Shown here in pieces: positions 1 through 64,000 of a stretch of DNA of 64,000 bases. The stretch is from Amoeboaphelidium protococcarum X5 (Eukaryota > Fungi > Aphelidiomycota). The position numbers and the translations under genes were made by a program. The notes under the pieces are model-generated. The model saw only the letters and a list, made by a program, of their open reading frames with translations, made no database searches and was not told where the DNA came from. The first letter of the stretch is position 1; each line of letters begins with the position of its first letter. Location of the stretch: the NCBI GenBank assembly GCA_023515725.1, contig JALDTO010000266.1, positions 1 to 64,000 on the forward strand, given 5' to 3'.

Positions 1-102
1 GGGTGCAAGGTGCAAAACACTACCGGTGCAAAAGAAAACAAGCGTTTTATTTGTTTTAAAAGAGTCAGATACAATATATTATCTGCTATAGTATTAAAAA
101 AA

Positions 103-501
103 ATGAACTAGGTGGAATTGTACAGCTAATGCGTATCAAATCGCTACAATAAGTTTCGTTGATCGAGGTCTCGATCCTAAAGTGAGCTCAATGAAGTTAA
201 GACAATTATCGATCATGGTAAGATTCTTAGAGAGGCTGCTATGAGTGTAAAAGACGTTAATATCATGAATCTTAAAGAAGTTTCAATTAAAAATTATTAC
301 AAATCTAAAATGTCGCTGCAATGCTGTAAGAAATGCATTACTATGCCATATTGCACGAGAACCGCCCTTCGTAGCCCCTCAAGGTGCCGAAGTGACATTC
401 GTGTCGAATTATCAGTACAGTATATAGATTTCAGAAACTTGTTTATCCATCTGGTCCAAATTAAACCAACACTTGTCTTTAGTACTGAAAGTAACCTGTG
501 A
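103..501 (+). pseudogene. Possible disrupted ORF of unknown function
   Basis: ATG at 103 is in frame with the 241-501 ORF (ends TGA 499-501) when TAR=Gln, with one internal TGA at 160-162 in a CGT-TGA-TCG context; no family recognised. Confidence 0.25.
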
Positions 502-703
502 CTTTAACTTTCGTGATCAAGGGGCCCATTTAGCGGCCAACTCTAAATTTCAGGGGTAATACTGACTGCATTTGCGCCGCTTTCTCTTAGATTGTCCGGT
601 CATCTCTTTTCACTTTGTTATCGCCGCTTTATATCTGCAGTATAAACGCATTTTGGTGCTAATTACACTCTTTGACGCGTTAACTAATATTATTGTGTTG
701 GAA

Positions 704-1699
704 ATGAAATCTACGTTAATTGCAGTTACTCTATTGGCAGCTGCCGCGCGTGCTGTGCCAACCTATCCTGCATACGATTAAGGTGATCAAGGATTTAATG
801 ATGACAGCGACTTGCAATATGGCGCGCCATAGTAGAATTAGTAGTTTGCTGGTAATTATTAGCCTACTCCTCCTAACTCTTTTAATGAGCGTCGTTCTCA
901 GTCATATGATTAGCTGCAATAGTATGGTGCTGCACAGCCGGAGGAACAGCAGTAGTATGCTAACAGTCCTCTTGCTCGTAATTCATATGACGACGCGTAT
1001 CCGTAGAATTATCAGAGATAGTAATCAGCTCCAAGATAGCATTCTAACGGCGGACTGGCTTACAAGCACCCATCGTTGCCTCGTAACTTTGTTCCTCCTC
1101 CGCAGCAGCAATAGCAGCAGCAGCAACAACAGTTGCAGCAGTAGTATAGCTCTGTTCCTCCATCCAACTCTGCTCCTGCTCAGTAGTATTAGCAGCAGTA
1201 GGCTGTAACTCAGGATCCATATGATGCAGCTGAGCAAAGTGAAAGCGATAATTTCAAGTTTGAAGATCCTCAACAGCAGACACCTGCTCCATAATAAGGA
1301 AGTCAAGCTGGTTAGGTCGCTGTTGCTGGTGGTGCTGCAGCTGGTGCCGCTACTGTCACTGGTGCATCTGCAGGTACCGGATCTGCTCCTGTGCAATAGT
1401 CACCACAACAGGAAGGAAGCAGCGATTTTGATGAGGCTTTCAAAACTGTGTGTCCTGGACTTTTCGGCAAGACCAAGATGTAGATTGTGACAGCTATCTC
1501 TAAGGCTGGTAGTATCTTTGCTGCATGTAAGTCTGACGCTGACGTGCAAAAGCCTCAGTAGCCTGCTGCTGGTGCTTCTGCAACTACTGAGTAGAGATTT
1601 GCTGAACCTGCTGCCCAACAATCCGCTCCATCTTCTGGTAGTTAGGCGCCTTAGGAGCCTGCTAAGAAGGGATTCTTGGCCAATCTGTTCAAGTGGTGA
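704..1699 (+). CDS. Secreted Gln/Pro/Ala-rich low-complexity protein (331 aa)
   Basis: Signal peptide MKSTLIAVTLLAAAARA; open to TGA 1697-1699 with TAR=Gln; polyQ of mixed CAG/CAA/TAG codons; C-terminus KKGFLANLFKW. Confidence 0.8.
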
Positions 1700-1893
1700 G
1701 TCGTGATAATTAACTCAAAGATGATTGAAGTATATACCGGAGCAATCTGACAACTGAATAAGTAGAATGGGAAATATTATAATAGTTTTGAAAATTATTG
1801 TTTCTTTTACGAGCTTTTAATCGTTTTCACTTCCTCCACTACAACTAGCATCGCAAATACTGCACCAGGTGGATCATTTCCTATTGGATCTAA

Positions 1894-3294
<1,401 letters not shown>

Positions 3295-3551
3295 TTATTA
3301 CAATCGCTTTTAATTAGAGTTAAAGTTGAAGTATATAGCAATAAAAATTAGCTGTCTGTTAACTGTTGTCAGTAGTAATGATGATGAGAAGTGGCGATCG
3401 ATCGACAACGGTAAGGTTGACGACGCGACAACCACTAAAGTGAAAGAGTAACATTGAATATAACACGCTATCACTACGTTAATGTTTGATCATGTATGCA
3501 TTGAAGCAACTACTTTCGGGACATTGTTCATCTCCATTTTCAGTCTCCCGT

Positions 3552-5021
3552 TCAGTGACTTAATGACTACTATTTCATGCGGATAATTTTGTCGTAAATG
3601 TTATAAACTGTCTACGATGAAGATTCCCAAGATTTGTCACGCGCGAATTGTACAGCATTTTCTATCAACTTTGGATAGGCAAACTCCCGGTTGTATAGTC
3701 CATTGACTGCATTATAAATACGCTGATTATGATCCATGCTTTGTACAGCACCTTCTTCGTAAGTACTTATAATCCAGGACTCTCTTATGCGGATTATATC
3801 AACTACATTGTCGCAGAAGTTGCGAATTTTACTACTCTCAGAATCTTTATGATCAGTCTCCTCGACAAGCCTACCGCGACTATCATCCACCAGATCTGAT
3901 ACACCTCCTCTGTTACGAGCCAACACAACATTCCCACTTGCCATAGCTTCAATGCACACGTTACCAAGAGTATCGAATGATGAGGGAAACACAAAAATGT
4001 CACTAGCAGCATATGCCTGACTCAACTGCCCATCCTTCCAATAACATCCAGAATAGAATACCCGGTTCCCTTTGCCGTGCAGTCTGACCAAATCCCAGTG
4101 AAGTATTCCAGTTCCAATAATGACCAGGTAGGCTTTGATTTCACGTTGTGTCAAGTAATCCATCATGTGTACAAGCCAATGCAAGGACTTTTCAGGTGCA
4201 CATCTACCCACGTACAGTAAGATTGGCACCGTGTCGTACGCAGGATCATCGAATGTAAATACTTTGCGCCAATTAGCACTATCATTGTCAAGTTCATAAC
4301 ATGGCCGGAATTGCACGTTATCTACAGCAGGTGGCCAGATGTAATCGCACGTGATATGCTTCTCTTTATTCAGATACTCCTTTATGGGATTAGAGATTGA
4401 TATAACTGCATCAGCCAAGTTTAACAAACGCTCAAGTTGAAATATGCATTTAAACAACCACTTTGACGCGTCACTTATTGGCTAATGTTTGACCCACTCT
4501 GCTGTATGTTGATGATAGCTGGTCACCAGTGCTATGCTTTGAATATCATGGTCACCGGGACGTATCAACTTGCAGTACTTTAAAGCCAAGTAGAATGATA
4601 TGAATACTGCATCTGGTCCAACTACATGGATTACATCAGGTTTCAACTCCAAGATTTTCTGACACAGATGAGGTATCAGTACACCGAATGAATTTGCCAG
4701 TAAAGTCTCTGGAGCTAGATGAGATAGAGGTCGATATGAAGCTAATTGGATGATTGTAGCAGGGAAGTCTTTCAATTGCCTGATATCCAACGAGTCATCT
4801 CTAGGGATCAGTAGAGTGCAGTCTACAGCGTCATCTTCCTGCTTCCTCATTACGTCACCATCAAGATTACTCAGAGTAAAGTTTTGCTCTTCACCACTCC
4901 TTTCACCATTCAACACTGACGCCCCATGTATTTTGGATAAGCATCTCACAAAATGGTCGACGCGTTTACTTAGGCCATCAACCTTGGGATAGAAGGATGG
5001 TGTATATATCAAAACTTTCAT
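3552..5021 (-). CDS. GT4-family glycosyltransferase (GT-B fold; SQD2/MgtA-like)
   Basis: N-terminus MKVLIYTPSFYPKVDG, PDVIHV, SYHQH, LLYVGRCAPEK, YAASDIFVFPSSFDTLGNVCIEAMASG; the two track ORFs join through TAG at 4482. Confidence 0.88.
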
Positions 5022-5239
5022 ATTTTCTGTTAAAAGGCTGGCTTTATGAAAATCGATATACACAGTGTATCATTGTGAATAAAATGATGACATTGAAGGT
5101 TAATGGTTTGCACTGAAATAGCATCACTGACTTGTCATCTCTTTGACACATCAATGCATCATCAACTGGAGATACAATGACAACTTGCTCACATCACATA
5201 TCAAGGATAATATAGAATAACCAGAAACTCTGTATATAT

Positions 5240-7510
5240 TCACATCTTACTAAATACACTGGTGGTCGCTTCAGCATTACCATCTTTCTGCTCTTTCAAC
5301 TTGGCGCGGATAGCCTAAACAGCTTCTTTCAACTCAGACCGATCGAGATCATCGCGTTTGTACAGCAAATCTTCAATAAACTGCAGCGGTACATCATTAT
5401 ACGCCTTCCAAAGAGCATACCAAGATATAAATAGCACCGTGGAAGAACTCTCTAACACGGCAATAATCTTGTCCAGAACATCAAAAGTCTAGCGCACACG
5501 TTTGGGGCTCTTAATTTCGGACCAGAATGCAACACAAGTTATATACTCGCTTCTGAACTAATTCACAGCCTAAGGCATCTTCAATTTGCAATTCTTACTT
5601 TTCAAAGCCTGGATGACCAAGACAACAAAATGTTCAAGACTCTCACTGGATAATTTGGAGAAGAGATAATCCTGCAGATGTGCCTTGTAATCCTAGAGAT
5701 AGTCATTAAGTGTGGCGAGAACGCTCGGCATAGTGCTGTTCTCATACCAACTAGCAGTGAATAACTGAAACATTGCACCATTTATATCATTAAACATTAT
5801 CGTCTACAACACCGAGCATCCCTTCTTAGTGATACGCATAAAGCCCTCCATGACTTCATTCATCAATTTAGAGAACTCAGACTTGGCAGAGTCATCCAAC
5901 TTCTCTTCTAATCGCTTGTACACAGCTTCCAAATACTCGCTGCATTTGAGATTATTATTACTCAGAGCTATAACATACTCTGCGAATCCAGGTGCAAATT
6001 GGTCCTTCTTCATTAGGAATCTTTACTCCTCCTGCTCAAGCATTGTCAACTATTCACCCTGGAAATGTTTAAGAGTCCTCAAGCATTCGAATCCAACATC
6101 TGACAACAATCTACCTCCTTTAGCTGCATCAAACACAATGTCAATCTGCTGATTCACAATTTAGAATAGAATAACGGGCGCAGATGTGGCATACATCTCA
6201 TCAGAGTCGGTATCCGGTGCTTTATCCCTCTCTATGAAATCCTTCTTCTCACTCAACAACAGTCGGTCTACCCATTCAAGCAACTTGGTGCTGATCAACT
6301 TGACATAATCCCGAGATAACTTGGCCTCATTGTCATCAAGAAGCTTCGGCTCCAACAACTCCTCCGTGACACCAAGTCGATCATTCATCACCTTGTAATA
6401 ATCTCTGACCCAGCCAAGAACTAGGAGAATATCCTTGGTCTCCATATCACCGCGCTGTGTCAATCTATTGAGAAGATCATACGTCAACTTGTGGTATTAC
6501 AGAACATAAAACGGAAATATCTTGTACTTTGGTGGAAATCTGACAGAAATTTCGTCAAACACCAGAGCCAGATCATTAAAGATAAAGTGACTATTCTCTA
6601 ACGCATCCGCCACTGAATCTTCTGATGGTATCATTCTACGGTAATGAATCTAAATCGACTCTAGGATACTATTCAACAGCTGGCTTCTATAATTCTTGAT
6701 ACTCCTCGATAATATCGCCTCACTGACAACCTGTATACTGGTAATATTATTACTTTACTACTGCGACTGCCCAATGCTGCCAGATGACTACTGCATTCGA
6801 TGTTGACACTCCATTACTTGTTCATCCGCCATCTCCTCAACCTCGACAATCTTACAAATCTTCACCAGAACTTGGCCTTGATCTTCCTTCACAAGCTCCA
6901 GGATATTCTATCCAAGTGTCCATAGATACTCGCGAAATTACTCAGATAGAGAATCTAGACGTTTAAAGTATTTATTGATAATGTTAATAACTGTCGGTCC
7001 CTGAGTCTTGGCCTAGTGCACGGTAATATCTCTAAACTCTTCCAGTTTATACAACTCATAATGAATCTGAAGCAGAGAATCAGCGGGTCCAAGTATATTC
7101 TCACTCTCCACTCTGATCATTTATGACAATCTTTCAACGTCTTGACTCAGAGCTTAGAATCTCACAATGATTTCCTTGGTCTTGACAAAGTTCTGGTGCG
7201 TCTTACTAATACGCTTAATCTTGTCATAGTTTTAAATCTAAATCTGACTATTCTTGCACACATCTTCCACTTACTTTACCCATTCCTACATAGACTTGAT
7301 GGATTACTCACTTCTTTTCAAAGCTGACAGACTCTCCTCATATCCGTCCAGCTTGTCTCCAACCACACGCTTCAGAACGGCGTCCAGGCTCTACTTCTCC
7401 TACTGGTACTTTGCAATCAAGTGAGGGAGCTTAGTTTGCAAATCCTCTGGCTAAGGCAACAACTAAGCCACCTTCTACTAAGCCTCTTCCAGCGCATCTG
7501 CCAACGACAT
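5240..7510 (-). CDS. SEC6: Exocyst subunit Sec6/EXOC3
   Basis: 756-aa ORF with TAR=Gln; LLQIHYELYKLEEFRD, RFPPKYKIFPFY, APDTDSDEMYATSAPVILF, YVIALSNNNLKC, DLLYKRDDLDRS. Confidence 0.9.
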
Positions 7511-7753
7511 TTTTATAACCACTGGATGTTTACTTACTTGAAATATCAATGCAAATTTTGATACAAAAAGAAGTGCAACAGCCAGCTACTTGTCGACGAA
7601 CAGAAAAAGAGAACTAGCAGGCCGAAAGTAACGCGAGTGAACTGACAGGCTGAAACGCGCGCTTCGTTTTGTTTGAAGAATGTGAAACGAAAGGATACTT
7701 TGAGCAATGCAATTTAACTCGCTGTGTTGAAGTCAAAATCATTGTCACAGTTA

Positions 7754-8167
7754 TCATTCAAGATCCAAGTCAACAATTTCCGTGATTTTACCAACGACTT
7801 TCTCTGCCATTTCAAAGTCGGCCCAGACGCGTAAATCAAGCTGCGTGATATCAGGATACTTTTTGCTAACACTTGTTGTAGTTTATTGACCACTCCTATG
7901 AACTCCAACACGACATTATTTAAGAGTTACGTTAACACCATCATAAATAGTCTGCAGCATCTTAATATTTGACTCGACGAGATACTGAAAAATGTCATGC
8001 CCATGCAAACTATCTTTCTGTATCAGCTTTTCCCTAGTTAAATACAACCAGTTTTGATAAGCCAGCAACTGCTTTTCTTCAAGCTCATTGATTAACTGTT
8101 CTGGTTTAGGCTGCAGAGAGTTTAGATAATTTAAAAGACCAATGATATCTTCATTAAAATCAGACAT
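7754..8167 (-). CDS. Internally deleted mini-paralogue (137 aa) of the REase-kinase gene at 22364-23929
   Basis: Residues 1-118 align with the N-terminus of the long gene up to VWADF, then continue directly into its C-terminal EMAEK...VDLDLE*; intact ATG-TGA frame. Confidence 0.8.
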
Positions 8168-8270
8168 GGCTTATATATCAAAAGATAAATTAGAAAATAA
8201 TTCCAAGATGGAAGAAAAGTTGACCGTGATTTGATTTGAGATCCCATAATCGAAAGTTGATCCTAATTGA

Positions 8271-8307
8271 TCCAATCAGTGAAATGGAGGCAGTCACGCG
8301 TAATAAT
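8271..8307 (-). promoter_or_regulatory. Conserved upstream block shared by both REase-kinase copies, containing ACGCGT (MCB-like) and CCAAT
   Basis: 37-nt perfect identity between paralogue upstream regions while adjacent sequence diverges; about 90-140 nt upstream of each ATG. Confidence 0.5.
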
Positions 8308-9505
8308 CGTTACTTTACGATTTGGCTGTCATGACTAAAGATATATTGACGTGGGACGAAAATTGCATGTACAAAAGTAGATGAATTTTAAAAATGCCAT
8401 ATGGCGGGTCACAACTTAGCAATAAAGTGAAGGCAATAAGACGTAGAATTGCTCCAATACTGTATTTCTTTTGCAGTTGAGGGGTGAAACGAAAAGCGCG
8501 TGTTTAAAGGGCCGCATTGCCAGGAATACGTCTCAGCACAGTACCAGATGAAACACTGTAAAACTACGCTTATCTTTCTCGTATTCCGATTGATAGGTAT
8601 AGCTTAAAAGGAAATGCCATTTGATTGCTCTCTTTTGTTACCTACGCTATTAATATTGTTACAATCTAAATCCCTAAAGTAAAGGATCCGTCAATGTTGA
8701 CATCTATGACACGCTTTAGTCTTGAAAACCTCGGGAACAGTAAAATCATTCAACGGGTGACTATAGAACTCTCTCAAGCCATTACTTTGCTTTGTTATTT
8801 CGCAGCTAAAAAAGGAAACATGTAGCAGGTGCCACGTAAAGTATTTTAGCAGAGACAGGTCATTAGGCCTGTTCACTGAGCAACTTCTACTGTACATAAG
8901 CTGAAACAGCATGGAATAAGTTGCTAAAGAAAATGCGATAACAAAGCGCTTAATGATTGACAAGTGAAATAAGAAAATCATATCTTTGTAACAGATAAAG
9001 GTCAGCAACTGTTAGACGGTGGTTCACTAGGCAACTGACTAGTGAGTACACCTGACGTATAGCCATCCTAAGAAGCCAACTGGCTCAATTGAAAACAACT
9101 GCTTCCAAAATAACTACTGTTATTATTCATATTCCTATATTTCAAACTGTCAATGTCAAAGTAAATTATTCCCTGGAGAAGAGGCGACAATGAGGCGCTT
9201 TCGCGTTTCACTCAACTCATCTTGATTACAGTCAGCTACAGTCAGATCTAACAGCAACCGCATATCGATGGAATACACTACCTACTTAATGAGCGGCAAC
9301 AAAGTTTCATATACTTTTAGGCTTATTACTGAGCAAAAATGATGGAGGTGCGAAAAATTGTCTGATACTAACAATACCGTGCATTATGGTACACGGTTGA
9401 TATATCCTTTAACTGCCTAATGATAGTGGAGATCAACGCGAAAAAAAGCTTAAACATAATACGTAATTCATTTTAATTAAAAATCATATCTTACAGAAGA
9501 CGCCG

Positions 9506-9859
9506 TCAGTATTTACCAGCGTTATTTATTTGCGAAGTCAAATCAGCGACCGTGGCCTGCAGTTAATCACGCTTTGTAATCATCTCATTCAGATAGTCTA
9601 CCGTCTTTTATAGTATCACAGCCTCACTTTTATTCTACTTATTACTTTTGTCTTGCAGCGATGGTACCAATTACTATAATTCTTTAAATCTATCCCGCAA
9701 TAATTATCTCCGCTTCTATTCTGATTACATGTGAGGCTTCTTTGATTGTTCGGTGCTCACGCTCTCCGCCAATCCTCCATCTTCGTCTTCATTTTGGCCA
9801 TCACTACCAGCATCTGCTTATAGATTTTACATTCTATCATCCATTTATTCACCAGACAT
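9506..9859 (-). CDS. Small bHLH(-ZIP) transcription factor, Ino4/Mlx/Max-like (117 aa)
   Basis: HMQSEQKRRQLLRDRFKELQQLVPSL...KSEAVILQKTVDYLNEM followed by a zipper; missing from the ORF track because of TAR codons. Confidence 0.88.
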
Positions 9860-10061
9860 ACTAATGGATTATAAATTTAAAGCAGTCACTTTATTTTTAA
9901 ATCGCGTCGCAATTTGGCGTGTTCAACTTTCATAGAAAACGAAAGATCAAGATCAAAGCACTAAGACCCTGACAATTTAAAATGTCAAGTCAAGATTATA
10001 TCAACAATTTTTATAAAACACTGCTATTCACTTATTACAAGCTAAACAAATCAACCAAAAA

Positions 10062-11471
10062 TCAATCCAAATCTGCCGAGAGTGCACTATCTTTGTGAAA
10101 TCTCTTCTGATTACGAGCTGCAAGTTGATCTCTGCTCTGTTGTCTCTTGTCAACCTTCCTCTCATCATTAGCGAGTTTCTTCATTTGACGCACAGCCTTT
10201 TTGCTTTGTTTCTAAACCGGTTCTAGAGCTAACTCTTGCTGGTTCTATACCACATAACTTGATCTTCCATAATGTACAGAGTCACACAGGATAGTGTGCA
10301 AGTTATCGTCGGAATTCTGGATTAGTGTGTCGTAAAATTCGCCTTAAGCAAGTCGAAGAAACTCAACCTTACGCTTCACCTGATGTCTACTGTCTTGTCC
10401 ACTTTAACTGACTGCAGATTCATCGCCATCACTTTGATACGCATCAGCATGTAATAGTTCGCAATCCAAAGCATTAGAATACTCGCGAAACAACTTCTTC
10501 TACTCTTTCCTCTCTTTTTTATGAATCTTCTTTACACTTTTAAACTAACCAGCTTGGTCTTGCATTCCGGAGCTAAGGTTCTACAGCTGAGAACTAAATT
10601 GATTCTCATAACGAGCCAGCAATTAATCTACATCCTCAAATGAATTGTCGCTGAGATACGATTTTATTTCCAATAGAATAAGGTAATTCTCAGCTGCTCT
10701 AGATTTAACATCCAGTTTATCGGAGCCCAAACAATCAAGATAATAGTCCAACAGCTACTCCAGCGCGTCAATTCTGATAGAACCTGCTTATGGCGAGCGA
10801 GGTGCAGATTCGCTCATCTTTTGCCAATAATCTGCAATTAAATGGGGAAGCGTCGCCAATATGTATCCTTCACACAAAAGAGCGGATGCTTAAAACTAGG
10901 CAGAGTTAACGCCTAGATCCAATAATCTACCATAAAGTTCGTCAACATCTAGAAAATCATTTTTACACACATCAGCTGCAACAACTATACTGGTTAAAGC
11001 ATAAATCACATTAACATCCAGATTACTATCCTTGATGCTAGGTGATGGCTAAAAATGCTTCAACAATGCCTTGACACTATCTTTCACCACTTCACTAGAG
11101 TCTATGGCATCATTATCATATAATAGGAACTACGATCGACCAAGCATTTTACAAGCAAGAGCAATTTCGTTACTATCTTGACTATTTTTGACGATTCTGA
11201 TCAAGGCATGCCATAAATCGCTGCACTATGTTCCATCTAAGGCACCATCAGAGTAAATCGAAGGTAGGTGTTTAATTATTGATTTCAAAGCCTCAACTCT
11301 GATTTAAGTTCGCTTCTCTCCAAGTAGCTAGATACTGTCTTTCAAATCAAATCCACTAGTCTACTCGTCACCAGACTCATATGCAGCTTCACTGGTCACG
11401 GCATCGACATCAACATCCATCGAGTCTCTGATGCTACTCTTCTCTTATTTATTATTCCTCTTACGAGGCAT
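10062..11471 (-). CDS. IFRD (interferon-related developmental regulator)-like protein
   Basis: 469-aa ORF; N-terminal LGEKRTQIRVEAL, central armadillo-like helices, KKERKEQKKLFRE and basic C-terminus, as in IFRD1/2. Confidence 0.7.
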
Positions 11472-11750
11472 TTCTCTAGATAATTTTTCAGATTATTTTA
11501 CAACTCCGGCTTTAAGATGGAGAGTCAAATTCGCTACGGGTATTAAGCTGGAGCAGAAGTCTAAAGTACAATAATATTCGAATATAAGTGAGAGTCGTAT
11601 GATTGATTGTTCGCACAGTGATGAATGCTGAGTGGCGGCGATAAGCGAAACAATGCTGAAACAATCACCGACGAGTCACACTCTGCGACAATGAATGGAT
11701 GGCATAACTTGAAAGAGTTTATATTGAAATATTCGAGCGTATTACGATAT

Positions 11751-13460
11751 TCATATATTCAAAGTTCTAATAATCACAGAGAACAAGTCCTCGGGTAAAT
11801 AGTACTGAAGGATAAGCAGTTTAAGCTTGCATTGCTTGTTCAGGTCTTTCTATTCCACCTCCAGTTCTTCCGTTTCCAATGATAAATTTCCGATAATTTC
11901 ATCAAGCTCAATTTACTCTGTTTTGATCAGCTTTTAGAGACTTTAAATCTGCTTTTCCTGATCTTTAATCTAATCTACTGTTGACGCGTAAGTCCGCTTA
12001 ATTTAAAGACCGTTCGCGAGTAACTGCTCTAAATCCAATATAGCTTGTTTTTCGTCTCTTTTGGCAGCCTAAACGTTAGCCTTCTCTTTCAGTAATTTAT
12101 CGTCTAGCCTGCGAGATTCTTCTACCAAGTTTTTGCCTCCAACTATAATCTTTGATTGAAGATTCTGAAGTTCCAATTCCATTGACTGACGCTAAGTTCG
12201 CTCTTAAGTGAGGATATCTCTTTTCTATTCTACGGCCATTGTTAATCTTTACTTTTCTATCTCGGTCATGCTGATATCTGATTAAATTTCTTGCAATTGC
12301 TTATTTAACTGATCCAGCTGAGCTTGCTCCAGTGTGCTAATCTCTGCTTCAATGGAACCATTCATATCAGATTGGATCTACTAAATTTGATTTTACACCT
12401 AAAGCACCATGGCATTCTGAGGCTTATCATTTACCAATGGCTTATTCTTTATTTACTTTGCGCGCCAAGCATATCTCAAAGTATTCAGCGTCTCAGATAG
12501 ATTGCTCTGATCTGGGCTTATGGTGGCAATCATCAACGTTTTCGAATTACCGCCAAGCGCATCTTGCAGCAGACGCGTAAGTTTACTATCTCTGTATGGA
12601 ATATGAGGAGCACCGGAAACTATTGAGCTCATGACGTGTGCGAGAGCAGTGAGCGAAAGATTAATCTTGGTAGCTTCAGTAAATCTAATACCAGTGGATT
12701 AAGTCTTCGATTAGCGTTCACTACCAGCAAGATCAACCAGGCTGAGTTTTCCCACCTTCACATTAGCTACTCCATTCTATGATCGTTGGCATTATTCAAC
12801 AAAAACTTGAAATACAGCGTGCGATCGAGATGAGACATCATTCATGGCTGTAGCGCCCGTGGCTCTATTAGCTTGTCCTTTCTGCAGCAATGTTGTCAAC
12901 TCATCATAAGAGTGCACAACAACTTCAGAGAGACCAACTACAGATATCGCGCCATCTCTATCTTTTAGCTCCAATTCATTCGGCGATGCCCCATTTTACC
13001 TTTATTCAGAAAGTAAATCTCTCAGCTCTTCATTATAAATCTCGACAAACGACGCTCTGATTAGATACGTGACATTCTTGTCCTTTGACGACGAGATCGT
13101 TTCAAATATTTTTCTGAAACATCGAGGCATTACTCCTAGAGACTCCTCCTGCTACAACAAGCCTTACATAGTGAACGTCTTGCCACTTCCAGTCTGACCA
13201 TATGCAAAAATGGTTCCATTGTATCCCTAAAGAACGCTATCTACAATATCAGTGCACGATTTTAAAAAGATCTCCTTCTACAACGAAGATTGATCGAAAC
13301 ATTGATCAAATGTGAATCTCTTTTCATCTGATGCTGAAACAACGTTGCCTTCGACTCTTATAGCAGAAGATTCAGAGTTTAAGTCAATTCCGTTAGGCAG
13401 TGGTCTTACACGAACAGCAACTTTAATGCGCTCCCTAGAACTTTCTTTCGACATCCTCAT
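11751..13460 (-). CDS. Kinesin-2 (KIF3/KIF17-like) motor with short tail
   Basis: [88 protein letters not shown]; coiled coil ending [12 protein letters not shown]. Confidence 0.9.
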
Positions 13461-13601
13461 TGAGTGTTGCAACGTTTCAGTGAAATGAAAAAATGTTAAT
13501 GTATTCTGTAGTCACCATGACTACAAAGAGATAATTTTATAAACTTAAAATACAAGCTCGTATTAAAAATCCAGACAAGAAGAGACTTTATTACATTCAT
13601 A

Positions 13602-13880
13602 TCACTTTGCCAACATCTGAGCACACTTATTCAATAGAACACTGACTTCCTCAATGTCCTTGACCACAATTTGAATGTCGTCAGACATCGTTTCAGACTT
13701 GGAGTTCAACGCGTGCACGCGCTGTGCCAGATGAGTTCTGTGAGTTGCAAATAGAGCCTTGAACGCGCCCATCAACTGATCTTCAATAGATTACAACTAC
13801 ATCAACTATTGATTATGGAACTCTTTAATTTACTAGCCAAATTTGTGCTCAATTTCATCAGACGTATTGTTATTATTCAT
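13602..13880 (-). CDS. Hypothetical small coiled-coil protein (92 aa)
   Basis: ATG-to-TGA ORF with TAR=Gln filling the gap between kinesin and SUA5; helical heptad-like composition. Confidence 0.6.
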
Positions 13881-13985
13881 TGTAATGTATGCAGAACCAG
13901 TTAATTGTAGTAGAGACAAGAGATAGACGTCGATAAGGAGAAAGAGAGGCTGAAACAATGAGAAAACTTTAAGTTCATCAAAATT

Positions 13986-15029
13986 TCACTGAGCCGATTT
14001 TTTTAAACGATCCATAACAGCAGCTCCAAGACCACGATTGCTTACAATGGGAGCATAGATAATACTGCATCCCATTTCATCCAAATATCTCAAGGCGTGG
14101 AACAAATGCTTTGCGTATATTACGTTCTCCTCATCTGACTAAATATCATAAATGACATGCTTAGATCCATCTTCACAGCGTTCTCTAATTTCAAACTCAA
14201 GAGAAGAATCATTCAGTTATGTGAGACGTATTAAGCCAATACAACGACCGGAACCATTTAATGAAAGCTCATTAATATCAGAATATAATCGAACACTGGC
14301 AGATGGCGCGTAATGTTTGTACTTCATACCGGGTGTAGCAGGCTTATTGGTATCAATCAGTGAATGTCTAGACGCGTCAAAATACTCTGCATTCTCATAA
14401 CCGCGTGCTTTACGTAAATCCTCAAGCGAAAGACCTCCTGGTCGCAATATCAATGGAGTACCAAGGATCGTGAGTGCATCGACGACAGTACTTTCTAATC
14501 CGACAGAACACTCTTCATCCGCATCCTGTATAATCAATGAAATCAGACCATCAAGATCATTCATTACGTATGCAGCACGCGTAGGAGACACCTTAGTCGA
14601 GAGATTGGCTGATGGAGCAGAGAGCGGTTTGCCCACACGGCGGATTATTTCTCGCGCAATAGGATTGGCTGGACATCTAACACCGACAGTACCTTTGCAC
14701 GGGATTCTGAGTATAACAGTGAGTGGACCTGGCCAATATTTGGATAGTAATTCCAAATATATCTGCGGTATGTGGCCATAAAATCTATACGCCATCTCAA
14801 TATCACAAACGTGTTCAATCAATGGATTATCGGAGGGTCGATTCTTAACTTTGTAAATCTTTTGCACAGCCTCAGCATTAGTGGAATCAGCAGCCAAACC
14901 GTACACAGTCTCTGTAGGAATAGCCACCAGCTCTCCCGCTATCAATAAATCCACGGCTTCTTTAATATTCTTATCATCTTAGATATCACCCACTGATACC
15001 GATGCTATACGCGTATTATATGAATTCAT
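13986..15029 (-). CDS. SUA5: Threonylcarbamoyl-AMP synthase Sua5
   Basis: VAIPTETVYGLAAD, KNRPSDNPLI, PLSAPSANLS, GLESTVVD, PGMKYKHYAP, GLGAAVMDRLKK. Confidence 0.96.
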
Positions 15030-15299
15030 ACTGTTTAATAGAATTTTCTATGTCTTTTCCCAGTAACACCGAGCAAAATGATGATTACAGGTCGGACGCG
15101 ATGTAAAAAGGAATCCTCGTTGTCTGAGCGCGCAAGATGATCCTTCACAGAACTCCGCCGTCGTTTCTCGCGTCAATCTCTCTCTTTCCGGCTTGTTCGT
15201 TTTGACAGGCATCTGCTTTGCTCACTTGCACTTGTGTATTTGCTTTCATTAGTATCGATTGGTGGCGGCTGTCTTGAGAAGCCGATCTATATTCTTATT

Positions 15300-16952
15300 A
15301 TGATATTCGCTTTGCATTCTGTTTTGTTAAGCTTAGCTGTATTAGTAAGCTTGTTCTCTTTTGGATTTGGTAAACTGGTTACTGAGGATCAGCTGCCATT
15401 GAGAACTAGCGGTAGATGGATTGTGGACAGTTATGGAAAGCGGGTGAAATTGGGCTGTATCAACTGGCATGGTGCTCATATGAACACTTATGCTCCATCT
15501 GGATTACATTTCAAGTCTAGCAAGTACATTGCTTAGAAGATTCGCTCTCTTGGCTTCAACTGTGTGAGATTAAATTGGTCACTGGAACTGGTTCTCCGCA
15601 ATCCAGTTGTGAATAGAGATGCGATCAAGGCAATGTTAGAGAGTGGGAGATTGGATCCATCAGTGCAAGATCACCACGCCTTGTCTATAATCGACGCCGT
15701 TATTGAGGATCTGGCCAATGAATAGGTGATGGTAATTCTAGATAATCATGTGAGTGATCCCACTTGGTGTTGTGATCCACGCGATGCTAATGGTTTATGG
15801 TTTAATGAGAGGTATTCTGCAGAGGATTTTGAACGTGCCTGGGTACTGATGGCTCAAAGATATGCTCATGAAAAGTACGTGATAGGCACAGATCTGCGCA
15901 ATGAAATCAGACCAGATATCCAGTTTAGTGTGAAGCCATTCCAGATACCTAAAGTTGTTGTGAAATTGCCTGGTTGGAATAGCGGTGACATTCGCGTGCC
16001 TTTGAAGAGTTATGCACCAGAAATTTACAATTACGATCATCCTGATCTGACTGATATTAAGAATAGAGCCTTATTGTTTGTGTTCAAGCAAGTTATCGCA
16101 GTGACGCAGGTTGAAGTTTATGACTGGCGCACTGCAGCCACGCGTGTTGGTAATGCTATAATGAAAGTGAACAAGAATGTTATGATTATTGTTCAGGGAC
16201 TGTTTGATATTAATGCATATCTTCCTAATGCTGTGCAGTTGATCTTGTATTACCTCAAGATTGATCCTGATTTGCATCGTCTGGTTGGCAAGTACTTTGA
16301 TATTCCGCTGTCTGTGACTGAGCATGAATAGATTCATAATCTGACTGGTATCAGAAATCATCCTATCGAGTTTGGACAGTCCCGCTATAACATCAATATG
16401 GATAATCGCCTCGTCTACTCTGCTCACGTTTACCCATTCTTCTATCAAGGTAGCAGGTACAGTTGGAATGGAACTGATCCATCATACCAGTCTTACGCTT
16501 AGACTTTGGATACTTTTTGGGGATACATATTCAAGGATAGCATTGCTCCACTCTGGGTCGGCGAGACTGGCAATTTCGGATCTGCTCGTGGACTTGAGCC
16601 GGCGTGGTTGAATTACAACTTGAGATACTTGAGGGAGAATGATTTGGATTTTGCTTACTGGCCATTGGCTGATGCTCGACCTATTATCGATTCTGATGGC
16701 AAATTCAGTGCTGGCGGAGATGAATACGCTCTACTTAATCGTGATTTTAGCGATCTTAAGTACCGACCAATGTATGAAAGTTTTAAGGACTTGTTTGAGC
16801 CAACTCAGTCTGAGGATTTGGTAGAATCAGCGAGAAGTGATAGTAGTAGTAGTAGCTCGGGGTTTACCTGGTTGTGGGATTTTGCCTCTGAATAGCTACA
16901 GCAGGTATTTAATGCTTTGACTGAACAATCGAATGAATTTGTCTTCTTTTGA
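15300..16952 (+). CDS. Secreted GH5 glycoside hydrolase (endoglucanase/cellulase-like)
   Basis: Signal peptide; LPLRTSGRWIVD, GFNCVRL, VILDNH, WCC, acid/base DLRNE, YSAHVY, nucleophile LWVGETG, FAYWPL; the fragments join through TAG codons. Confidence 0.93.
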
Positions 16953-17119
16953 CATACTGCAGTAATAAAGCATTTGAATGAATATCAGGCAGGTAAACAT
17001 CATTTATTTAAACCACAACAACAATAACAATAGCAGCAACAACAAAACTAACTTGACTTATATCGTACAATTCTCTTCTCTTATCACAACCAGCCATGAA
17101 AATGCCATCCATGAGCTTT

Positions 17120-18850
17120 TCATAACATCTCGACGACATTTGTCCTGGAATCGACAAATGGATTATCGGAAATTGCACCGGATTACTTTGTTCGCTTTGG
17201 AGACACTTTAGTACCGGCTTTGAGAGAGGCTGGATGATCCAGAGATGCAGCAGATGGAGACAGAGGGGTTTTCAATGTCAATTTCTTCACTTTCGTTGAT
17301 ACTGAAAGCTCATCATCAACTTTAATAGACTTTTTCTCAACTACACCAGATGATTACGATTTTAGTGATTTATTCATAGTAGTTTTGTTATTGTTATTAT
17401 TGTTCTTGTTCTTGGGCAAAATAGTGGATGTATGCTTCTTCTTTCTTGCTTACATTGCGTGATCCAGTTCATTAACGATAGACCATATATGAGCGCAAAT
17501 ACTGTCAGCTTCACCCAGCCAGGTGACATCGAACAAATCCTTCCACTCTGCACCAATCGGTGTTTTATTTATCAACACTGTTCTGATAGGGCGCTTAGGA
17601 GGATTAATAGAAGCACGGCGATTCTTAGTACTTGCGTTCAACTTGGCTCTATTCACACCTGAACCATTATGGAAATGTTCATCACCATCACCACCACCAT
17701 CTGCAATATCATCCAAAGATTTAACTTATCGAGCAAAATCCCTAACCAAAGTCTTGATACCGGCCACTTTGAGGGTAGTGCCCATGACAAGCAGTAGATC
17801 TGGTCTCTTCTTCAGGTCAGACTCCCAACACTATCCAATGGTGTCACAGGCAGAGTGATGTTCACTGTAGAGAATAATATCCGGCCTCAGAATGCCAATA
17901 GGAAGAGATCTCTTACTAGCACGTTCTCTCTACTAAGAACTGCTAAGACAACGAGGACAGGCAGGCGGTTCACCTCCCGAGAATATGCGTGAATGAACAT
18001 CATTAAACTCTTCCCGGTGCTTACAGACGGTACACGAGACATACTGCAGAGTGCCATGAAGCATGACAACATCCGACTTTTTATCTTCCAAGTCACAGGT
18101 CATTGATAGCCGCTCCTCCATGCAATCAATATTTTGAGTGTAACAACGCAACAGCTTACCTTTATCTTTGACATTCTTTAGAAATTGGTGCACTTCAGTA
18201 GGCGATGCTTTATCCACCATCTGCTTCAATTCCGCCATAAAAGAGTAGAAAACCTTGGTGCTAGCTTCATCTTTAAACAGATGGGCATCGAATATGTCCT
18301 TACCTTTCACCACGGCATCCGGGTACTTTTACTTCACCATATTGTACAAGCCATTCATTGAGCGAAAGTCTGGTATTCCACCACTGACACTGATACCAGC
18401 TCCGGTGACAATCACTATTCGCTTAGCCTTGTGCACAGCATGAACAACATCATCCGCAATATTACGATGTGGATGCAGAGTAGTTGTATCAACCACATTA
18501 TCATGCAGTATCGAGCCCTTCTACAATGGTATTTTTGCTTTCAATCGAGAGATATCTTTATCTCTTTGATCGTCAGTTGAATTAGAGGAAGATGACTATG
18601 ACAATGTGACTGACGATGTCGTTGTGGTGGACACTGCAGAGTACATTTACGATTTCTTCACCAAATGACCACCATCAGCAGATAGGATATCAACCACACT
18701 CTATTTCACAAAAGTCTTGGACTGGGTCTTTTATACAGCCCCAGATTACTATTTCATTTTATTTTACATTTTAATTTACGCAATTTCATCATTATTATTC
18801 TCCTTGCCACGGATGATAGTGGTCTGCTCCTTTTATCGACGACTTATCAT
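17120..18850 (-). CDS. NAD-dependent deacetylase, Hst3/Hst4-like sirtuin
   Basis: TGAGISVSGGIPDFRS, YTQNID, MLHGTL, CTVC/CPRC zinc site, LRPDIILY; start could be a downstream ATG such as 18646. Confidence 0.92.
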
Positions 18851-19347
18851 ACTGTTGTTGTACTTAACAAACACTCAATCCACCACACAAATTTTAGTAT
18901 TTCTATCACTGAGCAGTAAACCACACAGATATAATGCAAATATATAGGCAGACGATAATTCTATATGGAGTATGAGCAGTATAATGTAACGTAGCAGTGG
19001 TGAGTCTGTCTGTTGTTTGATGAGGAAGACGACGATGGACACTTTTCACCAGAAACAGAATTTCCTTCGTTTCACTTTTCTCTTTTTGGGTGATTGGAGA
19101 GAGTGAGAGAGAGAATGTGCGAGACGCGAAACATCAAGCCCGCAGTTATTGAAGAGAGTCACTCAACGACGACGACCTGTGCACTTGATCGTTAAAGATT
19201 CGTTCATTGATTCCATTTAAACTGTAAGAAAAGGTCAAAGTCGGCTGTGTCATAGTATCATCGCGAGTAAATCAAAAATCCATCAGCGCAACTTGAATGA
19301 AACAAAAAGAGATGATAAAACAATAGCAAATATAAAAGCTCTCTTCC

Positions 19348-20961
19348 TCAACGCTGGTTCAAGTACTCTTGCAGCTTGTCCACTCCGGACTTTGCCATCG
19401 ATTTAACAGTGCCAATGTCCGCTTGGGCTTGACTGACAAAAGTCTTGGCGAAATCTTTAACCAATACATCAGCATTGCCAATAACGTCATTCAAATTGTT
19501 AATCTTTGGTCCATTAGACAATTCATCTTCATCGCGTCCATAGTACTGAGCACTGGAGATGGAATTCTATCCTCTGAATTGCTGTAGACGTTGTTATGAC
19601 TCTGCATCAGCTGGTGCATGATTACCACGCTCAAAATACATGTCAGATGATATGGATTTGGCATTCTTGAATTTATTTTGAGCGGAATCAGAAGACGGGA
19701 CATCGTACTGAGACTGACCGACTGAACCAAAACTGGACACAGAGCTACGATTAGCTTACTATTACATGGCAGCTGGATTCGCAGTCATACCGAATCCCAA
19801 TTTAACTGGTTTAGGTGCTGTATTAGACTGAGACAGGGTGGATGTACTCATTCCACTGGCTTTCATCTCTTACTATCGCTAAGCCTGTACTTAAGCCTCC
19901 TTCTCAGCCTACTCCTTCCTCATCTACGCTTCCAGCAGGCCCTGCTTCTATAACTCCTCCAGTCGATTAGCCTCTTCCTTTGCCTTCTTTTCCATCTCTT
20001 CAAATGAGATTCCCTGCACCTTCTTCACACCCAACTTGCCCTTCTTCTTTGTGGTAGTGATAGCAGAGCCAGATGAAGCAGTTTGCGACTAACCTTGTAT
20101 AATGTTCATACCGGCACTAACATCGTCATTACTGGTCTTCTCCACAGGACTGGTGGCTGACAACATCTTTTTCATATTCTATTACTACTACTGCTGATCA
20201 TCTTCAGCATGGACAAGCCTCATTCGTTACTCCACTTCTTATTGAGGAACTACAGGCTATAATTGCTACTACTATTATTATAAGGGCTACTATTATTAAC
20301 CACCGCCAAATGTTGACAAAGATGGTGTGCTGTTTATAGAGCGCTAAGGCGAGCTATTCCACTTGGCATCGTCAAAGAAATCGTCATCATTAGCCTCATC
20401 ACCAGCGGAAGAAGATCCTGCACCATCTCTATTGTAACTATCACTAGAATCAAGCACGTGGACAGCAGCCAATGCCATTATTCCTGACTAACCACAAGCA
20501 GCAGAGTCTGAGGGCTTCTCGGCTAGAACGACACCATTAAGGCTAATAGAATGAGGGAAATTGGCAGAATCATCTTTCACCATCTATTGCAACTTCTCCT
20601 TGTACATCTGTGCTCCCTATGACTCGTATCGACTCTTGGCATCCAATCCCCCATCCGGTTAGATTCCATACTTTTAAAAATGCTTATACGCAGCATCATT
20701 TCCACCAACTTTCAGTGCCCTCAATTGATCCCAAGTCCACTGATCCAAATTGAGACTTCTTACAAAAGACAGATGTACTCCCAGATTACGATGGACACTA
20801 GAGCAGTTGAGGCACAGGTAGATGCCATAAGTCACACTAGACCAAGTTGGATTCTTGCTCTTACAGTCGAAGCACACTTAATTCGCCGGAGAGGTGGCTT
20901 ACAGCTTCTTGATAATTTCAATAGCAATCTGCTTTGAAGCAACCTATTTATTATTGTTCAT
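19348..20961 (-). CDS. GLO3: ArfGAP2/3 (Glo3)
   Basis: [40 protein letters not shown] zinc finger; [10 protein letters not shown]; Glo3-motif-like ISSDMYF. Confidence 0.92.
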
Positions 20962-21334
20962 AATTCTAAACTTTCCAATTTTATTTAAAAAAAAGAGAGC
21001 GATAGAGATAGTTCCGTTGAAGGAAAAGAAATGAGAGAGCCGAGCCTTTCCTGTCCCAAAGCGACCAAAGTCTATTCTGATTGGACTCACCGCCAACGAT
21101 AGAAATGAGGCTACTGTGAATCTTCTTCTCACCAAATTTTAATTGTTAATATGCAACAATAATGATGATATAAATAAAGTATTTGAGTGCTTGGAGCTAT
21201 CATCTGAATTGTTATATAGAGTTGGAAAGACGCGGAACCTCAATAATCTGTATATTGCAAGAGTTGATATACTGTATAAGAGGATCAAGTTAAGGGGACA
21301 TATACGCTTAAAAAACTCAATAAAATCATCCTTG

Positions 21335-21988
21335 TCAAATGTCATCGTCGTTCAAGAAAGAGGCAGGGATGGTCACTTTTTCACCTTGTTTAAAAGCAGG
21401 CATACCAGCATACGGACATGAGGCACATCTAAACGCGTCACCTAGATAACAACTACCACATGATGACTTGAATTCAGGATCGACTGCTTTTGGGACGGAG
21501 GCAGCTGATGGTTGTTCTGATGTTTTCTTTGATAGATTTGATTCCTCTTCAGCACGACCACAAGTGCAATCTTTACAAGCCTTCTTCTTGGTCTCACAAT
21601 TTGCTCTAAGTGAATCCGCGGATGGCTTTACGTAATCAGCTTCATCAATCAGCGCGCTTTCATCAATTAAATCATCATCGTTATTATCTTCTGCAATAGG
21701 CTTTGATTCCGCTTGTTTCTTTGCCAATTTCAAAGGTCTTGCTCCACCTTAGGTGACTTTAGAGCGGATAGCAGTTACCATAGTCTGATCTTTGCCTGTA
21801 CCGTCGGCTGATTACACATTTTAGAATCCATTGAAAAGCAACTCTTGCTTCAAAGCACTGACACTTGAGGACTAGACGAGTATAGAGATGGACTCGCCCG
21901 GAGCAACAGACTATGACTATTATAAATTTTTCACAAAGAGTCCAATATCTTCGCTATAACGAATTGTCAATTATTTCTAATCGCCCAT
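21335..21988 (-). CDS. DRE2: Fe-S cluster assembly protein Dre2/anamorsin
   Basis: [11 protein letters not shown] and [31 protein letters not shown]; short N-terminal domain. Confidence 0.95.
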
Positions 21989-22363
21989 AATTATAAATTG
22001 TCCTTATCTTTTAAGACGTTGACAATAGTGTAAAAGCCTTTGAAAGGAAGAAGAGCTAAAGAGAAAATCAAAAAATAACGTTTCGACTTTTGGGACAATT
22101 AACGCTCAATTCGCCTTTACTTTGTAGAATGAGTAGTGACCCACCATATTGCACTACTGAAATTCAATTTTCCATCCAATTTATTTAACAGGCTTACTCT
22201 ATTGTTAGTTATATCACAGCCAAATCGTACTGTCACAATTATTACGCGTGACTGCCTCCATTTCACTGATTGGACCACGATCAACTTTCGATTATAGGCC
22301 TTAAAATCACGATCAACCTTTTTCCTCCTATCACTCATACGTAAAACTTTTATCGTATAAGCA

Positions 22364-23929
22364 ATGTCTACTATAAATAAAAAAATCATAGGCCTTTTAA
22401 ATTATCTGAACTCTCTACAGCCTAAACCAGAATATTTGATCAATGAGCTTGAAGAAAATCAGTAGTTGGCTTATCAAGATTTGCATTTCTCAACTAGGGA
22501 ATAGCTGATACAGAAAGACAGTTTGCATGGGCATGACATTTTTCAGTATCTGGTTGAGTCAAATATTAAGATGCTGCAGACTATTTATGATGGTGTCAAC
22601 GTAACTCTTAAATAATGTCGTGTTGGAGTTCATAGGAGTGGTCAATAAACTACAACAAGTGTTAGCAAAAAGTATCCTGATATCACGCAGCTTGATTTAC
22701 GCGTCTGGGCCGACTTTGATTAAGGGGTTGTAGATTTTATGGCTCAGGTACCTGATCAAGAGTTTGGTAGGAATATACCATTGCAAATGTAGAGCTCTGT
22801 CCGTGATGAATCTTAAGTGTAAGCCTTGTGTGATAGTACGTTATTTACAGTACTTTCTGTGTGCTGTCGGTCACTCTCGTAGCATAATGATTACGCGTAT
22901 TTTGGTAGCAACTGCGGCTTTGCACCTGTTTCGGGCAGCTCAGTATTGGGGGATCCAGATCGAATTTGGTTATCTGATGAAGACAAAACACTATCTAAAC
23001 TAACAGTAGAATTTAAGACTCCTTGGGCTATTGAAAGTCTTTTTGATTTGATTCCGAGATACAATGAAGGATACGTTGACTTTGAGACTAAAAAGTAAAA
23101 GTGCACCGACGCGGTTGATAAGGTTCACAAAGGTAAGATCATAAGAGCGGTCGAGCAGATTTATGTCTACATGACTCTAAACCGCCACCGCTATGGTGTA
23201 CTTACCACATTCAATGAGACGGTGTTTTTCCGCAAAGTTGAAGATCCTGATCAGGAAGAGCGATCAGTGCTGGAGTGTTCACCGGTCATTAGATGTTCTC
23301 AGATATAGCCGTACACATTAGTAGGTGCGTGGATCTACTTGCTGTCTCTGATTGAACGCTCTGCTAATGATTGGATGTAAGCATCACCTCATAGCAGCAC
23401 CGTTGTAAGTCCGGCTCTCATTAGAAAAGCTCATGTGATTAGTTACAAGTCAGTCAATCTGGATGCGTACTGCCATTGGACGAATATTATTTATCGCGGT
23501 AGGTTTGGTGCGGTTGCTTTAGGAAATTTTGCAGATTAATAAGGAGTCATTTTCAAGACTGTGGACCTGTCAAAGAAACCAAATGCATTACAAAAGTTCA
23601 ATAATGAGGTTGAAGTGTACAAAGCTCTGGATTCATTGTAGGGCACAGTGATTCCAAAGTTCATCGCGTACGGTACTCTGTGTGGTATGCTGCAGGTTAT
23701 CGTGTTGGAAAATGTCGGATCATATATGAATACTGAGCAGTTTGGAAAACGTAAAGTTGATGTCTATGATGCTCTTGATAAAATCCATGCTCTTGGTTAT
23801 CGACATGGAGATGTTCGATTGCCGAATATGACCGTTGACAGTTGTGGACGCGTCCGCATTATTGACTTTGAAATGGCTGAGAAAGCGGACGGTAGAATTG
23901 TTGAATTTGTTGACTTGGATCTTGAATGA
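22364..23929 (+). CDS. Crinkler/RHS-type effector-like protein: header + PD-(D/E)xK nuclease + protein kinase (521 aa)
   Basis: GDPDRIW...VEFKTPW, AVEQIYVYMTLNRHRYGVLTTFNETVF (REase); YRGRFGAV, IFK, NEVEVY, LQGTVIPKF, HGDVRLPN, IIDFEMA (kinase); intronless. Confidence 0.85.
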
Positions 23930-24663
23930 TGATTGAAATTGTGATTACGGTTCTGTGTAATTACAATTGCATTGCTTAAAACTATTCCAGCTTTTCTCTT
24001 TTCAAGCATGTAAGACTGAAGTATTCTTTTTGGGGAGTTTTTGTTGAAGAGTGCTCACGCGGTTCATTAGTGTTTTGATATGATTCAAATCTTAGCATTG
24101 AGTATATAGTAACATACAGACGAAAGAAACGTTTTACTTAATCGTATACTCTAACAGTCGGTGCGCTAATATGTAAATAGTTTAGATTTCATAACAATTA
24201 ATGAAACTTGTGTTTGCTTTTGGGCTAAATATATTAATAAGAATATGAGAAAACTTTTGAGTTACGAGTATGGTAACAATGTTCTATCTCAGTCTGCTCT
24301 GAGGCTCTCCCCTTCTACTAATGGCATCTATCGCGCTTCTCTGATCCGATCACTCGATTGAACAACTTTTGCAGTATATCCTTTCGCTTCTGCCTCCAGC
24401 TACGAGAATCGGTGTCCCGCTATGATGAAATCGATCTGACAAATCGTTCTCTGTAAAACTTGAAACGATACGCTGAGATGATTCCGATTATGGAAATTAA
24501 AGTAAATGGCTGGGAATGTTTTGTAAGACAGAATCATTTCCTGTTTCAGAGGAGTTTTAACGCGCTTTCGTTTCATGTTCAATCGCGCTCTCTTCCTTTT
24601 TAGCCGTTCAACTTGTCATTCTGCTAAGGCCTATATGCAATTACATCACGTTTTGTTGAAACT

Positions 24664-27600
24664 ATGTCAGAATCTTAAATGGATAGTAATTTATCTCAAG
24701 AATCTCGGTAAGTCTTTTGTTGTTGATAAAGTTTTAGGTCATGATCAACTTGTGTGTAGTGATGAACCTGTGACACACTCCAAGTACGGCCGCAAGCGCA
24801 AGTAAGTGAACCTCAATGAGCAGTCTGAAGATGCAATTGATCCAGAGTCTGTCATTTCTGCAGAGAATTCTGAATATCACTCTTAAAGTAATATTGTTTT
24901 ATCTATGCGATTTATTCTCTTATCCCTTATAATTGTGTAGACGAGAGCATGGAAGCTGAATCGCAACTTCACACTGATGGAGTTGGCTCTAAGCTGAAAC
25001 GTGTAACTGGAAAGGCTGAAGTTTCTAAATTTCAAAATGATGGAAACTCTGCTCAAGTTCACCATTCTCTGTTTCATGTTACTTGCAATAGTAATGCCGC
25101 ATTATAGTCTGTTGTGCAAGACTAGTTGGATCAGTTCTAGGTAAATCCTGATGAGGTGGTGGTTGATATGGTGAATCTGATTATTCAGTCTTCCGGGTGT
25201 CGGTTGACTGTAACTTTGGAATAAATCGACGCGGGTCTTGATTCAATACCAGGATTGCTGGAAGAGTTGTAACTTGTTGCCAGTCAGGAAAACATACCGG
25301 ATGTGCCTCTGGAGAGTAACAAGAAGCAGTTCTCCAAGTTCAAGAAGAGACTGTAGGACTACTGGCAGAAGATGCTGAAATCTTTTTCTCTCATTTTTCT
25401 AAGTGACCTCAACTTGAGTGATACTTAGCAGTCCTCATCATTGGGTTAGTTGTCAAAGTCATTTCAGAATGGCGGTGAAGTTTGGGCGTACTTGCGTGCG
25501 TTTATCATTACATTGTCTTCGTCTTCGTTCAGACCTTTCAGACATGTTGCAACTGTTGTATCGGTATCCTGTGTCACTGGTATTCTAACCATGCTGTAAA
25601 GCTGTGATAAAGAACTCGTGTCTTTGCAGAAGAGAGTTGCTTCATAGTCTGTTCCAGCATCGTAAGTGAGTGAAATGGAGAAGAAGTCTCTGTTGTTGCA
25701 AGGTTAAAAAGACAATTTACTGGAGCATTTCAAAGACTTCTTTGACGGCGTGTATGTGCACAGGTATCGTGACGTGAATGATATCATACGCTTTGAAAGT
25801 ATGTCTATGTACGCTAAATGGGTCAAGACTTGTCCTGAGGTATTTATGGATGCTCAATATCTCCGCTACTTGGGTTGGTCTCTATCTGATGTCTCCACTC
25901 AGCTACGTCAAGCCGCTGTTGATGATTTGGTAGAGCTGGTATAAAACAGCGACCTTGTTGATGGTTTGCGTAAATTTCTGGAGAGATTCAAATCCAGGAT
26001 GATTGAAATGGCATTGTATGAGGAAGAGGAGAAGGTCAGGAGCTCAATTGTAAGCAGATTGCTACCAAAACTTGTGCAATACAACATTGTTGACGAGGAA
26101 GATTATCCGTTGTTGTATCCATTGGTCACCTTTGGCAATGTGGAGTCGTTGAGTAAGCTCGAAGATAACTTTCATGAAGCTTCATTGTCTAGTCGAATTA
26201 CTGCTGGAGAGTTAATGTTGCAGATATTTTCCTGCTCAAATGTTGGATCACTTGAGGATATGCAGCCATAAGATGCATTAACTAAGCTGTCATAGTTTGT
26301 GCTGGACATTGTTAATGATTCTGAGGCAATGCGGTTGGATCAGGAGAAGCAATTGTTGGAAGAGAATCCTTCGATGATTACCATTTTGAAGTCAGACATT
26401 GGCTTAAATTAAGATTTGGTATTGAAGTAATCTAAGCAGAGATTGCTTGTGTATTTGGACAATGTTCTGGAAGCATTGATAGTTAACATCCTCCTGAATA
26501 AAGACGGATCATCTGACGTTGCTGGAGTATTTTAGGATGTTTTTCGTGAATAGCCTGGTATCCTGAAGTCTCTAGTTTCCGAGATGAGTGCTTCTTCAGA
26601 GTTGAGTTCTGCACATGCTGTTTGCCTCAGATTACTTATAACATTTTGGAGAATCTAATTGAATCCTTATTGTCTCATTCGTCATATTTCCCAGTCATCT
26701 ATGGTTAAAAATGCTTTGCTTAAAACTATTAAAGCTCTGGCTTCAATGTGCAATTTGTAGCTTTTATCACTGATTTAGCACTCTTAAGATCACATAAGCC
26801 CTCTAATTGATGTTGTTGATTAGTGTTCAGAAAGCAGTTCACAAGACGGCGATGGTGATCTTTGGTAAAGTGTCAACTTGAATAGTATTTATCAATACTT
26901 GCAAATGGTACTTGTCGGTGTTGACAAGAGTTAAGAGCATTAATCGCAAGATAATGACAACTTTGTGGACGCGCAAACGATATGGATGGAGATCCGAAAG
27001 AAAAAGTAGTATCTAGATCTTTGTCACAAGGTGATGCACAAATTCATTGTTGCCACATCCAGCCCTGATACCATTGGCCTCTTTTGCCAGCTCTTTGTTG
27101 CATCAGAAGCTGAGTTTAGCTGTTAATCTCTTCTTTCTCGACAGTCTGTGTTTGATTAGGAAGTTTCTTAGCTCGTTAAAGATACCACTTCTGAATTAAA
27201 ATCGAATTTGGCCAAGACTGCAAGTGGCCAGGTGGATACTCTTGGATTGAGATCTGCTGCTCTAACTTGTGACCGTTTATCTGGCTTGTGTCCTTGGAAT
27301 TTATAGCTTGATAGTGATGATTGTCTGGAATTATCTAGAATTGTCACCGATTTAAAGTCCGTCATTGAAGGCCTCACGAACAATTAAATCGTTGAATTCA
27401 ACTAAGTGAATGCATGCTTAAATTTTATCAATGGTTCGTGCGAGAGTCTTTTGGCAGCCAACAATGGCGACGATGAAGAAGCAGATGTGGATGAGAGATT
27501 GGATTCATCTGTGTCTTCTTCATCCGAGGATGCTTTGGTCATTTTATTGGTATCATTTACGCGCTTGAGTTTAACTGCATCCTTTCGCTTGTTGAAGAAC

Positions 27601-29340
27601 TCTACCGCTGACTCTTTAAGTCAGGCTCAGAAGTATATACTGATTTTTGCGAGTAGTCTTGCGTCGGACGTGCTTCGTTGTCTGAAGTAGAGAACCGCTA
27701 TGGCTGGGCAACAGGCTGACCTTCTGTCTAAGGCTTTGATGGAAACTTCGGTGTTCAAGAATGCGAACATGAATGACCTGCTATAGCAGTTGTTTGGTAG
27801 CTCTGTAAACTCTAATGGATTCTTTGAGGGACCGAACGAGATTGTCTAATCTGCGATAATGACCTAAATAGTGCCGACAGTGTTGGCCAATGATCCAATC
27901 TGGAAGTTTAATGTCTCATATAATCGAAATGGCTGTAGTATGTTGTCCCAAATCGGCGCATTAATCCAAGCACTTTTAAAGTATGATCACAATGGTCTAG
28001 CAGTTCCTTCACCGCTTGTGTCTAGTATATCTAAATAATTCTGTAGTGTCTCTGTTGATTAGTTGGTATCTCTAAAATCTGTTGCAGCTTAGTTGGATGG
28101 GTCGGTATTTGACAACTTGTCTGTTCAGTAATCCATCCAAAATGTTGATTTAGCTAACGTTCTGCTTGGCTCTGAGGTTGTGGCTAAAATTTAACGCCTG
28201 CAGTCACCATTGCCAGTGCAAGTTCTGTAGAGAATGCATATCAGCAGTGAGATTCGTCATTTCTACGATGCAGTGGTTCCTATCTTACTGTGTGATCTGA
28301 CTGTGACTATTAAAGCTTTGCTGTCTAGGCCGGGTGATATACCGTCGTTTGTCATAAAAACCGTAGCTGATATGATTCCACTACATGGTGTCGTAAATCA
28401 ATTTGTTGATGGAGTGGTTAAGGTTGTTGCCGAAAGCTTTAAATCCGCCACTGTCTATTCTAATGGTTACATCTAACCTCAGGATTATACATGTATGATT
28501 GATATGATAGTTTAGTCTATCAGCTCCTCCATCAAAAGCTCGATCGGTTTATAATATTGGTTAAAAGACAGCGGGGGAAGTGTACTGAAAGTGGCCAAAA
28601 GCGAAGAATTGTGGTATTCATCTTGCAAGCTTCTGATCCAAACTTTCCGTCATTCTGTAGCTGGATTGAAGAACAAGACTAATAGTAAGCAGCTAGTCGA
28701 CCGTGAATTGGACAGTACTCGTCAGTTGATATTCAAAGTGCACGAAAAAGTAATGTATGAACTCATTGATCAGTCTCTGGAGTCTTTGAAAGATGATGAG
28801 ATGTTGGAATCGGACGAAGTACTCAGTATCTTTGACACGTATCTAACGTCTGCTTTCAAGCATTTGTATATCCTAGTTGGCTCTGCCGGGAGCTTTGGTG
28901 TAAATATGATGAAGGCTCAAGATGCTCAGACGCTAATTGAAATGCTAGACAGTCTTATGAATGAAAAGCATTCGGATATCTGGGATAAACTGTAATCTGA
29001 TACTGCCGCCAATTATTTAGTTGAACAGGCCAAGTATGAAAAGACTCTCTCTAATATTGCTGGTACCATGAATGCTAAAGCTGCAAAGAGAAAGAACCTG
29101 CGTTCCAAAGTCACCTCAGCTCTGACTTCTCATGCAGATAGCAATCAAATGCTGCCCTAATCCATCTCTACCACTCCGACGCGCAAGATTGACTTCAAAT
29201 CAGAAATCAATATTCCATAGTCATCTGCTCACTCTACCCCGTCGAAGCGTTCACTGAATGATGTCAATGATGAGAATGCTGATATTATGAGCCAGCTGTC
29301 TTTTCAAAACTCTCCTGATATGAAGAAGACGCGTATGTGA
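24664..29340 (+). CDS. SCC3: Cohesin subunit Scc3/STAG (introns 24708-24759 and 24888-24940)
   Basis: FRPFRHVAT, FDGVYVHRYRDVNDIIR, FMDAQYLRYLGWSLSD, FLERFKSRMIEMA; single frame from 24943 to TGA 29338. Confidence 0.9.
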
Positions 29341-29512
29341 TATGGTAGAGTTGCCACCTGCGTTTTGCAAATCTAAGAATAATGTTCAACTAACGTATCA
29401 GTATTCAGTGCAAATTCTTAAAATCATCTAAACTTTATTTTATCAATCTCCATTTCTTCATTCAAACATCACACACATCTTACAACAAACTAACTTCAAT
29501 CAATCATTCAGA

Positions 29513-31783
29513 TCAAAATCGCGCTGGTGGAGGTGGAGGAGGAGCACCAGAGCCCATGCTCATGGAAGGCATCGCTGGTGCAGGAGGAGCCATTGGCAAA
29601 GCAGAACTGCTAGTAGTCATTGGATTACCAAACATTCCTGGTCTCATTGTCTGCGCGCGTTGATCACCTCCCATTGGCATTTATTACTACTACTATGGAA
29701 TGCCCAATGGCTACTACTGCTGTTACAAGTAAGGATTCGCCAAAGGATTTCTCTGCGTCATGGATCTCTGCAGCTGTTGACCTCCCATTCCACCTTGATT
29801 GAAGGTACCCATTGCGACATCACCGCCTCCCATTCCACCTGCTGGTGCGTTACCCATTGCACCGTTACCGCCGACCATTCTATTCATAGTCATAGTTCTT
29901 GGAGCTGATGCAACATTAGGATTCTGGAATCCAAACTGGTTCTACTGCTGCTGAACATACTGAGCCTCATCAATCAGAGTTCCATCATTTCCACCATTAC
30001 CCATGCCCATCATTGGAGGTGGTACTGGAGCAGTGTTAGGACGCGGAATAGTACCGTACTGATTAGCTGCACGCATTTGTGACAATGGCTGAGTCAACGG
30101 ATTGAGGTCCATCATCTACTGATCTGGAGAGTACACGGCATCAGGACTGTTGTACATTCCAGGCTAACCACCAGCACCACCTAGATACTGGCCGACAGGT
30201 TGAGTCAAAGACTGCTACATTCCGTACTGGCTGTTAGAGCGACCCAGATTAGCACCCATTTAACTCTAACTGGTACCGTATGGATTAGCATTCTGCGCAC
30301 CTCCAAATGGACCACCAGCCTGCAGATTGTTCAAATTCTGAGTGGAGTAAGTGCTTCCAGGAGCAGTACCTCCCATTATAGGCTGGCTCATAGAGTTGAA
30401 CTGACCATTCATGGACTACTGGGTGGAGTATGCCGGACCACCGGGCTACTAGCCTTGCATCATCTGCTGCTACTGCATTACAGGATCGTACATGCCGCCA
30501 TTCATTGGAGCAGAGTTTGCAACCATACCATTCATTCCGTTATTCTGACCATTCATCTTATCAGCATCATAGTCGATGGCATCAAACTTGTGTCTAGTGA
30601 TGTAGCAATAGATACCAGTTGGGACACCGATGATCAGTAGCAAGACGGCCAAACATATGGCAGCCAACTCCACAATGCTAGCAGGATTAGTCGTGTCAAA
30701 GGATAGAGATCCCAGGTAGATTGTACCATTCACAATACCAAATCCAGGTCTCTCAGGAGGTGGTGCAGTTTCGCTTGGAGTAGCAGTGGCAGTGACCGTC
30801 AACGAAGCTGACGATTGGCTGACGGTGGCAACATTCGTAGATGAGGCAGTGTTATTGCTAGAGACAAATATGGTACTAACAACTGGTACGACATACGCCT
30901 GACAGTATACAATGACAGTTTCCACAGCCACAACAGTGGTAATGGTCGTGGTAGTAGTGCTTGCTGTTGTTGGCATAGCAGAGGTAGTGGTAGATACAAG
31001 CAGTGAAGTGGTTAGATTACCGCCAATAGTTGTCGATGTGGTGACATTATCAGAAGACGTTGCAATCATTGTTGTACTATTAGCCATTGGACTTATAGTC
31101 GTCAGGGATACAGTGGTCGAGTTACTACTGCTAGTTGTAGTCTTAGAAGTAGTCGAATTCATTGATGATGCAATAGTCGTGGTTGTCGTTGTCGTTGAGG
31201 TGATAGTCGTGGTAGTAAAAGTGCTCGTGGTAATACTAGTACTGGTAGTGTTAAACATAGCTGTAGAGGACAATGATGCCAACCAAGTACTCATGCTAGT
31301 AACTGGAGCACTGCCATTCAATTTCAGGGACTGATTGTAAGCAGTCAAGACATAGACGATACCATTTAAAGTCACATTGCCATTGAGCTGACCATTGATC
31401 AGAAAGCTGCTACTATCATTATAGTAGCCAACGAAACACTTCAGATTAGGAGTAACTGATGGCGTAATCGTAGCAGTCATGGTGGCAGTAGCATTAGCAG
31501 CGGCTGTCGCAGTGATGTTTCCACTTGCAGTAATATTAGACGCAACTCCAGTAGTGATAGCGGTAACGGTGGCAGTGACATTTCCATTTGCCAATGACAC
31601 AGATGTACTGTTGGCTGGGGTAACACTCAAACTCTGCGTTGAGGTAAAGTCAGTCGATGCAGTCAACGTCGTTATACTCGTCGTCAGTGAGGTGGTAGTT
31701 GAATTCTATGCTTCATACACAGGGAGGGCCAGCAGCATCAGGGCCAACGCGGCGACTTGTTTGACTTTCACAGCGCTCAACAT
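29513..31783 (-). CDS. Type I membrane mucin-like surface protein (756 aa)
   Basis: Signal peptide, Thr/Ser-rich ectodomain with many NxT/S sequons, TM helix LAAICLAVLLLIIGVPTGIYCYI, long G/Q/M/P-rich cytoplasmic tail ending PPPPPPARF. Confidence 0.85.
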
Positions 31784-32109
31784 TCCAAAGATATCTTGGA
31801 TAGTCGGATAGCAGATGATGATTATGATTATTATATTACACAATTGGCTTTATCAATCGCACTCAAGATATTTATGAAAGTAATCTTATTATTAAAAGAA
31901 GTGTGACTTAAATTGCTATGATATATAAGTTGTTAAGGCTTAAATATAGCCTGGCAAAATCATAGCAACCGTTAATTGCTTTAATCTATTTTTAGCACAA
32001 ACTTGATCTTCAATTTTAGACAATATTGAGTTAAATAGAGAAATAAAATACACTATATACAATGCACTGGCAAATAGTGTATTAAATTCATAGAGCCATA
32101 GAGTACAAT

Positions 32110-34767
32110 TCACTGAAAGCCAGCCAGTTTGCGTTGCAGTATCTCAGTCATTGTCTCTGGCGAAACGTTGCGTTCTCTGTTGCGATCAGCGGCGCGACGA
32201 GATGAAGCTTCAGTGCAGTTCTTTAACAGCGACTCGGCAGATTTCAGTAATTTTCCATAAAATTCCTTCCCCTTGATAACATTGAACATAATCTAGTCAA
32301 AAGTCTTGGAGGACTGTACCAAATGAGAGCAAAACTTGCGCGTCTCCTCAGCGGATTTCGATTGTGATTTAAACTATTCCAAATTCTTGATCGACGGGAT
32401 AAGACCGCCCGTATTACTAGTAGTACCGCTTTCAGCCAACACATCAAATATCTACTACTGAAATTTGATACTGCCATCCAGCTTTTAACCAAATTCTGCC
32501 TGTAATTTCCGCATTTCAAACTGCATCACGTCCTCTTCTCGTTTTCTATTGATCAGAAGCATGTTGGATACGTAACTAGGAGAGCCAGATGTAAGATTCT
32601 TCTACAGTTATGCAATCAACTCTTCCCTTTCCTTCTACAACTAATCCAATTGATACACATACTTTTACAGCCTCTGTAACAATTCATCCAAGCGAGCATT
32701 CTCAGCCTTTGGAGTAACGGTCAGCTCACTGGGAGTATCCAAGAGACTCAATCCTTCCAAATCAGGAAATCTTGATAGATGCTATTACTGCTGCTAGTTC
32801 TTGCTCTGTTAAAAAGCATTTAGGATATCTTGCTCGCCAGCCAGCACCAACTTCATATCTTGCTCCACTTACTTATACTATTACTGTAGCTTTTCATCTG
32901 CCTAACACCCTTAAGACAGATCATACTGCAATTTACTAAGCTAATCTTAGTAGGACTTCCAAAAATCAGTAGCTGCTCCATTGTTACTTTATTTAACACC
33001 AAAGTTTTACCTAAAGGATTAATCTTCAGCCAAGTCTTAATTGATACATTGTTAACACTACTAAATAATAGTGGCAACCTATGATCTAACATCATATAAA
33101 CCAGATAGTGTAGTGTTATTAGCAAATGCTTGTTGCATAGTAGAATCTGAAGACCTCTTCTTCAGCTCGTCGAGCAACTCTTCAGACAACTATGCTCCAT
33201 TCTAAGAGGCATTCTTCCCGCCCTTGCCAGAACTCAGCACAGATAGAATATCAGGAACATCGAGGCTGGCAAGAGTAATAGCAATTTAATCATTCGCGTC
33301 AAGAGCCTTCTGCTTGAACTGACGAAAGAACTCATCCTTCTTGGCACTTAGCACAGATTCCTATTCCAAAGTGTTGAGTGGAATAAGCTATTTGAACAGA
33401 TCCACCTGATTATTCACAATATCAGCCAGCTCTGGAATAGTCTCTATCACTCTGGTGCACTTTGACGCTGCCAGGGACGCGAGTGGAGGCAGAGTAGATA
33501 TCGCCGGCACTACATCATGATACACGACATCGTTATCCTTGTTCAGTCTCTTATAGCGCTTGTCGATAAACGATTAAAAGCGCTTCAACTGATCAACAAT
33601 GGAAAATCTACCTTAATCCCCAGATCCACTTTAAGAAGTAACGGAAGAAGAAGAAGTGCCCATAATCGCATTAATGGATTACAGCGGCAGAAGATTTAAG
33701 GACTTTTTAGAGAATGCAGAGTCAATCTTGGCGGCAACTTTCATCAATTCTGTGGTGATCTACACGGCCTACTGCATTCTTGCAACACCTTGCCCAATTT
33801 AAGACTCTTGCTCACATTTAAATGACGAATGCAGCTGAGCCAGAGCCTAGAAATACAACTACTTCAACTATACAATCAATGACCAATCCTTTGGCAAGTA
33901 TTACTCCATCTTGATATCACCTTCAACTAATGACGATGAAAAGTCATTCAACAGAGATGTATACTGATCTCCAGTACCTGCGGCCAACTTACCCAATATA
34001 GCCTTCTTGCCAATCAATTCGACATCCTAACTACTCACAGTCTAATCTTCATTAAATGCAACGTCCTTGAATAGATCAAGCCAAGCCTTCATAGTAAACA
34101 CCTCCTGAGCCTGGGCAAGATGTAATTTAGACAGCCAATCCACCACACTCTTGTTCAAGTCGAAGGAGGGAGCATGCAAAAAGTTATCCCTGATAAAGGC
34201 AAAACATCCGGCAGCAGCTTGGTAGAAATTGAAAGACTTCTTGAGACCATCTTGATCAACATTGGCGCACAACTCTTTCAAATGTACATTGGCAAGTAGA
34301 CTGAGCTTCTGGGCAATGATGAACAACACTGACGCCTTTTCAAATGCAACAGAGCTCTGAGTAACAACACCTCTATCATCTCCAAACGGATTAATCTGAC
34401 TATTGCTGTCATATAAATCCTACCAAGCAAATTTCAAATGATCTCCGATATAATCTGCAGTAAAATGCAATTCAAACAAGTCTAGTTGGGTAAAATACTT
34501 CCACACCTGCTTGATCTTTTCCAGTAGCTTGTCCGACTGCAGATCTTGGATCACCTTGTCTTTATTCTGAGAGGATTGAAGATCTTGTGCAATATTCTGT
34601 CTCATGCAATCCATCTACTTTATAGCTTCCCTAATCAATGGGCCTTGTTCAATATGATCATAATGTTAATTCATAATCTTGGGCACACCATGCGAGTAAA
34701 CTTCATCATCCACCCTTCTCTTCTCCTTAAGAGTAATCATAATATTAATAACCTGCACACTATCCAT
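32110..34767 (-). CDS. BRO1: Bro1/ALIX-family ESCRT adaptor (Bro1 + V domain)
   Basis: SVAFEKASVLF, QAAAGCFAFIRDNFLHAPSFDL, HLAQAQEVF, KDNDVVYH, NVIKGKEFY; 885 aa. Confidence 0.88.
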
Positions 34768-35034
34768 TATAACGCTAATTTTGCTATAAAAGATGTAAAA
34801 CTAAAAAAACTTGATTAATTAATTAGAATTCAGACACCAGCAGATTGCAAAGTACTTTTAGAACTGTTTGAGAAGGAAACACAATGGCGATTGGAAAAGA
34901 TAAATGATCTAAAGGAACAACGCACGAGAGAAAAATTCTGCTTAACATGGCTCTATAAGATACGAAACCTGATTAGTGGCATAAGACAATTTAAATTCTT
35001 AATAATATTATTCTACTTAACTAGGACTCAAAAT

Positions 35035-35775
35035 TCAATCAAGGTTAAAGTTTGTGTAGCATTTGAATTCATTGCTGAGAGGAGAATCGTGAGTGGGATG
35101 AAATGTTCCGGTTGGAGACACATTCAACAAATCTTTAACGATGGGCTCCATGACAGCACCGCTACACACTATTGTATCAACTGCATTATCTCCATGGACA
35201 GCATTTGCAGATAGAAACTAGACAAAGCGGGCCACCTTTTCAAAGCATTCACGCGACAAGAATGGAGGATCGATCATAAATATAGAGAACTAATTTCGGT
35301 ATGTAGCATACTTGCCCATTCCCTGATCACTACTATCATCATCATCATCGATATCGTTGAAATCGTATTGAACAAAATTCGACAAAACGTCAAATCTCGC
35401 GTCAAATTCAAAACAATAGACGGCGTTAACGAAATCGCGTGGGTAATCTCCACAATTCTCATGTAGATATGCATGCACAGATGGGGCACTAATTATTGCA
35501 ATCTTGGGTTCTGGTTATGAATTACTACTGTTATTCTCTTTATCTTGAGATTTCAAAAGTTGCCATCGCTTATAGAGCGTGTCTGTCAGATATTTCTTTG
35601 TGTGCGTATCATACCAGAATTGAGATAACTACCAATCTTCTTTAATCAGTTGCATACTAAATCTAGATTCTGCATTCTATTTCAGCTAATCAAACTGCCT
35701 TTTTAATTCATCTTATTCTGCTAGAAATTCGCTCAAAGCGGCTAGTGTTGCCGGATTCAAATCATCCAAATTCAT
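35035..35775 (-). CDS. EFM5: EF1A lysine methyltransferase 1 (Efm5/N6AMT2)
   Basis: TLAALSEFLAE, EDW(Q=TAG)LSQFWYD, FEFDARF, IDPPF, LSNEFKCYTNF. Confidence 0.93.
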
Positions 35776-35873
35776 CTTGGTGTTATCAAGAGGCGCCTAT
35801 TCAAATCGGTTACAAAATAAAAACTTGAAAATCTGAGATCTCTTCTGGTAACAAAGCCGTTCATAATTTCAAA

Positions 35874-36890
35874 ATGGATTTGAAAGAGGAAATTGCAAGA
35901 CTTAAAGCTGATAAGGCGCGTGGAATTAATTAGAGCAGCGGTAGCAGGAGAAAGGCTAAAGTTGATATTTTGGATAAGTATGAAGTAAAGAGGTCAGCCC
36001 GCTCTGTTGATCATTAATCTTTATCGACTGGTACCTAGGGTGGATCTTTAAAACTCAAGGCATAGTCTGGATCGATATTAGATAAAAAGGCGCAACTGTA
36101 TGACTTGCTATCAAAAGATCCTTCAGGCGGGAAGTTATCTGTAGCTGAGCAGTAATTTATATAGAGCGAAGATGTGATGGTTGATTTTGAGTAAAAGAGT
36201 AGAGATTAAGCTCGCGAGAATGGCTCTGCGTTCAAGTAGAAGAAGGTCCAGGGGATTGACGAATTTGGTCGCGTTCGTATGATAGAAGAAGACTTGATAC
36301 ATTAGGAAGTCGGTTTGCATGTGAATATAGATGCTGATTATAAAGAGTATGATGATAAATGTCAGAAGGGATTTCACATGTTTCCACCGACCGCTGTCAA
36401 TGCTATAGATGATGCTGGTAAAGTTGTATAGATCCAGGGTAAGAAGAGGAAGAGACGAGTTGATCATTTGAATTAGAGTGGAGACTATGAGCAATAATAA
36501 TAATAAGAAGTTGATGTGTTTGATTACGTGCCGGTTGATTTGAAGGATGAGATTAAGGGTATAATGTCATAAAAGTAATATGAGGCTTAGAATGAATGGC
36601 AGGAATCTCTCAAAGTTGATTCAACCATATAGAATGATTGTTTAGGAGTGAATTAACACCAAGGACCAGGACATTATCGATTTACTAAATAGAAAAAGGT
36701 ATAACAGCTATTAGATTTGGCAAAGGCGCGGTAAGAGACAGAGGATAAACGCGCTATTTCGCAGACTAGGAATCAGATAAGGAAAGCTGCCAACTAAAGT
36801 ACTGATGGTACATCTTTAGATGCGCATCCAGATACCTCAAATGATGATTAGATTGATAGCGAAGTTGAAGAATGTCTTGAAAAGTTATGA
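35874..36890 (+). CDS. CCDC174/DUF4078-like protein
   Basis: MDLKEEI start, LDKKAQLYD, MVDFEQK, DEFGRVR, GPGHYRF...ARQETE. Confidence 0.72.
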
Positions 36891-36934
36891 GCCCAGTTTA
36901 AAATTTTAAATAATTGATACAGTTTAATAATAAT

Positions 36935-38626
36935 TCAGCAATTTCTCAGTGTTGGATCAAGGTATTATAGTCCAATCGAGTTAAATATGTCCTCTTCGGA
37001 CCGCGTTGGAATGTACTTACCTGTAGATAAATCATACAGGCCATGACTGTTCAAGTGAAAGCCAACATCTTTCGCATATCTCCGTATGCTCCTCTCAAAT
37101 TAGCGCGAACCGGTCCATCCAAGAAGTGCAGTCGCCCAACTCTATGGCTCCGTCACAATCAGATCAACCTATCTGGCAATAGGCAGGCCGGCATCATTAA
37201 GTTTGCCAGGATTCCCAAAGAGCAGGAATGCTTTATCCAGCCTGTCCATAATGTTATTATGTGAAATTATTCTTTCAGGATTGGCCATATTACCTGAGGC
37301 GAGGTGGAATATGTGATCAAACAATTTTTACTGTCTCATCTTGTCAATGATCCTCTGCAATAAAGTGGACGTCTGACCTCCCCCGTTCTCAGATGGACAT
37401 ATTAGAATATCTAAATCATAACTAAGCTCTTTGCCGCGTTTATAACCACCAGTAACTTCCACTTTACATCCAGGCTCAACTTCTTCAATCAATTACTTGA
37501 CGATACCGGCAATCTATTCTCCCTCTTCGCGATCTATCGGAGTGAGCAAATCCTTAGCATTCTCAATCCAAACTCGCTAATTCTATGACAATTTAGGATA
37601 GTCTAATAGTTCATGGATGTCTCTATATCCCAGTTGGTACCATTAGTTGGCCACTTTGCTTCCGGCACCGTAAACTTTCATTAGCTTCATCAGAGCTGTA
37701 TACTTTTAGTCACGTCTCAGCTTCTCTGCCTCAACAATGTAACCATACTTAAGAAATTCTCCAATCATCTTTGCAGTTTTGGAGCCAACATTAACAATCT
37801 ATTCCGCCTCCTTCACACTTTCTATTCTTCTGGTGTATGCCCTGATGGACGCGATAGTCTTTGAGTATGAAAGGGCACTTGTTTCATTGCCATCACACTG
37901 TCTGCAATCCCTGATCACCATGAACTCAGCCACCAGATCGTCATTTGGGCCGTGCAAGGGAGTAGGATGTTGGCATTCATACGCAGAATTTCTAAATGCC
38001 GGATCTAAAAGATCTGAATAATGATTAAGAGACTAAGCTTTCTTTGATGGAGACAATGACACATCGTCATTATCAGATGATGAATTAGAGGATTTGGATC
38101 GAGATCTAGGACGCTTTCCAGTCAATTGCCTATTAACAGTAGGTGGTGAACCTAAGGTACTACCATCCGGGCGTGTCTTGCTATTTAAATGTAATAGAGT
38201 CGGTGATGACTATACTTTGCCAGGAGACTGCGTCAGAGTTATCAGTGGGATGGCCGCAGTAGGAGAAACTTTGGCTTTTAGATCGCGAATAAACTTGTCC
38301 AAATCAATTACATACAACTGCATATCAACCATCTTCTCCTATTATGCGCATGCATGTATCCATTGAGTTTTGACGATGGGCACAGAGATAGAGTCCAGCG
38401 GTACACAACGCTCAATTCTAAAAGGAGATTACACGGCAGATAAAATCAATGTTGCATCAGAAATCGCGTCAACCACAGCGCCACCTACAGAATGGAAGAT
38501 GAAGCATATTAAATTTACGTTCTAGATAATCATACCATTTCTTAATATTTCCTTCTTCAATTTATCGAGTTCTAAAGTAGAAATCTTGTCTTGTATAATG
38601 TAAAATTTGTAATTCTCAAACATCAT
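36935..38626 (-). CDS. Family X DNA polymerase with BRCT domain (Pol mu/Pol4-like; probable intron 38485-38535)
   Basis: N-terminal BRCT (VKTQWIHAC), YECQHPTPL, VTGGYKRGKELSYDLDILI, RQVDLI, LLGWTGSRQFER, SEEDIF..IGL.YLDPTLRNC. Confidence 0.93.
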
Positions 38627-38858
38627 TTGACGTTTTCTTATTAGGGATAGTCATGGTAGATCATGAGGCGATCCTAAAAGTCAGAATTCTTGTTCACTTT
38701 CGCGTGATACAGTAGTAATTCCTTTTAATCAGTACTTTGGGAGAAATCAAAGTTTGATTCTGCTTACAATATTGAATTTAATGGCGCGGTGATATTATAA
38801 CATCTATTTTCTTCTTACAAAGGCGTTAACTCTGCTTATATTTGAAACAATCGATACG

Positions 38859-39354
38859 ATGCAGATTTTAATGTTTCTGGTGGTTGGTCTGCTGTGGGGT
38901 GGAACGAATCCTTGGCTGAAGCTGGCAGCACAGCGTCAAGTCCCACCACAGTCTCTCCTGATGCTCCCCAAGTCTTTGAGGTAGACTGTATATCTACTGA
39001 CTGACTATCACTATCTTCTTCCTCTGTTATTGAATTTGAGTGGATCGATACTGTACTACAAGACTTTGCGAGACTATGGTAAGTTTCTGAATTCAACGAG
39101 ATTAATTATCAAAAATAACCTGTAACAATTAAGCAAGTAGATTTGAAAATGGCTGTACCTATTGCAAATTCCTTAACGTTTATATTCACACACTTGATGG
39201 GATACGCCATTGGGGAACCGTTCGGATCTTATAGTAAGTTTACGTGTTTTACTTGTAAAAAACAAATTCTTAATCAAATCTCTGCTGGGTAGAAACTATG
39301 TTAGGAATATCTCTAGTCATTGCTGGCGTGGCTGTATGTCTCAGGAATAGTTGA
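38859..39354 (+). CDS. TMEM234-like small membrane protein (introns 39079-39140, 39234-39292)
   Basis: LVVGLLWGGTNPWLK, YLLPLLLNLSGS, MAVPIANSLTFIFT, LGISLVIAGVAVC. Confidence 0.88.
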
Positions 39355-39624
39355 TAAAGAATATAATACGTGATTGAGGTTTCTGAAGTCGAGCAATATA
39401 GAGACATTTCGTTTCAAGCAGTTTTCGAAAGAGTGAAGTTGAAACGAACGACTATGTTCTATGTCTTTCGCATTCGCGTTTGGTTTCACCGCGTTTCATC
39501 TTCTTCGTGCGGCACATTCTTACTCTTACACGTTCAACTTCATTATATCAACTGTATTAGTTGTGGCTTTCCTCATATTTTAATATTATAATTCATAGTG
39601 ATCACTGTTTTAATTGATTAGTAA

Positions 39625-41778
39625 ATGCTTAGTACAATGACTGTGTTGTTTAAAGGAATAAAATTTGCTATAGGACCGGATGTTCCTGAAATTGACTTTA
39701 ACGTTCTAGTTGCATACATCGAACATTACGGGGGTGAAATTGCTGATTATACATGCCAAGATCCAGCTACACTTATTATAACTTTTAATTATGATTTAAA
39801 ATTGGATAATGCGTCTTAAAAATACATACTGCCCCATTATATTGAAGATAGTGTGAAATATGGTGCCACTTTGCCTATTGATGAGTACTTGTTGCCGGAT
39901 GCTAAATTGCTCAGTCACTCTGATAATCCTGTGACTACAGATTCACTATAGAAAATGATTCCTGAGGTTATGGTATCAATGTTAAATGCTACATTTGATA
40001 ATTTGGAATTGGGTAGCTATTTAGCTGGTAAATCTGTGTACTTTCACGTTCCCTCACCCAAGAGTCCTGAATATGATACCGCGATTTCGTCGTTGTCAGA
40101 TGTTCTCCACCACAATAATGTAAATGTGGTATCTAATACTCAAGCAGATATTGATATAGTTGTATCTCTGGTAGAAGACTCTTTTACGGAACTTTAAAAG
40201 TCTCGTGGATCTATTGTCCTATCTCCTTTCCTATTACTATCACAGATACAGTAAGCAAGTCTGAAGTCTTACAATTCTCAGTGGACACTGTCTCCTTTTC
40301 TAAAAAAGCCTCGTAAAGTTGCTTAATCTTTAAAGAATCATGTAGTTTGTATTACGAATTATGTGGGATGTGCTAGAGATTTGATCAAACTTATGATAAG
40401 TCTGACTGGTGGTTCGTATTCCAGTGTGATGGACAGGTCTGTAACAGTTCTTGTATCATCCTGCTAGTTTGGCAAAAAGTACGATGCCGCTCAATCATGG
40501 GGCATTAACGCTGTAAATCACTTGTGGTTGGAAGACTGTTTGCTCCATGGCCGGTTATAACCTTTTACCAGGCAGCGATATGCCATGGGATGGAATCCTA
40601 TTTCTTTGAATCTCCTTGTTGGCAGAGAGTATTGTTATTCTATTTCTGCTATTCAATCTACCCCAGTTCCATTAGCTGATACAGCTCCAATATTGGATGC
40701 AGTGAAGTAATAAAAAATAGTAGAATGCAAGGCCGTAGCATCTGCAATGACAGTTCAATAAGTGCCTTCTTAAATGACTAAAGCCAAGGCTAAGGTGGAT
40801 TCTGCTTAGTACTAGAATGTTATCGCGCGAAAGTTGAATGATGATATTGATCATGATGATAATAAGCGTGATAAGAGCCGAAAGAGAAGAGCTAGAACCG
40901 ATTCAGTTAGTACCGTTAGTGTTCTTGAAGTTTAAAATATTGTGAATGGTGGAAACGAAAAACAAGATTATGATCTAGACGAAATTAGGCGTCGACAGTC
41001 ATTGAGCTCTATTGTGAAGAAGGCGAGAATCTCAGGCTCAACCCAGATAAACTCTGCCCACAAATCTGTGGATGATTTTGAGTCTGAAAATCTTGCTATC
41101 AAGGACGAAAATGCTAGCAGTGCTCTTTAAAATGCTAATGTTATCAAGAATTAAGAATAGAAGGTTATCAAGTCGAATTTAAAGCCCATCAAAGTTGCAT
41201 TTACTGGAATCAAAAGACCGGCTGATCTGATACCTAAAATGAAAGAACTAAATCTTGTAGAAACTTCAAATGTGTGTGAAGCATCTCATTTAATCACTAA
41301 TAGAATTGCAAGAACCGAAAAGTTCATGTGTGCCGTTGCCTGTTGTAATTATATTGTAACTCTCAATTGGCTTGAAGATTCTATCAGAAAGAAGTAGATT
41401 CAAGATGAGAACTTCTATGCGCTCAAAGACGTGGAGAGTGAGAAAGCTCTAAACTTCAGCCTTACTCATTCACTAAATCAGGCCAAGTAGAAGAAGGTAT
41501 TTACTGGTCTTACATTCTACCCAACGCCAAAAGTCGTGCCTCCAATCAAGACTCTGAGAACTATAATTGAAAATCACGGTGGAACTCTTATTGATCCTCA
41601 TTAAATTGCTATTGAATCCTTAGATATCAATTCAACTGTAATCTCTTGTCAAGAGGATGAAGAATTGTGGACACAGTTGCGACAACGTGGCTTCACTGTA
41701 TACTACTCTGAACTGGTTCTGTGCGCAGCGATAACTTAAAATCTGGACTACAAAACATATAAAATTAGTTCCAAATGA
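39625..41778 (+). CDS. Multi-BRCT DNA damage scaffold, Rtt107/Brc1/PTIP-like
   Basis: ITNYVGCARDLIKLMI, KKYDAAQSWGINAVNHLWLEDC, SHLITNRIARTEKFMCAV...VTLNWLEDS; 717 aa. Confidence 0.88.
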
Positions 41779-41969
41779 TCAATTAAGATATAAATTGCGT
41801 AACTTAAAGAATTTTCAATTAAAGATTTTTGATATTGTCCATTTTCAAGCACAGTTTGGCATTCAACATTCGACCGGTCCGATCAAAATGAAAATTTGAA
41901 AATTTTCTAAACGGCTCTCTTTAGCTCATCAGACTGAAATTAAAGAAGCTACGAGATTAAGTTAAAAGA

Positions 41970-43889
41970 ATGCCAGTAGAAATTGGGGACGTGTTATTAG
42001 ATATCAAGTACAGAAAAAGTGAAGATATATACGTGAATCATTGTAATGAAGAGTACCTACTGCTCAAAGTGAGCCAAGCCTAGACAAATTCTGATGCATA
42101 GTAAAAGCAACAAGTCTACAAAATAGATCTGATTGACATGAATGGAAAAGATGTCAAAACTTGGATTATGGCTGATAATGGACGCGTCATTTGCATTAAA
42201 TCCGCCACTATAAAGGATAAAACTGTATTTTATGCTTTAATGAAGGATTGCTAGAGGGGCGATGGTTGTGCATATCGCGTTAAATTTTGGTATCTAACTG
42301 ATGATATCGAACAGGCCTTGACGAAAGATTATAGCGCGGGGATTGCTGATATGTTTCCTATTGTAGTTAATGGAGACTAGATTAGAGTGTTGGTAGTATT
42401 AATCAGCGGTCGGATCATCTTAGCTGATGAAGCTCTTAGTGTAATATCAGAAGTGGACTGCGGTGTCGATGGTAAAGTTACTAAATCCTTCTATGAACAA
42501 CAAAAGTTGTGTGTTGTCGACAATGGCGCGTCATTGTGCTTTGTTAAAGTTTCGCTGAATTCATTACACTGCGGGGAGGATCGAAAGACATTGCCATCCA
42601 ACACGGCTCTTGTTGGCTTTTAGGATTCAGTGTTATTGGTTCAAAATCTAAATACGCGTAAATTTGGAGTGATAAGTTTTGCGGCGAATTCAATAGACAG
42701 ACAGTTTATTGATATTGCCCAATAGTCTGTAGAGTGTGTTTGTCCTATCGGTGAATAGCATCTTGTTCTATCTCTAAAGCAGCATGCCGATAGTTAAAAG
42801 TAGGATATTCTGTTTTATGATGTCGAGTATGGTTTAGATGTGAGTTAGAAATCTTTGTCACTGGACGGCGCAATCAAAGATTTAAAAGTTATCTGCGCTC
42901 CTGATTAAAAGTATTTGTGTCTTAGAACTCTTAACTCAGTAGTAATTATGCCATTTGATGTATAGTAGAATCATATTGCTGATCTTTTATCACTACTGCC
43001 TTATACTCAGAAATAAAGCATGGACAATGAGAGCAAATCTGTGATGATTGATGATCTTCGGCAGAGATATTTGAAGCAGAAGGATTTACCATCTCCTGAT
43101 GAGTTAGATGCGATTGTTGTTGCGATGGCTCAGCATTAATTATACTGCCCAAAATTGATGAGAGATGTGATCTGTGGAGGTGTTGATTTGACTGAGGAAA
43201 CTATGTAGTTGATACTAGACCAGTAAGATGTCGAAACTTTACTATTTGCGTGTCAACACTCTACAAATCTTACTGAAGAATGTCTTATCCATGCACTTGG
43301 ATGGTTCTTGGATCGTGTAGCCTTGAGAGATTTGGAGGATGTTGGCGCGTTGATTGATCTGCAAAAGCGTATCGCCACAGAATTAGGACTGCAATTGTAA
43401 GCGCTGGAGTTGAGCTTGTAGTAATTTATGTCTATTCCAGTAACAGTGCCTTTTCTGGTCAAAGCTTTGTCTGCGCTTAGTGTTGATCATGTCAAGATTC
43501 TGCTTCATACTACGTCTGTGTAGATACGTAGGCTAGACACAGAGTTTGTATTAAGTAGTTAGCTTCGTGAGTTTTATCTATTGACATTTGATCAATGCTT
43601 ACTCTGGACTCAATGCCTTATTGATTCACATTTATCGTCAATAATTTCTGACCACTATCTAAGCTCTTGGCTGAAGGAGTTCCGATGGTATCTGAAAAGT
43701 CGAGTATCGGTTACGCGTGAAGCTAGTGAAATATCCGGACTCTTAACATCAGCGTATAAAATTTAGTAAAAGTTCGAATGGCAATCATCATAGCAGAAGA
43801 AGAATCGCAAATCTAGCAAGTAGGCAAAATCAACTTTACAGCTTTTAACTGCTCCTTATGGTGTTGAGATTATTGACTGGAGTCAATGA
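41970..43889 (+). CDS. NOL11/Utp8-like nucleolar protein (tentative)
   Basis: 639-aa ORF with TAR=Gln; beta-rich N-terminal half, helical C-terminal half, WTQCLIDSH and terminal PYGVEIIDW resemble NOL11/Utp8 C-termini. Confidence 0.55.
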
Positions 43890-44013
43890 ATAAAATTGAT
43901 CATTGACCGTGTTGATCGGCTGAAAATATAATGACGTAGTTTTCACTGATCATCTGTTCCTCTTCATTCCTATTATTGTAGATCTGTTATAACTTTTGCA
44001 AGCGATCCAAACA

Positions 44014-44355
44014 ATGTTACGAAGAATCAATACAATTTCATTAGTCAGGCCTTTAAGATTCAGGGTTGATTTCAATAAAGCGGTAGGACCATCTCCATTG
44101 CCTCTAAATCCTTAAGAAGAGATGGAAAGGCAGCGGCTGTTGAAGGAGCAAGAAAGGCAAGATGCTGAAAATTTGATTAAATTGAATCAGGGAAGTAATG
44201 ACAAGGATGTTAGACATTAGGATGCTGAGCGCGAACCATTGCCAGCGTTCAAGGATAATATCAATCCAGTTACAGGTGAAGTAAATGGGCCTAAAGGTAT
44301 TGAGCCAACACGATTTGGCGATTGGGAAAGGAAGGGTCGCGTCACTGATTTTTGA
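44014..44355 (+). CDS. SDHAF4: Succinate dehydrogenase assembly factor 4 (Sdh8/DUF1674)
   Basis: NPVTGEVNGPKGIEPTRFGDWERKGRVTDF; Arg-rich mitochondrial presequence. Confidence 0.95.
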
Positions 44356-44448
44356 TGACCATTGTTACAAATACAATTTAAATAATGGTAATATCTTTCA
44401 CTTGAATTAAAGCAATGTAATTTTATATGTCTTGGTAATATGAATTCA

Positions 44449-45046
44449 TCATTATCGAGTAAGATACCCAAGTAGACACTTTTCCAACAGATGATCAGCG
44501 TTCACCCAAGCATGATATTTCACTACAATATACACTGAGACCCGGTAATTAACATGAGATTATAAACTACAACAATAGATAAAAATTTACAAAATTTCTA
44601 GGTTGCGTCTTTGCCAGCAACACCCATCAACATTTACACCCCGCCTGGATGGTACCTTAAATATGGTGTGATATTATAGACTTTGCCATGGAGTACAAGC
44701 CATGCGTCGTCTTATGTCTTGTGTTGCGCAACCTGATCCATTGTAAACTTTTGTGGCACGTTCTACTTCTACATTATATAGCATCACAAATGGATATCAT
44801 TGAGATATACGCTAATCGAGAATAAGCTAATCAATATATCATTACTCTATCGCGGGAATATACTGCCCAGTCAAGAGGACTAAATCCCGGCTCAAGCTCA
44901 ACCTTCTTTCGCGATGAGACCACAGGCCGCACTGGACTAAGATAATCTTTCTCTTAATTGGATGAGCTGGAGGCACGCTGAATAGAGCCCATCATTGGAA
45001 ACAGTGGCAGTTTAGACTTTGAATTCTAGTCATCCTCATCAGACAT
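44449..45046 (-). CDS. Cytochrome b5-like heme-binding protein, Irc21-like (introns about 44769-44845 and 44523-44590)
   Basis: RKKVELEPGFSPLDW, DDAWLVLHGKVYNITPYLRYHPGG, AGKDAT, KYHAWVN. Confidence 0.9.
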
Positions 45047-45250
45047 TATTATTATTATTATTAGTTCGGATCTAGTTGAAAATTACAGTATATGGCAGTT
45101 GTTCTCCGTAAGCACCTCCTCAAGACAAAGAAGCGAAAATTTTTGGTGAAACGAAGAATCAATCGGGGCTCTACATACTGTATGTTGCAGAAAGATAATC
45201 AAATGAAAGACTGGATTAATTAGACTCTAATGGGGCAATATATTCCCTCT

Positions 45251-45721
45251 TCATATCTTGAGAGCACCTTTTCTGCTGTCTAGGAGAAGCAATTTGACTG
45301 AGCACATTAACGCGAACGCTACCAAGCCGACAGGAGACAGGCCCCAGAGTAGAGCGACTAGAATCATCAAAATGTGCGGTAACTTAACATAGTCATTTAT
45401 GCGGAAACACATCAGCAGAGAAATCGCATCCCCCATCCAAAAATGCAGCCAGCTCATCAAGACAAACTCTTTCAGTTGCAAACATTTGGCAAAACCATCT
45501 AGACTCAGCATGTCCATATCGGTTGGCACTTTCTATCCATTGAAAGACTTTCCAGTGATTACAATGTACGATATGATCACGGTATACGCGACAGCTGGAA
45601 GCAGCGCTGCCAAAGCAATAGCGACATTAACGTAACGGCTCTTTGGCGCAATGGCCAGGTAGACGAATGCAATCAAGCAAATAAAAGTGCTCTTATATAC
45701 GATATCTAAAGCCTGCATCAT
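45251..45721 (-). CDS. ABA4-like / DUF4281 membrane protein (156 aa)
   Basis: Four hydrophobic segments; SLDGF, WLHFWMGD, SPVGL pattern as in the ABA4/DUF4281 family; two track ORFs join through TAG. Confidence 0.65.
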
Positions 45722-45889
45722 ATTGAAAGCGTGTAGTTCAAATCAATCTAAAGTCAATCAGGAGTAGAAAACGGTGACACACTCTCCTGGATCCTTCTAT
45801 AACTGGTTGTAAAGAGTGGCGAATTAGTATTGCACTAAGAACGCGTAACCACTTTTTAATTAAACATTAATATGTAAATAGTGTCAGTA

Positions 45890-46400
45890 TCATTATTCAA
45901 TGGCTCCCTTCAATTGATCATAGTACTGGCTCATTGCTTCTGCATTAAACTTTAGAGAATTCCAATCTTTAATCACTAATCCAGAGCTAGTAAGAGGCTT
46001 TGGAATCATGTGAAAGTGAACCTACAATATTAAGAGATTACGATTAAATAAAATATATCATAATTGATAAAGACAATCTTACGTGTGGAACTTCCTAATG
46101 AGCAATACCGCCATTGTTCTGCAGAATATTGTATCCAATTTCCTCACCATCTCTCTAGAGTCCCTGTTGCTTCGCCAACTTGACATAGCCACGCGCAACT
46201 TGCCTCATAACAATCGATAAATCCTTAAGACCATCATCGTTTTGCAAGTCGTGTAAATACCTGCTATGCTCTTTGGGAATGATGACTGTATGATGAGCAG
46301 AAAGTGGTCCAATATCCTGGAATGCCAGCGTATACTGAGTTTCCACCAGGATCTTTGCCGGAATTTCCTTAGCGATAATTCTACAAAAAATGCAGCTCAT
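45890..46400 (-). CDS. HNT1: HIT-family hydrolase Hint1/Hnt1 (intron 46022-46082)
   Basis: CIFCRII, AFQDIGPLS, YNILQNNGGIAH(Q=TAG)EVPH/VHFHMIPK. Confidence 0.95.
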
Positions 46401-46773
46401 ATATTACTAAAGTTCTGTAATGATATTGTTATTGTTTAGACCAAATAAAGTGACAAGGTAAATGAAGAGAGATTATAAGAGCGGGGAAATGACTAAGAAC
46501 TAAGCGATATCCAAGCAGATTGGCAATTCGCGTCAGTCATCGCATCAAATCTACCATAACATTCACACTAAAATTTAAAGTATCTGTGCTTGAAATAGTT
46601 TTATAAATTTCAACAAGAACATAAAGATTCACGCGGGCATTTTTTTAGAAAGCTGTTCTGTAACAATCAATCGTTTCATTTCATAGAGAATATTTGTTGG
46701 GTCGATCACTGACTGATTTGAAAAATCCTCCATTTTGAATTCTGCTTGCAACTTTAATTTAGAACGACAGAAT

Positions 46774-47478
46774 ATGAATCAAGAGAAAGGTAAATAACAG
46801 GCATAATAGTAGAAGCGATAGTAGGGCGATGTGAATAATTAATCGCATGGTTAGTCCTGGTTTAAGTAATAATAACATCATGCTGATATAAATTTGGGAA
46901 GTTCTTTCACTTAGTTCCTGAATGCTGCTCATAATCTGCCAGATTTTGTCCATGGTAATAGTACACTTGGTACATCTTTTAATATGAATGAACACGACGC
47001 TGCTGGTTCCAGTATGCTGGCATTGAATGATCCGCTGAATAATAGTACAAACATAGTGATGGATGACCCTTTGAATCATAGCGGGAGTGGTGCATTTGGT
47101 ATATCCCATCTGTTGCAGCAGCATCATAACAATCATGGTCAGTCGAGTTCTCATCTTTCCTCGCTGTAGAATTAGCAAGATCAAATGGTTGGTAATAAAA
47201 CCAGCATTCTACCTGGACTTCATCTTAACTTTAATAACGCCTCATAAATGCTTACACCGCTCAGCGCTGGACTTTACTCTCAAGATCAACTTAATCTAGG
47301 AAATTTGAATAATGGCGGCGGCATCCCCCAAGATATTCCTCTGTAATAGTAGCAGTAACAATAACAGCCATAGTTTAGAATTAAATCCAATGGACCTATC
47401 ACATCGCGATTCAACTTGAACCTGTAAAATAGCAATTCTCCAACATCAATGATGATTAATCAGAGTTAGGTAATATGA
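46774..47478 (+). CDS. Hypothetical Asn/Gln/His-rich low-complexity protein (234 aa)
   Basis: ATG-TGA ORF with TAR=Gln; mixed-codon Q runs; no folded domain recognised. Confidence 0.6.
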
Positions 47479-47565
47479 AAGAATGTAGTAATAAAAATTC
47501 CAAATCTATTCTACTTTACATTTCAATTATTCTTAATACTTATCTATCATCCATCCATCCATAAA

Positions 47566-48192
47566 TCATAACGACGTTCCCACCTCTGGAGTCTTGGTGT
47601 TTTTGGCCACAAATTAATGCAGTTATTCACGTCGTTAACGCAACTGTTCCAACACCCATTTCATGCCCTCGCGGCTCTTTTCAATGTTAACTCCGAATCT
47701 TTTCAAGCCAAACTGTTCAATCTTGTTCGTGATTCCCCATCCAAATGAACTCACAATTCTTGCCTAAGCATTCACTAATGTCCAGCTACTATTATTCTCA
47801 TGGGGCTTGTACTCCAGCGTTTCCTCGATGGCCATTATACCGCGATGGGACAAATTTTTAGTCTTTGTGATCATCACCCGCTCCACTGGATCCACAACGG
47901 ATTCCTCTATAATATACGCATAATTATTCTTCATAATCTTGAATCCCCATTTCGGTACATTGCCAGTCTTTAGAAATATCCGCGTCGAGTGTAGCCGGCC
48001 ATCAGGTGTGAGTTTCCTCTCAATCGTGTCGGATGATATGACATGTGACGCAAATGGATTCGGATACTTGAGCCACTATGCCATGCTCACATCACTCCAA
48101 GGGTGTCTACAATACAAAGCAATTATAAATGTATAACTTGGATTGTATTTCTAGACTTACTCGTAGAAAAATTTTGATTTATATAATTTCAT
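47566..48192 (-). CDS. PRELI-domain mitochondrial lipid transfer protein, Ups1-like (intron 48107-48160)
   Basis: YEHPWSDVSMAQWLKYPNPFASHVISSD, KTGNVPKW, IIEESVVDP, NLSH, KSREGM. Confidence 0.92.
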
Positions 48193-48363
48193 GATTGTTG
48201 TATCTGCTGGTAAGGTCTGTATAAAATGTGCGTCGAGAAATGATTGATTCGGTGAAGGCAGAGAGAAAAGGTTTGATGGCGAAGCTTTTGTGATCTGACG
48301 ATATTGGAACGCGGTACCAAATCTAGATGAATTATCACAGTTACAATATATATATAATTAAAA

Positions 48364-49647
48364 TCATTCTTCATCTGGTTGCTTTGCGGATAAATTCTAC
48401 TCTTGAAGTTCCACTTTAGACTCATCTTTAGTTGATATTTGTTATCTAAGAAGCTTCAGCTACTATTTCTCAATCCAATCTTTATGCAAATCTTCCCATA
48501 CATCAGTCTTGATCTACACCTCCTCATCTCCAAGAAGCATCGCCTCAATTTCCTCATCATTTTCAAGATCGGACCAAGTGCTCACATTCGAATCCACAAC
48601 TGCATCAGTCCAAGTTCTCTCGAAGCGCAGAGTTGTGTCAGCTTGAGGTTCTTTTCTTCCACTTACATTACTAAATGTAGCATTAGATGATGAAACATCT
48701 ACATCTGCAGTGTATGGATGGTGAATAGCACTCGATGTTGATACCTAAATCTGATGTGTTCTAGACTGCTGTTTGAAAGACGGAGGGTGACATTCTTCAG
48801 TCAGATCAGTCACACGAAACTGATCCACAGACAACTCGGCCGATGGAGTCTCCATAAATTCATTCAAGCGACTACGCAGAGTCATATCACCAATTTTCAC
48901 CACGCGGATAATGTCATACTGTGTTCGCTTAAAGCCATGCATTCGGCAAGCAATCAGGAGAGAAGCACCACAAATTCCATTGGGACGTCTTCCCAAATGG
49001 ATCCAGTCGCGTTTCATGCGTTAGACGAGACGAAGCGCGTCTGTTGTGACTTGATGAGTCTTCTCGCCCAATTCGAGCTGAGCGGCGAAACGAGAAAGAT
49101 AAAGAGACGGGTCGATGAGAGGCAGTTTCAGATCTAGTACGCGTATCAGCTTGAGAAATGTATTACCAAGGGAGTAGACATTGATATGCAAAACATCACT
49201 GAAATCTATGAGCATATGCACAGTCTTCTCCTACCGACAGACGATGTAAAGGCAGGCGGCAATAACATGAGAGCCTTTCCTTCCCTGCGTGAACTCTTTC
49301 ATCAGGGCCATTTTGTAGCATTGAGTGGCTCTATCGATGTGATAATCATTCAACCCTTTCAGCGCATATGCCACCTCTTAAATTTTTCTCTTGGCATTAG
49401 CGATAGTCTCCTCTCTGGATTATGATGCATTGATACGTCTATTACGCAAGGTGAGTGACCTCAGACCGGTACGATCTTGAGCAACAAATTAGCCTATCAT
49501 TCTAGACGATCCATCGCCACCTTCGATAAACGTCACCTCACTCGTAATAGTATTTTCTTCCACGACAACACCACAGGATGTACAATAGGATGATCCAGTT
49601 GTGCTGTCATATTCAATAATGGATCCAGGACAACTCTCGCACGGCAT
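48364..49647 (-). CDS. BRF1: TFIIIB subunit Brf1
   Basis: Zn ribbon CESC/CTSCG, AACLYIVCR, HMLIDFSD, IDPSLYLSRFA, MKRDWIHLGRRPNGICGASLLIACRMHGF, homology block II (DEEIEAMLLGDEEV.IK..VW). Confidence 0.96.
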
Positions 49648-50398
49648 TCTCGAACAAGGTACCTGTTAGGTACAGACAGGACAATGGTACAGGCAAAGAA
49701 GCTTAAGTGACTGGTGTTGATGAAAAAAGGAAAAATTAGCACGAAGCGAAAATCGTAACAACTTTCAGCTATATTCGCGCGTCCCGTTTCAGCCTCCTTG
49801 ATTTTGAAAGTGCAAGCTCAATGTGAGTTGTCAATATCATTTGCATTAACTTCTTAGTTCTTACAATTATTTTGTTGTTGATACTAATGTCAGCCAATTG
49901 ATAGATTGCTGCATACAACAGAGAAAATCACACACAACTTTGTTTAACACCTGCGCTCTCTTTTTGCAGACAAGCAACGCGAAAATCTAAACTTTTCTCC
50001 CCATCTCCGTTAACTTCTTTTTTTACGAATAAAGCATCCCATACAAAGCTCTTAATCCCATTCCATACGGCAAAGCTACCCGATGTTGTAGATTTGATGA
50101 ATAAAAAATATCGATTTGATCGCTAAACTAGTAGTCAATGTGAAGAATGTCGCGAGCCAGTGAAGGACTTGAGTGAATGATTTCAGCAGCAAACAAACAA
50201 GAGTTTCCTATCCATGGTGTTAATTAGTCACCGAATAGCCTCTCTCTCTCTGGACTGAAGTTTAAGTCGCTAATCCGATAGAGATTCCAGTGGAAATGTC
50301 CTTTCTATTAAAGTCGCTGGAAATTAAGAACTAGTATATAAAAACGCTACCCCTGGCGCATTCTACGTATTTAATACGCAAACGTAAAAAACTGTAAT

Positions 50399-51244
50399 AT
50401 GGAGGAATAGTTGCCAATTTACTATAGTTATAACTGGCCCGAATCTGCGAATATTTGGCACTATGATGACAAATGGGCTCTGGAACAAGGCCTGAGACGC
50501 TATGGAATGTAGCACAATAAGTTTGAACTGATGATGCATGATTCGGAGCTTTCTGATTTGACCACCTATGAGGTGGAAGAACTGCAGCGTAAGGCTGTAG
50601 AAGTACTCCAGTAGATGGTAAGAGTCGGGCGCTCCATGGAGCAGATGGGTGGATTCATCTTGGCTGCAAGTAGTGTTGAGGAATACATAAACGACTCTGA
50701 CTACCCTCGCTAGATGAGGCTGGAGTATGAAGCTTTTGCTGCAGAGAAAGCAGCCTATCTGGCAACTGTCCTGTCGCTGGATGTGGCTAACGGATAGAGA
50801 CTTTCTTCTCCGTTACCTTGGAGATTGCCTACTCCTCTCCCTACTCTGTCTGAAATTTATGAGTATATGAAGGATAATGGTACTGAGAGTAGGTAGTCTC
50901 TGGAGCGAATTATCGTGTCTATTGGCCCAGTAGGTCGCTGTCCATTTTCGTTTATCACTAAATCTACCAATCATGAAAAGGTATGAGATATTAGTGCTAT
51001 GAATGGAAATCAAAGATATTAAACAAGGATACCTGGGCAGAGAATTTGGGAGTCGCGTGGTGTTAAGGTAGAGTATTTGCGGAAATCTAGATTGTTTAAT
51101 ATAATGATAGTCATCTAACCAAACTAGATGGAGACTACTCTTACTCGGATGGTTCGTCCTCGTCCCGGTGTGTGTCCTGATGCTGCGTCTCTATTGTCTG
51201 GCCCGTCATTTATTTCCGTCTAAGCGATACTATAATAAGATTGA
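50399..51244 (+). CDS. Hypothetical protein with divergent N-terminal Myb/SANT (telobox-like) domain; predicted introns 50981-51040 and 51068-51127
   Basis: WHYDDKWALEQGLRRYG...DSELSDL...ELQRKA resembles a telobox Myb; exon 1 open for 194 codons; second intron has CTAAC branch point. Confidence 0.55.
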
Positions 51245-51658
51245 AAATCACTGAACAATAAAAACCAATCTATGAAACCCTTTAATCATCGTGCCTCGTT
51301 GGAGATTTATCCTACATTTTTCACTTCTTGAATTTTTGACTTTGGACCTGTATGCAAAATGATGTTTATGGCTTTGACCTGCATGCCAAAAATAATGATC
51401 TATATACAGTCCAACTACATGTTTATAATGGCATCGTGTTGATAGATGAACTTACGCATTGTAAGATTTCATTGTATGTCGCTCAGTTTTTGAAATTTCC
51501 TGTGATGATCTGCTCTCCTTTCGAGCATTTTTTTGCTTTCTCGCGGTCGACTTTGTGTTGTGCACAAAGCGTTAATTCCCTTTACAGATTTCACAAGTAG
51601 AGAGTAGTAGCGGTAGTACTGTAGTATAAATACGGCAGTTCTCTAGATTTTATACGTC

Positions 51659-53161
51659 ATGAGCAGCAGCGGTAGTAAAAAGAGTTCGTTTGCTGGATTT
51701 AATAGCAGTGCTGATCCTCGACTTATGGTATAATAATCACAATAGTAGTAGATGCAGCAGCAGCAGTAGTAGTAGTAATCCTAATTGAAAGCACCTTTGT
51801 AATAGCAACTGCAGCAACAATCGTATGGTATGTCTGATTACGGCTATTATTCATACGATGGTCAGCTATAATAATAATAGTAGTAGTAGTAGCCGTATTA
51901 GCCTCAGCAATCATCTTTTGCAATGGAGTAGACATATGCCAATATATCGTCTTTCGCATAACAACCGAAAGAGTTCAAGCTGTAGTCTGAAGATTTCCCT
52001 GCATTGTCTTCTACTGCATCTAATGCGAATGCTAGTGCTGGCAATAATAATGCTTCTATGAATGGCTCTCAATCGTCGTAGTAACGAGGTCGGTAGAATA
52101 CAAAGTTTTCAGAGACTGGTAGTGGTAGTGGCAGGGGTGGACAAAGTAAATCGACTTGGAATGGTTCTGCTATCATCTCAAAGTCACAGTAATAGCAACA
52201 ACAATAGTAACAGTAGTAGCAGTAGTAGTAATTGCTTCAGTAGCAACAACAATAGTAGTAATAGTAGCAATTGAAGTAGTAGCAGTAAATGTCTTCACAA
52301 TAGTCGCATTAAATGTCCTAATCGTCGCCCCAGTCTGGCGGCAATGGTAATGGGAGTAGTGTTGGCGCTGTGGATAACAGTTCCCTTACTTCGGATAGAT
52401 TTGGTTTGATTGGTTTGCTTGGTGTTATTAGGATGACTGATGCAGATTTGAATACTTTAGCTCTTGGTACTGATTTGACTACTCTGGGTCTAGATCTGGC
52501 TGCAGATCAGACACTTAGTTAGTCGTTTAGTGGTGCTATACATTCGGACGTGGTTCTTGATAAAGTTATTCTTAATCCTGATGGTAAAGTTGCCGGACTT
52601 CCGTACTGCTATCAATTTCCGCTCAGTTCAGATTCGCAATCCGTGAAATTTGCCAGCTTAAGTGAAGATTGTCTATTCTATGTGTTTTACACTTGCTGTC
52701 GAGGAGATGTCAAGTCACTGCAGTTGTGTGCCGCTAGCGAACTTTATGCGCGATCATGGAGATTCTAACGGCAGCATTAGGTGTGGATCTATCAAGCCAG
52801 TCAAGATTAGAAATTGGAAGAAGCATTCGTCTGGGATGTCGCGTCATGGAGTAAAGTCGGTATTGATGCCACAGTGATTGATCTATCTGATTGCCTGCCT
52901 GTGGAAATGTTTAGAAAGATTTAAAACCGATCGGGCGCGTCAGTTCATAATCTCGCACGCGGCGGTAGTAATGCTAATAATAATCGCGGCTCGACTCTTC
53001 TCGGCGCGGACAATGAGAAAGTGAGCAGCGACGCGACGTTGAATCATCGGTCTGCCGTGAATTCAACGCTCGGCTCAGTGGTTGGTCTAGGCGGTGCTAG
53101 CAGTGGTAATATAGGCAGTAGATATGGGGAAGATGGCTTAATATCTAGATAGAACCTTTGA
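51659..53161 (+). CDS. NOT2: CCR4-NOT subunit Not2
   Basis: SEDFPAL, DRFGLIGLLGVIRM, LALGTDLTTLGLDL, LFYVFY, AASELYARSWRF; long polyQ tracts in TAG/TAA/CAG/CAA codons. Confidence 0.93.
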
Positions 53162-53386
53162 TAAATATACATGCTTCTATATTATTATAAAGATCTTGAA
53201 AATTCTTTTTAGTTTCCAGCTTGGTGTTAATCTGAGAACTCACATTGCATTCCAACTTTGTGTCACGCGCGAACTGATTCATCGTTCAAAGGGGAACGTT
53301 GAAATCAGGAAATAAAGTCTTGGCTCTTTTACTCTGCACTTTACACTTTTATTGATCTAAAAACATAAGCATTAATATTTCTGAAA

Positions 53387-53980
53387 ATGGCATCAAACGG
53401 AAATGGCAATAGTGGGACTCCCCCTCCTTAGTACAGTAGTGAGTAGAAACTGTATCCAAACGTGGACAACAATGTGGCTTATAATTCTTCATCGTCCAAT
53501 CACAATTAGCCCTCTGCTCCTCCTCAAGCTCATTTGAATTCACCTCAAGAATATAACACTTATAATAATAACAATAATTATCCTGTAAATGGCGGTCAGA
53601 CTAGTCAATAGAGTAATCAAGTGGCTTTGATTTAGAGTCCACCTGCCGCAGCTGCTCATCCTAACAATAATTAGCCTCAGAATTACAACAGCAACAATCA
53701 ACCAATTGTGACTAACAACAAGTAAGGGGAGGTAAAGTTGCGCAAGTAGAAACTGGGAGATTAGCCAACAATTGTCTTTTGCCCAAAGTGTAAGACTAAC
53801 AGGATGACGCGTACAGTTTAAACTTCTGGATGCTGCACTTGGCTGGGATGTTCGTTTCTGTCCGTGTTGTGCTGTTGCATGCCATGTTGTCTGCTTCCCT
53901 TCTGTTGCCGCGGTTGCATGGACATTCATCATGAGTGTTCTGTATGTGGAACATCAATTGGTTAATATCACAGAATTTGA
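53387..53980 (+). CDS. LITAF-domain protein
   Basis: N-terminal PPPQY and PSAPP; FCPKC...hydrophobic Cys-rich stretch...HECSVC. Confidence 0.9.
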
Positions 53981-54082
53981 GTTTTGTCGAAAGTCGTTTG
54001 AATACGCAATATATCTTTACTTAAGAATACATTACTGATTACATACATCATAATTGTTTTATTTATTGCTCAATTTTATCAC

Positions 54083-55891
54083 TCACCGGCGCTGTCGAAG
54101 TACCATCACGGTAAATCCAACCAAGCCTTGAATGAACGTCATAGCTCCGAATACGGTTGTCCATTAGGACACGAAATATTGACGATTAATTAAACGCCTC
54201 CACTTGTTCAAAAAGAATGCCAGTCCGCCTTTATAACCGACGACATTACCCTGTTCATCATGGATTGGTTCACCTATTACTTTGTTCGTGGCGCGATGTG
54301 TTGGAGATGTAAATCTAGTCGCATTGATCATCAGCATATCTTTACTCACCAGGGGAATATCAACCTCCAGTTCATCAATCACATCAAGTATAGTGTTGAA
54401 TGACTTGAGAACATCAGTCTTTATGCAATCGAAAAAGTTGCCAACCAGAGGTCCAAACACGTCCAGTCGAAGATTTTCAGTCAGAAATCGCTCAGTATCA
54501 TCAAGAGCCGAGTACACAGTTCCATTAACTTTATCTGACAGCTGCTGAATAGGCGTGAAAATCTTTGAATTTATGGCATCATTCGTGCCGTTTATAGCAG
54601 TATTAGCGGAAGTGACAATCAAGTCATTGAAACCAAACAATGCAACATTGGTTGCATCAAGTTGCTGGGCCACAAATGCTGTTACTGTATCCTTTGCACG
54701 AGGTATGAAATCTCTCTCAATCTAATTCAAAGCGCTGAGTTGCATTGAAGAGAGTATGAGACCGCCAACTCCAACCAGGAATATCAACACGCCAGGACCA
54801 TACGCAATGTAATCAATAAGCCATCGTAGTTTAATACCATAAAAAGCAGATAAATTCAGTTTATCATCAATAACTTTACTAATGTACGAAAAGCGCGGTC
54901 GCTTCAGATTGTGAACTGCCACTCTCAACTGATACTCATCACCTGTCAGCCAACCGAGATCCATATGTTCGGCAACTTTTTCTTCATAGATCTAGTTTTG
55001 AGAATTCATCCACCACATCCTACTTAATACGGAAACCAATATTATGAGAGCAATAATTCCAAAAAGAGCATACAATATCTAGTTCATGACACGCGCGCCT
55101 TCATCGACCCATGCCAAATCAATACCACAAAACTTTACCTCCACCGGATCGGGAACATTGAAGAGCTACGTTGGAATCCTAATGCTCTCATTCAGCTTAC
55201 GAATCTGATCCTTTATCAACTCGAATGGAGTTTCTATGAATTGCAATCCTTAATCAACGGCCCAAGTGGAATTAACATTTATAGAGGATAGAGCATCAGC
55301 AACTACTGTTGGAATCTAGACATCTGGCACAGGATTCTGACGCGATGGTAACACATTTTCATTACCAAAAGCATTAAAGAAACCATTAATACCATTCGTG
55401 AATGTATTGGCCACTTTGTTACTCTCATTGACCACAGCATTCACAGAATTTTGTAGAAAGTTTTGTATATTCTACGCCTCCTTCTTCAGCAAAAAGATAC
55501 CACTATCAATGATGGCTTTCACTAGACAAACTACCAGCTTCTTGTATGAAGTCAGCACATAGATTAGAATCTTTTAGAAAAGACTGACGCCGGCAAGCAT
55601 TGCTCTTATCGTGAGATTCACAGTCTATTGAAACGACCTGACTAAAGCTGCATTGGTTTCAACAGCCAGAGCATGACGTATAGACATGAAATCTGAACTA
55701 AAATCTTCTAGACTACTACAAACATCCTCAATGTTACTTTTCAGGCTCCCTATATCTTGATTAAAGTCGACGTAAGCATTATAAAGTTGATACAGCACAA
55801 AGAGACAACTAAGTACGACGTGATTGATGTAAGCTCTTGATAGTTTCGCCATCAAAGACACAAATGGATAACCATGATTAAATCTAACCAT
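54083..55891 (-). CDS. PRM1: Plasma membrane fusion protein Prm1
   Basis: YPFVSLMAKLSRAYIN, LTSYKKLVVCL, LRWLIDYIAY, CIKT, C-terminal TM; multi-TM layout with two large helical loops; 602 aa. Confidence 0.8.
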
Positions 55892-56042
55892 CTTAACAGT
55901 AAGAATTCTGTATTAAACTAAACAAATATGGAATGCAGATAATATAATGTAGGAAGATGGTACAGTATTTAAAAATTCTAATTCACATCTTGATCACACA
56001 GCCAATCCAATTATTATTAAATGTCCCGATCAGATTCAATTT

Positions 56043-56756
56043 TCAATGCTTGGCCGAAATCTCGTACAGATATAGACCATCACGCAGCGCTTACTCGTAA
56101 ACAGCATTCGATAATATCTATTTGACAGAGAACAGTTTCCTTAATTTAATGAAGAACTATTTATCCGCACGCCGTCGCTTCTTGTAGCTCATAATACATT
56201 TTGGTTTAGACACATTGCTGCTTTGATTGATCAACTAGTTTAATGTGTTTAGAAGAGGCTCAAAACAAGATTCCAAGTACACGCAGTCGGATATTAGGAT
56301 CAGATGGACATACATAACTTCATTCAGAATGATACTATCACCCCACGTGAGTTCTTTTGCAATTAATCGACAATTGTCGGACTGTAATTTGAAATTATCA
56401 TCAACGTTCTGTTACAGCAGAGGGATCGCGCACGGAAGATCAGTGAGAATGACGCGCTCACACAACTCGGTATACAGTGAATATGCGTACATCCCAACGA
56501 CACCTGTGCCACTACCCAATTCTAGTATTCTTAAAGGCTCTGATATGAATGTTGTTTCTATATTCTCCAAATAATAACAAATCAATAAAGCAGCTTCCCA
56601 AACTATTCCAGCACATCCAATTGATCTATCAGTGTATAAGGCAATCTTTTCATTGACTCTCCTGGCAACTTTCGTAAGCTCTAACGATGAAATACAATCC
56701 CATTAATTCTCTTCTTACCTCCCCTCTACAAGCTCAATTGAACCTATATCGTTCAT
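56043..56756 (-). CDS. METTL21-family protein lysine methyltransferase (Efm6-like)
   Basis: GCAGIVWEAA, ILELGSGTG, ILTDL, LTWG, SDCVYLESCFEPLL, YKKRRRADKQFF; absent from the ORF track. Confidence 0.92.
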
Positions 56757-56966
56757 ATTACTACTGATAATAATAATATGATACACCAAATAACAAACTA
56801 GGTGTGTTTAAATACGTCAGGCCCTATAAGTGAGTAGCTAAGGCGCGTTCCAAGTCTCTTTTTATCCGTCTGACTTTAAACTCCGCTTTGCAGATTCTCT
56901 CCGTCTCTCTCTCACTTCTGCCAGCGAAGTCGCTCTGTTTTCCGAAAAAATGTGATCTTCAGCGTG

Positions 56967-56986
56967 TCTCTCTCTCTCTCTCTCTC
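56967..56986. repeat. (TC)10 microsatellite in divergent promoter between Efm6-like gene and RPN9
   Basis: Direct reading of the sequence. Confidence 0.9.
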
Positions 56987-57093
56987 GCGCGATTCCTTTC
57001 AATAAACGTTCAGTCCTTTAAAGTCTAGCTGTTCAGTACTGTCTTAACCTTATCTATTTACATTGGCTAGTTGTATACGTTTAAAATAAAAAA

Positions 57094-58314
57094 ATGGAAG
57101 AAGTTAAATAACTGTATTAGCGCAAGTTGTACCATTAGTTCACTGTCAAGTTGTTGGAGTTTATCAAGCAGAGAGGTGGCGCTGGTGTCGGATAGGATGT
57201 GGTTGCAGTCTTTGAACAGATGGTTCAACCTGCATACACTTAAATGAATAAGGTATCATACGCCCAGATTTCTGTCGCTGTATCCAAGTTCTATGCTCAG
57301 TCTGACTCTACCAAAGCTATCACTTTCCTGACTTAAGTCGCAGAGAAGTTGTACACTGTTGGTGAAGTGGAACAGGCCAAGACTTCGCAAGATGATTAAA
57401 TGCAACTGGATTCTGGTGATAAGAAGCAGGTGAGCCATGATCCTACAGAGAGCTGCATTGAGGGTTTTATTTTGGTGAGTATGCAGAAGGCTTAATTTTA
57501 GTTGATGTAGAACTAGTTGGCAGAGTGCAAGTCAACTATGGAAGTGTGTGCTTCTTTGCTGGAGAAACTGCCCGTGATTGAGCCTTTTATCAATGAAGCC
57601 TTCTACAGAGTGTCTGCTGATTACTACAAGAGCAAGGCTGACTACGGATTGTATTATAAGAATGCCCTACTATATTTGGCCAGTGTCAATTTGAATGAAC
57701 TGCCTGATGCTGACAAGGCTTCTCGTGCTTTCGACCTTTCTATTGCAGCTCTATTATCAGAGGATATCTATAACTTTGGTGAATTGCTTCTGCATCCTGT
57801 TCTTGGCTATTTAAAGAGCCCGCAATCTGCCAAGAGCACTCCGTCCAACACTTCAACTAATGAGTGGCTATTCAACTTGCTTCATGTGTTCAATCGTGGC
57901 GATATCAAATAGTTTGATGAGTTGAGCAAGTAGACTGGCAATTTCTCTTCAGTGGTCGGTCTGAAAGATTTACTCGGTGTCAATATCGTTGCTTTGAGGC
58001 AGAAATTGTGTCTGATGAGTCTTGTAGAAGTTGTGTTCAAGTCTGGCGGTGTCCAGATGGGTGTCAAGGGTAAAGTGTTGCCGTTCGATGTGATTGCCGC
58101 AGAGACCAAGTTGCCAATGAATGAGATTGAGCATCTGATTATGCGCGCTCTCTCACTCCAAATCTTGAAAGGAAGAATTGATCAGGTCAGTGGCGTGTTG
58201 ATGGTTGAGTCTGTGTAGAACCGCGTATTGGACATGTCTCAGATTGAGAATCTCAAGAAGCAGATTGACCAATGGAGTTCTCGCGTAGTGACTCTTGTCT
58301 CTGAAGTTTAGTGA
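57094..58314 (+). CDS. RPN9: 26S proteasome lid subunit Rpn9/PSMD13
   Basis: LYQRKLYHQFT, YYKNALLYL, DLSIAALLSEDIYNFGELLLHPVL, LRQKLCLMSL, EHLIMRALSL..LKGRIDQV. Confidence 0.96.
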
Positions 58315-58641
58315 TTTTATACCACTGTATGATACGGTGAAAATATGTGCATATTGCACTTTTTCTCAATTGTTAGTACTTCTTTTCTTTATCTTTATCT
58401 TTTAATTATCTATATCACATTTAACACATCATAATATACTGAAGAAAATTTCGAATGGACTGATTAAATCAGCTGATAGAAAGTGCAGGCCCCTTACAGA
58501 TCTGTTGATCCGTGAAGTTTGCTCGTTGGCTGATTTCCGTCTCGTCGATCATAAGGCCTAATCTTGATCAAAGGCTATTCCTCTTTATTATTGCTGAACC
58601 GTTTTAATATAATATAACTTTAAAAGTCGCAAAATTTTCGT

Positions 58642-59190
58642 ATGAGTGGACAGTATCCTGGTGCTGGTTCAAAAGGCGATGCAAATAGCCACAATCCACC
58701 TCAGTATTCAGAGATTGACACTAGTAGCCAGACGTCATCTAATCAACAAGTAGTGACGAGGCCTCAGGCTAGTCCTAGTGGTTATGGTTAGTAGTATCCG
58801 CATAAGTAATGGCCTCAGAATCAATAAAATTACCCATCTGCGCCATAACAAGGCGGATATTAGGCTCCTATTCCACCTGCCAGTCAGTATTATAATACTT
58901 CTCCGGTATAGTAGCCACAGTATTATTAATAATAATAATAATAGGCGGTCCTTCAGGCTGTAGAACTGACTCCTAATCCGCAAGCTCTATTCTGCCCATA
59001 CTGTAAGCAAGTTGTGGTATCCAATGTGCGCACAGAAAGCGGTGCTATGACGTGGCTCTCCTGTGCCGGGCTCACCATCATTGGCTGTATTCCGTGTTGT
59101 CTTATTCCATTTTGCGTGCAATCTTGCCTAAACGCGGAACACTTGTGTCCTCGCTGTGGTCTAAGTATTGGCTATTTTAGAAGATTATGA
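58642..59190 (+). CDS. LITAF-domain protein (second paralogue)
   Basis: PPQY, PSAP; FCPYC...GAMTWLSC...CCLIPFC...HLCPRC. Confidence 0.92.
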
Positions 59191-59316
59191 TTATCAAGTG
59201 TATTCAGTGCTTGCGAAATGAGTTTGTTGTTATGAATTAAATAAAAATCAAAAACAGAATATTTGCAGATATTAGATTTAGATTTTACAGAAAGAGATCA
59301 GTATTATATTAATCAT

Positions 59317-60006
59317 TCATTCTTCAAGTAGTAGAAAATGCTATTGGTAATATCTCAACTCCTCAATACTTTCTAGAATGTCATCGATGGCGCGATGAGC
59401 GTTTCGCTTATTGGGAGCCTGTTTAAACACGCGCTCATTCCACATTCGGCACAGTTCCTTCACCGCTGAAACGTCAATCATGCGATAGTGCAGCATCTCA
59501 TCCACTCGCGGAAAGAACCGTTTCAGAAATACTCGATCGGCATGGATAGAGTTGCCACACAGCAGCGGCCTTGAGTTGCTCGCGTGATTGCCACTGTAGT
59601 TATTGATTGCATCTTATTGACGCGGAAAGAACGTTTGCAGAAAGCTCTCGAGCAACCATCCCGCGCTTTAAAGGTCGATGGTGGACCGGTTGATGGCATC
59701 AATCAGGCCGCTCTGTGTGTGCGTTCGTCTGCACCAGTCAGTGTATTTCCCTTAGCTATCTACATCTAATGGCATTAATTTATCCATTAGAGCAGTTTCA
59801 TAGTTGATGACCAGGTGAAAATAGTGATAGTCTCCCTCCGCGTCGTACTTGATGTCCATCCGATCAGACACGTCTCTAGGTTCATTGGGCATTGGCAGTG
59901 GCTTTAGTTGTTCATCAGTCACCAGCACACAAACTTCGAGCACCTGATCCACATCAATATTCAAACCAGTCATTTCCATGTCCATCCAAAGTAACATTAT
60001 CGCCAT
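59317..60006 (-). CDS. REX2: Oligoribonuclease Rex2/Orn
   Basis: WMDMEMTGL, DWCRRTHTQSGL, LCGNSIHADRVFL, LHYRMIDVS, HRAIDDILESIEELRYY. Confidence 0.96.
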
Positions 60007-60069
60007 CTTTTTAATCAGATAATACTTTTTCAATCTCTTCTTTTACGGGACGAAAACGTTATTTGTAAA

Positions 60070-60789
60070 ATGGAAAAATAGTAAACTGCCAAGAATCAGG
60101 AAGCAACGGTGTATGTTGGTAATTTGGATGAACGCGTTAATGATGCTATTCTATGGGAACTGTTTCTGTAAGTGGCTCCAGTGAAAAAGGTGTATATGCC
60201 TAAAGATCGACTGGCTGCGAATCATCAAGGCTTTGGATTCGTCGAATTTTACCAGGAGCGAGATGCTGAATACGCTGTTAAGATTCTGAATCTGGTCAGA
60301 GTCTGGGGCAAGCCAATTAGAGTAAATAAAGCGACATCAGATAAGAAGAATCTGGACGTGGGTGCTAATCTGTTTGTGGGCAACCTGTCGCATGAGGTTG
60401 ATGAATCAGTGCTGTATGACACATTTAGCAGTTTTGGTAAGATCATTCACGCGCCCAAAATCGGCCGGGATGAGGCGGGTAATCATAAGGGATTCGGATT
60501 TGTAAGTTTTTATAGTTTTGAGTCTAGTGATATGGCTATCGCTGCTCTCAATGGGCAGTGGCTCAACAATCGTCAAATTACCGTGTCGTACGCGTTCAAG
60601 AAGGATGGTCGTGGGGAACGGCACGGCACGGCTGCAGAAAGACTGTTGGCCGCATAGTAGAAGAAATCGTCTGCAGAGAGAGCCTAAGCCGCAAAGAATC
60701 TTCTGCCTTAAATGCCTGCTTTGGCGTCCAATCCTTAAAATTCCCTTTAATAACCACAGTTTGTTCAGAGGCCTGTATAATAATAATGA
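60070..60789 (+). CDS. SF3B4: Splicing factor SF3b4/Hsh49 (two RRMs)
   Basis: [19 protein letters not shown](Q=TAA), [42 protein letters not shown]. Confidence 0.97.
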
Positions 60790-60863
60790 AATTAAAGCTG
60801 GGAGTATGTAATGAATATAAATGATGTTGTTGGTACACTATAAATCACAAAGCTTTCAGAGAT

Positions 60864-63800
60864 TCAATCTTGCACTTCATAAACCTCATCAATGACACTT
60901 TCTTCGGCAGTGATTTACAACACTTTTGATACATCGCCGCTCTAAACTTTCTGAGATGGCACATGATCAGGATGTAGAATGTAAGCCTTGACATCCATTG
61001 GCATCTTCCCTTCGACATTCAGCTTCACGCGAATTCTATCCAATATTTTTAAAGCCTAAACAAGTCCCGGTACCACTTGGCTATCAATAATTGTAAGCAC
61101 ACCGTCAGATGACTTTTCAACTTTAAACTTCTTCACATCATAACGTTTGCTGTACGGAGGAAGATTTATATACAACTTTGGCCAAGTCAGCTCAATCTCA
61201 GTCTGCGCTGTATTGACACGACTCTGTATCACGCCAAAATCTTCAATATACACCTTCCTGTTGAAGGCATACTTTGGCACAAAGACATCGATGCTATGGT
61301 CGCCAATATCCATCACCACGGCATCTTCAATGACAGTGCCAATCTCGTCACTCAAATTCTTCAAATACACACATAGGTACAATTTAAGTGAATCATCTTG
61401 AGACTCTCTAGCATCTTCCTTTTTAACATTACAACACTTAGCCGCTTGCTCAACTTAATTTGGAGTAATTGGAGGTTTCTATGCGTCACTTATGGCAGCC
61501 ATCAACTGACGATGGACCACCACATCAGCATATCTTCTAATAGGCGATGTGAAATGAGTGTACAAGTCACAGCTTAGTGCATAGTGGCGCAATCGTTCTC
61601 TATTATCTGCAAACTAGCCAGTGGAGAAGTATATGGCTCTCTGCATTGGCTTGATAGCAAGCAGTTGAAATATGGCTCTCTTCTCTGGATCAGAAATACC
61701 TTAAATTGACTTTTGCAAATCTCCTGCGGAGGAAGCCGTGATACTTACCTACATCTTATCCGCAAACTTCATAAACTCCTTCATTGTACGTCCGTTGGGT
61801 GGTGGATGGCAGCGCAGTAGCGAAGCATTCGGATAAGTCTCACTAATCTTATGTGCAACACTCATGTTAGCCAACAGCATAAACTCTTCAATCAGCCGAT
61901 TACTATCTTTCAACTGATAAACATGACAGTCAACAGGATTCTTATCTTGATCCAGCCTGAAGGTCAACTTTGGCTAATTGATGGTGAGAGCACCGCGATC
62001 AAAGCGACGCCTCCTCAGAATGAGAGACAACTTGTGAAAGATCTTCACGTCATTCATGATAGCATGCTGCATCTACTCACCACCTTCTACAGGATAACTC
62101 AGAGTCGCATCCGCCCAGCTTTGACCATCAATGATATTCTATGCCTTTTCATAACTCAACTTTGCACAAGATCTAATGATAGATTTTCCGAACCACGTAT
62201 CCACAATCTAGGCATCTCGGGTCATAGTCCACATCACTGAAAACGTAAGCCGTTCCACATGAGGATTAAGACTGCATAAATCTTCACACAGAACTGAGGG
62301 AAGCATAGGATACGCACGGTCCACCATGTACGTTGTCGTGGCACGATTTTAAGCTTCTCTATCCAACGCGGAGTCTGGCTAAATGAAATGACTAACATCA
62401 GCAATATGAACACCGACCAGCAGATTACCATCAGATAAAGTCTCACACGATACAGCATCATCCAAGTCTTTAGCAGTCTCTGGATCAATGGTGAAAACTC
62501 GCTTCAACCTCAAATCCCTACGTCCCTCTATCTCTTCCTCGGGTATGACAAACGGCAGCGAGGGAAGACACTTCAACACTTCTGAACTAAAATCTCTGAC
62601 ATTGATGTTATGATTCTCTAATATTGCAGTAGACTCAGCCTTGACTTCACCCAAATGTCCAATGAACTTAACAAATTCAGCAAGCGGAGATGTGCTAGAC
62701 TCTTTCCACTGCACAAGCCTCACAATACACAGCTAATCCTTATACTTTTCTATATTCGTAAAATAGTCCTAAGGAATCTTTTCGGTTCTAACTGTAAACA
62801 GAGGACAGTTATTGTCACTTGGCTTAAATCTAACGAATTGCTATCTACCGCTGACTTTCCCTTTCTTAGACTCTTTTTTGCCAGCTTTGGTATCCACGAC
62901 AGTTTTACTATTCGCCTTCTACTCTTCTTCTTATGTCAACTCGTCATCAGATTACAAATCCTCCCAATCTCCGTCATTGGCATCAACATCATCATCATCG
63001 ATTGCAGAAGATTTTTCATCAGTGCTCACGTCTAAACCATCAATTGTCTTGGTGGCGGAATAAGGTAACTGATTTTGAGAAGAAGAAGAAGACTGATGAC
63101 CCGCATCATCCTGTAAGACAATACCAGAAAATAAAAAGCCAGGTCTTTGGGAAATTATACCCACCACTCTACCAACTCTAACCAGACCAGAATCAGCATC
63201 ATCATCCAAGCTAATATCATCCACTTCTAGCTCAATATCAACTTCATCCTACTATGTCCCACCATTTACTTCAGATACCACTCTATTATCTGCTTAAGTG
63301 TCACGGACAGTTGTAGGAGAATCATCAGATTGAGGAAACGGACTGAATAATCTCTAAATATCGTCCACTTCAGACTTTTGACCACTAATAGCACCATCAC
63401 CCACAAGCTTTGAGTTAAAAAAGAATTCGGAAGCGTTGCGAACCTTTTTCAGCTCAGATCTCTCCACCTCACCCAGAAACTCAATGGCAACAGTATCGCC
63501 GTTAAAGGCACGATTCCTGTCCAGCATACCTTGCACCAAAAAGTCTTACTCGTAGCCGTCCACAGTCACATAGGCATTGTACCTATTGCGCTTATTAATC
63601 CTAATAATACCAAACTGCAATTTGTTCAAATTCTTCAGCTGTTTACACTCTTTGATACTTAAATGATCTGCATAAATTTAACGTCTGCTCTTACTCTTAG
63701 ACTTGGCCTGCTACTTAGTATCTCCGTTCTACCGAGAGTTCTTGGTCGCTTAAGCACTGCTGTCATTATTGCCAATGGACTTGACATTGCTTCTACTATC

Positions 63801-64000
63801 TCCGCCACTTAAGTTAGCTTTCACACTAATACTACTCTTCACTCTACTTGATTCTATTTGATTTGCATCATTATAACTCTTTTTTAAGCCAGGCAAATGC
63901 ATCAAGATTTCTCTAACCCACGGATATTCATCAACCGGAACCAGCGGGGAATTGCTTGATTATGTGCTAATCTAACCATTACTACTACCAACGCCTGCTT
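60864..64000 (-). CDS. DIS3L2: DIS3L2-like RNase II/R 3'-5' exoribonuclease (5' end outside the window)
   Basis: [29 protein letters not shown] (catalytic Asp intact), [48 protein letters not shown]; no PIN domain seen in the visible part. Confidence 0.92.

Follow-up and report, generated by a model that had tools for sequence, protein, structure and literature searches.

Comparison of four haplotypes shows that a 137-codon open reading frame (the mini ORF) in the genome of the algal parasite Amoeboaphelidium protococcarum is a derived deletion allele, private to one haplotype, of a resident nuclease-kinase gene, and that it is orthologous to the full-length alleles of that gene. The mini ORF consists of the orthologous allele plus a single conversion tract, which adjoins the deletion junction and matches a gene 14 kb away. 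We consider it most likely (probability about 0.75) that the mini ORF is a relic allele, that is, a non-functional remnant of the resident gene. Both the repair mechanism of the deletion and the absence of function are points that we infer.

The DNA analysed (the window) comprises the initial 64 kb of contig C264, which is 2.5 Mb long in an assembly of 23.6 Mb. The assembly contains two haplotypes approximately 10% apart, and the window belongs to haplotype A. The sizes and gene counts reported for A. protococcarum (about 24.7 Mb and 13,180 genes) and for A. occidentale (13.6 Mb and 7,568 genes) agree with an A. protococcarum assembly in which two divergent haplotypes are present (PMC10608142). 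Locus tags beginning with MIR68_ belong to the genome of the window (strain MIR68), and those beginning with MP228_ to a second A. protococcarum strain. Rfam and tRNA scans across the 64-kb window were blank.

The window has no long ORFs unless TAA and TAG are translated as Gln, with TGA as the stop. This code is supported by eight paralogues of the long gene described below, which remain open over 509-530 codons despite 15-22 in-frame TAA or TAG codons each. Their pairwise dN/dS values of 0.15-0.57 are further support for the code, and indicate that these are real, constrained genes. Translation in our scripts used table 6, and other searches used stop-free pieces or annotated proteins. NCBI annotates both ORFs of interest as proteins (the mini ORF as P0006 and the long ORF as P0001). 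The features on which the analysis relies are as follows.

4500-11500, no strand assigned: collinear region, about 90% identical to C206 (haplotype B; 90-92%) and to both MP228 haplotypes
7754-8167, minus strand: mini ORF, 137 codons, two in-frame TAA codons read as Gln, TGA stop; annotated as P0006
7754-7811, minus strand: tail after the junction, 58 nt, orthologous to the alleles of the resident locus
7812-7819, minus strand: deletion junction, a single GACTTTGA; in full-length alleles the octamer occurs twice, at a spacing of 1152 nt
7812-7978, minus strand: conversion tract at its largest extent, resembling the long gene at 22 kb; certain core 7889-7931
8168-8347, minus strand: 5' UTR and upstream region, common to the family, including the 37-nt block at 8271-8307
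21993-24460, plus strand: segment of 2468 bp with the long gene; haplotype B has about 194 bp of unrelated sequence instead (C206:186808-187000)
22364-23929, plus strand: full-length paralogue in cis, the long gene (P0001), 521 codons, encoding a header, a conserved linker, a PD..ExK nuclease-like domain and a minimal kinase
22712-22719, plus strand: first GACTTTGA, codons D-F-D, 348 nt from the ATG
23078-23085, plus strand: second GACTTTGA, 714 nt from the ATG, in the same phase; absent from the first-pass annotation
23864-23871, plus strand: third GACTTTGA, at the kinase DFE motif, 1500 nt from the ATG, in the same phase

A deletion allele at the resident locus

The mini ORF is real in the sequence, with all the details originally described for it. 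BLASTN pairs 8332-7812 (minus strand) with 22213-22719 at 86.5% identity and 7819-7753 (minus strand) with 23864-23930 at 83.6%, leaving 1152 nt (384 codons) of the long gene unmatched between the two blocks. These alignments and the ORF translation reproduced the coordinates and counts given for the octamer repeat, the in-frame gap and the intact 137-codon ORF. A recount likewise returned the identical runs of 122 nt (7933-7812 and 22598-22719, 100% identical) and 37 nt (8307-8271 and 22238-22274, with ACGCGT and ATTGG (CCAAT) motifs inside). It also returned the 11 mismatches between the 58-nt tail and the long gene; the same tail has 4 mismatches to each of the C206, MP228_B and MP228_C alleles. 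The product comprises family residues 1-118 and the last 19 residues, which follow the kinase DFE motif.

The parent of the mini ORF is found at its own locus. Its flanks (4500-7700 and 8350-11500) are collinear with C206 at 86-92% identity, and C206 has a full-length gene of 521 aa, P0007 (MIR68_007466), at exactly the position of the mini ORF. Read contigs from the same sample have two variants at near-equal depth, with the alternative letters present in C206 in 30 of 30 cases. Thus, C264 and C206 are two haplotypes of one strain. Two collinear haplotypes are also present in strain MP228: L046, with 97.4% identity to C206, and L047, with 93.7% identity to L046. Each is about 90% identical to the window. 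Both encode full-length genes (521 and 523 aa) between the same neighbours as the mini ORF: HLH, IFRD and kinesin genes on one side, and Sec6, GT4 and enolase genes on the other. When the window is aligned to L046 and L047, the gap is exactly the missing segment; the spacing of the octamers in MP228 haplotype C is 1158 nt. As three of the four haplotypes have a full-length gene at this locus, the mini ORF is the derived state. A second sample with the same species label contains 6% of the words of the locus, and one of its contigs runs from the tail into kinase sequence, as would be expected if a full-length allele is present there.

These comparisons change how the deletion is to be described. 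An 8-bp microhomology deletion in a copy of the long gene had been proposed; the in-frame loss of 1152 nt at the microhomology stands, and the parent is the gene of the resident locus rather than the gene at 22 kb. The idea of a full-length/mini pair formed with the 22-kb gene falls away, since the counterpart of the mini ORF is the resident gene, full-length in C206 and in both MP228 haplotypes.

The mosaic structure of the mini ORF was mapped by sliding-window mismatch counts against all paralogues and the three orthologous alleles. Orthologous parts are the 5' flank, the 5' UTR with the first codons, the N-terminal coding part, the 58-nt tail and the 3' flank. Between them, at 7889-7931, the mini ORF differs from the C206 allele at 10 sites and from the long gene at none. 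The tract is 43-167 nt long, and in its widest form runs from 7978 down to the junction. It is of the type found in the 22-kb gene and in C214, not of the type of the resident locus, so the donor was the 22-kb gene or a close relative. The mosaic had been attributed to gene conversion or to recombination with a third paralogue; a conversion tract adjoining the junction is indeed present, and the remainder is the orthologous resident allele. The position of the tract is compatible with a single repair event via the inverted paralogue, with annealing at the second octamer, and equally with conversion after the deletion, bounded by the end of homology.

Two readings of the sequence comparisons were given up. 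For the 5' UTR and first codons, a further conversion tract derived from the C107/C135 group was considered, and this was dropped because the MP228 haplotype C allele matches; that allele is the nearest sequence to the mini ORF across 8138-8257. Between the genes at 22 kb and in C206, dS is 0.30, and this value was taken as proof that the two loci predate the split of the haplotypes; the argument was withdrawn, as allelic dS of neighbouring genes is 0.15-0.37.

The nuclease-kinase family

The AlphaFold model of P0001 based on a 29-sequence alignment has pLDDT 85 and pTM 0.84 (pLDDT is 31 for the single sequence). It predicts a header of five helices (residues 1-65, pLDDT about 90) and, after it, a linker that is disordered at 91-103 and forms a strand at 111-114. 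The predicted nuclease-like unit has the order alpha-beta-beta-beta-alpha-beta, with D199 just before the second strand and E216 and K218 at the end of the third. In the family alignment, P198, D199, E216 and K218 (PD-x16-ExK) are near-invariant, as is Q265. On the basis of the model and these residues, the parent family appears to have a PD-(D/E)xK (REase-fold) domain. A faint VRR_NUC match occurs in P0005 (Pfam, E 0.08), and a Pfam search with stop-free pieces of the header and nuclease part returned nothing usable. Kinases filled the lists in PDB fold searches (Foldseek and VIA), so no solved nuclease was matched.

The predicted kinase fold of P0001 is confirmed. The kinase begins at about residue 360 and includes a G-loop, K398, E415, HGD..N and DFE, ending about 17 residues past DFE. 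Pfam gives Pkinase at E 1.4e-5 (profile positions 7-149), Foldseek reaches E about 1e-7, and VIA aligns 145 residues at an rmsd of 2.5 (Z 16.2). In homologues from A. occidentale, several chytrids and metagenomes, the shared sequence starts at about residue 66, and each of these proteins ends soon after DFG. Family members all end 15-25 residues past DFG or DFE.

Against this architecture, the loss of both enzyme domains with retention of the upstream block, as proposed in the first-pass annotation, is borne out. The deleted 384 codons include the near-invariant P198, D199, E216, K218, Q265, K398 and E415, and also the HGD..N catalytic loop, which is conserved, not near-invariant. The only catalytic residue kept is the Asp in DFE, the motif fused at the junction. 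The parts kept are the five-helix header, the partly disordered linker and an acidic tail of 19 residues. The junction (residue 118/119) lies inside the conserved core and not at a domain border, with the nearly invariant residues W115 and F118 just before it.

A search of the whole genome for further full-length and mini copies, as had been suggested, identified seven close full-length copies and several diverged or broken ones, and no second mini. At least eight intact family genes are present in MIR68. In MP228, two annotated proteins are intact and one copy is frameshifted; an annotated intron there masks a frameshift in the nuclease part of an MP228 copy. In MIR68, the C264_2068k copy is annotated as two separate gene models, P0004 and P0037, and the C98 and C162 copies are frameshifted or partial. 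Judging from these copies, the family undergoes birth and death. The C107 and C135 copies include about 450 nt of a neighbouring host gene, pointing to segmental duplication rather than transposition. An exhaustive search with the header identified it solely in the nuclease-kinase family of Amoeboaphelidium.

Origin of the deletion and alternatives to a probable relic

The octamer GACTTTGA is kept at all three sites, in constant codon phase, in seven of seven close paralogues and in both alleles of MP228. Given this conservation, it is not a chance match. As the three copies begin 348, 714 and 1500 nt from the ATG in one codon phase, a deletion between any two of them stays in frame. An ORF of 137 codons remains open for long because TGA is the sole stop, and the upstream block, present in all close paralogues, would simply be inherited. 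The in-frame junction, the open ORF and the upstream block had been taken as marks of function; all three are expected without selection. On these sequence grounds, neither the junction nor the ORF indicates selection on the mini ORF.

The deletion allele arose when the 1152 nt between two in-phase GACTTTGA copies (D-F-D/E) were lost on haplotype A of strain MIR68. This probably happened by microhomology-mediated end joining, by slippage during replication, or by repair of a break with the inverted paralogue, 14 kb away, as template; the last of these would also account for the paralogue-like tract abutting the junction. The loss removed the entire PD..ExK nuclease-like domain and the kinase as far as DFE. 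Such a relic would be tolerated, with an intact paralogue 14 kb off on haplotype A and a full-length allele on haplotype B.

A close parallel is the formation of unprocessed pseudogenes or null alleles by microhomology deletion in multigene families subject to conversion. The mini ORF resembles these in its derived state, its junction at a short direct repeat, the loss of catalytic parts, the patches derived from a paralogue and the presence of other broken family copies. It differs in that the frame, start, stop and upstream block survive, so that a short product is possible. Premature stops, the usual mark of decay, accrue slowly in the TGA-only code of this genome.

A functional mini-protein is an unlikely alternative, though the least unlikely of those considered. 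An expressed header-plus-tail product would modulate full-length members by hetero-oligomerisation, or as a decoy or dominant-negative partner. With its intact ORF and conserved upstream block, the gene, annotated by NCBI, may well be transcribed and translated. The header, modelled as a compact five-helix domain at pLDDT about 90, could fold alone, and haplotype A also has a full-length paralogue 14 kb off. Dimerisation is reported for CRN proteins, and a kinase-dead mutant of the Phytophthora infestans REase-kinase effector CRN8 (PiCRN8) is dominant-negative (PMC5289972). The private substitutions of the mini ORF, some of which may predate the deletion, comprise three non-synonymous (I4F, Q47K and D125V) and three synonymous changes. 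This 3:3 ratio corresponds to an omega of about 0.3, near the family range of 0.15-0.57; with six events, neutrality is not rejected (binomial estimate, P about 0.16), and neither is constraint. Two of the three non-synonymous changes fall on otherwise invariant positions.

Several observations argue against a functional mini-protein. The deletion is present in one of the four haplotypes examined, and the others are full-length. No other header-bearing protein of similar length was found: a word-index protein search restricted to 45-143 aa returned the mini ORF itself only, the exhaustive header search identified no second protein of that length, and none is annotated as a mini in MP228. A search of the ESM Atlas with the mini ORF gave no usable match. 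In addition, an in-frame junction and an open ORF are expected by chance in a TGA-only code, and the junction cuts the core shared with chytrid homologues, close to W115 and F118. Finally, if the family acts like SPOK, self-protection requires the kinase domain (PMC6660238), which the mini ORF lacks.

That the parent family is itself SPOK-like we regard as improbable. Under this reading, the family would be a single-gene toxin-antidote element segregating for presence and absence between haplotypes, and the mini ORF either a disarmed driver or a header-only modulator that would interfere with full-length members by associating with them via the header. SPOK proteins drive in meiosis, with a nuclease that kills and a kinase that protects, as is known for Podospora only (PMC6660238); by that logic, a mini ORF without both could neither kill nor protect. 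SPOK polypeptides, like those of the parent family, start with a helical part, continue with a PD-(D/E)XK nuclease and end in a short kinase. SPOK copy number and presence or absence also vary across haplotypes and strains, and some copies are pseudogenised. Here, the 22-kb copy is intact on haplotype A and missing from haplotype B, and the 8-kb copy is gutted on haplotype A and intact on haplotype B. Language-model features of residues 66-345 led to Ascomycota clusters, one of them with Pfam SPOK2_N (score 0.93), which serves as a lead only. However, the SPOK cysteine cluster C-x3-C-x13-C-x5-H-x7-H is absent from P0001, in which inspection of the stretch from the nuclease-like part to the kinase identified C-x5-C and a later C-H. 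A profile word search from the parent family returned aphelids, chytrids and metagenomes only, with no Ascomycota SPOK.

The CR/Crinkler effectors provide another comparison. REase plus kinase is a common C-terminal architecture in these proteins, according to the summary of Zhang et al. 2016 given in PMC5289972, and the parent family has the same order, its kinase coming after the PD..ExK nuclease-like domain. In the ESM Atlas, the model is structurally nearest to a Mucoromycota cluster in which Pfam Crinkler occurs in 91% of members and Pkinase in 89% (TM 0.45, 303 residues aligned); a two-domain cluster from Ascomycota comes next. The N-terminal parts differ: CR/Crinkler proteins have an LxLFLAK ubiquitin-like header (PF20147), and the parent family has the modelled five-helix header, although alpha-helical headers besides the ubiquitin-like one exist in CR proteins (PMC5289972). 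Pfam Crinkler had no match in the parent family at E up to 0.1, and no signal peptide was evident by eye in P0001.

An assembly artefact, in which haplotype A is full-length and the 1152-nt gap was introduced by assembly or polishing, is very improbable. The locus is part of a multi-copy family, none of the Logan contigs listed bridges the junction, and at 7934 none of the contigs of sample S1 aligned there has the letter of the assembly. However, 7812-7933 is identical to the paralogue, so de Bruijn unitigs over the junction must be short, which explains why no bridging unitig is listed. The gap lies within a 2.5-Mb contig, with sequence specific to haplotype A on both sides of the junction and collinear with the flanks. 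Of the 31-mers in 7300-8700, 77-86% occur in the independently assembled Logan contigs of four runs (one sample), and both junction bins have depth. Moreover, one would not expect an artefact to coincide exactly with an 8-bp microhomology and to keep the frame.

Least likely of all is the suggestion of a non-autonomous mobile derivative, an internally deleted and still mobilisable copy from a mobile family: the 22-kb copy is present or absent between haplotypes and copy number differs between strains MIR68 and MP228, but the mini ORF did not move, as it occupies the ancestral syntenic position of a full-length gene, 21993-24460 has no terminal inverted repeats or target-site duplications, and C107 and C135 indicate segmental duplication.

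Implications for the family

The mini locus alone is of little weight. It does provide a clean, datable microhomology deletion beside a conversion tract in a multigene family, and an example of how, where only TGA stops translation, nothing about function can be read from an ORF that is intact or from a junction that keeps the frame. The nuclease-kinase family, which occurs in aphelids and chytrids, is similar to Crinkler REase-kinase effectors as well as to SPOK spore killers. It is of more interest than the locus itself: copy number differs between strains, presence or absence and intact or gutted states differ between the two haplotypes of one strain, and several members are broken. If it is true that the family consists of toxin-antidote or effector genes, the locus would offer natural full-length, deleted and empty alleles.

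Haplotypes and the 22-kb gene

Both haplotypes of strain MIR68 are present in the assembly, and their DNA is approximately 8-10% apart (the whole window compared with C206, the collinear haplotype B contig, and with read contigs). Allelic dS in neighbouring genes is 0.15-0.37. The second strain, MP228, likewise has two haplotypes at the 8-kb locus, 93.7% identical to one another.

The full-length nuclease-kinase gene at 22 kb is missing from haplotype B. Where haplotype A has 2468 bp (21993-24460), C206 has approximately 194 bp of unrelated sequence (186808-187000). Thus, haplotype A is gutted at 8 kb and intact at 22 kb, and haplotype B is intact at 8 kb with no gene at 22 kb. This segment has neither terminal repeats nor target-site duplications. 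Also lacking, among the annotated proteins of MP228, is an orthologue at 90% or more to P0001, the 521-aa protein encoded at 22 kb.

Two synonymous letters, at 7934 and 8093, are private to the mini ORF, the gutted allele. At 7934 the assembly's letter occurs in none of the source sample's read contigs placed there; at 8093 it is backed by one run and not by another. Possible causes of this disagreement are de Bruijn bubbles of very small size or leftover assembly errors.

Upstream block and shortened kinase domain

8271-8307 (minus) and 22238-22274 (plus): conserved upstream block of the family, with ACGCGT and ATTGG
23470-23929 (plus), residues ~370-521: kinase part of P0001, from the alignment of aphelid and chytrid homologues

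ACGCGT is an MCB/MluI-box-like hexamer and ATTGG is a CCAAT box on the opposite strand; as motifs, the two are possible candidates for cell-cycle-type promoter elements. ACGCGT also occurs in the coding region.

In all homologues of the alignment, the kinase domain stops 15-25 residues past the DFG/DFE motif (DFE in aphelid copies vs DFG in chytrids). It spans Pfam profile positions 7-149 of 263, and the activation segment and C-lobe helices are missing. A stand-alone 172-aa cluster in Mucoromycota has the same shape as this short kinase (TM 0.84).

Duplicated copies and copy number

21335-21988 (minus): host ORF neighbouring the 22-kb gene; its 5' part is the source of homology in the C107 and C135 copies
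JALECJ010000020.1:1263149-1267712, gene at 1501-3064 of this stretch: MP228_004475, 452-aa protein, at a locus of full-length size

The family copies on two other MIR68 contigs, C107 (~13600-14055) and C135 (~18570-19025), include ~450 nt homologous to window 21541-21992. This host-ORF homology, carried along with the copies, indicates that they are products of segmental duplication of the 22-kb locus and speaks against transposition of a defined unit.

The MP228_004475 locus has a +1 frameshift within the nuclease-like domain, concealed in the annotation by a 205-nt "intron", and another family fragment lies ~1 kb downstream of the gene. Genome-wide searches of MIR68 identified at least eight intact family genes and several fragments. 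Searches of annotated proteins in MP228 found three in total: a pair of intact members, each encoded at the 8-kb locus, plus this frameshifted one. Family copy number, counted for MP228 among annotated proteins, therefore differs markedly between strains under one species label. For "paralogue" comparisons in the A. protococcarum genome, alleles need to be separated from paralogues beforehand.
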